Shown here piece after piece: positions 1 to 48,161 of a stretch of 48,161 nucleotides of DNA. Below the pieces are notes generated by a model. It saw only the letters and a list, made by a program, of their open reading frames with translations, did no database searches and had not been told where the DNA came from. The stretch lies in IMG/VR virus record IMGVR_UViG_3300009095_000021, positions 1 to 48,161 of that record; one strand, written 5' to 3'. Within the stretch, counting starts at the first letter, position 1; every line of letters begins with the position of its first letter. The stretch comes from a virus. Taxonomy: Duplodnaviria > Caudoviricetes. The translations under genes and the position numbers were made by a program.

Positions 1-123
1 TGAGCTGGCCCCGGCCAAGGTGCTGACCGGGTCGGTGTTGCAGTCACACGGCTTAACGTGCGCGTCGTAGCGGCTGTTAATGCCCGAGGCCAGCAGCGAC
101 CCCCCGGCAGAGTACAGCGCGCA
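1..123. repeat. Terminal overlap, exact copy of 48039-48161 (circular assembly overlap)
   Basis: Bases 1-123 match the last 123 bases exactly, and an ORF reads through the junction. Confidence 0.95.
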
Positions 124-210
124 TGTCACGACCGCCCGAGGGCAGAACCCAGGCTGATTAGCGCGGGCGCGCACCTCAGCCATTGCCTGTTCCAGCGACC
201 AAGCGCCCAT
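1..210 (-). CDS. dCMP/cytidine deaminase family protein, 5' part (continues across the junction to 47808; about 146 aa)
   Basis: Manual translation from ATG at 210: MGAWSLEQAMAEVRARANQPGFCPRAVVTCALYSAGGSLLASGINS..., in frame with the 47808..48056 ORF carrying HAE and PCxxC. Confidence 0.85.
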   Translation of the reverse strand, partial: MGAWSLEQAMAEVRARANQPGFCPRAVVTCALYSAGGSLLASGINSRYDAHVKPCDCNTDPVSTLAGASS

Positions 211-211
211 G

Positions 212-994
212 TTACCACGCCCCTTCGTTGCGCAGGCAGCGAATTGCACCCAGCCAGCCGTTGGCCTCGCTGAACTGAGGGCCGTCATAGTTGGGGCCGG
301 CGTGCTCAGTGACATACGCCTTAAGGATGGCATCAGCCTTAGGCGCTTCGCCGTTGAAGATATGCCCGCTGACCGTGTGATGATAGTACGCCCCAACGGC
401 GACCTGCAGCAAGTCCGCTACCTTTTCCTGCAGTCGGGCAAAGACGTACACGTCCTGACAGACCGTGGTGGTGTAGTTGTTGGAGCGCATGCTAACCGTC
501 ATATCCAGCGCGCCGTTGCGAACGCGGAAGTTGAAGGCGTAGGTACACATGTATTCGCAGTTGGTCGTGCCGGCGTGCAGCGCGTCTGCAACATGACGGT
601 CATCCGTGCCCAACATCATGATGCAGGCGCGGCGGCTGTCGGGGTTGCGTTGCAGCTCGCGCACCACAAACGGCACCTGCTCCAGAATGCGCGGCCCGTA
701 GGCGGTGCAAAGGATGTCGTTAAACATGGTGCCGAAGTTGCCGGCGTTGGGGTTGAGCGCCTTCATTTCTTCAGACACCGCTACTTTGCCTGACAAAATC
801 CAGTCGGCCATCAAGCGGCTGAACTCATGGCGAAACGCCCGCACTGGGTTGGTGACGGCGCGCTCATCGATATGGAAAAACGGCTGCAGTTTAAACGTGT
901 GGTTGATCAACTCCATATCAGCAGCAAGGCGCGCGTTGATCAGGTTTGCGTGGTACACGTCTTCCCATGCTGCACTAAGGGCTTGTACACTCAT
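212..994 (-). CDS. Divergent thymidylate synthase / dCMP hydroxymethylase superfamily protein
   Basis: AYGPRI, PDSRRA, catalytic YMCT, MRSNN...D and SGHIF motifs of the TS fold; Asp at the dUMP/dCMP specificity position. Confidence 0.85.
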   Translation of the reverse strand: MSVQALSAAWEDVYHANLINARLAADMELINHTFKLQPFFHIDERAVTNPVRAFRHEFSRLMADWILSGKVAVSEEMKALNPNAGNFGTMFNDILCTAYGPRILEQVPFVVRELQRNPDSRRACIMMLGTDDRHVADALHAGTTNCEYMCTYAFNFRVRNGALDMTVSMRSNNYTTTVCQDVYVFARLQEKVADLLQVAVGAYYHHTVSGHIFNGEAPKADAILKAYVTEHAGPNYDGPQFSEANGWLGAIRCLRNEGAW

Positions 995-1938
995 TGCGCG
1001 GCCTCCTTTGTGAACGCTATGGCGTAGTGGCTAAAAGCCTCAATGTAGCCGCTGGGCTTGAACGGCACCGCTTGAACCTCAAACGCCACCACCTCTTTTT
1101 CCAACGTGTGGCCGGCTTCGGTCATGGCCGCTAAGCGCCATTCCAGGCGCAGGCCGGGAAACTGCTCTGCCACGATAAGAACGCCACCCACCTTCAGCAT
1201 GCGGTAGGCGTCTGCAATCATGCGGGCGCGGTCTTCGGCACCTTTGCAGTGCAGAATTTCGCTCATGATGACCATATCGAACAGGTTGTCCAGGTCTTCG
1301 GTCGGGTTGTTTTCGGTGCCCAGCGCATCACCCTCGCGCACCGTGATGCCCCAGGCGTCGGCAAGCTCGCGCGGGTTGCCCGGCGCTTTGTCAATGAGCC
1401 AGCCAATGGTGTTGGGGTTCAGTTCGCAGCAGCGTTTAACAAACGCGCCGTTGCCGCCGCAGTAGTCCAACACCAGCGGGTCAGCAACATGCTTAACCTG
1501 CAACGCCGCCCAGTTCAGCAGTTCAGGCAGGTAGGCGTTGGAGTAGTTTTCCAGGCCGTTGCGCAGCTGGGCGTACATGGCGGGGTCGGTAGCGTTGCCG
1601 TTGAGCTGGTGCCCAATCATGGCAAGCTCATACTCCAGCAGCGCGGCGCACTCTGCCACGTTGACACCCTGCTTAGTGAGCTGAACGCCTTTTTGGTCGG
1701 GCGTTGCTACTAGCAGACCCATGCGCGCCCAGGCGGCGGCAACAGCGTCAACAGCACCGGGCGTTGCAGTTTCCCAAACCTTGTCACGGCTGCCCTTGGC
1801 CAGTGCCACCAACGTCCAAAGCGCTTCCAGCATGCCGTACAGCGATGGGCCGTGCTCGCTTACAGGATAGCGAAACTCCATGCCGGTCTTGAAAATACTC
1901 TGCGCCTGTTGAAGGGCAGCGGGTTTTGTCGGTTGCAT
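991..1938 (-). CDS. Class I SAM-dependent methyltransferase (O-methyltransferase-like, N-terminal helical domain)
   Basis: VLDYCGGNG (motif I), WLIDK, EGDAL, FDMVIMSEILH, AYRMLKVGGVLIVAE; no DNA-MTase PC or NPPY/DPPY motif. Confidence 0.85.
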   Translation of the reverse strand: MQPTKPAALQQAQSIFKTGMEFRYPVSEHGPSLYGMLEALWTLVALAKGSRDKVWETATPGAVDAVAAAWARMGLLVATPDQKGVQLTKQGVNVAECAALLEYELAMIGHQLNGNATDPAMYAQLRNGLENYSNAYLPELLNWAALQVKHVADPLVLDYCGGNGAFVKRCCELNPNTIGWLIDKAPGNPRELADAWGITVREGDALGTENNPTEDLDNLFDMVIMSEILHCKGAEDRARMIADAYRMLKVGGVLIVAEQFPGLRLEWRLAAMTEAGHTLEKEVVAFEVQAVPFKPSGYIEAFSHYAIAFTKEAAQ

Positions 1939-1940
1939 GA

Positions 1941-3248
1941 TTACACCTTTGCTTTCAAGTGAGGGAGGACAAATTGACTGATATACAGGTCAATGTCAAG
2001 GGTGCTGGAGTGGTGCATGTCGTACACTTCAACCACGCCTTGCGGCATGAGCACCGGCTCTGCGCCCTGGAACAGCGCTACAAAGTTTTCATACACAGCG
2101 CTGGCGTTTTCCAGGTCAGGGCCGTGCAGCTCTTTGCGCGTTTGACACATGCGCGTGTAGTTTTCCAGCCATGCCGCGTTATCACTCGGCAGGGCAAAGA
2201 GGTTCAACGCCGCTGCGCCTTCGGTCATCGTCTTCCAGTGGATGACCTGTTCCATATCGTACTCGCCAGCACGGTACACGTTGGAGTACACAGGGTGCGA
2301 CATCCAAGGGCGCTCCAGCACCACAACGCAATGCTCAGCCAGCGCCTGGGCGTAGGCAATGGCGTGGGCGCGGTAGTTGTGCATAACGCGCGCCAGCTGA
2401 GGCGACCAAGTCAGGTGGATGTACTGGCCACCCGTGACTTCAACGATACGCTTGGCCAAGGTGGTCTTGCCGCTTGCGTCGGGGCCGTCAATGGTGATCA
2501 GGCCGCAAATGCTGGCCGTATCGATGTAGACTTCTTCGCCATGAATGAACATGGGCACGCTACCCTCAGGCACATGCGGCTTGTACGGGCCTTTGCCCAC
2601 AAGGTCGCCCAGGTACGGCGGCAGCCAGTCGTCAGGCTTGGTAATTTCCATCATGTGCTCAACGTCGTGGCCTTGCTCTTTAAGCAGGGCGCGGCGGCGT
2701 TGTTTGGCCGGGTCAACGTTTTTGGCCATGTTGGCAGCATGCACGCGGCGGACGGCTTCGTCAATGTCAAAGCCATGCAGCAGCGCAGTAGCGGTGAAGG
2801 CATGCAGGGCCAGGGCCAGGGCGCGGTACTGCAAGTCCAGGTCGCCGGTTGCTGCAACCGTTTCAAAGCGCGTTACAGCGCTGCTGTGCAGCTGCAGACG
2901 CAGGGCGCGTTCGGCAGGTGATAGCATGCGCGGCGGGCCGTCATACAATACCTGTTCGCCAACGATGTTAAGCTTTTCAAAGTGCAGGCCCATGCGGTGG
3001 GCGGTGCCAGCCAAGAAAATCAGTTCGTCGGCCAGTCCGTCCAACATGTCTTCCAGGTCGGTAGCGTCGGCGTATTCCTTGGCTTCTTCGCGATGGCATT
3101 CCAGGCGAAACGCCAGTTCTGCCGAGGTCAGGTTGCGCTTTGGGCCGTCATAGGCCAAGCCAAACTTGGTATGGAACTGTTCGAGCATCTGATGAATGCT
3201 CATGGCTTCAAACGGTGACGTGTCGTACACCAAATACGTGGCTTTCAT
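1941..3248 (-). CDS. MazG-like all-alpha NTP pyrophosphatase fused to dNMP (thymidylate-like) kinase
   Basis: N-terminal EEAKEY...DGLADEL...VHAANMAK...KPDDW; C-terminal ITIDGPDASGKTT P-loop and LERPW. Confidence 0.8.
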   Translation of the reverse strand: MKATYLVYDTSPFEAMSIHQMLEQFHTKFGLAYDGPKRNLTSAELAFRLECHREEAKEYADATDLEDMLDGLADELIFLAGTAHRMGLHFEKLNIVGEQVLYDGPPRMLSPAERALRLQLHSSAVTRFETVAATGDLDLQYRALALALHAFTATALLHGFDIDEAVRRVHAANMAKNVDPAKQRRRALLKEQGHDVEHMMEITKPDDWLPPYLGDLVGKGPYKPHVPEGSVPMFIHGEEVYIDTASICGLITIDGPDASGKTTLAKRIVEVTGGQYIHLTWSPQLARVMHNYRAHAIAYAQALAEHCVVVLERPWMSHPVYSNVYRAGEYDMEQVIHWKTMTEGAAALNLFALPSDNAAWLENYTRMCQTRKELHGPDLENASAVYENFVALFQGAEPVLMPQGVVEVYDMHHSSTLDIDLYISQFVLPHLKAKV

Positions 3249-3257
3249 AAAAGTCCC

Positions 3258-3527
3258 TTATGGGTGGTGGGTGGTGGTGGCAGTACAGCTTAGCACATCG
3301 ACTAGCAGGTTGCTAGCTTTCATGACCACGCGGCCGGTTTCCAAGTTTACAAGCATGCACTTGCCGGCGACCGGCTGCACGTTGGCTTCGATACTGGTTA
3401 CACGGGGTACAAGATAGTAGGCAATGCGGCCGGTGGGGCCAGCCAGCGCCACGGTGCGGCCGGGTTTAACGATGGCCAGCGGTACGGGCGGGGCGGTGTT
3501 TTCATTCTTAGGAGGGATAACCAACAT
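3258..3527 (-). CDS. Hypothetical protein
   Basis: 89 aa ORF co-oriented with, and directly upstream of, the nucleotide operon. Confidence 0.6.
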   Translation of the reverse strand: MLVIPPKNENTAPPVPLAIVKPGRTVALAGPTGRIAYYLVPRVTSIEANVQPVAGKCMLVNLETGRVVMKASNLLVDVLSCTATTTHHP

Positions 3528-3758
3528 GATAAAGCCCCAGGTAGTTACAGCAGGTTCCAGCTTTTGCTAATGCGGCGGGTGCAATCGTATTCGTTGTGGA
3601 GCCGCGACACCAGTTCAGCCACTTTGATACGCCAGTGATTTGGGAGGCAGGTTGTTACCGCCGTGCGACCATTTGACACTACCTCCACACGGGCAAGGAG
3701 GGTGTCAAAGGCCACTGAGGCAACGGCGCTATGACCGTTGACCTCAGTAGCGATGCAC

Positions 3759-4790
3759 TTAGAGCGCAAGCTTGTCGGCTGGAGCTTTGGCTGACTTGGT
3801 CGCAGGCTTCTTAGCCGGTGCTTTGGCAGCGGGCTTTGCAGCAGCTTTGGCACCGGGCTTTGCAGCGGCCTTGGCGGCAGGCTTCGGCAGCGGCTTTGCA
3901 GCAGCTTTAGCAGCGGGCTTGGCCGGGGCTTTGACTGGAGCAGCAGCGGCCTTTTCAGCGTGCTCTTTCCAGTATTCGCCATGCGGGCCTTTCTTGGCCA
4001 GGGCCAGGTTGGCCAGTGCCCATTCGCGGTGCTCAGTGGAGCCGACCGCAGCAAATTTTGCTTCGATCTTTTCTTCCACGAACAGTTCGCGGCGGTACTT
4101 GGTGCAGTGCTTCTTGTCAGCGGCGGACTCCGGGAAGTCCTTGTGGACAGCGGCCAACACTTCAGCGTCGGTTTTGCCCTTGATGATCAGCGCGCGGATC
4201 AGGTCTTTTGCGGTTTTGCGTTCGGCGGTCTTGGCCATGATAGTGATTCCTGTTTCGTTGATTAGGGTCAGCAAAGCTGCTATTGGTAGCGACAAATGGT
4301 CGCCGCGTTTCATACCGTTACCAAGGTCGCCAGCCAGTCGAATGACAACCATGGGGCCGAGTTTAGAGGTGTCAGTGGAAGTTGTCAAGGCATCAGTGCC
4401 CGCAACGTGTTCGTCAGCCGGCAGACTGTCGGCCAGTGCTTGCGCGTTTAGTTGCGAGCACAGCAGAGCAGCGGCCTTTTCAGACTTTTTGGAGCCGGCC
4501 AGCTCGCCACCTGCGCGGCTGACAATGGCGTACTCCGACTTGATCTTTTCGATGTAAAACGGTTCGCCCTTGCAGCGAGTGCAGGCACCGCCCTCAATAG
4601 GCAGCGGTGGAAGGTGGCTATCACCCCAGACCTTAACCCCGTTCGGCAGCTTGGGGGTGCTTACACGGTCAGTGCAGAGCGCGCCGTTGCAATAACCACA
4701 AGTGGCCAGTTCAAAAAGGGTTTGGGTCGGTGCGTGAAAATGGCTTTGCGGCGTGGCTTTCCAGTCGTTGACGTATTCAATGGTGCTCAT
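3759..4790 (-). CDS. Cys-rich (CxxC x2) protein with C-terminal histone H1/AlgP-like KPAA repeats; probable internal start at 4238
   Basis: GGAG RBS before ATG 4790; AGGA RBS before in-frame ATG 4238; C-terminus KPAAKAAAKP repeats. Confidence 0.7.
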   Translation of the reverse strand: MSTIEYVNDWKATPQSHFHAPTQTLFELATCGYCNGALCTDRVSTPKLPNGVKVWGDSHLPPLPIEGGACTRCKGEPFYIEKIKSEYAIVSRAGGELAGSKKSEKAAALLCSQLNAQALADSLPADEHVAGTDALTTSTDTSKLGPMVVIRLAGDLGNGMKRGDHLSLPIAALLTLINETGITIMAKTAERKTAKDLIRALIIKGKTDAEVLAAVHKDFPESAADKKHCTKYRRELFVEEKIEAKFAAVGSTEHREWALANLALAKKGPHGEYWKEHAEKAAAAPVKAPAKPAAKAAAKPLPKPAAKAAAKPGAKAAAKPAAKAPAKKPATKSAKAPADKLAL

Positions 4791-4836
4791 GACGGGGTTT
4801 CTCCAGTTGAGTGTAGACCAGTGCGGCCTGACACGC

Positions 4837-4865
4837 AATGTAAACGACCCGTGGCAACGTGTCCA
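4837..4865 (-). promoter_or_regulatory. Sigma70-like promoter TGGACA-N17-TACATT
   Basis: Consensus-like hexamers with 17 bp spacer, upstream of the CTCAACTGGAG RBS of the 4790 gene. Confidence 0.65.
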
Positions 4866-4917
4866 CCCCCGCGAATAGACCGAATCGCTATTAAACACGA
4901 CTGTGTAATTCGCTTAT

Positions 4918-5071
4918 GGAATTTGCAGCGGTTTCTCTTACACGGCGTTTAACAGACCTTGACCAAAATCCTTTGGCGTCTTCTCTTAAACGGCGTGTAA
5001 GAAACCTTGCCGCAAATCCTTTGGCGTCTTCTCTTAAACGGCGTGTAAGAAACCTTGCCGCAAATCCTTTG
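4918..5071. repeat. 48-bp tandem repeat (2 perfect copies, 1 degenerate) containing an imperfect palindrome
   Basis: Unit AAATCCTTTGGCGTCTTCTCTTAAACGGCGTGTAAGAAACCTTGCCGC at 4966 and 5014, partial at 5062. Confidence 0.9.
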
Positions 5072-6505
5072 TCAACTTTTCTTAGACGCCCGGTAACGCT
5101 GCACCGCTCTTTTAAAGTCCTGCTGTGCTGCGTCTTTTGTTGCAACGCGGGCGGCCATGACTTCGTCCACCGTGCCCTCGGCTACTATCTGATGCACCCT
5201 GACACAACGGCCCTTAAAGCCTTGCCTGTATATGCGCTTAATGTACTGCAGCCATGCCTCCAAATCCCATGTGCCAGCAAACCATACGATGTCAGCGCCC
5301 GGCCCTTCTTGCAAGTTAAGCCCGTGCGATATGGAACCGGGGTGGCCCAGCAAAAAGCGCAGTTGGCCTTTGTTCCACGCCGCTTCCAGCCGCGCACCTT
5401 CAGCAGGTGTTACACCTGATCCTATGTGCGGCACATTCTTAACGCCGAACTCTTTTTGCAGCGCGGCTCTTATGCGCACAAGGTCATGGTGAAAGTCATA
5501 CGCGATTAAGAGCGGCTTACCCTGCAGCTCATCAGCAAGGTCTATTAGCGCTTCAAGCTTGGCGTCGTGCAGCGCGTACCACGGCCGGCGCGCCTGGGGC
5601 AGCGGCTTCTGGCCCTCTTCTGTTGCGTGGTACAACGCGCCGTTGGCAATCTGCCTGCACGCCATTGTTGCAACAGCTGAGTTTTTCAGCTCCACCGCGT
5701 CTTCATCGATTTCAGTGAACAGGTCGTTTTCGGCTTCGGTGTAATGCTGCATGGCCTTGGCAGGCAGTTGCACCGTTATCGTATGAAAGGTCAGTGCTGG
5801 CATGTCCAGGTAGTCTTCGGCTTCCATAACAAGGCACATATCAGACGCGCGGCGATATATGTTGTCCCGTTGCTTGTCGCCCGCTATTTCCCATTTCTTG
5901 CCCATGTAGCCCGCTTTCCTGAAGTATTGGTTGCGGAAATGGGTGATCTTTGCGCCGAACTTCTGGCCCTTGTCAACGATTAAGAACTGTGACCACAAGT
6001 CCATCAGGCTGTTAGGGGCGGGGGTGCCGTTGAACACAAAGCGGTGGGTGAACTTAGCCAGCCTGGGCTTTAACAACCGCAACCGCCGACCGGCCGGGTT
6101 CTTAAACTTGCCCGACTCATCGACGATTAGCATATCAAACGGCCAGTTACGCTTGCCCTTGAGCGCGATGGTGAACAGCCATTTGAGACCCTCGGGGTTG
6201 ATTATGTACATGTCAGCTGGCTGGCTCAGCTCATATTCTTTGTTGGCCCCGTGCAGGATACGCGCCTTCATGCCACGGGCGAACCCCCATTTACGCAGCT
6301 CTTTGGGCCAGACCGTGTAACAAGGGCGCAGCGGTGCAACAACCAACGCGGCCTTGACCCGGCCCATGCGCTGCAAGGACTTCAGTATGCGCAACCCGAT
6401 TACCGTTTTACCAAGGCCGGGGTCTAGGAACAGGGCTAAGTTACCGCGTTTAACACCTGCCGCAATGGCGTTCAGCTGGTACATGTGCGGCACAAACAGC
6501 GTCAT
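5072..6505 (-). CDS. SNF2-family (SF2) helicase
   Basis: DPGLGKT Walker A, IVDES, GTPAPN, HGLNLQ and RIYRQG motifs. Confidence 0.92.
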   Translation of the reverse strand: MTLFVPHMYQLNAIAAGVKRGNLALFLDPGLGKTVIGLRILKSLQRMGRVKAALVVAPLRPCYTVWPKELRKWGFARGMKARILHGANKEYELSQPADMYIINPEGLKWLFTIALKGKRNWPFDMLIVDESGKFKNPAGRRLRLLKPRLAKFTHRFVFNGTPAPNSLMDLWSQFLIVDKGQKFGAKITHFRNQYFRKAGYMGKKWEIAGDKQRDNIYRRASDMCLVMEAEDYLDMPALTFHTITVQLPAKAMQHYTEAENDLFTEIDEDAVELKNSAVATMACRQIANGALYHATEEGQKPLPQARRPWYALHDAKLEALIDLADELQGKPLLIAYDFHHDLVRIRAALQKEFGVKNVPHIGSGVTPAEGARLEAAWNKGQLRFLLGHPGSISHGLNLQEGPGADIVWFAGTWDLEAWLQYIKRIYRQGFKGRCVRVHQIVAEGTVDEVMAARVATKDAAQQDFKRAVQRYRASKKS

Positions 6506-6810
6506 AGAATAAGCGCCTGTTGTTGAACTTCGGTTTCCAGTATCTCCAGCGCTTGAGCCAGGGTATCACACACGTACACGTTGTAGCCGCGCTTGCGCAT
6601 TTCCTTGTGCCGGTGCAGCTGGCCGGGGCGGGGCGTTTGGCCTTCGCGCTTGAACTCAATGAAGAAACTGTACCCATTGCCAAGAAACACTTGGCGGTCG
6701 GGCCAGTTGCGCCAGCCCGGTATCTCCATTTTCAGTGCCCAGTAGCCGCGCAGAGCACAGCGCTCAACAAAGGCGTCCTCCGCCACACGCTCAACAGGTG
6801 GTTTGCTCAT
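6502..6810 (-). CDS. VRR-NUC domain nuclease
   Basis: E...WPDR...FIEFKREG...Q, a PD-(D/E)xK pattern, in the usual position between polymerase and SNF2 helicase. Confidence 0.88.
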   Translation of the reverse strand: MSKPPVERVAEDAFVERCALRGYWALKMEIPGWRNWPDRQVFLGNGYSFFIEFKREGQTPRPGQLHRHKEMRKRGYNVYVCDTLAQALEILETEVQQQALIL

Positions 6811-7007
6811 GCAGGACGCCTCCAGTTAAACCGCTTGAGCGCCGCGTTCATGCGTCGGGCCAGCTTAATCTCTGCTTTGACTTCTGGCAGTAGGTAACGC
6901 ACACAACCCGCGTTAAAGCGCATACCAACAAGGCGCGCTGGCACCCACCAGCCTTTACACATTCGCATACGTGGCTTGTTCATTTCCTGTACCTCGGGCC
7001 TTCCCAA
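6807..7007 (-). CDS. Small hypothetical protein (likely start ATG 6983)
   Basis: Fills the gap between polymerase and VRR-NUC with overlapping start/stop codons. Confidence 0.5.
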   Translation of the reverse strand: MGRPEVQEMNKPRMRMCKGWWVPARLVGMRFNAGCVRYLLPEVKAEIKLARRMNAALKRFNWRRPA

Positions 7008-9097
7008 CCTTCACTAGTCACCGGCAAATCACCGGCCCATTTTGGCAGCGTACATAGCAGCATCTCAAAATCCTTAAGCGAACCAAAGTCTTCGTCATCC
7101 TCACTGGCCGCTTCGTCGTGTACCGTCATGATCAGGTAGTAGCCTACGCAGTCCAGCAGCAACATACCAAACGCCATGAGGTCACGGGCCACACCCTGGG
7201 TCACGTTTTCGGTCAGCTTCCCGCCGTAGGTGGACAGTTCACCCCATTTGTGTGTCTTGCTGTGGCAGCCTTGGTAAAACAGCTCATAGCTCAGCTCGCC
7301 CCACTTGAAACTTTCGCGCACAACCGGGAACGGGTAGCCTGTTGTGTGCCCTGATGGGAAGCGGCAGAGTAGTATAGGCATTTTACCGTAGCGTGTCATC
7401 TTGAACTTAATGCCAAGATAGTTTGTTACACGGCCAGGGAAGCGTACCGCCTCAATGGCTACTGCCTCCAGCTTCTTCCAGAGCTTGGGCACCAGCGGGA
7501 AGCGCTTGCGGTACGTCTGAATGGATTTCTTAGCCGTGACCCGGTCGATGATGATGTTCGCCACCTCTTCGCAGCGGGTCTTAAACTTCTCATCACCCAT
7601 GCCGTAGCCTGCGCCCAGAATGGTTTCCTTACCCAGCGGCCGTTCATCTGATTCCTTGTCCAGCGTGTGCATGGGCACACCGTAGATTGCTGCCGCCATG
7701 TCCAGATAAATGTCTTCGCCGCGCCGGAAAATGTCCAACGCCCGCTGATCACCTGCTAGCCAGAGCAGCACGCGTGCCTCAATTGCCGAGTAGTCCGCTG
7801 ATTTCAGGTGCTTGTCCAGCATGGCGCAGATGACAGCGCGCAGCGAGCTGGTGAGGATTTCCATGGAATTGGCCAGCCACCATGTGTCCTTGCCTTTGGC
7901 CTGCCGCTCTTTCTTGTCGCGGGCCTCAATGTCAGCGGCCAGCTTGTCCAGCGCCTTGACGCAGCCCTGCTTAATGACGTTGAGCACGTCAACATAATCG
8001 ACCCACTTGGGCAGCTTCGGCCGGGGGAAGTTCTGTATCTGAATGCCCTTGCCACCCCACCGGCCAGTACGGGCCTTGTGGTAGTTCAGCAACTCGTGCA
8101 CCCGGCCGTCACTGGCAACGAACGACTTCATAGCCCCGAACTTGGCAACCGAGGAAGAGCCGGCAACCTTGTACAGCTGCAGCATGCGCCGCACCTTGGG
8201 CGGCACCGTGGTTTTGCGCAGGTACACGTCAACCGTTTTGCCTTGTAAGTTCGGCAGGATAACGCCCTGTGATGCCACCCAGGCTTTGACCTTCGCCCGT
8301 TGGGTGCACTTCTGGAACATGCCGCCGCTAAGCGCCGCCGCTTCAGCGTTGTACACCAGCTTGATTTGCGCCACTAGCTTGTCAGCCGCGTTGACCGCTG
8401 CCATGTCCAGGTACAGACCGCGCCAGTTCATGCGCATGGTCAGCCATGCAATGTTCTGCTCAAACGCCGGTAGGCCAGGCAGGATATTGTCAATCTCCAC
8501 CTCGGCTTTGGTGTCGCGAACGCAGTATACCTTAAAGTCTTCCCAATCCTGCGGGAAATCCCATGGCTCATTGAACCTGCCTTTGGCGTTGGGCTTGCAA
8601 AACAGCTTGATCAGGCGCTTGCCGTTGCCGTCCTTGAGGTTGGCCACCTGGAGCACCTCAGCGGCTTCCTCCAAGTTGGCAGGCAGCGCCAGGGCTTTGC
8701 ACTTGTCGGCAACGTCAAGCGTTTGCTCAATCTCAACGTCTGGCCAGCCCATGTGCGGTACGCACACATGCTTCCAGATGCAGTATTCAAAGTAGCTGTT
8801 AAACGCATTAAGAGCCGCGCCGCTGTTAACCAGCGTGAAAAGCGCGTGCGGGGGTGCGTCGCCGGGCAGCCAGAGCTTTGTGTCCTTTGGGTCGCCAGTC
8901 AGGCAGTAGGACATCATCAGCACGCGGGTGGAACTGTGCTGGCTGTACTTGTACGCGCCGACCGTGGGCAGGTCAAGCTTGCTGCGCGTCTCAAAGTCGA
9001 TTGTTACACGCCGCGCGCCTTGGCGTTGGACAGCCAAGGCCATGCGTGTTTTGGCTAGGTTGATTGCCTCAACCTGCCGAGGGTTGTATGAACTCAT
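6980..9097 (-). CDS. Family A DNA polymerase with 3'-5' exonuclease
   Basis: DFETRS ExoI, ARTGRW, motif A DYSAIEARV, motif B RPLGKETILGAGYG, motif C VHDE. Confidence 0.95.
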   Translation of the reverse strand: MSSYNPRQVEAINLAKTRMALAVQRQGARRVTIDFETRSKLDLPTVGAYKYSQHSSTRVLMMSYCLTGDPKDTKLWLPGDAPPHALFTLVNSGAALNAFNSYFEYCIWKHVCVPHMGWPDVEIEQTLDVADKCKALALPANLEEAAEVLQVANLKDGNGKRLIKLFCKPNAKGRFNEPWDFPQDWEDFKVYCVRDTKAEVEIDNILPGLPAFEQNIAWLTMRMNWRGLYLDMAAVNAADKLVAQIKLVYNAEAAALSGGMFQKCTQRAKVKAWVASQGVILPNLQGKTVDVYLRKTTVPPKVRRMLQLYKVAGSSSVAKFGAMKSFVASDGRVHELLNYHKARTGRWGGKGIQIQNFPRPKLPKWVDYVDVLNVIKQGCVKALDKLAADIEARDKKERQAKGKDTWWLANSMEILTSSLRAVICAMLDKHLKSADYSAIEARVLLWLAGDQRALDIFRRGEDIYLDMAAAIYGVPMHTLDKESDERPLGKETILGAGYGMGDEKFKTRCEEVANIIIDRVTAKKSIQTYRKRFPLVPKLWKKLEAVAIEAVRFPGRVTNYLGIKFKMTRYGKMPILLCRFPSGHTTGYPFPVVRESFKWGELSYELFYQGCHSKTHKWGELSTYGGKLTENVTQGVARDLMAFGMLLLDCVGYYLIMTVHDEAASEDDEDFGSLKDFEMLLCTLPKWAGDLPVTSEGWEGPRYRK

Positions 9098-9138
9098 TGT
9101 GGCCTCATAGTTTGCATATCAGCTCAGGGGCAGTGGTG

Positions 9139-9167
9139 AGTATAACGCACTGATAAACTGCGCGCAA
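9139..9167 (-). promoter_or_regulatory. Sigma70-like promoter TTGCGC-N17-TATACT for the polymerase gene
   Basis: Hexamers with 17 bp spacer about 40 bp upstream of the ATG. Confidence 0.5.
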
Positions 9168-9197
9168 CAAAAAGCCCCGCATGTGCGAGGCCGTTTG
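9168..9197 (-). terminator. Rho-independent terminator after the SSB gene
   Basis: GGCCTCGCAC-ATGCGGGGCT stem followed by a T-tract on the minus strand. Confidence 0.65.
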
Positions 9198-9211
9198 TCT
9201 ATTGCGGTGAG

Positions 9212-9952
9212 TTACAGTTCAAGATCGTCGTCATCACCGTCCAGGTCGAAGTCATCATCCGGCGCAGGGCGGCGGTTAGGCTTACCACCTTTGCCAGTTG
9301 GCTTAGGTGCAGACTTACCACCTTTGCGCGGCGGCGGTGCGTCGAAGTCATCGTCATCACCGCCCAGGTCGTCGTCACCTTCCTCGAACATGTCGGCAAA
9401 TTCGTCTTCGGCGTCAACACTGCCGTCCAGGCGCACATCATCTTTGTGCTTCATGATGTTGTTCAGCGCCAGCGCAACACCCTTGTTGCCGCTGTTGTCG
9501 AAGTAGTACGCAGTCACCGACACATACGCCCAGCAACCGCTGTAAATTTCGTCCATGATTTCGTCGGAGTCGGTCAGCTTAGTGCCGCTTTTCAAGACGA
9601 TACCGGGTCGGCCTTTCTTGGCGTTGGTTTTTGCGTTGGCGAAGATCATGCCGTCATATTCGGCACCGTCGCGGCCTTCGTCGGCAGCGCTGCGCAGTGG
9701 CTTTTTGAACTGGGGGTTCTTAAGCAGCTTGCCAGCTTTGACTTTGTCACCGTTGGCCAAGGGGCAGGCCATGATTGCAGCGTTGACAGCCTGCTGCGCT
9801 TTTTTCTGCGCTGCGCTGCCTTCGGGGATCAAGATTTGGGTGGAGTATTCCATTTCACCGTGGTCGTTCTCTTTCGGCTCTGCTACATAGGTGTAAGACA
9901 GACGAATAGGGCCAATAACAACGCGGCGTGGATTTGCGGCTTTCTCGGTCAT
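9212..9952 (-). CDS. Single-stranded DNA-binding protein (DUF2815 / T7 gp2.5-like)
   Basis: RLSY, YSTQILIP, PLR, IYSGCW, GNKGVALALNNI and an acidic tail; AAGGA RBS before ATG 9952. Confidence 0.88.
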   Translation of the reverse strand: MTEKAANPRRVVIGPIRLSYTYVAEPKENDHGEMEYSTQILIPEGSAAQKKAQQAVNAAIMACPLANGDKVKAGKLLKNPQFKKPLRSAADEGRDGAEYDGMIFANAKTNAKKGRPGIVLKSGTKLTDSDEIMDEIYSGCWAYVSVTAYYFDNSGNKGVALALNNIMKHKDDVRLDGSVDAEDEFADMFEEGDDDLGGDDDDFDAPPPRKGGKSAPKPTGKGGKPNRRPAPDDDFDLDGDDDDLEL

Positions 9953-10146
9953 GCTGATTTCCTTTTTCACTTGGTCGCTTAATTGCGGGTTCACTTCATC
10001 TCCACCTCAAAGGGTGGCTGGCCCTGCTGCACTCCATGATGCTACCACCATGGCACAACAGCTTAAGGCAGGTCATGCCGGGCGTAGGCCACGCCCAGTT
10101 CCACCGCCCGTGCCCGTCACACTGACAGCGGTAGAACATGGGGCGG

Positions 10147-10175
10147 ACTCTACCAGCGCGCGCTGATGTTGTCAA
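10147..10175 (-). promoter_or_regulatory. Sigma70-like promoter TTGACA-N17-TAGAGT upstream of the SSB leader
   Basis: Perfect -35 box and 17 bp spacer. Confidence 0.65.
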
Positions 10176-10184
10176 CCCCATTCG

Positions 10185-11591
10185 CTACAAAGACAGCATA
10201 TCGTCGTCACCATCATACAGGTGGCTGAACTCGGCGTCGATAGCTGGCATTACCTCAGACCGGGGGTTGTCAATGCGCACAAGTTCTGTGCCAGCCTCGG
10301 GCTTGATTACATGCGCTTTGTTAAATTCCTCAATGCGCTCTTTCGGCACGCCTTTGGCCCTAAGCACCTTCTCCAGCTGGCTGATGGACTTAAGCGCCGG
10401 GTTGTCCATGTAGTCATGCGGGTGCAGGCCCATACGCTTAAGATCGTCTTTGATCTTGGCCTCGGGGCTGACGAACTTGCGGTGGGTTGTGCGCAGCACC
10501 AGCTTGTGGCCCGGTATGGGTTCACCTGCCTCGGCTCGGTTGTGCGCCCGCTGTTGCACCGCCTTGACAAAGCCTATGATGGCGTCACCGTGTTGCAGGA
10601 TCAGCGCTTCATGCTCGGCTGTTACCAGCGCCGGGTTGGGCAGGGCCAAGTCAAGCGCAAACCCGCTGCCGTCGCCAAAGTCATCGTCACACATCACATC
10701 GATGAACTCAATTACGGCGTTGTCGGTGGCATCGTTCAGCGCCGCTTGGCAGCGTGGGCGCGCAGGACAAAAGGTACACCAGTCGTCGTCTGCCTTGAGG
10801 TACTTTTCCACAAAGTCGGGGTCGCCACGCTTAAGCGCCTTTTCAGCCTCAACGCTACGCTCTGCAGCCGGTAGTACGACATCCTCAGCCCATTGCAGCA
10901 GTTCTTCTGGACTCATTACCGCCGACCGAATGGGGCCGTCTTTGTGGAACCCGTTTGGCTGCACGATTTCCAGGATGATTTCGTCAAAGTCGTATTCAGC
11001 CATGTACTTATGCAGCGCGCCCAGGGCGTATATCATGAGCTGGGGGTTGTCCTCCACCTCAACCTGTATGCCCTTGCCGTTTTTATAGTCGGTTACGCGC
11101 AGCCAGCTGAACACCTTGCCGGTTACAAGGTCGCCTGTACCGCCATGCTCATGACCGCACACGCCCAGAAATTCACCCGTATCCGACTGCATGTTTTCAA
11201 TGAACGCTGCCAGTGACAATGATTCTTCGATTTCAACCAAGTCGGCGTCATCAATGAGGCCACGGCCGTGCTCAACGTACACCTGGGCACCGTTGACAAT
11301 GTCTTGGTCAACCAAGACGCCCTCAACTTCCATGCCCATATAGTCGTCAGGTGTTACGGGCGTGTTGGGGTCTTTCTGGTACGCCGCAAGGCACATTTCA
11401 CCAACGGCATGCGCGCAGGTGCCGCGCCGGCTATGGATGCTGTCAGCGCTGACCTGCTCATGTATTGGCAGCGACTCGCACAAAGCAATGCTGCCAGCGC
11501 AGTTCATCCAGCGCTTGGCATTGGAGGCGCTACGCCGCTTGTGCCCTGATATGGCGTAGCCTTTGCCCTTCTTTGGCTTGGCCATGGTCAA
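10185..11591 (-). CDS. Cas4-like / DUF2800 PD-(D/E)xK exonuclease
   Basis: SASNAKRWMNCAGS, GTCAH, GTGD...DYKNGKG, QLMIYALG, WCTFCPARPRC. Confidence 0.88.
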   Translation of the reverse strand: MTMAKPKKGKGYAISGHKRRSASNAKRWMNCAGSIALCESLPIHEQVSADSIHSRRGTCAHAVGEMCLAAYQKDPNTPVTPDDYMGMEVEGVLVDQDIVNGAQVYVEHGRGLIDDADLVEIEESLSLAAFIENMQSDTGEFLGVCGHEHGGTGDLVTGKVFSWLRVTDYKNGKGIQVEVEDNPQLMIYALGALHKYMAEYDFDEIILEIVQPNGFHKDGPIRSAVMSPEELLQWAEDVVLPAAERSVEAEKALKRGDPDFVEKYLKADDDWCTFCPARPRCQAALNDATDNAVIEFIDVMCDDDFGDGSGFALDLALPNPALVTAEHEALILQHGDAIIGFVKAVQQRAHNRAEAGEPIPGHKLVLRTTHRKFVSPEAKIKDDLKRMGLHPHDYMDNPALKSISQLEKVLRAKGVPKERIEEFNKAHVIKPEAGTELVRIDNPRSEVMPAIDAEFSHLYDGDDDMLSL

Positions 11592-12163
11592 ACCGCCTTA
11601 AATTCGTCAGCACGAAAGTTGTGCCAGTTGAACGCCAACCGCACTTTGTTAAACGACAACTCAAGGTCGTCGAACTGCGCCAGTACATAACCTTCGCGCG
11701 TTTTGTCAGGGCGCACCAGCGCGGCCTTGCCTTGCAGCTTTTTCTTATGGCCACAATACACCATGTGTGTATGCGCCGAACAGGGCGGCTCAGCCCAGCC
11801 AGTGACCCGCGCCACTTCTTCGCCGGCAGCGTTAGAAAACACCAACTCAACCTTTGAAGGGTCAAAGTAGTGGGCGTGGCAGCGGTTTGACCGCATCGAG
11901 CGGTAATAGTCGCGTTGCAGTTTCTCGGCCTTGCGCGCTCGCTTGGCCTCAGCCCGTAGCCACACTGCGCTGTCAGGTGCCCAGGTGTGATCATCATACA
12001 CCTTGCTAGTTGGGCGGTAGCGTTTATCAACTGCGCGTTCCTGCCAACCGGCGCGGCGGCGTAGCGTCGGTGACACCTTATCCATACGGTCATGCGCCAT
12101 GCCACTTACCATAATTGAAGCAAGCGCCATTGCGCTGTTAACCAGTACACTTCTCATGTTCAA
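11588..12163 (-). CDS. Hypothetical protein
   Basis: 191 aa ORF with 4-bp overlaps to both neighbours. Confidence 0.65.
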   Translation of the reverse strand: MNMRSVLVNSAMALASIMVSGMAHDRMDKVSPTLRRRAGWQERAVDKRYRPTSKVYDDHTWAPDSAVWLRAEAKRARKAEKLQRDYYRSMRSNRCHAHYFDPSKVELVFSNAAGEEVARVTGWAEPPCSAHTHMVYCGHKKKLQGKAALVRPDKTREGYVLAQFDDLELSFNKVRLAFNWHNFRADEFKAV

Positions 12164-12363
12164 CCCTCCAGCTCTTTAACGTGCATGCACCATGCTGTGT
12201 CCTGCCCTTTGTAGCGCGGTGCGTAGTTTTTGTCAGGCAGCGGCAGGCCGGTTTGCATACGCGCTGCGTTGCATTCTTTCTTGTCGGCCATTGGGTAGAA
12301 CTGCCGCGTCTCGCACGACGCCCCGCTAGCGTTTAAGCAAATAACCAGTACCCATTCGATCAT
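12160..12363 (-). CDS. Small Cys-containing hypothetical protein with hydrophobic N-terminus
   Basis: 67 aa ORF in a coupled operon. Confidence 0.6.
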   Translation of the reverse strand: MIEWVLVICLNASGASCETRQFYPMADKKECNAARMQTGLPLPDKNYAPRYKGQDTAWCMHVKELEG

Positions 12364-12364
12364 G

Positions 12365-12709
12365 CTACACCTTTGGCGTGAGGTTGTCGAAGACCAACGT
12401 CAACAGGTATACACCAGCTTTTGCAGGCTGTCTACTCCAAAGTGATTCGGCGCGTACAACATCACCGCCAAGCTCTTTAACGTAGCGGTCAAACCGTACT
12501 TTGCTGATGGGTTCGTTGTTCAGCCCGGCGTTGATAAGCGCCAGCGCAACGTCAAGGGCGTTGCGCCATATTGCACACGCTGGGCAGAACACCATATGGC
12601 CCTTGGCGGGTTGGCCTGTGTAGGGGTCAACACCTGAGTCCACATAGCCGTCGCCGTTGCACGGGCCACACTCAGGCAGTTCGATACGCGGCATATAGCG
12701 CCAGCTCAT
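12365..12709 (-). CDS. Hypothetical protein with a CxxCxGxG...CxxC zinc-finger-like motif
   Basis: CGPCNGDG...CPAC; start overlaps the stop of the 12706 gene. Confidence 0.6.
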   Translation of the reverse strand: MSWRYMPRIELPECGPCNGDGYVDSGVDPYTGQPAKGHMVFCPACAIWRNALDVALALINAGLNNEPISKVRFDRYVKELGGDVVRAESLWSRQPAKAGVYLLTLVFDNLTPKV

Positions 12710-12921
12710 GGCTTTTCCTCCTGCCACTTAATTGCAGTATCAGTGGTGTTGAACACCTGCCAGCGCCGGTCAGCTTTGGCCACCTTCTTGGAGCGCTTTT
12801 CGTCGCGCGCATGGACTTCCCAATACTCTGACGTTTCGCCCAGCAGGTACGCCGCCACCAGCAGCCCGTTTTTGCCGGCTATGATACAGCCCGGCTTGTC
12901 CAGCGTGATGATCTTACCCAT
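12706..12921 (-). CDS. Hypothetical protein
   Basis: 71 aa ORF with GGAGG RBS. Confidence 0.65.
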   Translation of the reverse strand: MGKIITLDKPGCIIAGKNGLLVAAYLLGETSEYWEVHARDEKRSKKVAKADRRWQVFNTTDTAIKWQEEKP

Positions 12922-12940
12922 TTACGCACCTCCAAACAGC

Positions 12941-12969
12941 AAAAAGCCCAGCATGAGCCGGGCTTTTTG
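12941..12969. terminator. Rho-independent terminator (A/T tracts on both sides)
   Basis: AAAAAGCCCAGC-ATGA-GCCGGGCTTTTT. Confidence 0.7.
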
Positions 12970-12983
12970 TCAACGTGGGTGGA

Positions 12984-13616
12984 TTAGCTCACTGCTTTCA
13001 GGATGGCAGCGAGGGTTTTGTTGTCGGCAGACTTCAGGCCGCGCACGGTGTTGAGGCCATGCTTAGCCAGGATGGCTTGAGTCTTGGCCTTGCCGTGCTT
13101 GGTAGCGTGGGTTTGGCAGGCGGTCTTGACTTCTTCGGCGTCCAGCTCTTCGCCGTCATCACCGCCCAGGTCGTCGTCATCACCGCCCAGGCCCAGGTCA
13201 TCATCACCGTCCAGGCCCAGGTCGTCATCACCGCCCAGGTCATCGTCACCGCCTGCACCTTCCAGCGCAACGGTGGCAGCAGCGTACACGCTGGCCCAAT
13301 CGCCTTTGTCCAACTCTTTCAGCTTGGTAGCGCCGAAGGCAGTGAGGATTTCAGCCACGGTGTCTTCGCCCAGCTCATCACGCACCTTGGTCATCTGCGC
13401 CACCAGCTCAGGGCCGGTAGGCACTTTCAGGGTTTCTTTCTTGGCAGCAGGCTTGTCAGCCTTGGCGGCCGGTTTGTCGGTCTTGCCAGCGGCAGTAGCA
13501 GCCGGTTGGACGGTGCCACTGAGGTTCAGCTTAGCCAGGGCAGCCAGAACTTTGTCCATTTCTTCGGTGTTCGACGGGAGAACAATGATACCAAGTTGCA
13601 TAGGATGATACTCCAA
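12984..13616 (-). CDS. Hypothetical replication-module protein with an acidic DDDLGG repeat linker
   Basis: Two small helical domains (FGATKLKEL.., HGLNTVRGL..) joined by a low-complexity acidic linker; first gene after the leftward promoter. Confidence 0.75.
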   Translation of the reverse strand: MEYHPMQLGIIVLPSNTEEMDKVLAALAKLNLSGTVQPAATAAGKTDKPAAKADKPAAKKETLKVPTGPELVAQMTKVRDELGEDTVAEILTAFGATKLKELDKGDWASVYAAATVALEGAGGDDDLGGDDDLGLDGDDDLGLGGDDDDLGGDDGEELDAEEVKTACQTHATKHGKAKTQAILAKHGLNTVRGLKSADNKTLAAILKAVS

Positions 13617-13664
13617 GAGGGTTTGTGGTTGCCTTCAGCGGGATGTCGCTTGAAAGTGGAGCGA

Positions 13665-13693
13665 AGTATGGGACGGGCTGTTGCGGTTGTCCA
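13665..13693 (-). promoter_or_regulatory. Leftward sigma70-like promoter TGGACA-N17-CATACT
   Basis: Hexamers with 17 bp spacer at the strand switch. Confidence 0.65.
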
Positions 13694-13834
13694 CTGAAAA
13701 AGTTGGGGAGTTGTTGCTGTTTGTGTAAACGCCGTCTCTTAAACGGGCGCTCTTAAACGGCGGTTGTTGCGCGGCGGCTATTAATAGTCAGCTGTTGCAG
13801 CTGTGTAATGCGGTGGATTGTGCTGTGTGCTGGG

Positions 13835-13863
13835 TAGACAGAACGCCTTGTCAGCGCTATGCT
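13835..13863 (+). promoter_or_regulatory. Rightward sigma70-like promoter TAGACA-N17-TATGCT
   Basis: Hexamers with 17 bp spacer upstream of the primase gene. Confidence 0.65.
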
Positions 13864-13967
13864 ATTGGGCGTTCATAAAAATGCCCGCTTTAGCTGGAGC
13901 AAACTAAAGCGGGCCGCACCCGAACAACCACAATGTAAACAACACGCCCGTCTGGACTGGAGTAAGT

Positions 13968-16583
13968 ATGTCAGAGGCTAAAACCGTTGTCCCGTCTTTA
14001 AAGGTCTCAACCGCCCCACATCTGTTCCATGGTATTCGCCACCCCGGCCAGGGTGCAGGTGGCAAGGACAAAGTTGACGCTACCGTAAAAACCCGCACCA
14101 CTACCTGGCCCGGTTTGGTCAACGCCCTGTCTAAGTTGAAGGTCGCGCCCAAAAAGGAAAAATGCCCGTACTTTGTGTTCGCGTCGTTCACCGACGAAGC
14201 ACCCAACGGTGAAATGCACCGCCGCAACAACGGCGTTGAACAGTTCTATGGTGTGGTGCTCGACATTGACACCCCCGACGCCCCGAGCTTTGAGGAAGTC
14301 CACGCCCAACTACTGGAGCTCGGGTACGCCTTCGCGCTGTACAGCACGTTTAGCTACGACCCCCTCACACCCGGCAAAGAAAATAAGTTTCGCGTCGTGG
14401 TGCCCTACGCTGAGCCAGTAGCACCACGCGACCAACCATTTATTGTGCTGGGCTTCGCTGAAATGCTCGGGCTGTCAGAGACGTTTGACCGCTGCTCGCA
14501 AACGGCCAGTCAGCCGATGTACTGGCACGGCGCACCGCCTGACCGCGTTGATGAGGCCATTTTCGAGTACCGCCTTGATGGTGAACCGCTCGACCCTGAT
14601 ACGGCGCATGAAATTGGCAAGATGCTGGCCGGCGACAACAAAGGGCGCGATTACAAGACCCCGCCGTCTGAAATGCGCCCTGGCATGCAGATGGATGAAG
14701 GCGAGCGCCATAACCAGTTCGTCGGCTTCCTCAAGTGGTCGAAGAACAACGGCGATTCGCTCGAACAGGCACTGATACGCATACACGCCATTAACAATGA
14801 GCTTGACCACCCACTGCCAGAAGAGCAGGTTGAAGGGTTGCGCCGTGTATGGGCGTCGTTTGAGCGCAACAACAACGCATTCGGCTTTGAGCACCACCGC
14901 ACTAACATAGCCTCGCTGCCCATGCAGCAGAAAGAGGTATACGATTCGGTCATGCAGCAGATGGCCAACTCCAAAGAGACGCTTGACGCTGCCGAGCTGA
15001 AAGAGCTGTTTAACCTGATTAAGAACCAACGCCCAGGGGCCACGCTCAAAACGATTGAGGCGCATTACAAAGAGCTGACTGTTGAGGTGGAGGAAGCCGG
15101 CCAGGAAGAGTTAAACGCCCTGCGCCAGAAAGTCGATGGTTTCTTGCAGAAGGGGCTCAAGCATTTCGTGTGGCTCACTGAGGTGGACAAGGTCGTTTCC
15201 ATGAAGGATGGCACGACCATGCCCATTCGCGCGTTTAAGAATAAGATTGGCCGCGCATACAACAAGTGCGTTGACCGCTTTGGCCCGCTGTTCCACGGCC
15301 TCAAGCTGGGGCGTGAATACGTGCTCGACCATGCGCTGATTCGTGAAGCTGCGCGCCTCGGCTACCACCCGGCTGAGGATGACCTGTATGACTTCAAGGG
15401 CGTCACCTACCTCAACACCTACCGCGACCCAGTCGGTGAGTCGGTGAAAGGTGATGTTACACCGCTGCTGCAGCACTTCGAGTACCTGATACCCAACACG
15501 ACCGAACGCGAATGGTTCATTTCCATGATAGCGTTCGCCAAGCAAAAGCCGGGGCATCTCATTAAGTACATGTTTGTCATTGAAGGTGGCAAAGGCATTG
15601 GCAAGTCACTGTTGCGACAAAAGGTGTTGGAGGTGGTATTCGGCAGCGCCAACGTGCAGGAAGTCACCAGCGAAATGCTGGCAGACGATAAAAAGGCATG
15701 GGTCAGCAACGCGCATGTGGATGTGTTCGAGGAATTTGCGTTCCCCTCTGACCGCGCCGGGCGCGAGCAGGTACACAACTTTCTGAAGAAATACACGGCT
15801 AACGAAAAGGTGCCGCGCCGCGCCATGCAGAAAGACTACATTGAGGTGCCGAACTTCTCATTGAAGATTGCCTTCAAGAACCCCGAAGACAAGATTAAGG
15901 TCGAACCGGGTGACAGGCGTTGGGTAGTGGTCAAAGCGCCCATGCGCCAGAAGAGCCAAGCCTACTACAACGACTTTGTTGAATGGCTTGAGGCCGAAGA
16001 CAACCAAAACGCCATGCGGTACTTTTTCGAGAATTGGGATTACACCGCTATCGATTTCACCCCTGACTTCCCGCTGCGCACGCGGTACACCGCTGAAATG
16101 GAGGGCCGCGCTGAGGATTGGCCAGGGTCTGTTATCGAACTGGCGCTGGATCACCCGATGACGCCGTTTGACGTTGCATCGCCGCTCATGTTTGAGTCGG
16201 ATATTATCAACATTGTCGTGGGGTTGTCGTCGCACTACGGCTTTGAGGCCAAAATGGCTGAAGGGCTGAGCAGTGGCAAGCGTGGGCCAAGGCAGCTGTT
16301 GCGGGATGTGCTGGAAAGCATGGACTTCACCTGTGTGACAGAAGAGCGGTTCAAGCGCACGGTGGGCAAGACGCAAAAATGGGACAAGGCGTGGCTCATG
16401 GCGGGCGTTGGTAATAAGGTGCGTGGCCAATATGAGCGCGGGTTTCATTGGACTAACTATGAGGGTGAGCTGACCGACTTTGCTAATGATGCTCGGGGCT
16501 TTGTGAAGCTGTTTAGGGATGAGCGCAGCGAGTTGGAAAGCCTGGCTAGCGACGAATGGCCTGATGCCGAGACGCTTGACTAG
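13968..16583 (+). CDS. Primase-helicase (prim-pol N-terminus, PriCT-like linker, SF3/DUF5906-type helicase)
   Basis: VLDID, YSTFSY...KFRVVVP, GERHNQ...PLPEEQV, GGKGIGKS Walker A. Confidence 0.88.
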   Translation: MSEAKTVVPSLKVSTAPHLFHGIRHPGQGAGGKDKVDATVKTRTTTWPGLVNALSKLKVAPKKEKCPYFVFASFTDEAPNGEMHRRNNGVEQFYGVVLDIDTPDAPSFEEVHAQLLELGYAFALYSTFSYDPLTPGKENKFRVVVPYAEPVAPRDQPFIVLGFAEMLGLSETFDRCSQTASQPMYWHGAPPDRVDEAIFEYRLDGEPLDPDTAHEIGKMLAGDNKGRDYKTPPSEMRPGMQMDEGERHNQFVGFLKWSKNNGDSLEQALIRIHAINNELDHPLPEEQVEGLRRVWASFERNNNAFGFEHHRTNIASLPMQQKEVYDSVMQQMANSKETLDAAELKELFNLIKNQRPGATLKTIEAHYKELTVEVEEAGQEELNALRQKVDGFLQKGLKHFVWLTEVDKVVSMKDGTTMPIRAFKNKIGRAYNKCVDRFGPLFHGLKLGREYVLDHALIREAARLGYHPAEDDLYDFKGVTYLNTYRDPVGESVKGDVTPLLQHFEYLIPNTTEREWFISMIAFAKQKPGHLIKYMFVIEGGKGIGKSLLRQKVLEVVFGSANVQEVTSEMLADDKKAWVSNAHVDVFEEFAFPSDRAGREQVHNFLKKYTANEKVPRRAMQKDYIEVPNFSLKIAFKNPEDKIKVEPGDRRWVVVKAPMRQKSQAYYNDFVEWLEAEDNQNAMRYFFENWDYTAIDFTPDFPLRTRYTAEMEGRAEDWPGSVIELALDHPMTPFDVASPLMFESDIINIVVGLSSHYGFEAKMAEGLSSGKRGPRQLLRDVLESMDFTCVTEERFKRTVGKTQKWDKAWLMAGVGNKVRGQYERGFHWTNYEGELTDFANDARGFVKLFRDERSELESLASDEWPDAETLD

Positions 16584-16604
16584 GGTGTCAGTAAAGAGGT
16601 GAAG

Positions 16605-16633
16605 AAGGGCTGCCCAAGGGCGGCCCTTTTTGT
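16605..16633 (+). terminator. Rho-independent terminator after the primase gene
   Basis: AAGGGCTGCC-CAAG-GGCGGCCCTTTTT. Confidence 0.7.
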
Positions 16634-16707
16634 TGGGCGCTGTTTGGCCAGGGCGGTCTTTTGGTGGGGTGGTTCTTTGGCAAGGCTGAAGAACAACAAA
16701 GAACAAA

Positions 16708-17136
16708 AGAAGTACAGATACTTTTAAAGTACAGATATAAGACAGATAAGAAGTACAGATATTGAATTGACCTGATACTAGTGACAGTAGGGTTGCAGTT
16801 TGAAGAAGTACAGAAGTACAGATGATTGGAAACGCCAATGAGGGCAATTTTAGCTATTTTTAAAGAAGACATGATTATAAAAACAATGCTGAATATCTGT
16901 ACTTCACCCCATTTTTGGCTGTACGCCGTGCAAGACTAAGGCTGCGTCAAGTACGCAAAAGAAGTACGCATGAGGCCCGCGCTGGAGGCTTAGCAAGACT
17001 AAGGCTGCAGCGGGACGCTATCTGTACTGATTACACAGCGGCAGTAAACTACGCCCCGCTGCAGCCCTAGTGAGACTAGGCTCAAAGAAGCCGCTTCTTC
17101 AGCCCTAGTCTCACTAGGCTCACTATCTGTACTTCA
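16708..17136. repeat. Iteron-like AGTACAGA cluster 1 (putative replication origin)
   Basis: Forward copies at 16711, 16728, 16752, 16807, 16815; reverse copies at 16896, 17021, 17126; AT-rich non-coding DNA right after the primase-helicase. Confidence 0.7.
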
Positions 17137-17247
17137 CCCGTCTTGCTTACACAGCGCACTATAGCTTAAGAGCGTCCGTCTTTAACGCTGGAGTGCAACA
17201 ATTGCTGTAATACTCCGGTCACACCTCTTCTTTAAAGGAACGCCGCC

Positions 17248-17478
17248 ATGCCCTTCTTCTGCCGCTACTTAACCGGACTTCTTAACATCCTCTTTCTTGG
17301 TTACTTGGCTGTTTGCGGTTGGATGTTGTGGAGTACTTACGAACCTGGAGACGGCACCGCCCTTGCAGCGGTCGCCCTCTTCTGTGTAGGCAGTGTGATA
17401 CGCTTCTTTGCCACTCTGCTTATTGGCCTTCTTGGCCTTGCGTGTAACGCCGTAACAAAACCCCCTTCCAAGGAGTAA
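17248..17478 (+). CDS. Small two-TM membrane protein
   Basis: AAGGA RBS and two hydrophobic segments. Confidence 0.65.
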   Translation: MPFFCRYLTGLLNILFLGYLAVCGWMLWSTYEPGDGTALAAVALFCVGSVIRFFATLLIGLLGLACNAVTKPPSKE

Positions 17479-17481
17479 AAT

Positions 17482-17578
17482 CCGACGAACGGTCATTTTC
17501 TGTTGAAGAAAGTGGTGGACAGTCCTGTGTAAGCGGGTATGATTGCTTACACAGGGCAGCCGCTCTACTCAACTGGAG
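17482..17578 (+). promoter_or_regulatory. Early promoter cassette 1: GACGAACGGT box, TGGACA-N16-TATGAT, TACTCAACTGGAG RBS
   Basis: Same elements recur at 17986, 25361 and 25651. Confidence 0.75.
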
Positions 17579-17586
17579 TTCCAAAG

Positions 17587-17727
17587 ATGAAAACTGAATT
17601 GGCCTACAACTACCGCACTGTTTGCGCCATCCTGGACGCCAAAGGCTGGAGCGAAGAAAAGATTGCGGCCTTCCTTAAAGAACACCAAAACACAGCCGGC
17701 TACATTAAAGCCAGTTTGCTGCCTTAA
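17587..17727 (+). CDS. Small early hypothetical protein
   Basis: ATG follows the conserved CAACTGGAG RBS. Confidence 0.65.
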   Translation: MKTELAYNYRTVCAILDAKGWSEEKIAAFLKEHQNTAGYIKASLLP

Positions 17728-17752
17728 CCCTTACTCAACTGGAGCTTCAACC

Positions 17753-17980
17753 ATGCTAATTGCCAAAACCGAAACCAAGCTTTCCGCCATTGTCAAGCTT
17801 TATGTCAACGGCAACCGCGTTGATACGGCCAAGAAAATCAAAGCGCTCAACCGTTTGGAGCTGGTTCAACTGATGTTGAACACCCACACGCTGCACAATG
17901 GGGCGTTTATGGGGATGCCTGACCAGCGCTATGATTTTGAGCGGTTTATTGAGCGCGCCCTGACAGGCTACTTAGACTAG
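17753..17980 (+). CDS. Small early hypothetical protein
   Basis: ATG follows TACTCAACTGGAG. Confidence 0.65.
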   Translation: MLIAKTETKLSAIVKLYVNGNRVDTAKKIKALNRLELVQLMLNTHTLHNGAFMGMPDQRYDFERFIERALTGYLD

Positions 17981-17985
17981 GGGCA

Positions 17986-18094
17986 TGACCGTTCGTCGGG
18001 TTGTCGAAACTTTCTTTGCGAAAGTGGTAGACAACCCGATTTCAGTAAACTACCATTCGTTCTACAGGGCAGCCGCCTTGTTACTCAACTGGAG
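17986..18094 (+). promoter_or_regulatory. Early promoter cassette 2: ACCGTTCGTC box (inverted), TAGACA-N17-TACCAT, RBS
   Basis: Box at 17988-17997, -35 at 18028, -10 at 18051. Confidence 0.75.
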
Positions 18095-18103
18095 ATACAC
18101 ACC

Positions 18104-18325
18104 ATGGCCCTTTCCCGCACCAACATTGAATTCACCAAGACCTATGCCACCGAAGCTAACGCCGAAAAGGCTGTTGCCAAGGTCTTTGTTAAGCAGCCTG
18201 ATGTTCATGTGCGTTACAGCATCATGCCTGTGTTGGTTGACGGCGTGGTTCGCTACGGCGTGCTGTTCATTGGCCGCACCGCCCTGGAAGTTGGCGCGCA
18301 CTTTCACTTCAACGTTGTAGCCTGA
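18104..18325 (+). CDS. Small early hypothetical protein
   Basis: 73 aa ORF after the cassette RBS. Confidence 0.7.
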   Translation: MALSRTNIEFTKTYATEANAEKAVAKVFVKQPDVHVRYSIMPVLVDGVVRYGVLFIGRTALEVGAHFHFNVVA

Positions 18326-18396
18326 TCCACACTGCCCTGGCTTATGCTGGGGCGTTTCTGTTATACTGAGCACCCCTACTCTACTGGAGAAAGACC

Positions 18397-19041
18397 ATGA
18401 AACTTGAAATTCGCGACGCTATGCCGCTGGCCCGCTACGCTGTCAAAGACCTTGACGGTGTGCCTGAGTCGCCATGGCTGCACTGGGGCACATTTGTTGA
18501 ATGCGCTGAGTACATTCAAGAGCACAACCCTAAAGACCTAACCAACAAAATGTGCGACGCGCTCAACGCCCAGTCTGGCCCAACGCATATGGGTGAGCCG
18601 GTGTTGCGCCGTGTAGGCACGCACCCCGCCCTGGCTGCGCCGTATGGTGTTGAGACCGCTAAGCGGCTTGTAAACTACTATCGTATAGAGTTCCCTGAGG
18701 TCTACGCTGTGTTCCAAGCTGCTGAAATAAGCGGCCGCTGCCCGCCACCTAAAGAAGCCCCGGCCCGCTCGCTGGAGGCACATTTGCTGCAGGTGGAGTT
18801 GAACAGCACCGGGCCAGAGAACCCGTTGCGCCAAAGAAAGATTAACCGCTTTGAGCTTGTTGCGCTAGAATGGTGGCGAGCCCGCCGCCCTATGGACTGG
18901 AGTTCGGTGGAGCATGTGATGAACCCCACCATCAACACCCACACCGCCGCTGAAGCCAAAATGGCGGCCATGGCTGCAGAGCTGTTCATGCAGGCGTGCG
19001 AAGTGGGCCGACTGACCTTTGAAGCCCCGGTGCAGCTATGA
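18397..19041 (+). CDS. Hypothetical protein
   Basis: 214 aa ORF with GGAG RBS; stop overlaps the denV start. Confidence 0.65.
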   Translation: MKLEIRDAMPLARYAVKDLDGVPESPWLHWGTFVECAEYIQEHNPKDLTNKMCDALNAQSGPTHMGEPVLRRVGTHPALAAPYGVETAKRLVNYYRIEFPEVYAVFQAAEISGRCPPPKEAPARSLEAHLLQVELNSTGPENPLRQRKINRFELVALEWWRARRPMDWSSVEHVMNPTINTHTAAEAKMAAMAAELFMQACEVGRLTFEAPVQL

Positions 19042-19601
19042 CCCGTATCAATACCATTGACCCCACCCTGTTGACCAACCAATGGCTGGCAGCCGAGTAC
19101 CGCGAACTGCCCCGTGTACTAAATGCAGTAGCGCGCAACCTGGGCGAAGACGTTAAGGTTGAAGCTCAGGTGCCACCCACCTACCGCATGGGCCAGGGCC
19201 ATGTGACCTTCTTTGTGGACAAGCTGTTGTACCTGTACAAACGCCATCAGGTGTTGTCAGCTGAAATGGTGTTCCGCGCTGCCACTACTGGGCGCAAGCT
19301 GGAGCTGTCCATTGACTGCCTTGAGGTGTACACCCAAATTGCCGCCAAGCGCCCCGACCTGTGTAAGGATTGGACACCAACGGCCGACGACCACTTTACC
19401 AACTTGGCCCGGCTGTGTGAGCGGTGGAACGACGCCAAGCGCCCGCCCCGCCTTAACGCCCAGGTGATGAGCAGCGAGGCTGATGCAATAAACTGGGTGA
19501 CAACCGTAGCGATTAAGCACAAACTCTACCCGGCGCGAGCGCTACAGCTCATGCTAAACTCACTGCGCGCCGCTGGGCGTATAACCACATTGGAGCAATG
19601 A
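19038..19601 (+). CDS. denV: Pyrimidine-dimer DNA glycosylase / endonuclease V
   Basis: MTRIN...LAAEYRELPRV...GQGHVTFFVDKLLYL..R...EM, matching the T4 DenV signature (catalytic Thr2 and Glu23). Confidence 0.9.
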   Translation: MTRINTIDPTLLTNQWLAAEYRELPRVLNAVARNLGEDVKVEAQVPPTYRMGQGHVTFFVDKLLYLYKRHQVLSAEMVFRAATTGRKLELSIDCLEVYTQIAAKRPDLCKDWTPTADDHFTNLARLCERWNDAKRPPRLNAQVMSSEADAINWVTTVAIKHKLYPARALQLMLNSLRAAGRITTLEQ

Positions 19602-19861
19602 CTATGGAAGCACTGTTAATTGGCGCTGTTGTGGCGTCGATCTTTATCGCCGGGGTGTATACGCTGTTCAGGACTGCCCTGCCAGCGTCCTATGACGAAG
19701 GCTACCACTACGGCATGAGCATGGTAAGCCACCCGGCTGACCGCGCTGAAGCTGAGGCTGTCGCTAACGAAGGCGACGGTGACTTTGAGCTGGGCGTTCG
19801 CGCCGCCTTGGACGACTACCCGCGCGGCCTGCCGGGCGACACCCTGAGGGATCAAGAATGA
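19598..19861 (+). CDS. Hypothetical protein with N-terminal TM segment
   Basis: ATGA overlaps on both sides. Confidence 0.6.
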   Translation: MTMEALLIGAVVASIFIAGVYTLFRTALPASYDEGYHYGMSMVSHPADRAEAEAVANEGDGDFELGVRAALDDYPRGLPGDTLRDQE

Positions 19862-20190
19862 GAAAGCAATCTGTTGTGCTGTACGGCCCTCAGGGTTGTG
19901 GCAAGACCGTCAATGGTGCTGCCATCGCCAAAGCGCTTGGGCTGAAGGCCGTGGTGGAGTTGGACGAAGTAAGCCGCGACAACATGCCTAAGGCGCGTGG
20001 CTCGCTGTACCTGACCTGCCGCTCGCGCGAAGAGCTGCTGCACTATGAAAAGCTGGGCTTGCGGCTCATGGCTTATGACGCTGCCATCCGCCTGCCAGGG
20101 TTTAAGCGCTTAACCTGCCCCGAACTCGCTGTCGCCACGGGCGCTACACTGGACGTGTTGGCCGCACTGCCCACCCGCAAAACAGACTGA
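19858..20190 (+). CDS. Small P-loop NTPase/kinase-like protein
   Basis: VVLYGPQGCGKT Walker A and VVELDE. Confidence 0.7.
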   Translation: MRKQSVVLYGPQGCGKTVNGAAIAKALGLKAVVELDEVSRDNMPKARGSLYLTCRSREELLHYEKLGLRLMAYDAAIRLPGFKRLTCPELAVATGATLDVLAALPTRKTD

Positions 20191-20234
20191 CCGCCTTATA
20201 CTACGCCCTTCAATACCACCCTGGAGCAACCGCA

Positions 20235-20714
20235 ATGAAGAACACCCTTATCTGTGACCTTGACGGCACACTGGCCTTGGACGACCACCGCCGCCCTCTT
20301 ATTCAGTCGCACGGCTGGAAAGCCTACTTTGACGCGTGTGTGCATGACACGCTGAACTACCCTACCGCCGCGTTTTTGGGCATGTGGCAAGAAGGCCATG
20401 AAAACGCCACCGTCATTCTGACCGGTCGTTGCGAAAGCCAGCGCGCTGTAACTGAGGCGTGGCTTAAACATCACGGCGTACACTACGACCACCTGCTTAT
20501 GCGCCCTGCTGACAGCTATGACCCGCTGGCCGTGTGCGAAGATACCACTGATGGCAAATGGACTAAGGACGAAGAGGTCAAGCTTGCCATGATACGCCAG
20601 CTGGACTTGCGCCCCGAAAACGTCATCTGCTGCCTGGACGACCGCGACCGCATGGTGGTATTCTGGCGTGAGCTGGGCTTTGACTGCTGGCAAGTCCGGC
20701 CGGGGGCGTTTTAA
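20235..20714 (+). CDS. HAD-family phosphatase (T4 PNKP 3'-phosphatase domain-like)
   Basis: ICDLDGTLA, ILTGR, LLMR, LDDR motifs. Confidence 0.85.
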   Translation: MKNTLICDLDGTLALDDHRRPLIQSHGWKAYFDACVHDTLNYPTAAFLGMWQEGHENATVILTGRCESQRAVTEAWLKHHGVHYDHLLMRPADSYDPLAVCEDTTDGKWTKDEEVKLAMIRQLDLRPENVICCLDDRDRMVVFWRELGFDCWQVRPGAF

Positions 20715-21052
20715 TGGAAATCGCCCGCCACCACCTGCCGCTACACCAGCAAGAGGCCATTGACCGTATCTTTGAGGGGTTGGCCCCTGCTGACCCTATG
20801 GCTGAACACCGCCGCTTTGCGCACCTGTCTATGGACGAATTGGTAGCGAAGTACCCAGGCGACACGCCCGAGGTGCTGCAGGCCATGCAGGCTGAGGTCA
20901 AGGCCAAGCTGGAAGCTATTGACATTATGAAAGAGCACCGCGTAGTTGAACGCGACGAAGGCCCGCCGACACATGATTCAAGCGGCCAGCCCTATTCCCG
21001 TAACCAGCGGCGCGTCATGAAGAAGCGCTGGCTAAAGGCGCAGCGTAAATAA
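20714..21052 (+). CDS. Hypothetical protein
   Basis: 112 aa ORF with TAATG overlap. Confidence 0.6.
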   Translation: MEIARHHLPLHQQEAIDRIFEGLAPADPMAEHRRFAHLSMDELVAKYPGDTPEVLQAMQAEVKAKLEAIDIMKEHRVVERDEGPPTHDSSGQPYSRNQRRVMKKRWLKAQRK

Positions 21053-21072
21053 TCCACCTCTGCTAAAATGCA

Positions 21073-21098
21073 AAACGCCCCTACCCCAGGGGCGTTTT
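21073..21098 (+). terminator. Putative terminator hairpin
   Basis: AAAACGCCCCT-ACCCC-AGGGGCGTTTT. Confidence 0.55.
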
Positions 21099-21115
21099 CG
21101 TATGAGGTGTTTAAC

Positions 21116-21961
21116 ATGGCCATTAAGTTTTCACTCCAACCTGTTAACGGCGCTCAACTTGTACACATTCCGGGCGGCGTGGTCGGGTTCCATATGTTGT
21201 ATTTGGCATTCGCTGTAGCGCCATCTGCAGGCACCGTCAAGGTGGAGTACCGTGAAATCGGCTCCACCATCTTTAAGCAACTACAGAAAGTCAATGGCGT
21301 ATCGGTCACAACTGGCGAGCTGGCGTTTCGTGTTGACGGCCCCGTGGCTGTGCTGCGCGTAACGTTTACCGGGCTTGTGGGCGGCACCCTGCCGCTGTTG
21401 TGGCTTGAGACCGCTGACCGCCCTGCTTTGTTGTACCAAGGTGAGGCGGCTATGACGGTGCAAGACTACATTTCAGCCAACGTCAAGAAAGGGTTGCAAT
21501 TTGAGGCGTCGGGCTTATCGCTGGATGTCGCGGCAGGCGCTACGGTCACGGTAGTGTTTAAGACCGGGGCCAAGGAGGTGTTGGTTAAGGCGCGGCAGAT
21601 AGGGTTCACCGGCCCTCGCATAACAGCTGAGGTGCATAAAGGTGTAGTGTTTACGCCCGGCTCTGGTGTTTTGGTTCCGATATACAACTTGTCAGATGTG
21701 AACCCCCAGCCCACTACGGTTGAAGCGCGGCTGGGCGCGACCATAACCACCCCTGGCACCTTGTTCGGTGCGCCCACCTACGGCGTAGGCTCTGAAGGTG
21801 TTGGCAACAGCGCGCTGGGCAGTTTTGCGGTTGCGGGTATTGAACGGCAGCTGGCAGCAAACAGCGTATATTCACTCACTACCACCAACAACCATACGGA
21901 TGTAATTAATCTGGCCACCTACCTGACTTGGTATGAAGGCCCGGCCGACCTTCCACTGTGA
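21116..21961 (+). CDS. Hypothetical beta-rich protein, possibly virion-associated
   Basis: GAGGT RBS; Val/Gly/Thr-rich composition. Confidence 0.6.
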   Translation: MAIKFSLQPVNGAQLVHIPGGVVGFHMLYLAFAVAPSAGTVKVEYREIGSTIFKQLQKVNGVSVTTGELAFRVDGPVAVLRVTFTGLVGGTLPLLWLETADRPALLYQGEAAMTVQDYISANVKKGLQFEASGLSLDVAAGATVTVVFKTGAKEVLVKARQIGFTGPRITAEVHKGVVFTPGSGVLVPIYNLSDVNPQPTTVEARLGATITTPGTLFGAPTYGVGSEGVGNSALGSFAVAGIERQLAANSVYSLTTTNNHTDVINLATYLTWYEGPADLPL

Positions 21962-21964
21962 CCG

Positions 21965-21992
21965 TTGACAACAGCCCAGGTTTGGTTATACT
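21965..21992 (+). promoter_or_regulatory. Sigma70-like promoter TTGACA-N16-TATACT
   Basis: Near-consensus hexamers followed by the ACAACTGGAG RBS. Confidence 0.65.
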
Positions 21993-22020
21993 GGGCTTTC
22001 TTACAACTGGAGCGCTACAC

Positions 22021-22722
22021 ATGAACGAACAAGCCATGAAGTACATTATCATTGAAGGCCGCCGCCCACAAACCGGCGAAGACCCGCTAAGGGTCAAGAT
22101 CATCTTTGACGCCCGGTTGTCGGCCATTGGGCTTACCGCTGGCGCAGTTCGCAGCCACCCGGCCCTAAGCGATTGCAACCTTATGGAACAGGGCGACTGG
22201 CCGCACGACACCAATTATTCCACCGCTGAAGTGGAGGGCATGCGTGAAACGTTGCGGGCGGTCAATGAGACCAATGTCAAGCTGTGCGGCCAGTTGGTCG
22301 AATTGGCTAAGGCGCTTGGCTGCCGCCCTGACATGGGCGTTATGCTGGCGCGTGCCCAGGTGTTGGTTGAAGACTCCGATACGCTGGCCCGGTTGAATGA
22401 GGTGATGAAGGCGCAAGAGGCTGTGCTGCAAGCGCTGGACTGCCTGACTGAGCCTGATGGCAGCTTTGACAGCGCAATCAACCCAGGCACCGAACGCGAC
22501 GCGCTGCAAAAGGCGTACAACGAATTGCCGCTTGAGCATAGCGCCGCTGCGTCTTTTGCGCCCACTGCCGAAGACCGCGCCAACGCCCGCCGCTATAAGC
22601 TATGGTCTGAAGCCATGTTCACCAACACCACCGCCGTGGCCAGGGCGCTGGCTGGCGCAACCTGCCCCCAGGATGTTGACGACGCCATGGACAAGCTGGC
22701 TGTCGGCCTTGGTGTTGAATGA
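22021..22722 (+). CDS. Hypothetical protein (coiled-coil rich)
   Basis: ATG 22021 after a GGAG RBS. Confidence 0.65.
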   Translation: MNEQAMKYIIIEGRRPQTGEDPLRVKIIFDARLSAIGLTAGAVRSHPALSDCNLMEQGDWPHDTNYSTAEVEGMRETLRAVNETNVKLCGQLVELAKALGCRPDMGVMLARAQVLVEDSDTLARLNEVMKAQEAVLQALDCLTEPDGSFDSAINPGTERDALQKAYNELPLEHSAAASFAPTAEDRANARRYKLWSEAMFTNTTAVARALAGATCPQDVDDAMDKLAVGLGVE

Positions 22723-22898
22723 AGACCTACGCCGCCCGACTCAAAGAGACTATCGAAGAAGCCGACTATGACTTTGTGCCGGATGGCAATGGCGGCTGGC
22801 GCTGCCAGGATGCTTTAGACTGTGAGGTCGTCGCTGAGGATAGAACCCTTGGCGGCGTAATCACAAAAGCAGCTGGAGCCTTGGGCTTCCTGGAGTAG
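22719..22898 (+). CDS. Small hypothetical protein (59 aa, below the ORF-track cutoff)
   Basis: ATGA overlap with the previous gene; MKTYAARLKETIEEADYDFVPDG...; fills the gap to 22904. Confidence 0.55.
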   Translation: MKTYAARLKETIEEADYDFVPDGNGGWRCQDALDCEVVAEDRTLGGVITKAAGALGFLE

Positions 22899-22903
22899 GT
22901 CTT

Positions 22904-23395
22904 ATGAGCATGGCGTACACCGCCCCGCTTGACATTCGGTATGACCCAGTAGCCAGCGCCATACTTGGGAAAGACCATTGGCGGGTTCTTACATCGTTTC
23001 GCTACTACATTGGTGACAAGTACTCTGGCCGGTGGGTGTTCGTGCCCGCCGGCTACCTAACGGATGGGGCCAGCGTACCAAAAATCTTCCACAACGTTGT
23101 CGGCCCCTGGGGTGCGCACGGCCAAGCGGCTGTCGTGCATGATATCCTGTGCGAGTACCTGTCCATCACGCAAGACGGCCTGCCTGTCTTAATCACCCGC
23201 AAACAAGCCAACCTGATATTCCTTGAGGCTATGGAAGTGCTGAGCGTACCGGCTTGGCGGCGTGAGGTCATGTACGCCGCTGTTGAAGGCTACCGCATTG
23301 TTGGGGGTGGCGAACAACCGTCCAACACCCCTGTGAAGCGCCAGCTTGAGGCTGCATGGGAAGAGCGCAATAATGTAGCGCTGCTGGCCGCGTAA
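22904..23395 (+). CDS. DUF1353-family protein
   Basis: VPAGYLTDGASVP...AAVVHDILC...ANLIFLEAM...MYAAV. Confidence 0.8.
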   Translation: MSMAYTAPLDIRYDPVASAILGKDHWRVLTSFRYYIGDKYSGRWVFVPAGYLTDGASVPKIFHNVVGPWGAHGQAAVVHDILCEYLSITQDGLPVLITRKQANLIFLEAMEVLSVPAWRREVMYAAVEGYRIVGGGEQPSNTPVKRQLEAAWEERNNVALLAA

Positions 23396-23456
23396 TCTGT
23401 TAACCTAATAACCCCACCGCCCGTTTGGGCATCCTGCCACTACTGAGGTATGTAAC

Positions 23457-23888
23457 ATGGACAAGAATGCAATTATCGCTATGCTGACCGCCCTGGCCGC
23501 TTCGCTGGAGGCGTCGAAGGATGTGTCCAAGGGCCAGTATCCTGAAGGCGCTGTCGAGCTTATTGAGCAAGGCCGCGCCCTGGCTGCTGAACTGGAAGCG
23601 TTCGTGGAGCCTGAGCCAGCCGAACCGCTTGCGCCTGAGCCGCACACCCTGGAAAGCGTGCTGCAGTTCCTGGATCACGCCGGGGTGGAAGCGCAGACCG
23701 ATGTGGTCAGCCGCTATGACGAACGCCCTGAGTTCTTGGAGGCCACGCTGGGCGAAGCTGAGCCGCAAGAGCCGGCGCTTTGGGCTATCGGCACCAACAC
23801 TTTCACGTACAAGTCTGATGCTGAGGCTTACCTACGCAAAACTGGCCAGTCTGGCGAACCCCGCCCCTTGGGCTACCTGGACTTGTAA
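23457..23888 (+). CDS. Acidic hypothetical protein
   Basis: GAGGT RBS; followed by a terminator. Confidence 0.65.
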   Translation: MDKNAIIAMLTALAASLEASKDVSKGQYPEGAVELIEQGRALAAELEAFVEPEPAEPLAPEPHTLESVLQFLDHAGVEAQTDVVSRYDERPEFLEATLGEAEPQEPALWAIGTNTFTYKSDAEAYLRKTGQSGEPRPLGYLDL

Positions 23889-23899
23889 ACCCCAGGCAT

Positions 23900-23929
23900 G
23901 AAAAAGCCCCTCCAATGAGGGGCTTTTTG
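23900..23929. terminator. Bidirectional Rho-independent terminator
   Basis: AAAAAGCCCCTC-CAAT-GAGGGGCTTTTT between convergent genes. Confidence 0.85.
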
Positions 23930-23940
23930 TTGTGCTGCGT

Positions 23941-24237
23941 TTACAACGCGCAGCGGTTCCTGCATTGGGTGTGCAGATGGACTAAAAAGCCCATTGTGAA
24001 CAGCGTCACCCCTTCCCAAAACAACCACGCGGCTTCCCGCAACCCCGGCGCTATTTCTGGCACGCCGAATACAGTCTGCAGTTTTAGCAGAATATACACG
24101 ACGCCCAAAGCTACCACGGGGGCCAGCGGCCGGTGATCCCGGATGGTCGGCAAGTCTTTCATGCGAATGAGCGTATGAACCACCACGCCCACTGCAATAA
24201 GGATAGCCACAACGGTCAGCACAAAAGTAAGGATCAT
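23941..24237 (-). CDS. Three-TM membrane protein (lysis accessory / holin-like)
   Basis: Three hydrophobic segments; ATGA-coupled to the holin-like gene. Confidence 0.6.
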   Translation of the reverse strand: MILTFVLTVVAILIAVGVVVHTLIRMKDLPTIRDHRPLAPVVALGVVYILLKLQTVFGVPEIAPGLREAAWLFWEGVTLFTMGFLVHLHTQCRNRCAL

Positions 24238-24560
24238 TTTTTGCCAAACCTCTTTAGTACATCGACTATAAAGCCCAGCGGGTCATCCTTAAACCGCTGC
24301 ACTAAGTTGAGGATACCCATTAGAATGTTGGGTATCACGAAACCTATGGCCGCGCTGGCCAAGGCAATTTCTTCAGCTGGGTAGCCTTTTAGCGCCAAGT
24401 ACGGCCCGGCCAAATAGGCCAACCCGCCCGCCGCCAACAAGTACCCAACGATACGCACTGGTGATTCACGCCCGCCCATGAGCATGAAGCGAATCGCTGC
24501 TGCAGTTAGCGCGATTACGCCGGGTGTTGACAGGATTTTGCGGACTTCATTGTCATCCAC
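24234..24560 (-). CDS. Putative holin
   Basis: Two to three TM segments, basic C-terminus (KRFGKK), adjacent to the endolysin. Confidence 0.65.
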   Translation of the reverse strand: MDDNEVRKILSTPGVIALTAAAIRFMLMGGRESPVRIVGYLLAAGGLAYLAGPYLALKGYPAEEIALASAAIGFVIPNILMGILNLVQRFKDDPLGFIVDVLKRFGKK

Positions 24561-24641
24561 TGCTTACGCCCCTGAGTTAGTGTGTTAAGATTACTGCTGG
24601 CATCCTGCCGACAATTAATGATACCGCAAGGAGATTATGTA

Positions 24642-25169
24642 ATGCGCCCTCAGACCCTACATGACTATATTGTTTTTCCAACCCTCCAGAAGATGGGGTC
24701 GAAGTACAACACCGCAGCGGCGCGGCAGCTTGTTATTGCTACGGCTGCGCAAGAATCCCATTGCGGCGCGTACTTTAAGCAAATCACCGGGCCAGCCCTG
24801 GGCATTTACCAAATGGAGCCGCCGACCGTTGGTGACCTGTTCGACAACTTCCTTAAGCCGCGAAAGCTGGAGCCGCTGGTGATGCAGTTCGCAAGCCCGG
24901 CCGGTATCGAAAGTCCTGAGCTGATCAGTCTGCTAGGCGAGCTGTTTTATGCAACTGCCCTGGCTCGCATGAACTACTGGCGTCGGGCCGGCGCGCACCC
25001 TGCCTTCGACGACTTCCCGGCCATGTGGGCGTACTACAAAAAGTACTGGAACAGCTACCTTGGCGCAGCTACCGAAAAAGAGTTTAAGGCGAACTGGAAC
25101 AAGTTCGTCAAGCCAGTGGACTTCAGCGACCCGGCCCAGCGGGTAAAGCCCTATACCCGAGTCGTATAA
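24642..25169 (+). CDS. Putative endolysin (lysozyme/transglycosylase-like fold)
   Basis: TAAQESHCG catalytic-Glu helix, GPALGIYQMEP, YYKKYWNS; AAGGAG RBS. Confidence 0.75.
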   Translation: MRPQTLHDYIVFPTLQKMGSKYNTAAARQLVIATAAQESHCGAYFKQITGPALGIYQMEPPTVGDLFDNFLKPRKLEPLVMQFASPAGIESPELISLLGELFYATALARMNYWRRAGAHPAFDDFPAMWAYYKKYWNSYLGAATEKEFKANWNKFVKPVDFSDPAQRVKPYTRVV

Positions 25170-25359
25170 GTACAGAACCAATACACTTTTAAGTACAGAT
25201 AGGGTTATGGTCTTAGACTAGTGTTACTAAGGCTACAACCCTAAGAAGTACAGAAGTACAGAACCCCTACCCTGCTGTGCTGAACCCAGCGGCAGATATT
25301 CAGTTTTTACCGATATGACGGCAATGGGAAAATCTGTACTGTACGTACTTCTGTACTTT
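25168..25359. repeat. Iteron-like AGTACAGA cluster 2
   Basis: Forward copies at 25169, 25192, 25247, 25255; reverse copies at 25333, 25350. Confidence 0.7.
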
Positions 25360-25360
25360 T

Positions 25361-25461
25361 CCGACGAACGGTCATGTTTCTGTCGAAGAAAAAGGTGGAC
25401 AGCCCTGTGTGCTTACACTAAGATTCGTTTCAAGGGCGCGGTGCCCTACTCAACTGGAGAA
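25361..25461 (+). promoter_or_regulatory. Early promoter cassette 3: GACGAACGGT, TGGACA-N17-TAAGAT, stem-loop, RBS
   Basis: Near-direct repeat of 25651-25752. Confidence 0.8.
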
Positions 25462-25465
25462 CGAC

Positions 25466-25645
25466 ATGCAAACTTACTTCCAAGCCAAAGTGACCCTCAA
25501 CGGTGTAGCATACGAAGGCGATTGCCATAGCGGCGAAGCCTTCGCCATTCGCGCTCTGGTGACTGTTGTTGCTGAAGCCAAGGGCGTAACCTTCCTTGAA
25601 GCGGTTGACCTGCTGCGCGGTAAAGTCAACGTGGTAACTGTGTAA
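25466..25645 (+). CDS. Small early hypothetical protein
   Basis: Single gene between two promoter cassettes. Confidence 0.65.
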   Translation: MQTYFQAKVTLNGVAYEGDCHSGEAFAIRALVTVVAEAKGVTFLEAVDLLRGKVNVVTV

Positions 25646-25650
25646 AGAAT

Positions 25651-25752
25651 CCGACGAACGGTAGCATTTTTGTCGAAGAAAAAGGTGGACAGCCCTGTCG
25701 AAGTAAACTAACATTTGCTTCACAGGGCGCGGTGCCCTACTCAACTGGAGAA
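25651..25752 (+). promoter_or_regulatory. Early promoter cassette 4: GACGAACGGT, TGGACA-N17-TAACAT, stem-loop, RBS
   Basis: Near-direct repeat of 25361-25461. Confidence 0.8.
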
Positions 25753-25757
25753 ACATC

Positions 25758-26186
25758 ATGGCTTACACAACTTTTGACTTCAACGCTGCCGCTGCTGCCT
25801 ACCAAATGGAGTTGGCCGGTCTTATGACCACCGTGGTAAAGGTCAAAACCGCCCGTTGGTTGTTGTGTAAGCAGGATGGTACTGTAGTTGCCTCGAAGCG
25901 TTCCGAAGCTGAGGTGCTGGCCGTAGCTGCTAAAATCGAAGAGCGCCGTGACGCTGGCAACCTGCACGGCTTTCGCTTCGGCGCTCGCGTCAACAGCAGC
26001 ATCGTAACCGGCTACGCTACCGCCGTCTGGGGTGAGCGCTTCGCCTACGAAAACATTGAGTTCGATGGCCATTACTGGTGGGGTGACATCGTTTGCGCTG
26101 AGTCAGGCAAGCGCGCTGAGCACCTGCGTATGGACTACCACATTAACTACGAACGCCTCCCGGAGTTCGCAGCCAAGGCCGCCTAA
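25758..26186 (+). CDS. Early hypothetical protein
   Basis: 142 aa ORF after the cassette RBS. Confidence 0.7.
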   Translation: MAYTTFDFNAAAAAYQMELAGLMTTVVKVKTARWLLCKQDGTVVASKRSEAEVLAVAAKIEERRDAGNLHGFRFGARVNSSIVTGYATAVWGERFAYENIEFDGHYWWGDIVCAESGKRAEHLRMDYHINYERLPEFAAKAA

Positions 26187-26212
26187 GGGCGGCTTTACCT
26201 TTGGAGCGCTAC

Positions 26213-26824
26213 ATGAACCAACTTGACCTGTATGATGACGACGCGCTGTCGTTGGACGGTGATGTACTGGACTTGGGCAGTGATGACCTTCTGGACTTGG
26301 ACGGCCTTGGCGGTGACGACCTGCTGTCGCTTGGTGACGACGAACTGGCGTTCAGCGAAAAGCTGGTGCCCATCGTACCGAGTAAGACTGAGCAACTGGC
26401 CGTGTGCCTGCGCGTTGAGCGGCTGTTGAAGGCCAAAAAGATTAGGACGCTGCCGTATGAGGGCGTCATACCTGAGCAAGAGCTTTGGGATTTGGGTGAC
26501 GTGTTTGACTTCTGGCTGTCCAAGCACCGCCGCGACAAAAACACGCATGCGCTTGAAGTGGCCTACTGCTGCGCCAGCCGCCTGTTGACCGGGCTGCAGC
26601 ACGTCAAAGTAAGCTGCGCCCTGTTTCCCGGCCGAGTCCTTAAAGGTGAAGTAATTGGGGCCGATTCGCAAGACGCCGCCCGCGTTATGGTCACGCTGCC
26701 GTTCGACAATGGTAAAGTGCGTAGCAATATCCTTGGCGGTGGCCTGCGCCATAGTCGCCTTGTGTGGTTCCACACGCCAACAGGCCGCCCGCTTGACGCG
26801 GCTGAGCCGTTTGCTATGATCTAG
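26213..26824 (+). CDS. Hypothetical protein with Asp/Leu-rich acidic N-terminus
   Basis: GGAG RBS; LDLYDDDALSLDGDVLDLGSDDLLDLDGLGGDD. Confidence 0.7.
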   Translation: MNQLDLYDDDALSLDGDVLDLGSDDLLDLDGLGGDDLLSLGDDELAFSEKLVPIVPSKTEQLAVCLRVERLLKAKKIRTLPYEGVIPEQELWDLGDVFDFWLSKHRRDKNTHALEVAYCCASRLLTGLQHVKVSCALFPGRVLKGEVIGADSQDAARVMVTLPFDNGKVRSNILGGGLRHSRLVWFHTPTGRPLDAAEPFAMI

Positions 26825-26850
26825 ACAACCGTAAGCCGCAACCCTATAAT
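26822..26850 (+). promoter_or_regulatory. Sigma70-like promoter TAGACA-N17-TATAAT for the packaging/structural operon
   Basis: Perfect -10 box and 17 bp spacer. Confidence 0.7.
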
Positions 26851-26883
26851 CCCCGAAAGCTATATAGTTTCCGGGGATTTTTA

Positions 26884-27270
26884 ATGGCTGGCAAAGAAGC
26901 GATAGACGAAGTTTGCAGGGCGAAAGGAGCGCCGGAACCGTTAGAGTTCCTGGCCTCACTCGCTGCTGGCGTTGATCCACGCACGCTTTCTGACGTTTAT
27001 ATTGTGGCGCAGCAAATCGAAGATGACAACTTTGGTGACCCGCCCACAACTGAACAATGGGAAGAGCTGCTAGCAATTATCGAACGCGACTACAAACAAG
27101 CGCCTGTGCCGCTCGGCATATCGAAGGCCGCCGCTACCACCCTGGCAGAGTACCAACACCCCAAGCGTAAATCGATTGAGCTTGCTGTGAACGGCCCCGC
27201 TGCGTCGATACCGCCGCTGACTGCCGAGGAACTTGACCTGTTCGAGGAATGGTTCAATGGGCAGTTTTAA
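26884..27270 (+). CDS. terS: Putative terminase small subunit
   Basis: Directly upstream of and overlapping terL; PLEFL...AAATTLAEYQHPKRKSIE pattern. Confidence 0.65.
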   Translation: MAGKEAIDEVCRAKGAPEPLEFLASLAAGVDPRTLSDVYIVAQQIEDDNFGDPPTTEQWEELLAIIERDYKQAPVPLGISKAAATTLAEYQHPKRKSIELAVNGPAASIPPLTAEELDLFEEWFNGQF

Positions 27271-28819
27271 GGACATTGCCAACACGCCAATGGAGCAGCT
27301 ACCCCCCGAGCTGCAGATTCAGTTTAAGCGTATCCTGCGCGAGTACGTCAAGCGCGACGGCAACGCCTTTGACCGGTACTTCTTTAAGGCGCGCGAAGGC
27401 AGCAAGTGGATTGCCAACAAGCACCATGAGCTAATGGACGCCACCCTTGAGCGGGTGTTCGCTGGCGAGATTAAGCGCCTGATAATCAACATCCCGCCTG
27501 GGTACACAAAGACGGAAAAGGCCGTAATCAACTTTACCAGTCGCGGTATGGCTAAGAACCCCAAGGCCAAATTCATCCATGTGGCCTACGCCGATGACTT
27601 GGCGCTGCTCAACTCGCAAGTAATCCGCGACCAAGTATGCTTGCCCGAGTACCAAGAGCTGTTTCCCATGGCCGTCCGTGAGGATATGTCTGCCAAGAAA
27701 CGCTGGTTTACAGAACAGGGCGGCGGTATGATGGCCGTGGCGGCGGGTGGTTCCATTACCGGGTTCCGCGCTGGGCGCATGACCAAGGGCAATTTCACTG
27801 GCGCGTTCATCATCGATGACCCGATTAAACCGGATGACGCGTATTCAGCGGCCAAGCGTAACCGAGTCAACAACCGCTTCAACAACACCATTAAGTCACG
27901 CTTGGCGGTGGAAGACGTGCCCATTATTGTTATCATGCAGCGGGTACATGAGGACGATCTTTGCGGTTTCCTGCTTACCGGGGGCAGTGGCGACGAATGG
28001 CACCACCTTGTGCTGCCGGCCCTCATTGAAGAAAAGAAACCGCCCTACCCGACTAAGTACACGCACGGCATACCGATTGAGTATGACTTTGAACCCGGTG
28101 CGCTTTGGGAGTTTAAGCACAGTGAAGAGCAGCTGCGCCAAATGGCGATTGCTGACCCTTACACCTACGCCAGTCAGTACGCGCAGCGGCCTTCACCGTT
28201 GGGCGGCGGCATGTTCCGCGACCATTGGTGGAAGTTTTATTCGCTCAACCCAACGGACTACGGCGGCACCTACCCGGCGCGCCCACACGACATTAGCGCC
28301 CGTTGGATTTACGGCGACACCGCGCAGAAGACAGCTGAACGCAACGACTACAGCGTGTTTCAGCTGTTCGGTTACAGTCCGTCGAAAGGCATTTTCCTTG
28401 AGGATCAGGTGCGCGGCAAATGGGAAGCCCCTGAGCTTAAGCGCAACCTGCTGGCGTTCTGGAACAAACACAAGAACGCCACGGCGGAAAACAACTTTGT
28501 ACCGGCGCGCGGCGTCAAGATCGAAGACAAATCCAGCGGGTCTTCACTGATACAGGACTTGCAGCGCAAGACCTTCATACCAGTGGAAGCCGTGCAGAAA
28601 AACAAGGACAAGGTGTTCGAGGCGGTTGGCGTAATACCACAAATCGCGGCCGGCAACGTATGGCTGCCAATGGACGCCCCGTTCATCAGCGACTACCTGC
28701 ATGAATTCAACTCTTTCACCCCGCTCATGACGCACCTCCACGATGACCAAATTGACCCAACGATTATGGCGATTAAGGACATGCTCATAAACCGTTCTCA
28801 CTTTTACGATGGCTTTTGA
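27257..28819 (+). CDS. terL: Terminase large subunit
   Basis: INIPPGYTKT Walker A, IIDDPIK Walker B, IMQRVHEDD, DTAQK...NDYS, IEDKSSG, HDDQID. Confidence 0.95.
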   Translation: MGSFKDIANTPMEQLPPELQIQFKRILREYVKRDGNAFDRYFFKAREGSKWIANKHHELMDATLERVFAGEIKRLIINIPPGYTKTEKAVINFTSRGMAKNPKAKFIHVAYADDLALLNSQVIRDQVCLPEYQELFPMAVREDMSAKKRWFTEQGGGMMAVAAGGSITGFRAGRMTKGNFTGAFIIDDPIKPDDAYSAAKRNRVNNRFNNTIKSRLAVEDVPIIVIMQRVHEDDLCGFLLTGGSGDEWHHLVLPALIEEKKPPYPTKYTHGIPIEYDFEPGALWEFKHSEEQLRQMAIADPYTYASQYAQRPSPLGGGMFRDHWWKFYSLNPTDYGGTYPARPHDISARWIYGDTAQKTAERNDYSVFQLFGYSPSKGIFLEDQVRGKWEAPELKRNLLAFWNKHKNATAENNFVPARGVKIEDKSSGSSLIQDLQRKTFIPVEAVQKNKDKVFEAVGVIPQIAAGNVWLPMDAPFISDYLHEFNSFTPLMTHLHDDQIDPTIMAIKDMLINRSHFYDGF

Positions 28820-28830
28820 GGGCTACTGCA

Positions 28831-30288
28831 ATGAAAACAGGCACCAATGTAATGCCAATGCACGGCGTCCGCGCTGGCAAGGTGGAGCGCATGGATCAGG
28901 GGTTTTTCCATTCGCTAGACGCGCTGCAGAACTTTATGGCCAACTTTGGCACCGGTTCCGACAAGCGCATGCACACCGAGTACACCGAGCAGTACCAGCT
29001 TGACCCGCGCACGCTGGAGGCGTTGTACATTGAAAACTGGCTGGCCGGCAAAGTCGTGGATATTGTCCCTGACGATATGACCCGCGAATGGCGGTTGCTG
29101 GACTCTTCGATTGACCCAAAGCGCAAGGAAGAGTTTATTCAGTTTGAGACTGACCTGGGCGTTGCGGCCAAGTTCAATGAGGCCAGTAAGTGGGCGCGGC
29201 TGTACGGCGGTTCTGCAATTATCCTGGGCATTGACGAAGCCCAAGGCGGCCCGGCTGACAGGCCGCTTAACGTTGACCGCCTGGGCAAAAACTGCCTTAA
29301 CCACCTGACCGTTATCGAATGCGAGCGGCTGCAAGCGGTGCCTGACCGCATGGTACTTGACCCAACCCAGCCAGGGTTTGGCGAGCCTGAATATTTCATG
29401 GTGCCCGGTAGCGCCATGCACATCCACCGCAGCCGCATTTTGCCGTTTTACGGGCTGAAGCTGCCGTACTTCACCCGGCAACGCCAGAAGTTTGCGTATT
29501 GGGGTGCGTCGGTGCTGCGCCGTGTATATGAGTCCATTGTCAACGCCGACATGACTAGCGCGGGCGCGTCGTCGCTTGTGTCTGAGGCGTCGGTTGACGT
29601 GATTAAGTACAAGGGGTTGACCAACTTCCTAATGCAGCCAGGCGGTGAAGAGAAAATTCAAGCCCGTTTTGCGCTGGCCAAGCTGCTGAAGTCGGTCAAC
29701 AACGTGTTGCTGCTGGATGAGGATGAAACCTTTGAGCAGCACCAGCAGACCTTTAGCGGTCTTGGTGATTTGCTTGACCGCTTCCTGGGCGTTGTAGCTG
29801 GCGCTGCTGATATTCCGGCCACCCGCTTTCTGGGCAGTGCCGCCAAGGGCTTGAACGCCACTGGCGAAGGCGACATGAAAAACTACTATGACAACGTGCG
29901 GGCTGGGCAGGTGCGGGAGTACAACCCCAACCTGCGCGTGTTGGACAAGATTTTGCAGCGTTCGCTTTGGGGCCAAGAGCTGCCTGACTGGAATTATGTG
30001 TGGGCCAGCCTGTTCCAGCTGTCGGAGAAAGAACAGGCCGAAATGGAAAACAGCCGCGCCACTCGCGACAAAGCGTACCTGGAAACCGGCGTTGTCGACG
30101 AAATGGTTGTGGCCAAACAGCTGTATGAGGACGGCACCTACACCAACATTGATCAGGAGTATCTTGACAAGCTGCAAGCGGCCATGGACGAAGCCGAAGA
30201 GCTGCAGAAGCAAAATCCAATGGGGTTGCCAGCCGACGCGCTGGAGCTTCCAGAGGAAGACGATGTGCTATCGCTTGAGGCTGCGTAA
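28831..30288 (+). CDS. Portal protein (DUF1073-type)
   Basis: LY..NWLAGKVVDIVPDDMTREW, WARLYGGS, IHRSR, AADIPATRFLG, NYYD; position after terL. Confidence 0.88.
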   Translation: MKTGTNVMPMHGVRAGKVERMDQGFFHSLDALQNFMANFGTGSDKRMHTEYTEQYQLDPRTLEALYIENWLAGKVVDIVPDDMTREWRLLDSSIDPKRKEEFIQFETDLGVAAKFNEASKWARLYGGSAIILGIDEAQGGPADRPLNVDRLGKNCLNHLTVIECERLQAVPDRMVLDPTQPGFGEPEYFMVPGSAMHIHRSRILPFYGLKLPYFTRQRQKFAYWGASVLRRVYESIVNADMTSAGASSLVSEASVDVIKYKGLTNFLMQPGGEEKIQARFALAKLLKSVNNVLLLDEDETFEQHQQTFSGLGDLLDRFLGVVAGAADIPATRFLGSAAKGLNATGEGDMKNYYDNVRAGQVREYNPNLRVLDKILQRSLWGQELPDWNYVWASLFQLSEKEQAEMENSRATRDKAYLETGVVDEMVVAKQLYEDGTYTNIDQEYLDKLQAAMDEAEELQKQNPMGLPADALELPEEDDVLSLEAA

Positions 30289-30291
30289 GCC

Positions 30292-31212
30292 ATGCGCGCC
30301 CCTAAAGCCGGCCGGCTGACCCGGTCACAGAAAATAGCCGAAGCGCGAGGCAGCCGCGACGGGGTTAAGGTCGTCAAGGGCGTGCCGGCCGACCCCGCTA
30401 CTGAGGCATGGTACACGCGCCAATTGACCACGTTTGTTGCTGCCATGCGCCGTGACATTGAAAAGGTACTGGTGGCGCAGGTACGGCAAAAGGAAGAGCT
30501 GTTTACCAAGGACTCGAAGCGCGCCCGTATTGTACTGGCTGTACTTGACAGCTTTGTTGACGACTTTGCTGCCAGCATAAAGCTGTTGCGCGACCGTTGG
30601 ACGCTGGGCAATCTTGCGGCGCTGCGCCTTGCCAGCGGCTTTGTTGGGCGCATGGACGCAGCTACAAAGGCCAAGTTGGAAAAGGGGGTCGGCAAGGCCA
30701 TGGGCGTTGATGTGGCCCAAATCGCAAAGAGCGAAGGGTTGACGACCGCGTTGGACGCTTCGATACGCAGCAATGTTCAGCTGATTCAGTCGATACCTGC
30801 TGAGTACCTGGACAAAATCGAACGAATCATCAACACCGAAACCATAAAGCGCCGGTCGGGCACCAGCATCATTGAGCAAATCCGGGCGGTGTACCCAGTC
30901 ACAGAAAACCGCGCCCGCTTTATTGCGCGTGACCAGTCGGCCAAGGTCAACGGTGATATCACGCGAGAACGCCAAACCGCTACCGGCGTCCGTGGGTACC
31001 GCTGGCGTACTGTTGGTGATGGTGCGGTACGCGAGTCGCACAAAGAGCGCAACGGCAAGGTGTACGCCTGGAACCCCGAAGACGTTGGCAAGCGCCTTGA
31101 CAGCGGTGAGGTGATGCTTGACCCCGAGGCTGATGACATAGGCCACCCCGGTGAAGACTACCAATGCCGCTGTGAAGCTGAGGCCATTCTTGAGCTGGAC
31201 AGGCTTATATAG
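30292..31212 (+). CDS. Head morphogenesis protein (Mu gpF / SPP1 gp7 family)
   Basis: RARFIARDQ, YRWRTVGDGAVRESH, HPGEDYQCRC. Confidence 0.9.
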   Translation: MRAPKAGRLTRSQKIAEARGSRDGVKVVKGVPADPATEAWYTRQLTTFVAAMRRDIEKVLVAQVRQKEELFTKDSKRARIVLAVLDSFVDDFAASIKLLRDRWTLGNLAALRLASGFVGRMDAATKAKLEKGVGKAMGVDVAQIAKSEGLTTALDASIRSNVQLIQSIPAEYLDKIERIINTETIKRRSGTSIIEQIRAVYPVTENRARFIARDQSAKVNGDITRERQTATGVRGYRWRTVGDGAVRESHKERNGKVYAWNPEDVGKRLDSGEVMLDPEADDIGHPGEDYQCRCEAEAILELDRLI

Positions 31213-31293
31213 TCTTTTACGTGCGTAGTTAACGCCTGACTTCAACAATGCGGCAACGTTATAATCGACGCAAGCACACCGGAGTGGTTTACT

Positions 31294-32472
31294 ATGGATT
31301 TTCAGGTACTCGACAAATCGTATTCAGCGGGCACAAAGCGCACCTACACTGAGCAGGGCTACTTGCTTATTAAGGACTGCATTTTGGCCCGTTCTGGCGT
31401 GCTGGAATACAACGCTTCAGACTTCCAGCCGCGTGCCTACAACGACCGCCAACCCCATGACGTTATTGTGGCATATCGGTCGGCTGACAGCATTCGCGCA
31501 GCTGCCGCCAAGTTCTCGGGCGCGCCGCTGACCAACGACCACCCGGTTGTGATGTTGGACGCGCTGAACACCAGCAAGTACCAGACCGGCCACGTCAATG
31601 GTGATGTGCGCGTTGAGCCTGACCCAGAAGACCCAGACGAAGTTGTAATGGTGGGCGACATTCTGGTGACGGATGCCACCGTAATTGAAAACGTCGACAA
31701 AAAGCGCACTGAGGAACTGTCCAACGGCTACTACAGCCGCTACGACTTCGAGCCGGGGGTTTCGCCCACTGGCAAGCGCTACGACTGCGAACAGCTCGCG
31801 CTGCGCCCTAACCACGTAGCCGTTGTCAAAGCAGGCCGTAACGGCCCGCTGTGTAAAGTGTCTGATTCCATTACAGACAATCCAACCAAACCGCAAGAGG
31901 AAACCCCTATGTCCACTGTGACTATCAACGGCGTGTCGTATGAGGCGTCTGAACAAGTGGTGCAGGCGGTTGCGCAGCTGCAAGCTGAACTGGCTACCTG
32001 CCAATCGCAATTGCCGACCCCCGAGGACGAAGCCGCCGCCGCTACTGCCGCTGCTGCTGCTGCTACTGAGATGGAAGCGCTGCAAGCCCAGGTCGCTGAA
32101 GCTACCGCCGCTACCGCGCCCGAGGCCATGGACGCTGCTGTTGAAGAGCGTGCTGAAGTGCTGGACGCCGCGCGTAAGCTGATCCCGAACTTCGATAGCA
32201 AAGGCAAGAGCAATGACGTCATTCGTATGGAAGTCGTCAAGGCCCGCTGCCCTGAGCTTACCAACCTGGACAAGCGCCCGGCTGAGTACATTGCCGCACG
32301 CTTCGACGCGTTGAAAGCCACACCGAAGGGCCAAAGCACGCTGGACAGCGCGTTGAGCCAGAGCATTGCCAACAAGGACAAGGCACGCGACGGCGAATTG
32401 GCCAACGTGGACGCGGCCCGCGAAAAGGCCATTGAACGTCGTGGCGGTGCCTGGAAGAAACCGGCCAAGTAA
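31294..32472 (+). CDS. Capsid maturation/scaffold protein (DUF2213-type)
   Basis: GYL...ARSGVLEY, PLTNDHP, ELSNGY, NHVAVVKAGRNG, coiled-coil C-terminus. Confidence 0.85.
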   Translation: MDFQVLDKSYSAGTKRTYTEQGYLLIKDCILARSGVLEYNASDFQPRAYNDRQPHDVIVAYRSADSIRAAAAKFSGAPLTNDHPVVMLDALNTSKYQTGHVNGDVRVEPDPEDPDEVVMVGDILVTDATVIENVDKKRTEELSNGYYSRYDFEPGVSPTGKRYDCEQLALRPNHVAVVKAGRNGPLCKVSDSITDNPTKPQEETPMSTVTINGVSYEASEQVVQAVAQLQAELATCQSQLPTPEDEAAAATAAAAAATEMEALQAQVAEATAATAPEAMDAAVEERAEVLDAARKLIPNFDSKGKSNDVIRMEVVKARCPELTNLDKRPAEYIAARFDALKATPKGQSTLDSALSQSIANKDKARDGELANVDAAREKAIERRGGAWKKPAK

Positions 32473-32521
32473 CCCACCCATCCACCAACTGACCAAACAC
32501 ATTTTGTTCAAGGAGTCTTAA

Positions 32522-32989
32522 ATGACTGTTCAACTCAGCTATACCAAGACTATGCGCCCTGCGCTCAATGGTCAAGTGGCTTGGGATTTTGGCACCGCCG
32601 ACATTTCCAGCGCCAACGTGGCTGCCGCTAGCATCGGCTTTGGCGTTGCAGCCGTTAAGGGCGCAGGTTCGCGCACCGTAATCGCCGGTAACGTTAGCGT
32701 GCTCGGCTGGACTGTTCGTTCGCTGATGAGCCAGCATTCCATTAACAACGCCGTCGAAGCCTATGGCGAAAAGGAAACCGCTGCCATCATCCGTGAGGGT
32801 TATGTGTTCGTCCTCAACTCCAGCCCTACCGCTGTCGTCGAAGGCGCAGCTGTTTACGTCAACGCAGCGGGCCTGCTGGTGAACACGGGTGACTTGGGTT
32901 CGGCCATTGTGCCGGGCTGCCGTGTTGAACGCGGTGCTGCGTCGGGCGCTATGTGCCTGTTGCGCGTCCAAACCAGCATCCCGGCTTAA
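32522..32989 (+). CDS. Capsid decoration/cement protein
   Basis: Position between scaffold and major capsid; IGFGVAAV, GYVFV motifs. Confidence 0.7.
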   Translation: MTVQLSYTKTMRPALNGQVAWDFGTADISSANVAAASIGFGVAAVKGAGSRTVIAGNVSVLGWTVRSLMSQHSINNAVEAYGEKETAAIIREGYVFVLNSSPTAVVEGAAVYVNAAGLLVNTGDLGSAIVPGCRVERGAASGAMCLLRVQTSIPA

Positions 32990-33032
32990 CGGCCGCTGCT
33001 AACTTCTTCCATTCCAAATAGCGAGAATCACT

Positions 33033-33959
33033 ATGGAATTTCGTAACCTGGACGCTGATGGCAGTGTCTTCTTCAAACGCGAACTGGAACACATCAAAGC
33101 GCAGTCGTATGACGTGGCCTACCAAGACCTTATGGCGCGCGAGCTGTTCCCCACCTCCAACGAAGCCGGCGCACACGCGGAAATCATCACCTACCGTTCG
33201 TATGACCGTGTAGGTATGGCGCAGATCATTTCCAGCTACGCCAAAGACCTGCCGCGCGCTGACGTAACCGGCAAGGAAATTACCAGCCCGGTTCGTATCA
33301 TCGGTCTGTCGTTCGGCTACACCATCGGTGAAGTTTTGGCGTCTCAAGCCACTGGCAAGAGCCTGGAACAGCGCCGCGCCAACGCTGTGCAGCGCGGCAC
33401 CGAAGAAACCATCGACCATATTGCTTGGTACGGTGATGCTGCAACCGGCCTGCCGGGCTTCCTGACGAACGCCAACATTCCTAACGGTGCGGTGGCCCCC
33501 GGTGTCAGCACTGATACCGAATGGGATACCAAGACCCCGGCGGAAATCCTGGAAGACGTCAACGACCTGTTCGGCACTACTTACGCTGTGACGCGTAAGA
33601 AAGAGCGCCCGAACACGCTGCTGTTGCCGGTTAAGCAGTGGAATTACATCATGTCCACCCCGCGTTCGGATAACTCCGACACCACGATTGCCCAGTATCT
33701 GGTTACGAACAGCCCGTTCCTTACCAGCCTGGAAGATATCGTGGCAGTACCTGAGCTGGAAGGCGCAGGCACTGGCGGCGCTGACATGATGGTCGCCTAC
33801 GACAAGAACCCTGACAAGCTGACCATGGAAGTTCCTTTGGAACTGCAGTTCCTGCCTGTGCAGGAAATTGGCTTGGCTTTCGAGGTTCCGAGCTGGGCTA
33901 AAACGGGCGGCACCATCGTGTACTACCCGCTGTCTGTGCGCTTCGCCTACGGGATTTAA
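33033..33959 (+). CDS. Major capsid protein (DUF2184 / encapsulin-like HK97 fold)
   Basis: DLPRAD, IAWYGDAATGLPGFLT, PNTLLLP, GGTIVYYP; terminator follows. Confidence 0.9.
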   Translation: MEFRNLDADGSVFFKRELEHIKAQSYDVAYQDLMARELFPTSNEAGAHAEIITYRSYDRVGMAQIISSYAKDLPRADVTGKEITSPVRIIGLSFGYTIGEVLASQATGKSLEQRRANAVQRGTEETIDHIAWYGDAATGLPGFLTNANIPNGAVAPGVSTDTEWDTKTPAEILEDVNDLFGTTYAVTRKKERPNTLLLPVKQWNYIMSTPRSDNSDTTIAQYLVTNSPFLTSLEDIVAVPELEGAGTGGADMMVAYDKNPDKLTMEVPLELQFLPVQEIGLAFEVPSWAKTGGTIVYYPLSVRFAYGI

Positions 33960-33967
33960 GCGCAAAC

Positions 33968-34000
33968 CTCCCTTTGGCCTTCGGGCCAAAGGGCTTTTTC
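33968..34000 (+). terminator. Rho-independent terminator after the capsid gene
   Basis: CCTTTGGCC-TTCG-GGCCAAAGG then CTTTTT. Confidence 0.85.
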
Positions 34001-34019
34001 TACTGTTGAGGGTTTCATC

Positions 34020-34382
34020 ATGGCTGGCATTCAAAACAACGCTGCACGTCAAATTGACCTCCGGGGCCGCCGCCCTGGCCAAATCGGGGCGAATGCAATC
34101 TGCTGCATTACGCTCAACCCAGGCTTCAACGTGGTGGAAGACGCCGACCTTGACCTGTGCCTGAAAAACCGCCACGTAACCACGCTCATTGACGCCAAAG
34201 TCATTGTGGTGGGCGTGCGCCGCACCCGCCTGGACGAAGCGCTCCAGCGTGATGTGGACAAAGTTGGTATCGACCCTAAAGAGCTGCGCAAGCCGGCTCA
34301 TGCTGCCTCGCTGGCCCCCGGCCACGGCATTGCGTCGGGCTTGGAAATGGATACCCCGGCCGGTGACGCGCTGGAACTGTAA
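34020..34382 (+). CDS. Hypothetical virion protein
   Basis: ORF between capsid and head-tail adaptor genes. Confidence 0.65.
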   Translation: MAGIQNNAARQIDLRGRRPGQIGANAICCITLNPGFNVVEDADLDLCLKNRHVTTLIDAKVIVVGVRRTRLDEALQRDVDKVGIDPKELRKPAHAASLAPGHGIASGLEMDTPAGDALEL

Positions 34383-34394
34383 GGAGCGCCACCC

Positions 34395-34844
34395 ATGGCC
34401 AATATAACCGTTGAGCAATTCCGCCTGCGCCTGCGCGAGTTTGCAGACGCAACCGCGTGGCCTGATACACTGATACAGATGCACATTGACGACTCAGCAG
34501 CCGAGGTTGATTTTTCGCTGTTTGAGCTGCGTGCTGTTCGCGGTCAAAGCCTTTGGGTGGCCCACCACTTGACCCTGGACGAACGCAACGCTCAGGCGGC
34601 AGCAGGCGGCGCGGCCGGTGAACCTACCCGCCTGTTGGCGGGCCAGTCAGAGGGTGACACCAGCGAGTCGTATGTAGCGCCCGCCTCGCGCAGCGCTTTC
34701 GATGACTTCTACAACCAAACCGGCTACGGCCAGCAATGGCTTGCTATGTACAAGTTCATCGTGCCGGGCGTCACCAATACAGGCGGCGTGGTGCTGCCAA
34801 TGCCACAACGGTTCCGCCCTGGGCCGTTTGGGCGCGGGCGCTGA
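34395..34844 (+). CDS. Head-tail adaptor (DUF4054-type)
   Basis: FR...EFAD...WPD, LWVAHHL, FYNQTGYGQQW. Confidence 0.8.
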   Translation: MANITVEQFRLRLREFADATAWPDTLIQMHIDDSAAEVDFSLFELRAVRGQSLWVAHHLTLDERNAQAAAGGAAGEPTRLLAGQSEGDTSESYVAPASRSAFDDFYNQTGYGQQWLAMYKFIVPGVTNTGGVVLPMPQRFRPGPFGRGR

Positions 34845-34845
34845 A

Positions 34846-35331
34846 GTGCTCAAGCCCAAGGTCGGCGTGAAGAAGGGCGGCGACTTTGAAGCCGTCAAGA
34901 AGCGCGTAGACGAAGTACAACGCCTGCTCGAAAAAGGCGCTAAGGTCGCTGTCGGCCTGCCTCGCAACTCCATGCCCTACCCTGATGGCACCAGTGTCAT
35001 CATGGTGGGGTTTTGGAACGAATTTGGCACCAAATTTACACACGAACGGGCGTTCCTACGCACCGCCGCACGCGAAAACCGCGACGCATGGCTGGCCCTT
35101 TCGCGTGACATATACAAGCGCGCAGTAGCCAAGAACAAAGACCCTAACGACTTCCTGAGCATATTGGGCCAACGCATGGAAGCGGACGTGAAGCGCAGCA
35201 TCGATTCAGGCGCATGGGAGCCCAACCAAGGCGCGTATGGCGAATGGAAGCTGTCTAAGGGCAAGACTAAACCACTCATTGTTTCGGGCCACCTGCGCGG
35301 CTCAATCCGTTACGTCATAAGGAAGCCATAG
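34846..35331 (+). CDS. Neck/tail completion protein
   Basis: NEFGT...RAFLR...KPLIVSGHLRGSIRY; GTG start just after the previous stop. Confidence 0.7.
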   Translation: MLKPKVGVKKGGDFEAVKKRVDEVQRLLEKGAKVAVGLPRNSMPYPDGTSVIMVGFWNEFGTKFTHERAFLRTAARENRDAWLALSRDIYKRAVAKNKDPNDFLSILGQRMEADVKRSIDSGAWEPNQGAYGEWKLSKGKTKPLIVSGHLRGSIRYVIRKP

Positions 35332-35332
35332 C

Positions 35333-35707
35333 ATGATACGCAGCAGCCGGATTCTGGCACACAACAAGCGCCGCATGACGGCCTTGCGCCCTGTTATGGA
35401 AAAGATTGACCTGGAGTGGAAAGAAACCAGCAGCACGCCCCTTACCATTTTTGCCAGCAGCCGGCCGCTGGGCATGAAGGAAGCGCAGATGCTGGAAGAG
35501 GGCCAGCGGTCTGATGAGTTCCGCGTGATAAACTGTGACGAAGAACTATTTGCCGCTGATGACAAGCTGGGCGTGGTGGGCGATATTATACCCAACCATT
35601 TGGGCTTTGACTGGCGCGTGGTGGGTTCCACCCGTTGGCGGGAGGGTTCCACCCACAACAGTTACAAGCTGCAGAAGATCAGACTTGCAACACCCCCAGG
35701 GCCATAA
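35333..35707 (+). CDS. Head closure/stopper-like protein
   Basis: LEEGQR...D.I....DWRVV pattern and synteny. Confidence 0.6.
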   Translation: MIRSSRILAHNKRRMTALRPVMEKIDLEWKETSSTPLTIFASSRPLGMKEAQMLEEGQRSDEFRVINCDEELFAADDKLGVVGDIIPNHLGFDWRVVGSTRWREGSTHNSYKLQKIRLATPPGP

Positions 35708-35709
35708 CC

Positions 35710-36261
35710 ATGACACCTTCAAAAACCCTATCCAAAGCGCTTGGCCGCACCATCGCCACTGATGGCACAAGTGTGGTGTTGGCCCATGGTGACGGGGTAA
35801 AGGAACGGGGGCAGTTCGTGGTTGTAAACGTGCCGCTGAACACCCCCATTGGATTGGCTGAGCTGCGCTATGCAAACCAACCCACCCCCGCGCGTGATGT
35901 GGTGGAAACGGTCTCGACTTTTCGTGAGGTGATGTTCTCGGTGCATGTGTACCGTGACCTCCCGGAAAATGGCGACACGGCCGAAGACCTTGCCGAGCGT
36001 ATCCGGCTGCGCATTCAGCAGACCAGTTTCCGCCAAGCCATGCTGGCCTACGGGCTGGCGTTCTCTGCTGTTACGCCGGTTCGTGATGTGACAACAGCGC
36101 TGGACGCAGCTCAGGAGCCGCGCGCCCAGTTTGACGTGTACTTCAACACCATACAGACCTTAGCCGAGGTCATTCTGTCCATTGAAAGCATTGATATCCA
36201 TGCAAGCTATCAAGGGGCGTTCAAAGAGCATGACGCAATCATCCAAGTGAGGAACCCGTAA
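35710..36261 (+). CDS. Tail terminator/neck protein
   Basis: Immediately before the sheath gene; EPRAQFDV motif. Confidence 0.65.
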   Translation: MTPSKTLSKALGRTIATDGTSVVLAHGDGVKERGQFVVVNVPLNTPIGLAELRYANQPTPARDVVETVSTFREVMFSVHVYRDLPENGDTAEDLAERIRLRIQQTSFRQAMLAYGLAFSAVTPVRDVTTALDAAQEPRAQFDVYFNTIQTLAEVILSIESIDIHASYQGAFKEHDAIIQVRNP

Positions 36262-37727
36262 TGAGTGATATTCCGGTATCAACCGTTGTCCGTGTTACGA
36301 TTAGCACGGCCCCAACCTTCCCGACCCGGAAAGGATTTGGCACACTGAACATCATTGGCCCATCCAATGTCATCAGTGCAGCCGAGCGCTTTCGGGTTTA
36401 CTCCAACATGGACGGCGTTGAGGGCGACTTCGACCCCGCAACCGAAGAGTACCGCGCCGCCCAAGCCTACTGGGCGCAACGGCCAAGCCCGCAACAACTG
36501 GTCATTTCCCGCCGTGTGGCTACTGCTATTCCGGCTGAGCTGCGCGGTGGCGGCAACCCCGAAATCGAAATTGCCGTGTGGCAGGCCATTCTTGATGGTT
36601 CGCTGCGCGTCAACATTGACGGGGTTGAAGCAGCCGTGGGCTCGCTGGACTTCAGCACCGCTGACACGCTTCCAGAGGTGGCCGCGCTGGTGCAAGTCGG
36701 CATTCGTGCTGCTAACGTGGCCTTGGGCTGGGCTAACGCCACCTGCACCTATGAAGCGAACCGCTTTTACATTCGCTCTGGCACCACCGGCCCGGCGTCC
36801 ACCATTGGCTATGGCCTTGCAAGCGTAAGCGGCACTGATATTGTGCCGCTGCTGGCCCTGGCGCTTGGTGACGCTACCAAGATGGATGGCCTCGCGCCAG
36901 AAAGCGCGCTGGAAGCGCTGGTGGAAGCCAACGACGCCAGCCAAGACTGGTACGGCTTTGCGTTTACGCGCGAGCTGCGCGACGACCTTGCCGAGCTGGA
37001 GCCGGTTGCAGAGTGGGCTGAAGCCCGCGTCAAGATTTTCGCAAACGACTCGAACGATAACGACATTCTTGACAGCGTCAACACCAACGACATTGCTTAC
37101 GCCCTTAAACAGCGTGGGTTCCGCCGCAGCTTCACATGCTACAACTTTGTAGCGAATCAGTACCTTGCCATTTCGGCCCTGGCTCGCGCATTCGTGGTGA
37201 ACTTCAGCGCTCGCAACTCCACCATCACCTTGAAGTTCAAGCAAATGCCGGGCATCACGCCTACGCCGCTGCGCACTTCGCAAAAGAACGCTCTGGATGC
37301 CAAACAGGCCAACGCCTTCTATACGGTTGGCGGCAATCCGATGTTCGGTGAGGGTGTAGTAGCCGCGCAGGGTGTGTTCTTCGACGAAGTACACGGCATT
37401 GACTGGCTGCAAAACGCCATTGAAACCAACGTGTTCGGCAAGCTGTACACCGACATCACCAAAACCCCGATGACCGACCCCGGCACCGCAAGCCTGCAAC
37501 AACAGGTGGAAAAGGCGCTGGACGAAGCTGTCAACAACGGCTTGGCCGCCCCCGGCTTTGACCGTGACGACAACTATCTGCAAAAGGGTTACGTCACTTC
37601 GGTGCAGCCAATGCGCGAACACAACCAATCGGATAAGGAAGCGCGCCAAGGCCCGCCAATTTCCTTTACCGTACTGGGGGCCGGTGCCATCCACGGTATC
37701 GAAATTATCGGCGTATTCCAACGCTAA
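36261..37727 (+). CDS. Tail sheath protein (DUF3383-type)
   Basis: IPVSTVVRV, EYRAAQAYWAQRPSP, ITLKFKQMPGI, FFDEVHGIDWL, GAIH. Confidence 0.9.
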   Translation: MSDIPVSTVVRVTISTAPTFPTRKGFGTLNIIGPSNVISAAERFRVYSNMDGVEGDFDPATEEYRAAQAYWAQRPSPQQLVISRRVATAIPAELRGGGNPEIEIAVWQAILDGSLRVNIDGVEAAVGSLDFSTADTLPEVAALVQVGIRAANVALGWANATCTYEANRFYIRSGTTGPASTIGYGLASVSGTDIVPLLALALGDATKMDGLAPESALEALVEANDASQDWYGFAFTRELRDDLAELEPVAEWAEARVKIFANDSNDNDILDSVNTNDIAYALKQRGFRRSFTCYNFVANQYLAISALARAFVVNFSARNSTITLKFKQMPGITPTPLRTSQKNALDAKQANAFYTVGGNPMFGEGVVAAQGVFFDEVHGIDWLQNAIETNVFGKLYTDITKTPMTDPGTASLQQQVEKALDEAVNNGLAAPGFDRDDNYLQKGYVTSVQPMREHNQSDKEARQGPPISFTVLGAGAIHGIEIIGVFQR

Positions 37728-37736
37728 GGAGCAACT

Positions 37737-38165
37737 ATGAAACTGTATAGCTTTGCGGAAACGACCTTGCTGGTCAACGGCCGCGAAATCACCGGCTTCG
37801 ATGGCAGTGATGACTCAATCGGCATGCGCCGGCTTGAAGACTCCATGGGCCACGTCATTGGCAACAAGGGCGAAATGGCCGCGTTCGTGCGCGCCAGCAA
37901 GGCCGGTGAAATCGTGGTCAAGCTGCAGCAAACCAGCGACGACAACCTGTACTTTTCAACGCTCATTGCAGCAGCGGAAAATGGTGCGTTCGTGCCGGTC
38001 AGCGTGATGTTTAAAGACAACCTTGGTAATGATATCATTACCGGCAACCGTGGCTATATCCGCAAACCAGCGGATATGCAGCGTGGCACCCCAGTGGGCA
38101 GCCAAACCTGGGGGCTTGTTGTTGAGCGCCTGGATATGCTGCTCGGCGGCGGTCAGACCGTTTAA
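37737..38165 (+). CDS. Tail tube protein (DUF3277-type)
   Basis: YSF...ITGF..., LQQTS; follows the sheath gene. Confidence 0.82.
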   Translation: MKLYSFAETTLLVNGREITGFDGSDDSIGMRRLEDSMGHVIGNKGEMAAFVRASKAGEIVVKLQQTSDDNLYFSTLIAAAENGAFVPVSVMFKDNLGNDIITGNRGYIRKPADMQRGTPVGSQTWGLVVERLDMLLGGGQTV

Positions 38166-38245
38166 CCCTTTTGGCGTCGGGGCGGTTTAGAACCGCCAGC
38201 CAGCAACCCCAGATCGTCCCGACGCCACCTTTCAAGGAGTACACC

Positions 38246-38731
38246 ATGGCTGTAAACGAAGGCAAGAAAAGTATTCGCGGGCGTGAGTACTATGTGGTGC
38301 AAATGCCGGCTGACAAGGCCATTCTCATTCAACTGCAACTGACCAAAATCCTAGGCGGTGCGCTTGGTAAACTGGCCCCGGCCTTGAGCACCAGCTCCAA
38401 GGCAGATGGCCCCGAGCGAATGGCCGCTATGGTCGGCGCTGTCGGCGCGTTGTTTGAAAAGGCCAGTGAAGAAGAAATCCAAGCCCTGATTTTCCGAGTG
38501 GTGTCTACCGCTAAGGTGGACGGCAAGCGTATCGACATTAACGAACACTTCCAAGGCGAGTTTTTGGCCGACCTGTATCCGGTGTTCTTTTGGGTGCTGG
38601 GGGTTAACTTCGCAAGTTTTTTCGGCGCGGGCGGTCTCGACGGCGTCGTGGCCAAGTTCAAAATGCTGTTTCTACAGGAAATGGCAAAAACAGCCGCGAA
38701 CGCGCAGCCATCGACGCCGCCCCAAGCTTAA
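38246..38731 (+). CDS. Tail assembly chaperone
   Basis: AAGGAG RBS; between tube and tape measure; VLGVNFASFF with slippery site. Confidence 0.75.
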   Translation: MAVNEGKKSIRGREYYVVQMPADKAILIQLQLTKILGGALGKLAPALSTSSKADGPERMAAMVGAVGALFEKASEEEIQALIFRVVSTAKVDGKRIDINEHFQGEFLADLYPVFFWVLGVNFASFFGAGGLDGVVAKFKMLFLQEMAKTAANAQPSTPPQA

Positions 38732-38883
38732 ACCCGTATCTATGGCGGCCAATAAGTGCCGGGCTTTGCAGCCTTAAAGAGCTGCAGGACGGCACCTACT
38801 CCATTGATGACTTGGCTGACTTCCATGAGCTTCTTGACCTCAAGGAAGCACTCAAAGAACACGACCGGCCACCGGAGTCCTGA
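38617..38883 (+). CDS. -1 frameshift extension of the tail assembly chaperone
   Basis: In-phase T TTT TTC at 38617-38623; the -1 frame is open to TGA 38881 (...YLWRPISAGLCSLKELQDGTYSIDDLADFHELLDL...). Confidence 0.7.
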   Translation, partial: FFRRGRSRRRRGQVQNAVSTGNGKNSRERAAIDAAPSLNPYLWRPISAGLCSLKELQDGTYSIDDLADFHELLDLKEALKEHDRPPES

Positions 38884-38885
38884 AC

Positions 38886-40400
38886 ATGGCGAGCAGCAAT
38901 TACATTGAAGAGTTCCTAGTCGGCCTGGGGTTTGAGTTCACCGGCGATGACGGCGAGCGCTTCAAAAAGCAAACCGAGGTCATAGCCTCCACGATAAACA
39001 AAGTGACCATTGCGGCTGCTGCTGCCGCGACGGCGCTTTTTGCCATGTCCAAAGGCACCGCTGCCCAGAATGTGGAGTTGAGCAAAACCGCCACCGAACT
39101 TGACAGTTCAGTTGAAGCGCTGGCCCGGTGGCGTCATGCCGCTGACCAAGCCGGCGTTGGCGGTGATAACGTCGTATCGATGCTTAGCAACCTGCGCGCT
39201 CAAGCGTTGGAAGCCGCCCGCACGGGTTCTGGCCCGTTCCGCGCGTACCATGAGCTGGGGGTGGACTTTGAAGCTATCGCAAGCGGCGGCCAGGATGTCA
39301 CCGACGCGCTGGAAGACATCATTGCCACTGCCCAGCAGATGGATAGGGAAACGGCCAAGGGTGCGCTGAAAGAACTTGGTATTGATCCAAAGTTCCTAGA
39401 CACCCCCATTGAAAAGCTGCGCAGCGCTATGGCTGAGGCGGATAAGTGGGGCAATACCACCGAAAGCCTAGCCGAGAAATCGTTGGAGTTTAGCGAAGCG
39501 TGGAACAGCATGACGCTGCGCCTCGAAGGCACGTATAACCTGATGGGTGAGCGGCTGCTGCCAGTGTTCACTAAATTCTTCGATGAATTGAGCGAAGGGC
39601 TGGAGTGGGTGCAGACGGAAGGCATCCCAATATTGGACGAAGTAGTTGAAAAACTGGGCGGTTGGGAGACTGTCATGACCGGCTTGGGTATCGTGGCCAT
39701 TCCTGCGCTTCTTGGCAGCCTGTCCAAAGTGCTATCGCTGGTGACGGGCATTGCAGGGGGCGCGGCGGGCGCTGGCAGCGCGCTGGCCTTGCTGTTTAAA
39801 GCGGGTCTGGTCGGCGCTGCTGGCTACGCTGGATGGGAGGCAGGCACCGAAATTAACAACGCCCTGCCGCAAGAGGTGCAAGAGGCCATTGGGGAATATT
39901 TGGCTAAGAGCCTAGCGTTCGTCGGTGTAAAAAGCGCTCAACAGGCGGTGGAGCAGACTGAGGGTAAAGAGTTCCCCAGCGTATGGGATACTCTGGAAAA
40001 GAACCGCAAGGCTGCTGCAGAAAAGCACTACAGGGCCAACCCGCAAGACCGGCCAAAGACCGGCCGCGACTCGCAACAGCAGCCCACCCTTGATGATTGG
40101 GCTGATCAGCCGTTTGACCCTAACGCGCCAATGCCGGAGTTTCCCGCCGCTGAAGCCGCTGACGTTGAGCTGGATGGCGGCACCATCCCAGGCATTGTCA
40201 ATCCTGCTGACCTGCACAAGTTGGTGCCGCCGCGTGAAGGCGGGGGTGGCGGCGCGCCGACTGTCATTGACAGCAGCAAGCACATTACCAACCACTTTAC
40301 CGGGCTTAAGCTGGGCGAAGTTGAAGAGCTGATGCAGCGGGCCGAGCAGGAACAAAACCTGCACATGACCAACGAAAACGCCAGCCCCATTGTGAGGTAG
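38886..40400 (+). CDS. Tape measure protein
   Basis: IEEFLVGLGF start, Ala-rich helical composition, hydrophobic segments, synteny. Confidence 0.8.
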   Translation: MASSNYIEEFLVGLGFEFTGDDGERFKKQTEVIASTINKVTIAAAAAATALFAMSKGTAAQNVELSKTATELDSSVEALARWRHAADQAGVGGDNVVSMLSNLRAQALEAARTGSGPFRAYHELGVDFEAIASGGQDVTDALEDIIATAQQMDRETAKGALKELGIDPKFLDTPIEKLRSAMAEADKWGNTTESLAEKSLEFSEAWNSMTLRLEGTYNLMGERLLPVFTKFFDELSEGLEWVQTEGIPILDEVVEKLGGWETVMTGLGIVAIPALLGSLSKVLSLVTGIAGGAAGAGSALALLFKAGLVGAAGYAGWEAGTEINNALPQEVQEAIGEYLAKSLAFVGVKSAQQAVEQTEGKEFPSVWDTLEKNRKAAAEKHYRANPQDRPKTGRDSQQQPTLDDWADQPFDPNAPMPEFPAAEAADVELDGGTIPGIVNPADLHKLVPPREGGGGGAPTVIDSSKHITNHFTGLKLGEVEELMQRAEQEQNLHMTNENASPIVR

Positions 40401-40404
40401 CTGT

Positions 40405-41037
40405 ATGTCTTATTTTCAACGGCTGTTTGTGGGCACTGACCGCACCTTTGCCACCATTGAGGTGGACGCGGTGCTGCTGGAGCAATACGACCTAAGCAGC
40501 ACCATCACTGATCACCCGGTTGACCGTGGCGCTTCTGTCAGCGACAACATCATTAACAACCCTCGGGTGTACACCATTGAAGCAGTGGTAACTGACACCC
40601 CCATGGGCTTGCTGGCCGCGCTGCAGACGATTGGCGACAACGCCCGTGCTGCGTTGGGTGTGCTTAGCAGCGCCATCTTGGGTGGGGAAGCCGAGGCACC
40701 CGCCACCGCGCGCAGCGTAGCAGCGTTTGAGTCACTGCTGGCCCTGCATGAAGGGCGCGTGGTCATTGACGTGCAAACCGGCATGGGGCTTTGGACTGAC
40801 TTGGCCATACAAAGCATTCGTGTGGCGGTAGACGAAAAGACAGCCAACCACCTGCGCTTTACCGCTGTACTGCGCCATGTACGCCGCGTATCGTTGCAGC
40901 TTCTGGGTGAAGAGGCCACGTTGGAGCCCGGCCCTGTCGCTGAAAGCGGCGCACCTGTACGGCGCGAGGGGTTTAAGCAGGTCATTGAGGATGTGTCCAC
41001 CTCAGTGCAGAACGCAGCAGCGAGGCTCTTCGGATGA
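40405..41037 (+). CDS. Baseplate/tail-tube initiator (Dit-like)
   Basis: ITDHPVDRGASVSDNIINNP motif. Confidence 0.75.
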   Translation: MSYFQRLFVGTDRTFATIEVDAVLLEQYDLSSTITDHPVDRGASVSDNIINNPRVYTIEAVVTDTPMGLLAALQTIGDNARAALGVLSSAILGGEAEAPATARSVAAFESLLALHEGRVVIDVQTGMGLWTDLAIQSIRVAVDEKTANHLRFTAVLRHVRRVSLQLLGEEATLEPGPVAESGAPVRREGFKQVIEDVSTSVQNAAARLFG

Positions 41038-41366
41038 AACAAATACCACTGACCCCCAGCCAAAATTCCACCTTTGATGGTGACGTTGACGGCCGCCGCT
41101 ACACCTTCCGGTTTACGTACAACAGCCGCGCCGGCTACTGGGCCATTGATTTGTCTTTGGCCGGGGTGGCGGTTGTCAACGGTGCGGTCGCAGCCATTGG
41201 CGTTGAACTGTTCCAAGGTGACGCAACACCTGAAATTCCGCGCGGCCTGTATATGGTGCCGACCGACCAAGAAACCCGCGACGCCGCCTTTGATGAACTG
41301 GGCCTGCGCGTTGTGCTGCTACAACTCACGGCAGAGGACGGCTTAAATGTCCCTACAGTTCAATAG
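41034..41366 (+). CDS. Baseplate protein
   Basis: IPL...YTFRFTYNSRAGYWAIDL motif; synteny. Confidence 0.7.
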   Translation: MKQIPLTPSQNSTFDGDVDGRRYTFRFTYNSRAGYWAIDLSLAGVAVVNGAVAAIGVELFQGDATPEIPRGLYMVPTDQETRDAAFDELGLRVVLLQLTAEDGLNVPTVQ

Positions 41367-42222
41367 GCAGTACACGCTAACGCTGTCCAACGCTGATGGT
41401 GAAGTGCTGGTAATTGAAGAGCTGCGCCTAACGTTTCAGCTCAACAAGACCCTGCTAGGCTACCCGACGCGCGGCCGAATTGAAATATACAACCTGTCTG
41501 AAGAGAACATACAGCGCATTGGCAAGCGCTACAGCGTGGCTACTTTGGAGGCAGGCTACGCCACCACCAAAGCGCATGTGTTCACGTCAAACATCATGAA
41601 CTTTTACAAGAGCCGGCAAGGCGTCGATTCGGTTTTCAACCTGATCCTTGCCGGCGAAGCTCCGGCCTGGGCTGGCAGCGTGTTTGTGCGCACCTACCGC
41701 GAAGGCATGCCGCCCTCCACCATTTTGCAGGACGTGGCCGGGTCGTTCGAGGGCGTCATTATCGGCACGCTACTCGAAGACGCCTCATGGGAGGCCAAGC
41801 TCAGCAGCGTAACGCACGCTGGCAACGCCCGCACCATCATGGATAAGCTGGCGCGCGACTACAACTTTGACTGGGCTATTCATGACGGCCAAATTGATGT
41901 CATTCCACGGGGCCGAGTCCTGACTGATCAACCTGTGTACGTTATCACGCCAGAAACTGGCCTCATAGGCAGCCCGACCCTTACAGAGCTTGGGGCGGAC
42001 TTCCGCATATTATTGAACCCTGATATAATGCTGGGGCGGCAGGTGCAAATGAGCGCTGAGTCAGTCCAGCTAGGGCAAGAGGGGCTGGAGTTCAGGCGCG
42101 TTCGCACTACCGCCGATGGGTTTTACAAGGTCATGGACATACGCCTGATGGGTGATACACGCGGCCTTGACTGGTATTGCGACATAATCGGTTGGAGGGT
42201 TGGCGATGAGCCAAGGAAATGA
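41347..42222 (+). CDS. Baseplate hub protein
   Basis: IEIYNLS, LEAGY, TGLIGSP, GDTRG..WY. Confidence 0.8.
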   Translation: MSLQFNRQYTLTLSNADGEVLVIEELRLTFQLNKTLLGYPTRGRIEIYNLSEENIQRIGKRYSVATLEAGYATTKAHVFTSNIMNFYKSRQGVDSVFNLILAGEAPAWAGSVFVRTYREGMPPSTILQDVAGSFEGVIIGTLLEDASWEAKLSSVTHAGNARTIMDKLARDYNFDWAIHDGQIDVIPRGRVLTDQPVYVITPETGLIGSPTLTELGADFRILLNPDIMLGRQVQMSAESVQLGQEGLEFRRVRTTADGFYKVMDIRLMGDTRGLDWYCDIIGWRVGDEPRK

Positions 42223-42916
42223 CGTAAGGCGGTCTACCGCTGCAGAGCTGCTAGTCAGCAACAGGTTGCTGGCCTTGCGCACTATGACAGTGGGCCGGGT
42301 CACCCGCGTGTTTTCCAACGGTTGGGTTGAAGTTGACCCGCAAATTCAAATGGTGGTACGCAGCGACTTGACCCAGGCCGAGACGCCGCAAGACATTGGG
42401 CTGCTGAGCCGCATCCCCATAGGGTATTACAAAGCCGGAGGGTTCATTATCACCCTGCCAGTAGCGGCCGGTGACGAAGGCGTCATCATGTTTAGCGACC
42501 GCAGCCTTGATATGTGGAAAGCCACCGGCCGCAAAGCCCCGCCCCGTGACCACCGCTTTCATGACGTGTCGGATGGGGTGTTTGTGCCCTGGCCCACTTC
42601 CAAGGGCGGGGCTATAGCCGGGTTCAACACAACCGGCGCGTATGTAGGGCTGGAAGATCAAACGTCCTTTTTGCACATAGGTGCCGGTGGCGTGACCACG
42701 CTGAAGGCTGCCACAAAGTTCATAATCGACACCCCACTGACTGAACTTACCGGCATGCAGCACGTAATGAAGGCGGTGACGATGGACGAAACCCTTGTGG
42801 TCACCGGCAGCGCGACCGCCGCCAACTTCCTGACGCCTGGAGGCTTTAACGCCCTGATGCACATCCATGGGGCAGGCACCAACACCGATGGCAACACCTT
42901 GGCCCCTGTTCTGTAA
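42206..42916 (+). CDS. Baseplate spike (gp138/gpV-like)
   Basis: TLPVAAGDEG..FSDR..D.W, RFHDVSDG, terminal HIH metal-binding motif. Confidence 0.82.
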   Translation: MSQGNDVRRSTAAELLVSNRLLALRTMTVGRVTRVFSNGWVEVDPQIQMVVRSDLTQAETPQDIGLLSRIPIGYYKAGGFIITLPVAAGDEGVIMFSDRSLDMWKATGRKAPPRDHRFHDVSDGVFVPWPTSKGGAIAGFNTTGAYVGLEDQTSFLHIGAGGVTTLKAATKFIIDTPLTELTGMQHVMKAVTMDETLVVTGSATAANFLTPGGFNALMHIHGAGTNTDGNTLAPVL

Positions 42917-42927
42917 AGGAGTTTTGT

Positions 42928-43305
42928 ATGCTGAGCCGCGCGCTTGATGAGAACAACGACATTTTTACCCGCCAAGGCAGCAGCGCAATGGTGCGTGATG
43001 GCGCAGAGGTTGTGCAGCATGTGCGCTCGCGCCTGCTGTTTTATCTTGAAGAGTGCGTATGGGATACCGGCGCGGGGGTGCCCTACTTCCAGCGCATCTT
43101 CGTTAAGCCTGCTAACCTCCCGGCTGCTGAGGCCATTCTCAAGCGCGAAATCATTCTGACCCCTGGCGTCAAGGCGCTGGTGGACTTTGCGCTTAGCTAC
43201 AACCGCGACACGCGTAAGCTCAGGGTCACTTGGGAGGCGGAAACCATATACGACACCATTGTGGGCACCACCCTTAACCTTTCAACAGGGGTACTAACAC
43301 CATGA
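42928..43305 (+). CDS. Baseplate wedge protein (gp25/W-like)
   Basis: RALDENND, VVQHVRSRL, GVPY, ILTPGV. Confidence 0.75.
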   Translation: MLSRALDENNDIFTRQGSSAMVRDGAEVVQHVRSRLLFYLEECVWDTGAGVPYFQRIFVKPANLPAAEAILKREIILTPGVKALVDFALSYNRDTRKLRVTWEAETIYDTIVGTTLNLSTGVLTP

Positions 43306-44471
43306 CTTTTGGCCTGACAGATCAGGGGTTTAGCCGCAAGCGCTTGGCCGACATCCTGGAAAGCAAAAACCAAGAGGTTCGGGGCGTATTCGGCCCTGAC
43401 ATTAACCTCAATCCACAAAGCCCAGACGGCCAAATAAACGGCCTTGCTGCCCTGTCTGATGATCAGCTTTGGCAGATTGCTGAGTACACCTACAACGCTA
43501 CCGACCCTGATAAAGCCACTGGCGCGGCTCAGTCCAGCTTGGTTAAACTGAACTACATTCAACGCCAGCCCGCCATAGCCACCCGCGTTACGCTGGCAGC
43601 GGTCGGCACGCCGGGCGTTACTGTTCCAGCCGGCCGCCTCATTAGCGGGGGCAGCGTGCAGGTGCGCACGTTGGCAGCTTTTACCTTTAGCGTTGGTGGC
43701 ACAGCCGCACCGCTGGCTGACTGCACCGTCACTGGCCCGGTTGAAATTCCGCCTGACACGCTTACTGTGTTTGACACCCCTGTGGCCGGCTGGACTTCTG
43801 TAACCAACCCGCTTGAAGGGCGCACCGGCCGCCACCGCGAAACCGATGGTGAATTACGACTGCGCCAGCGCCGTTCGACTGGGGCCAACTCGCAAAACAT
43901 GATCGATTCGCTGTACGCGCTTGTGGGTGACGTGGACGGGGTGACGTACCTAAACGTCATTGACAACAAAGGCGACGACCCCGACGCTAACGGTTTGGCA
44001 GGCCATAGCTTTGAGGTCATTGTGGTTGGAGGCGACCCCGACGCTATCGCCCAGGCCATTTGGCGTGCTATGCCGTTTGGCATTGGCAACCAAGGCAACA
44101 CGACCGGCACAGCGATTGACCGCAACGGCCACCCCCAGACGGTGTACTACACCATCCCGACTGATGTACCGATTTACGTAATCGCTGAACTGCTCAAACA
44201 CGCGCAGTACCCAGCGGACGGCGACGCCCTGATTAAGCAGGCTATCGTGGACTACGCTGAAAAACGCTTGGTTGAGGGGCGCGGCTTTAGCACGGGCGAA
44301 GACGTTATAAGGACTGAGCTGTACACCCCTATAAACTCGGTGCCTTTCCATGATATTCTTAATCTGTACATAGGCATTGCTCCAGCCCCTACTGGCGAGG
44401 ATAATATACCCATTGATTTACGCCAAACTTCCAAGTTTACGGTAACAAACATTTCGATAATTGAACCGTAA
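43302..44471 (+). CDS. Baseplate J-like protein
   Basis: SPDGQING, ATGAA, GRHRETDGELRLR, HSFEVIVVGG. Confidence 0.88.
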   Translation: MTFGLTDQGFSRKRLADILESKNQEVRGVFGPDINLNPQSPDGQINGLAALSDDQLWQIAEYTYNATDPDKATGAAQSSLVKLNYIQRQPAIATRVTLAAVGTPGVTVPAGRLISGGSVQVRTLAAFTFSVGGTAAPLADCTVTGPVEIPPDTLTVFDTPVAGWTSVTNPLEGRTGRHRETDGELRLRQRRSTGANSQNMIDSLYALVGDVDGVTYLNVIDNKGDDPDANGLAGHSFEVIVVGGDPDAIAQAIWRAMPFGIGNQGNTTGTAIDRNGHPQTVYYTIPTDVPIYVIAELLKHAQYPADGDALIKQAIVDYAEKRLVEGRGFSTGEDVIRTELYTPINSVPFHDILNLYIGIAPAPTGEDNIPIDLRQTSKFTVTNISIIEP

Positions 44472-44486
44472 GCGCAGGGGCACCAA

Positions 44487-45203
44487 ATGGAAAACATCAC
44501 CCCGGTAAATTACTCAGACTTTATACAAGCCCATGTCGCCACTGAGTATTCAGAAACGGTGCGGCTGCTAGGGCTTGTAAGGGCGCTTACTTGTGACCAC
44601 CAGTTGCTGGAAACCACCTTTGCCAAGCTGGCGCAACGCCTGGATATCGACGCCATGGCGGGCGTCAACTTGGACGTCATTGGCCGTATCGTAGGGCAGC
44701 CGCGCACGGTCATTGACGCTTCGGGGGTGGCGTTCTTTGGGTTCGCTGACCACCCGCAAGCCTTTGGCTTTGGCGACCCGAACAACAGCGCAGTTGGCGG
44801 CCGGTTCAAAGACCCGAATGAGTCGCTGACCGGCAACAAGCGCTTGATTGACAGCGAGTACAGGACGTTTCTCAAGGCTCGGGTTATCAAGAACCATTCC
44901 AAGTCCATTGGTGACGATGTCATAGGAATGTTTAAGTTCCTACTGGGCGAAGAAGTGGATGTGTACGTAGTAAACGCCCGGCCACGCCCCGGCCACGGCT
45001 GGATAGGCATAGGGAAGCAGCTGTCAGTAAGCGAAAGCTACCTACTGGCGTCCACTGAGCTTGTGCCGCGTACTACTGGCGTCACCTACCACATGCGCGA
45101 CTTCAAACGGCCGTTCGGTTTTAACGGCGTACCGGGCGTTGGCGGGTTTGGCGACCCTCTGGATTCAACCGTTGGGGGCTACTTCCCCCGCATAATAGCT
45201 TAA
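44487..45203 (+). CDS. Baseplate wedge protein (DUF2612-type)
   Basis: GVNLDVIGRIVG, FFGF, DSEYRTFLKARVIKN. Confidence 0.82.
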   Translation: MENITPVNYSDFIQAHVATEYSETVRLLGLVRALTCDHQLLETTFAKLAQRLDIDAMAGVNLDVIGRIVGQPRTVIDASGVAFFGFADHPQAFGFGDPNNSAVGGRFKDPNESLTGNKRLIDSEYRTFLKARVIKNHSKSIGDDVIGMFKFLLGEEVDVYVVNARPRPGHGWIGIGKQLSVSESYLLASTELVPRTTGVTYHMRDFKRPFGFNGVPGVGGFGDPLDSTVGGYFPRIIA

Positions 45204-45215
45204 GGAGCATTTTGT

Positions 45216-45995
45216 ATGCCAGCACTTAGCAAACCCACCCTCGGGATCGTCTGGGCTCAAGCGGGCTTAGCCAACCCCTATGACGATCTTAAGCAGGCTC
45301 AGGGCTTCATTCCGGAAATCCCCGACTACGACAATTTCAACTGGCTGATGCAGCAGTTTAGTCAGATGAACAACTACCTGAACGAACAAGGTATCGGGGA
45401 TTACTCGGCAACGACCACCTACTGGCTGGGCAGTATCGTCAAAGACCCTGCTACCAAACAGCTGTACCAGTCGCAGGATGACGACAACCTGGGCAACGCC
45501 CTCAGCGACCCAGCGTTTTGGAGCAACGAATTTGTTGGCGGGGGCATCCGCTGGAGCACCGAAACCGCCAACTTTAACGCTGAAGCCGGGCGCGGTTACT
45601 TACTGGACGGCGGCCTTGTGGCCACTTTGCCGCTGGCCCCTAGCGACGGTGACGAAATCGACTTTGCCGACTACATGCGCGAATGGGGTGCTACACCTTC
45701 AACCGTAGCAGGCAACGGCAAGAACATTGAAGGCTCACCGTCCTACAGCTTGCGCCAAAACGGCTCCATGGTTCGTATGGTGTTCTCCACCGGAACTGAT
45801 GACTGGCAGGTCATCACCGTGGCGCATGAAAGCCCACACCTGGGGTTGAACTACCAAATTCGCACCAACCCGCAGATCATTAACGAGAACCTTACCATTG
45901 CAGCGACCGACAACGGCGGCAGCTTTGGCCCCATGACCATTGCCATAGGGTCTACTGTGACTGTAAGCCCTGGCGCGACCTGGAGTATTGTGTAA
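45216..45995 (+). CDS. Tail fibre protein (proximal part)
   Basis: WAQAG...FNWL baseplate-anchor N-terminus; TLPLAPSDGDEI module; C-terminal GPMTIAIGSTVTVSPGATWSIV. Confidence 0.75.
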   Translation: MPALSKPTLGIVWAQAGLANPYDDLKQAQGFIPEIPDYDNFNWLMQQFSQMNNYLNEQGIGDYSATTTYWLGSIVKDPATKQLYQSQDDDNLGNALSDPAFWSNEFVGGGIRWSTETANFNAEAGRGYLLDGGLVATLPLAPSDGDEIDFADYMREWGATPSTVAGNGKNIEGSPSYSLRQNGSMVRMVFSTGTDDWQVITVAHESPHLGLNYQIRTNPQIINENLTIAATDNGGSFGPMTIAIGSTVTVSPGATWSIV

Positions 45996-46387
45996 TGAGC
46001 ACATTGCGAGCAAACAACCTTACGCGCGCAGGCGGTAGTGGGATACCGGATTTAGGCGGCGTCGCTGCCAGCCGCCTTTTGCCAAGTGCTTGGGTGAACT
46101 TTAACGGCACGGGTGTTGTGGCTATTCGTGACCAACAGAACGTATCGTCAATTACCGATAACGGCGTTGGTGACTACACGGTAAACTTCACCACCCCTAT
46201 GGCTAACGCCAATTACAGCGCAGTACCAGTTTTTACTGATACTGTCATTGCCTCATGGGCGGCTGCGGTTACTCGCGCTAACGTACTTACTACTTCTGTG
46301 CGCGTTCAGCAATTGGGTTTCACTGGTTCAACAGTAGCAACTGACGGTGCCAATTGCAATCTAATAGTCTTCGGGGGCCAAGCATGA
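45995..46387 (+). CDS. Tail fibre tip-like protein, paralogue 1
   Basis: AWVNFNG...NVSSITDNGVGDYTVNFTTPMANANY. Confidence 0.7.
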   Translation: MSTLRANNLTRAGGSGIPDLGGVAASRLLPSAWVNFNGTGVVAIRDQQNVSSITDNGVGDYTVNFTTPMANANYSAVPVFTDTVIASWAAAVTRANVLTTSVRVQQLGFTGSTVATDGANCNLIVFGGQA

Positions 46388-46776
46388 GCACTTTAAAAGC
46401 CAACACCATCTTGGCGGCCAGCGGCCTTGCTGCCGACCCGGTGGCCATTCCAGGCTTGGACAAGCGCTTTGCCACGGCCTGGGTGAACTTTAACGGCCTG
46501 GGCGTCGTGGCTATTCGCAGCGCCTACAACGTTGCGAGCATCACCGATAACGGCGTGGGCGACTACACGGTAAACTTTACGACCCCGATGGCCAACGCCA
46601 ATTACGCACCGTCGTTTGCAGGACAACGCAATGTGGCGCTTGGCTCCCCCGACTCGGTTGTTGGTATCAACGGGGCACCGACCATTAACGGGCTGCGGGT
46701 TATCTGCAGTAACGGTATCGGTGGGTTGGAAGATTTTACAATTGTCAGCGCCCATATCATGGGGGGCCAAGCATGA
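46384..46776 (+). CDS. Tail fibre tip-like protein, paralogue 2
   Basis: Same core motif; ATGA overlap. Confidence 0.7.
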   Translation: MSTLKANTILAASGLAADPVAIPGLDKRFATAWVNFNGLGVVAIRSAYNVASITDNGVGDYTVNFTTPMANANYAPSFAGQRNVALGSPDSVVGINGAPTINGLRVICSNGIGGLEDFTIVSAHIMGGQA

Positions 46777-47141
46777 GCAGCCTTAATGTAAACGCCATTA
46801 ACGGCGTGGATGTTCAGAACCTCGCAAGCAAGGTGGCCCGCGCCTGGGTCAACTTTAACGGCGTGGGTGTTGTCGCAATTCGCAAAGCGTTAAACGTGTC
46901 GTCCATTACCGACAATGGCACGGGGCTTTTTGTCGTCAATTTTGCCACGCCCATGCCCGACGCGAATTTTGTAGGGGTGGGCAACTCTTCCAACTCTTCT
47001 GGCCATGGGGCTGCACTGTTGATAGACTCAGCAGTTACGTCTGTCGTAGCGCCTACTATTAACAGCATGGCCATCGTGCTGCACGCCTCCGGTCTCGGCG
47101 TGCAAGACAACCTGTACGTCAATATGGCTTTCTTTGATTGA
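46773..47141 (+). CDS. Tail fibre tip-like protein, paralogue 3
   Basis: Same core motif; ATGA overlap. Confidence 0.7.
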   Translation: MSSLNVNAINGVDVQNLASKVARAWVNFNGVGVVAIRKALNVSSITDNGTGLFVVNFATPMPDANFVGVGNSSNSSGHGAALLIDSAVTSVVAPTINSMAIVLHASGLGVQDNLYVNMAFFD

Positions 47142-47206
47142 CCTTTTACTAGTGCGGTGCTACACTGGCCGCGCTTTTCATACAACGCTCAAAAGGAGCA
47201 TGCAAC

Positions 47207-47755
47207 ATGACCCAGAAACTTGTATACGCCAACGCTGACGGTTCCATTTCTGTAGTACACCCTGCCCCTGGCGTTGCCATGGCGGATGTCATCAAAACTT
47301 CAGTGCCGGTTAAGCTGCTGCGCAGCGCTATCGTTGCGGTAGGCGTTGCCACCCCGTACCAAGCCAACGCGGGCGACTACATGGACGCGCGCATTGCCGA
47401 AATGAACCAGCTTTCGGTTGAGGTGGTTCCTTATCGCCTTGTGGCTGAGGCCGATATCCCGGCCGACCGCCTGTTTCGCGCCGCTTGGCGTGCGGGCGAA
47501 GAAGCTGGTGTAGTGGAAGACACCGCAACTGCTCAAGAAGTGGCCCATGAGCTGCGCCGCCAAAAGCGCGAAGAGGAATTTGCGCCGCTGGACAAGCAAA
47601 TCACTATTGTCATGGCAGACCCGGTCAAGGTGGCCGAAGTTGAAGCACAGCGCCAAGCCGTGCGTGACCGCTACGCCGAAGCCCAAGACGCCATTGACGT
47701 TTGCGGCGACACCGCTGCCTTGCGTGAAACGCTGGTGCAGCATTCCATCATCTAA
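47207..47755 (+). CDS. Tail fibre assembly chaperone-like protein
   Basis: DIPADRLFRAAW, REEEFAPLD...RQAVRD; last gene of the tail operon. Confidence 0.65.
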   Translation: MTQKLVYANADGSISVVHPAPGVAMADVIKTSVPVKLLRSAIVAVGVATPYQANAGDYMDARIAEMNQLSVEVVPYRLVAEADIPADRLFRAAWRAGEEAGVVEDTATAQEVAHELRRQKREEEFAPLDKQITIVMADPVKVAEVEAQRQAVRDRYAEAQDAIDVCGDTAALRETLVQHSII

Positions 47756-47766
47756 GCAGCAGGCAT

Positions 47767-47796
47767 GAAAAAGCCCCTCACTGGAGGGGCTTTTTA
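47767..47796. terminator. Bidirectional Rho-independent terminator
   Basis: AAAAAGCCCCTC-ACTG-GAGGGGCTTTTT between the convergent tail operon and deaminase gene. Confidence 0.85.
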
Positions 47797-47807
47797 TTGA
47801 GCGGCGT

Positions 47808-48161
47808 TTAATCCATCCAACGCCAAATACGCCCTTCGGCTTTCCAGACGGCTTCAACCCCGTCGCGGTCGGGCCAGTCGCGCGACACGGCCAGCACTTG
47901 CACCGGGCTGGCCAGCAGCGAAACCAAACACGACTTGCAAGGCGCGCGGCTGACAACGGCGGTGTGGAGCTTAGACCACCCGCCCGTGCCAGCAGCCAGC
48001 AGCAGCGCCGTTATTTCAGCGTGCTGCGCTAGGCAAGTTGAGCTGGCCCCGGCCAAGGTGCTGACCGGGTCGGTGTTGCAGTCACACGGCTTAACGTGCG
48101 CGTCGTAGCGGCTGTTAATGCCCGAGGCCAGCAGCGACCCCCCGGCAGAGTACAGCGCGCA
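47808..48161 (-). CDS. dCMP/cytidine deaminase family protein, 3' part (starts at 210 across the junction)
   Basis: CLAQHAEITALL...SRAPCKSC, the zinc-dependent deaminase HxE and PCxxC motifs. Confidence 0.85.
   Translation of the reverse strand, partial: CALYSAGGSLLASGINSRYDAHVKPCDCNTDPVSTLAGASSTCLAQHAEITALLLAAGTGGWSKLHTAVVSRAPCKSCLVSLLASPVQVLAVSRDWPDRDGVEAVWKAEGRIWRWMD
48039..48161. repeat. Terminal overlap, copy of 1-123
   Basis: Exact sequence identity. Confidence 0.95.

Follow-up and report, generated by a model that had tools for sequence, protein, structure and literature searches.

Thymidylate synthase (TS) homologues that act as 5-hydroxy-dCMP (5hodCMP) synthases have been described in phages of 155-175 kb, among them RB69 gp48, DLP3 gp80, RL38J1 gp216 and HY126 AfhB (PDB 9IQC, 9IQU), where glycosyltransferases put arabinose or hexoses on the 5-hydroxycytosine (5hoC) in DNA. 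The published signature of this flavin- and O2-dependent dCMP 5-hydroxylase, known from RB69 gp48 and HY126 AfhB, joins C146 with the changes L143E, N177D and D169N, and all nine D169N homologues assayed by Lee et al. (PMC13326640) yielded 5-hydroxy-dC. A different outcome is reached by the 5-methylcytosine (5mC) module of Xp12 and PaMx74, which comprises a TS with N177D, a deaminase and a PRA-PH pyrophosphatase. In tRNA, the xo5U pathway hydroxylates uridine with an O2-dependent or prephenate-dependent enzyme (TrhP/TrhO), and TrmR then gives 5-methoxyuridine. In the bacimethrin cluster (BcmA-D), a TS homologue, a SAM-dependent O-methyltransferase and a kinase act together on a cytosine derivative; this is an antimetabolite route through hydroxymethyl-CMP and the free base, as opposed to a phage dNTP pathway.

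The four-gene operon

The window, that is, the whole stretch of 48,161 nucleotides analysed here, ends in a 123-nt direct repeat and represents a circular 48-kb phage contig (circular length 48,038). It carries four coupled genes, all on the minus strand, with the following neighbours:

1941..3248, minus strand: pyrophosphatase-kinase fusion, 435 aa
991..1938, minus strand: SAM-dependent methyltransferase (MTase), 315 aa
212..994, minus strand: TS homologue, 260 aa
1..210, minus strand: deaminase gene, 5' part, in frame with the 3' part across the terminal repeat
47808..48161, minus strand: deaminase gene, 3' part, with its HAE...PCxxC zinc motif intact; 48039-48161 is a copy of 1-123
47768..47795, no strand: candidate operon terminator, a GC-rich hairpin with A and T tracts on either side, seen by eye in the sequence
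6980..9097, minus strand: family A DNA polymerase (Pfam PF00476, 1e-19), upstream of the operon on the same strand

The original prediction had described four tightly coupled ORFs with a deaminase running through the junction, and we reproduced both the spacing (gaps of 2 nt and 1 nt around a 4-nt overlap) and the junction reading, an uninterrupted frame of 146 aa that starts at 210 and ends with the stop at 47808. The identical gene order was found at four other loci (L001, L002, L003 and L017), so the arrangement is not due to chance; the four-gene operon is real. The hairpin at 47768..47795 separates the deaminase gene from the tail-fibre-assembly genes that converge on it and is likely the operon's terminator, to judge by its sequence; the terminator scan returned nothing and did not flag it. 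The closest cultured relatives of the polymerase are 36-40% identical.

The fusion protein is predicted to hold an all-alpha dNTP pyrophosphatase of the DR2231/PRA-PH type (residues ~1-220), followed from about residue 245 by a P-loop dNMP kinase. The fusion matches PRA-PH (PF01503, 3e-5) and PHROGs 671 (2e-19) and 761 (7e-8), and the L017 orthologue matches DR2231 in the PDB (1.7e-6) as well as the PRA-PH genes beside 5mC synthases in a six-protein set (Xp12 2e-18, PaMx74 6e-15, AMA1 1e-15). The kinase part gives weak Pfam P-loop kinase matches, under cut-off, and in a 25-protein set lies closest to kinases of hydroxycytosine clusters (WSPA 4e-7, RB69 gp45 6e-5). The deaminase matches PF00383 (dCMP_cyt_deam_1) at 9e-5, below cut-off for the 117-aa part alone, and PHROG 174 at 3e-7. 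The window has candidate genes for a dCTPase and a cognate kinase, as well as an own polymerase. The chassis of PolA, SNF2 helicase, pyrophosphatase, TS and deaminase is shared with Xp12 and PaMx74, whose pyrophosphatases are closely related to that of the window; unlike the window, these phages have a TS with Asp169, possess DHFR and lack an O-MTase.

A predicted hydroxylase and its methyltransferase partner

Alignment with E. coli ThyA, T4 gp42, RB69 gp48 and RL38J1 gp216 places E147, C150, N173 and D181 of the TS homologue at L143E, C146, D169N and N177D, respectively; N173 stands opposite D169 of E. coli and opposite an Asn in both RB69 gp48 and RL38J1 gp216. These four residues are conserved in 41 of 41 family rows. 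The protein matches Thymidylat_synt (3e-9) but lacks the canonical ThyA features N177 and D169 and scores far under the NCBIfam cut-offs; Asp169 is present in T4 gp42, MilA, Xp12, PaMx74 and AMA1. The top folds are MilA and HY126 AfhB (9iqc/9iqu; E 8e-15, rmsd 3.0), with ThyA and T4 gp42 at about 1e-9. In the TS tree, a branch with support 81/91 (not starred) joins the MTase-linked rows to RB69 gp48, RL38J1 gp216 and WSPA, and ThyA, Xp12, YuA and T4 gp42 fall outside it (PaMx74 is not in the tree). The 5hodCMP synthase systems share with the window a TS fold, four signature residues, a branch of the tree and a related P-loop kinase nearby, although identity to the known synthases is only 26-32%. 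We predict that the TS homologue is a dCMP 5-hydroxylase; since it carries the published signature, this enzyme type is already known, and D169N argues against its assignment as a hydroxymethylase or methylase. One of the nine homologues of Lee et al. may belong to this family; the searchable supplement text of PMC13326640, where wording inside figures may be invisible, does not mention methyltransferase, methoxy or IMG/VR identifiers.

The new element is the O-MTase-fold partner of the hydroxylase, rather than the TS enzyme type. The MTase matches Methyltransf_2/25/11 in Pfam, with PF00891 above cut-off, and its structure model (pLDDT 85) has an N-terminal dimerisation part, a Rossmann SAM domain and a conserved His, as in Methyltransf_2 O-methyltransferases. 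The best folds are the tyrosine O-MTase MfnG (Z 23.3), 3mcz and ASMT; with MfnG, ASMT, DnrK and MmcR, 270-280 residues can be aligned in the structure (Z 21-23) and the D-x-G-G-G SAM motif is shared, although identity is only 13-16%. Seven residues (Y122, R126, D158, E227, H230, E258 and R268) are conserved in 73-75 of 76 rows. Among them, H230 falls at the same position as the His in the O-MTase 'LHDW' motif, the putative catalytic base. The motifs Y..LR.GL and W-R268, in contrast, are phage-specific and may bind the nucleotide phosphate. From its modelled structure, the MTase is predicted to be a 5-hydroxypyrimidine nucleotide O-methyltransferase with the dimeric small-molecule (Methyltransf_2) fold. 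It is important to consider that this fold group is chemically mixed, as N-methyltransferases, C-methyltransferases and a hydroxylase all occur in it (Fur6, MrsA, RosA, RdmB); neither a DNA MTase nor TrmR appears in the top 50 folds.

At E≤1e-10, the MTase family comprises 114 representatives. None of six tblastn queries had a full-length match in 50,697 phage records (five blank, one weak partial match with 35% cover and E 1e-4). A genome contig scan for a cultured phage with the MTase gave two 25-residue matches, both missed by the family profile, and these were rejected. As a single sequence the MTase had no match among viral sequences and was uninformative against the PDB, while a viral structure library gave generic MTases only (TM ≤0.49). 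The DNA C5 methyltransferase domain PF00145 occurs in none of five complete module-bearing genomes.

Among the family we counted 21 distinct loci, excluding L013, which has a weak MTase match (3e-9), no TS and a position outside the family. In 18 of the 21, the gene immediately downstream of the MTase is a dCMP-type TS, across a GC range of 0.28-0.63, a co-occurrence on which the original prediction had been made to depend; position 169 is Asn in 16 of these TS genes, His in two and Asp in none. Two of the remaining loci are truncated, and the third (L025) has a U32 protein in place of the TS. That protein, related to RB69 gp50 (49% identity), gives weak UbiU/TrhP matches and no sequence match in the PDB, and it is predicted from sequence to belong to a second pyrimidine-hydroxylase family. 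The L001 and L017 deaminases have their best match in the deaminase of this same U32 locus (2e-11 and 3e-13). By Pfam and PHROG, neither glycosyltransferase nor NDP-sugar genes were found in 57 neighbouring proteins or in the 17+52+25 window ORFs scanned, some of which are unannotated. Where the 5hodCMP systems have glycosyltransferases, this clade of 35-54 kb phages has a small-molecule MTase and a deaminase.

Restriction sites and the identity of the proposed modified base

Our favoured reading, to which we give an even chance, is that the operon makes 5-methoxy-dCMP, which enters DNA as 5-methoxycytosine, probably as a partial replacement or one that does not block many host restriction enzymes. 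It rests on the hydroxylase-signature TS, the O-MTase fold with its aligned His, the linkage in 18 of 21 loci, the pairing of the MTase with a U32 protein in L025, the lack of a glycosyltransferase match and the close relation of the pyrophosphatase to those beside 5mC synthases. Doubt comes from the chemically mixed fold, the avoidance of C-containing sites, the two His169 loci and two relatives (G005 and G006) in which no P-loop kinase was found among the 28 and 31 ORFs scanned. In the proposed pathway, the TS homologue would convert dCMP and O2 into 5-hydroxy-dCMP, a chemistry shown in homologues. The MTase would then methylate the 5-hydroxyl with SAM on the free nucleotide. By this step 5-hydroxycytosine, which resembles a lesion, would be masked ahead of replication instead of receiving a sugar coat later. 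The fused kinase would phosphorylate the modified dNMP while the pyrophosphatase trims the canonical rival dCTP and/or dUTP. Finally, the phage polymerase would incorporate the product, and the deaminase would supply dUMP to the host thymidylate synthase. Such C5 hydroxylation followed by SAM-dependent O-methylation would resemble the xo5U pathway, which differs in having tRNA as its substrate.

We defined an avoided site as a GC-only 6-bp palindrome at ≤15% of expectation, a test that does not separate T-modified from unmodified DNA. The window avoids four of eight such palindromes (O/E 0.53), and its relatives avoid three of eight (G002), four of eight (G003), six of eight (G004) and six of seven (G007, O/E 0.02), so that O/E spans 0.02-0.53 across five clade genomes; G006 and G001 show little avoidance. 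By comparison, Xp12, PaMx74 and AMA1 each avoid none of eight (O/E 0.96-1.01), phiKMV, Chi and YuA avoid four or five of eight, and the C-modified RL38J1 is still partly depleted (one of two, O/E 0.28). The clade purges C-containing sites like unmodified phages and lacks the relaxed avoidance of the full cytosine-substitution phages T4, Xp12 and PaMx74, which argues against full masking of C. The identity of the lost sites varies among relatives, so selection went on with the operon present. Consequently, the phages may substitute only part of their cytosine, or the product may be turned by the deaminase into 5-methoxy-dU that takes the place of thymine.

The dU alternative of the original prediction gains weight from this avoidance. 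We hold it possible, though doubtful, that these phages replace T with folate-free 5-methoxyuracil, made by hydroxylation, O-methylation and deamination of dCMP, possibly together with 5-methoxycytosine; the stricter version, in which the deaminase yields 5-methoxy-dUMP as a folate-free thymine surrogate, the pyrophosphatase removes dUTP or dTTP and C stays normal, we regard as unlikely. Site avoidance resembles that of T-modified or unmodified phages: G005 has CCGG at O/E 0.0 and CGCG at 0.18, and SPO1 likewise lacks CGCG and GGCC. Rusinov et al. report 2.4% avoided sites with a hydroxymethylase and 55.8% without. Of the 19 loci that have a hydroxylase candidate, 13 carry an adjoining deaminase, the U32 locus among them; a trimeric dUTPase lies within the cluster of L025, L033 and L034, and G002-G006 each have a single TS-family gene. 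Modification-selective deaminases beside dCMP-type TS genes are described in bioRxiv 2024.12.05.627091. However, the closest pyrophosphatases are those of full-5mC phages, the kinase resembles hydroxycytosine-cluster kinases, and no deaminase was seen adjoining the module at five loci (L028, L029, L032, L033 and L043). The avoidance test does not, moreover, distinguish T-modified from unmodified DNA, the C-modified RL38J1 is depleted too, and G006 and G001 are barely so.

It is quite improbable that the TS makes 5-hydroxy-dCMP while the MTase methylates 5hoC in DNA, has N4 or C6 as its target or delivers an alkyl group other than methyl. The mixed chemistry of the fold family allows for this, post-replicative or partial methylation would suit the avoidance, and the known 5hoC phages cap at the DNA level (PMC13326640); yet the most similar structures belong to small-molecule enzymes with a closed pocket, without a DNA MTase in the top 50, methylation at C6 would probably be unfavourable for the usual geometry of the base, and in tRNA TrmR converts ho5U to mo5U by O-methylation (PMC6158493). 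Very improbable, too, is a product that hardly enters DNA, with the cluster rewiring nucleotide pools or making a decoy nucleotide against host defences. The avoidance equals that of unmodified phages and the 28 scanned ORFs of G005 hold neither a polymerase nor a P-loop kinase match, but the kinase forms one co-transcribed fusion with the pyrophosphatase, a polymerase lies upstream, and clusters of TS, deaminase, PRA-PH and PolA are reported to be enriched in modified-cytosine contigs.

The remaining proposals of the original prediction, 5-methoxymethyl-dC via 5-hydroxymethyl-dCMP and folate-free, SAM-dependent 5m-dCMP, are the least probable: the hydroxymethylase MilA is the top PDB match in sequence and fold and L143E is common to hydroxymethylases, but MilA is also the top structural match of proven hydroxylases in a published table, the 5mC synthases of Xp12 (on another tree branch) and PaMx74 retain Asp169, and none of the 18 MTase-linked TS genes does. 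The 5-methoxymethyl branch is left unsupported because T4 gp42 and MilA keep Asp169, whereas D169N favours its companion branch from 5-hydroxy to 5-methoxy; the folate-free 5m-dCMP route runs against the uniform 5-hydroxy-dC product of the assayed D169N homologues and against the L025 contig fragment, which contains no TS and in which the MTase adjoins the U32 protein. In general terms, the evidence supports the reading that pyrimidines are substituted pre-replicatively by way of an unusual small-molecule O-methyltransferase.

Implications for phage DNA modification

We found no 5-methoxy DNA base in the published literature. If our reading is true, 5-methoxycytosine and/or 5-methoxyuracil would join the natural DNA bases, and a widespread MTase family of uncultured phages would cap 5-hydroxypyrimidine before replication, a sugar-free route alongside the arabinose and hexose pathways published in 2025-2026. 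Should 5-methoxyuracil be the product, the natural letters of DNA would gain a new member, and a thymidylate surrogate would have a new route that can start from one of two unrelated hydroxylases, the flavin TS-fold enzyme or the U32 protein. For the U32 gene of RB69-type clusters, the predicted function would be that of a second dCMP hydroxylase, and methoxy-dNTPs could be obtained with the enzymes. A modification operon set against strong site avoidance also poses the question of which base is changed and which defence is countered.

The operon and its thymidylate synthase homologue

The window represents a complete phage contig with ends repeated over 123 nt, and the four coupled open reading frames of the original prediction, with gaps of 2, -4 and 1 nt, were found again in its sequence:

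1941..3248, minus strand, pyrophosphatase-kinase fusion
991..1938, minus strand, methyltransferase (MTase)
212..994, minus strand, thymidylate synthase (TS) homologue
1..210 and 47808..48161, minus strand, deaminase

As had been proposed, the deaminase (146 aa) continues in frame across the terminal repeat, and the genome encodes its own DNA polymerase, of family A, whose nearest cultured relatives are just 36-40% identical. A primase, an SNF2 helicase and the structural proteins of a contractile tail are encoded as well. A conserved Lys/Ala-rich protein (3759-4790; also in L001-L003 and L017), possibly DNA-binding, for which no Pfam match was obtained, is encoded in the interval that separates the operon from the helicase; between the helicase and its next gene, a possibly regulatory stretch of ~45 nt occurs in two to three copies (4891-5070, reverse frames). 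Elsewhere in the window, a P-loop polynucleotide kinase and a HAD phosphatase are present as split genes (19858-20714), suggesting RNA or DNA end repair, and three short paralogues in tandem (45995-47141) all match tail-fibre family PHROG 11355. A DenV-type pyrimidine-dimer glycosylase occurs in two module-bearing phages, the window (19038-19601) and G006 (L057:8937-9335).

In an alignment with E. coli ThyA, T4 gp42, RB69 gp48 and RL38J1 gp216, residues C150, E147, N173 and D181 of the TS homologue correspond to C146, L143E, D169N and N177D (ThyA numbering), which are conserved in 41/41 rows of the family. Its model (pLDDT 96) matches MilA (1.6e-15) and the HY126 dCMP hydroxylase AfhB (9iqc; 8e-15, rmsd 3.0), the matches to ThyA and T4 gp42 being far weaker (about 1e-9). 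A 27-row tree places 18 MTase-linked rows and three from glycosyltransferase clusters on one branch (support 81/91, not starred), with ThyA, Xp12, AMA1, YuA and gp42 outside it. According to Lee et al. 2026 (PMC13326640), RB69 gp48 and DLP3 gp80 turn dCMP into 5-hydroxy-dCMP, gp48 with oxygen derived from O2 and a demonstrated flavin, and 5hodC was obtained from 9/9 further D169N homologues tested, RL38J1 included. Residues, homologue chemistry, predicted fold and tree together make dCMP 5-hydroxylation, the reaction of an already known enzyme type, the most likely activity of the window protein; this step, demonstrated in homologues only, would take place in the window operon by analogy, and we infer all the steps after it.

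The methyltransferase and its probable hydroxylase partners

The MTase model (pLDDT 85) resembles dimeric small-molecule methyltransferases along its length, in agreement with the type first assigned to it, with full-length fold matches to MfnG (Z 23.3), 3mcz (22.9) and ASMT (22.1). H230, conserved in 74/76 rows, aligns with the His of 'LHDW', which we take to be the catalytic base. Since N- and C-methyltransferases are also among the fold matches, the acceptor atom is not fixed by the fold alone. Profile searches of a 50%-clustered library gave 114 representatives at E≤1e-10, whose low-scoring end includes some generic methyltransferases, and 35 at 1e-30; six queries found no full-length homologue among 50,697 phage records.

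We examined 28 loci and retained 21 for the pairing count, leaving out the window's own contig (L039), duplicates (L031, L040, L041) and loci with no (L045, L046) or weak (L013) profile match. The expected co-occurrence in other genomes was borne out: a TS homologue lies directly downstream of the MTase, on the same strand, in 18/21 loci (17/20 without L017, which came in through the TS query), the remaining three being L036 and L042, which end within the MTase, and L025, without TS. Position 177 is Asp in all 18; at position 169, 16 have Asn, two have His and none has Asp. The GC content of the loci (0.28 to 0.63) and their dissimilar replication modules indicate that the pairing spans distant phages; as indirect evidence, the length of the longest contig is the same for 6/9 close MTase homologues as for a TS homologue. 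The two His169 homologues (L038:2984-3703, L043:4775-5518), a well-supported pair in the tree, represent a candidate variant of the active site; at its C-terminus, the kinase of L038 gives a weak UDG-like match (E 0.005).

The gene order in L025 (genome G001) is dUTPase, U32 protein, kinase-like ORF, MTase and deaminase.

U32-family protein of L025 and its RB69 relative
L025:1994-3100, U32-family protein in the TS place of the MTase cluster
L007:6493-7662, RB69 gp50, a gene of the RB69 hydroxycytosine cluster, 49% identical to the L025 protein

The L025 protein weakly matches UbiU and TrhP; TrhP and RlhA are, we assume, U32 family members. Both are described in PMC13602947 as prephenate-dependent pyrimidine C5 hydroxylases. 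No TS match was found on the L025 contig, which is just 35% complete, so displacement of TS by the U32 protein is likely. This protein is a candidate O2-independent dCMP hydroxylase, an activity that would account for gp50 in arabinosyl-hydroxycytosine phages. Because the MTase accompanies two hydroxylase families that are unrelated to each other, its substrate would be a 5-hydroxypyrimidine, which in our judgement, not by computation, it quite probably O-methylates. The tRNA xo5U pathway offers a precedent, in which TrmR methylates ho5U to mo5U (PMC6158493).

Accessory enzymes of the module

The kinase best matches those of WSPA and RB69 (gp45). No P-loop kinase was seen at loci carrying DUF6378 or DUF3310 genes; these genes may themselves be the kinases, presumably T7 gp1.7-like.

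DUF6378 or DUF3310 genes beside the module
L012:5670-5966
L028:2526-2789
L029:3640-3903
L032:1250-1534
L033 and L034 (DUF3310)

TS fusions occur to MazG in L012 and to DUF3310 in L033. The pyrophosphatase is DR2231-like (matched via the L017 orthologue), a type that cleaves several dNTPs, dUTP included (PMC5122711). Its closest tested relatives are neighbours of the 5mC synthase in Xp12 and PaMx74, which favours a dCTPase role. A deaminase adjoins the module in 13/19 loci having a hydroxylase candidate; PMC8670742 and bioRxiv 2024.12.05.627091 report that modified-cytosine contigs are enriched in TS/deaminase/PRA-PH/PolA clusters, certain deaminases of which prefer 5-substituted dCTP.

Restriction-site avoidance and the predicted base

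Type II-like sites have been lost heavily, and in a lineage-specific way, from the window (1-48038), G002, G003, G004, G007 and G005. Absent from the window are GGCGCC (46 expected), CCGCGG (28), GGGCCC (18), CCCGGG (11) and GGWCC (81); CTCGT occurs twice (45 expected), and G005 lacks GATC and CCGG. In each of the five clade genomes analysed, GC-only palindromes are under-represented (O/E 0.53, 0.49, 0.42, 0.30 and 0.02), against few controls: the 5mC phages Xp12 (1.00) and PaMx74 (0.96), AMA1 (1.01; modification inferred, GC and chassis as in the clade), and phiKMV, Chi and YuA (0.50-0.54), whose modification status we assume. RL38J1 is somewhat depleted (1/2 sites), and G006 and G001 are nearly without avoidance.

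AMA1, region with Xp12-type TS, deaminase and PRA-PH
L061:24876-27070, Achromobacter phage

These three genes, without GC-site avoidance, make AMA1 a likely 5mC phage. A like contrast in site avoidance was reported by Rusinov et al. between coliphages with and without hydroxymethylase (PMC6286503).

The lost sites are unlike between relatives (GGCGCC 0/35/46 and CGGCCG 36/0/2 in window/G003/G004), so selection went on with the operon present, and the avoidance is evidence against a full cytosine shield. It is consistent with a substitution that is partial or O2-conditional, with a modified base that leaves the DNA open to Type II cleavage, and with diversion of the product to 5-methoxy-dU in place of T. 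By judgement rather than calculation, we give an even chance to 5-methoxycytosine in the phage DNA, either as a partial substitution or as a non-blocking base, whether or not some methoxy-U accompanies it; thymine replacement alone we consider unlikely.

Our literature search, with most subscription papers outside its coverage, found no description of a methoxy-pyrimidine DNA base or of the MTase partner; neither methyltransferases nor methoxy groups come up in the searched text and supplement of Lee et al. (PMC13326640), and the passages searched in PMC12783734, PMC7824862 and PMC12838424 add nothing. Pre-replicative pyrimidine substitution is known, and what is new is the family of the putative capping enzyme and the base that it is predicted to produce.

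Follow-up and report, generated by a model that had tools for sequence, protein, structure and literature searches.

The closest described relatives of the locus studied here are the 5-hydroxy-dCMP (5hodCMP) synthases, or dCMP 5-hydroxylases, which have the fold of thymidylate synthase (TS). According to the accessible parts of the report on these enzymes, gp48 of phage RB69 and gp80 of phage DLP3 make 5-hydroxy-dCMP, carry FMN, and take their oxygen from O2 (Lee et al. 2026, PMC13326640). The same parts give the replacement of D169 by Asn (D169N, in the numbering of E. coli ThyA, used here for alignment columns) as the diagnostic of the FMN/O2-dependent synthases, report that every one of nine diverse D169N homologues produced 5hodC in vivo, and state that a phage kinase was needed for efficient 5hodC incorporation. 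The words "methyltransferase" and "methoxy" do not occur in the accessible main text, and the IMG/VR homologues included in that work could comprise a member of the clade described below.

The window, that is, the whole stretch of DNA analysed, is a complete phage contig of 48,161 nt with a terminal repeat of 123 nt (48039-48161 repeats 1-123). Pfam and PHROG scans of its ORFs detected structural genes of the myovirus type and a replication module with PolA, SNF2, Enc34-SSB, and DUF2800. In these scans no glycosyltransferase or NDP-sugar genes were found near the putative hydroxylase, whose neighbors are instead a methyltransferase (MTase), a kinase/MazG gene, and a deaminase (Table 1).

Table 1. 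Predicted genes of the nucleotide cassette and the DNA polymerase in the window
Feature	Position	Strand	Residues or remarks
Predicted dCMP 5-hydroxylase (5hodCMP synthase) family member, TS fold, 260 aa	212..994	-	M62/E147/C150/N173/D181/H211
SAM-dependent methyltransferase (315 aa) with the fold of family-2 small-molecule O-methyltransferases and an N-terminal dimerisation domain	991..1938	-	H230, E258
435-aa fusion protein with an N-terminal dNTP pyrophosphohydrolase of the MazG/PRA-PH type and a C-terminal dNMP kinase (P-loop DGPDASGKT)	1941..3248	-	
dCMP-deaminase-family gene (146 aa as a whole), 5' part	1..210	-	Start 1 nt past the TS stop; crosses the terminal repeat
Same dCMP-deaminase-family gene, 3' part	47808..48161	-	HAE and PCxxC zinc motifs intact
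Family A DNA polymerase, same replication module	6980..9097	-	

An earlier note on this DNA, based on a manual alignment with ThyA, had proposed that ORF 212-994 encodes a dCMP-specific enzyme departing from folate chemistry. The product matches Pfam Thymidylat_synt at E 2.8e-9 and displays the motifs MADW at residue 62, SRR at 120, YMCT at 148 (C150), and HIF at 211; its residues 170-181 read RSNNYTTTVCQD. When the protein was aligned with real members of the TS family, M62 came to lie on the column of E58, E147 on L143, C150 on C146, N173 on D169, and D181 on N177, and no intact Glu or Asp was found at the E58 and D169 columns. The note's reading of Asp for N177, of Asn for D169, and of a lost glutamate in MADW was thereby confirmed. 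N173, D181, E147, C150, R121/R122, R170/S171, and H211 are invariant in 41/41 close homologues and in 29/29 members of a second clade, in agreement with the claim that the catalytic Cys of YMCT and the RR and RS residues are kept. The E58 column is M, L, F, or Y in all 70 homologues, and E58 and D169 are both absent from every one of them. Because of this invariance, the changes at the E58, L143, D169, and N177 columns are, as far as sequence can tell, not due to chance. The change of HxY to HIF is present as the note had stated, but it is not diagnostic, as the column varies within the family (F/L/I/V/Y) and gp216 of phage RL38J1 retains Tyr.

The E58, L143, C146, D169, and N177 columns are occupied in the same way in RB69 gp48 and RL38J1 gp216, the latter reading AFADWILSG where the window protein has LMADWILSG. 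Structure prediction pointed in the same direction. The AlphaFold model (pLDDT 96) was closest by VIA-align to AfhB of phage HY126 and not to ThyA, with 9iqc first (Z 24.5, rmsd 2.0, 217 aligned), followed by 9iqu (23.6), MilA (21.8), and ThyA (~20), and the clade profile searched against PDB also placed AfhB best (9iqu, E 3.4e-34), ahead of MilA (7.2e-24) and ThyA (2.6e-9). MilA was marginally ahead of AfhB in Foldseek by E-value, and the two were tied in phmmer with a single sequence. This position of MilA among the top sequence and Foldseek matches is what would be seen if the protein were an ordinary CH2-THF-dependent dCMP hydroxymethylase of the MilA or T4 gp42 type. MilA, however, retains E58 and D169 (AEALW, RAND), both of which all 70 homologues lack, the profile and VIA-align prefer AfhB, and a quick tree set all D169N rows apart from the four D169 rows (SH-aLRT 99, with long branches). 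We consider such a hydroxymethylase very improbable and rejected it, M62 and N173 replacing E58 and D169.

By its sequence, the product of ORF 212-994 thus appears to belong to the 5hodCMP synthases, with the full active-site signature of a dCMP 5-hydroxylase, and D181 is predicted to fix its specificity for cytosine. Both the dCMP specificity and the departure from folate chemistry proposed in the earlier note are in line with D181, M62, and N173, found likewise in the 5hodCMP synthases. Between the two co-substrates it had offered, oxidative hydroxylation stood, in that D169N homologues make 5hodC; SAM supplied by the neighbor is not supported, because proven hydroxylases share the same residues and the accessible main text of PMC13326640 mentions no methyltransferase. 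The kind of enzyme is not new: a family reported in 2025-2026 already accounts for the unusual active site, with D169N as its published marker in the accessible text (PMC13326640).

The model of the MTase (pLDDT 85) matched, over its full length in Foldseek (TM 0.6-0.7), the dimeric small-molecule family-2 MTases 3mcz, AlpH, DsyB, and MfnG, and family-2 methyltransferases were likewise matched in a profile search; identity to the fold matches is only 12-20%. The protein scores above the cut-off for PF00891, carries a GxGxG-type motif (DYCGGNG), and joins its N-terminal domain to a Rossmann SAM domain. H230 and E258 are each present in 66/68 MTase sequences. In family-2 O-methyltransferases, a catalytic His/Glu pair serves the methylation of phenol-like OH groups. 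Also among the fold matches are what we take to be enzymes methylating N, C (Fur6, BchU), or S, together with RdmB, a hydroxylase that does not methylate, and because of this breadth we hold O-methylation to be probable rather than assured. Judging from the model, the enzyme would probably methylate the 5-OH oxygen, and its architecture would suit a free nucleotide, the 5-OH of which is phenol-like, better than DNA. In a representative library, 39 clusters matched the MTase with E values up to 1e-30, most of them lacking genomic context, since the broad alignments A3 and A5 had diverged too far to be used in searching for loci; alignment A4 gave no match in GTDB genomes.

It is rather unlikely, in our estimation, that 5-hydroxy-dCMP is made but the MTase has another role (methylation of a nitrogen, action on a different metabolite, or a step without methyl transfer), or that little of the nucleotide enters DNA. 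The range of the fold, which at such low identity takes in RdmB and methyltransferases of N, C, and S, would allow another role, and the site depletion described below is fully compatible with unmodified DNA, as in KPP23 and Bcep781. Against this, a C5 hydroxylase (TS or U32) accompanies the MTase in 12/12 contigs with context, the conserved His/Glu pair is consistent with a phenol-like OH as the methyl acceptor, and the kinase and MazG neighbors point to dNTP supply.

Among the nine distinct contigs found through the enzyme (the window, L004-L007, L009, L011, L014, and L015), the MTase gene lies directly upstream of that for the D169N enzyme in every case, and the D169N enzyme was adjacent in 6/7 distinct contigs found through the MTase. 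A deaminase adjoins in 11/12 cassette contigs, which represent three phage lineages; the twelfth, L015, stops after the TS. These counts leave out L016 (a D169 TS), L017 (spurious), and repeats of counted contigs or viruses (L001-L003, L008, L010, L012, L013, L018-L021, L101, and L103-L107). In the other lineages the order varies, being MTase, TS-MazG fusion, deaminase in G005 and MazG, deaminase, MTase, TS in G006, and no dNMP kinase was found in either genome. In G004, a kinase, MTase, and deaminase precede a U32 protein, and no TS was matched in the genome, which is 55% complete, so that a TS may lie off the fragment. In the lineage of the window the deaminases have drifted from the motifs GYNG/HAEQN, and that of G006 is canonical; as drift also occurs in controls, it is not diagnostic.

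The U32 protein of G004 is ~40% identical to the U32 protein of RB69/HY126-type phages, whose gene occurs in 222 phage records, that of HY126 among them, and U32 genes are also present in G003 and G006. In RNA, proteins of the U32 family hydroxylate pyrimidines at C5 and need no O2 to do so. As the U32-family genes at L022:7385-8494, L108:2-643, and L109:2829-3893 accompany or replace the TS hydroxylase, they suggest that proteins of the RB69 gp50 type are candidate oxygen-independent dCMP hydroxylases. RB69 gp50 is of the U32 type in the published cluster, as given in the accessible part of its description.

The same gene order could be read as evidence that SAM is the co-substrate of the TS-fold enzyme, which would activate C5 while the neighboring MTase delivers the methyl group, yielding 5-methyl-dCMP without folate. 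The tight coupling of the two genes (ORF 991-1938 overlaps the start of the TS-fold gene by 4 nt) and the presence of the presumed C-methyltransferases Fur6 and BchU in the family-2 fold agree with it, but the active site matches enzymes that hydroxylate without any MTase, and in the 55% complete G004 the MTase is retained together with a U32 gene, no TS having been seen there. This route is highly improbable and was rejected, since hydroxylases with the same residues need no MTase; more likely, the MTase acts on the hydroxylated product.

No glycosyltransferase of the GT1/GT2 type (PF00534/PF00535) was matched in 5/5 complete genomes, a divergent one among the unannotated ORFs being possible, and neither a second TS-family gene nor ThyX was found in the 4/4 complete genomes tested, with one TS-family gene each. 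Cultured relatives are distant: the best PolA match was 39.6%, a search of 50,697 phage records with three queries for the MTase and one for the deaminase gave no match, and no cultured match fixed the specificity of the MazG and kinase domains. A promoter and terminator scan stayed at chance level. A conserved 379-aa protein that belongs to no family and has a long Ala/Lys/Pro tail is encoded at 3759-4898 of the window and, in related loci, on the upstream side of the cassette; beside it, a direct repeat occurs in frames of the 4891-5145 region. An Endonuclease V-type pyrimidine-dimer glycosylase is encoded at 19038-19601 of the window and in G006 (L111:8937-9335).

To ask which base might be altered, observed/expected (O/E) numbers of restriction sites were computed with Markov expectations, large genomes being sampled at 60 kb. 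Control labels of RB69 and RL38J1 follow PMC13326640 and that of AXL3 follows restriction data (PMC7504290), as far as these sources were accessible. Those of 83-24, MW202510, and MW202621 derive from an N177D TS. For Xp12, SPO1, ViI, M6, and phiW-14 we used the labels we take to be established. GC-rich 6-mer palindromes had O/E values of 0.60, 0.54, 0.57, 0.31, 0.54, 0.71, and 0.88 in G000-G006, respectively, and of 0.90-0.99 in 7/7 cytosine-modifying controls, so that 6/7 cassette genomes (0.31-0.71) and 0/7 of these controls were depleted, G006 only barely; the p of 0.0006 overstates independence, because five of the seven cassette genomes are of one phage lineage. Values in T-modified controls (n=4) were 0.45-0.81 and in unassigned controls (n=2) 0.48 and 0.86, and depletion does not separate T-modified from unmodified DNA (p 0.84). 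In the window, GGCGCC occurs 0 times against 31 expected, CCGCGG 0 against 19, and CCCGGG 0 against 15, and strong depletion affected 13/47 testable palindromes compared with 19/1,896 non-palindromes. The T-containing sites AGGCCT, TTCGAA, and CACGTG are also missing from it, and its A/T gradient is weak (0.56/0.63/0.66/0.71). G004 is devoid of CCGG, CGCG, and GGCC, much like SPO1. Different sites are absent from different related genomes, which suggests continuing selection. Some non-palindromic 4-mers are under-represented in the window as well, namely TCCG/CGGA (0.46) and TCCC, TCTA, and TCTC (0.55-0.60), possibly through avoidance of other defence targets.

Since 6/7 cassette phages deplete GC-rich palindromes and 7/7 cytosine-modifying controls do not, the cytosines of the cassette phages look unprotected by this indirect measure and wholesale cytosine replacement seems unlikely. 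This bears on the possibility that the end product is 5-methoxy-dCMP, replacing part or all of the cytosine, with the deaminase merely supplying dUMP to the host ThyA, as in T4. That D181 sets cytosine specificity speaks for it, as do the absence of palindrome depletion in G006, the G/C-wide restriction resistance that goes with the sister AXL3 cassette according to the accessible data (PMC7504290), and the fact that, in the accessible text, every described product of dCMP 5-hydroxylases stays cytosine (PMC13326640). The depletion itself, the continuing selection suggested by the differing sites, and the lack of a detected dNMP kinase in G005 and G006, set against the phage kinase required for efficient 5hodC incorporation in that account, make 5-methoxy-dCMP fairly unlikely. 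The depletion would also conflict with 5-methyl-dCMP made by way of SAM, being lost in phages with a 5mC-type TS (Xp12, 83-24).

The reading we prefer, with a probability of roughly 0.4, is that hydroxylase, MTase, and deaminase together make 5-methoxy-dUMP, a folate-independent thymidine substitute in the phage DNA. It is favored because the cytosines look unprotected, no dNMP kinase was found in G005 and G006, and a deaminase so regularly adjoins. The missing dNMP kinase would be easier to explain if the host Tmk handles a dUMP analogue. Linkage of the deaminase alone does not imply a uracil product, as one stands just as close in the AXL3-type cassette, where the DNA is resistant to G/C cutters. 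In the proposed pathway, the MazG-like domain would hydrolyse dCTP to dCMP, and may drain dTTP too. With C150 activating dCMP, FMN and O2 would then place an OH on C5, a step that is very probable, family membership coming from sequence and chemistry from homologues. The later steps are all predicted: the His/Glu O-methyltransferase would probably cap the 5-OH of the free nucleotide, with 5-methoxy-dCMP as the likely outcome of these two steps; if so, deamination before or after methylation would rather likely give 5-methoxy-dUMP; and the fused kinase, or host Tmk where the lineage has no kinase, would pass it to PolA, which would incorporate the modified nucleotide opposite A.

The enzyme is known, the cassette is new, and the base is a candidate new one. 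A methoxy-pyrimidine is the likely DNA letter made by the phage, as predicted here; more tentatively, several uncultured phage lineages would replace thymidine with 5-methoxy-deoxyuridine made from dCMP without folate, by a TS-fold flavin or a U32 Fe-S hydroxylase together with an O-methyltransferase and a deaminase. By title and abstract, the literature searched held no report of a phage methoxy-pyrimidine (5-methoxycytosine or 5-methoxyuracil); He 2026 and Mahler 2025 could mention one. Products of dCMP 5-hydroxylases described so far are all sugar-coated cytosines, and with a methyl cap the base would become 5-methoxycytosine or 5-methoxyuracil. The uracil form, if true, would bypass folate-dependent thymidylate synthesis, with a bearing on dNTP-depleting or thymine-targeting defences, and would provide a new DNA letter, an enzymatic route to a non-natural dNTP, and a third thymidylate-equivalent route besides ThyA and ThyX. 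The exchange of U32 and TS suggests oxygen-independent hydroxylation as the job of the unexplained U32 gene in RB69-type clusters. The cassette is directly testable, with four short genes and an LC-MS assay already published.

Compared with known systems, the window enzyme resembles RB69 gp48, DLP3 gp80, RL38J1 gp216, and HY126 AfhB (9IQU, 9IQC) in its TS fold, hydrophobic residue at E58, L143E, Cys, D169N, and N177D, at 26-31% identity to the described 5hodCMP synthases. These synthases are encoded in large genomes, either T4-like or of the Pootjesviridae, in which genes for sugar synthesis, glycosyltransferases, and a separate TS of the canonical kind also occur, whereas the cassette phages have 35-53 kb, no GT1/GT2 match, no second TS, a partner of O-methyltransferase fold, and no sign of cytosine protection. 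MilA and T4 gp42 share the fold, N177D, and an acidic residue in the L143 region, but unlike the window enzyme both still have E58 and D169 and depend on CH2-THF. Other combinations of these residues were also seen. Mycobacterium phage Papyrus gp76 (L039:3399-4400), a TS homologue with cluster relatives, has D169N with N177 retained (RSNN...PFN) and no E58, and the gp76 gene adjoins one for a nucleoside deoxyribosyltransferase; from its residues, gp76 is a candidate dUMP 5-hydroxylase. Gp182 of Sphingomonas phage PAU (L036:3384-4091) combines D169N, N177D, and L143E beside dTDP-rhamnose synthesis genes, a locus that is a candidate for rhamnosylated 5-hydroxycytosine. In Vibrio phage VAP7 (L091:2344-3246), an annotated thymidylate synthase with Asp at N177 (RSCD...PFD), clustered with a kinase and DHFR, is a possible dCMP methyltransferase.

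The AXL3-type cassettes (L092:2620-6654 in AXL3, L090:3430-6672, and L038:1787-5682) cluster the same five functions as that of the window, namely MTase, MazG, kinase, TS, and deaminase. Their TS, unlike the window enzyme, keeps E58 and D169 together with D177, and their MTase is of a different family (E 2.8e-5 to alignment A2); the product is possibly 5-methoxymethyl-dC. AXL3, a cultured phage, has ThyX, DNA protected at G/C (resistance in the accessible part of PMC7504290), and no palindrome depletion. The proposed chemistry also has a counterpart in the tRNA mo5U pathway, in which C5 hydroxylation is followed by SAM-dependent O-methylation, as proposed for the cassette, and the hydroxylase TrhP, of the U32 type, acts before TrmR; U32 genes recur in G003, G004, and G006. 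The O-methyltransferase TrmR completes that pathway, as stated in the accessible part of its description (PMC6158493). TrmR acts on tRNA, whereas the phage MTase has the family-2 small-molecule fold and is part of a dNTP-supply cassette.
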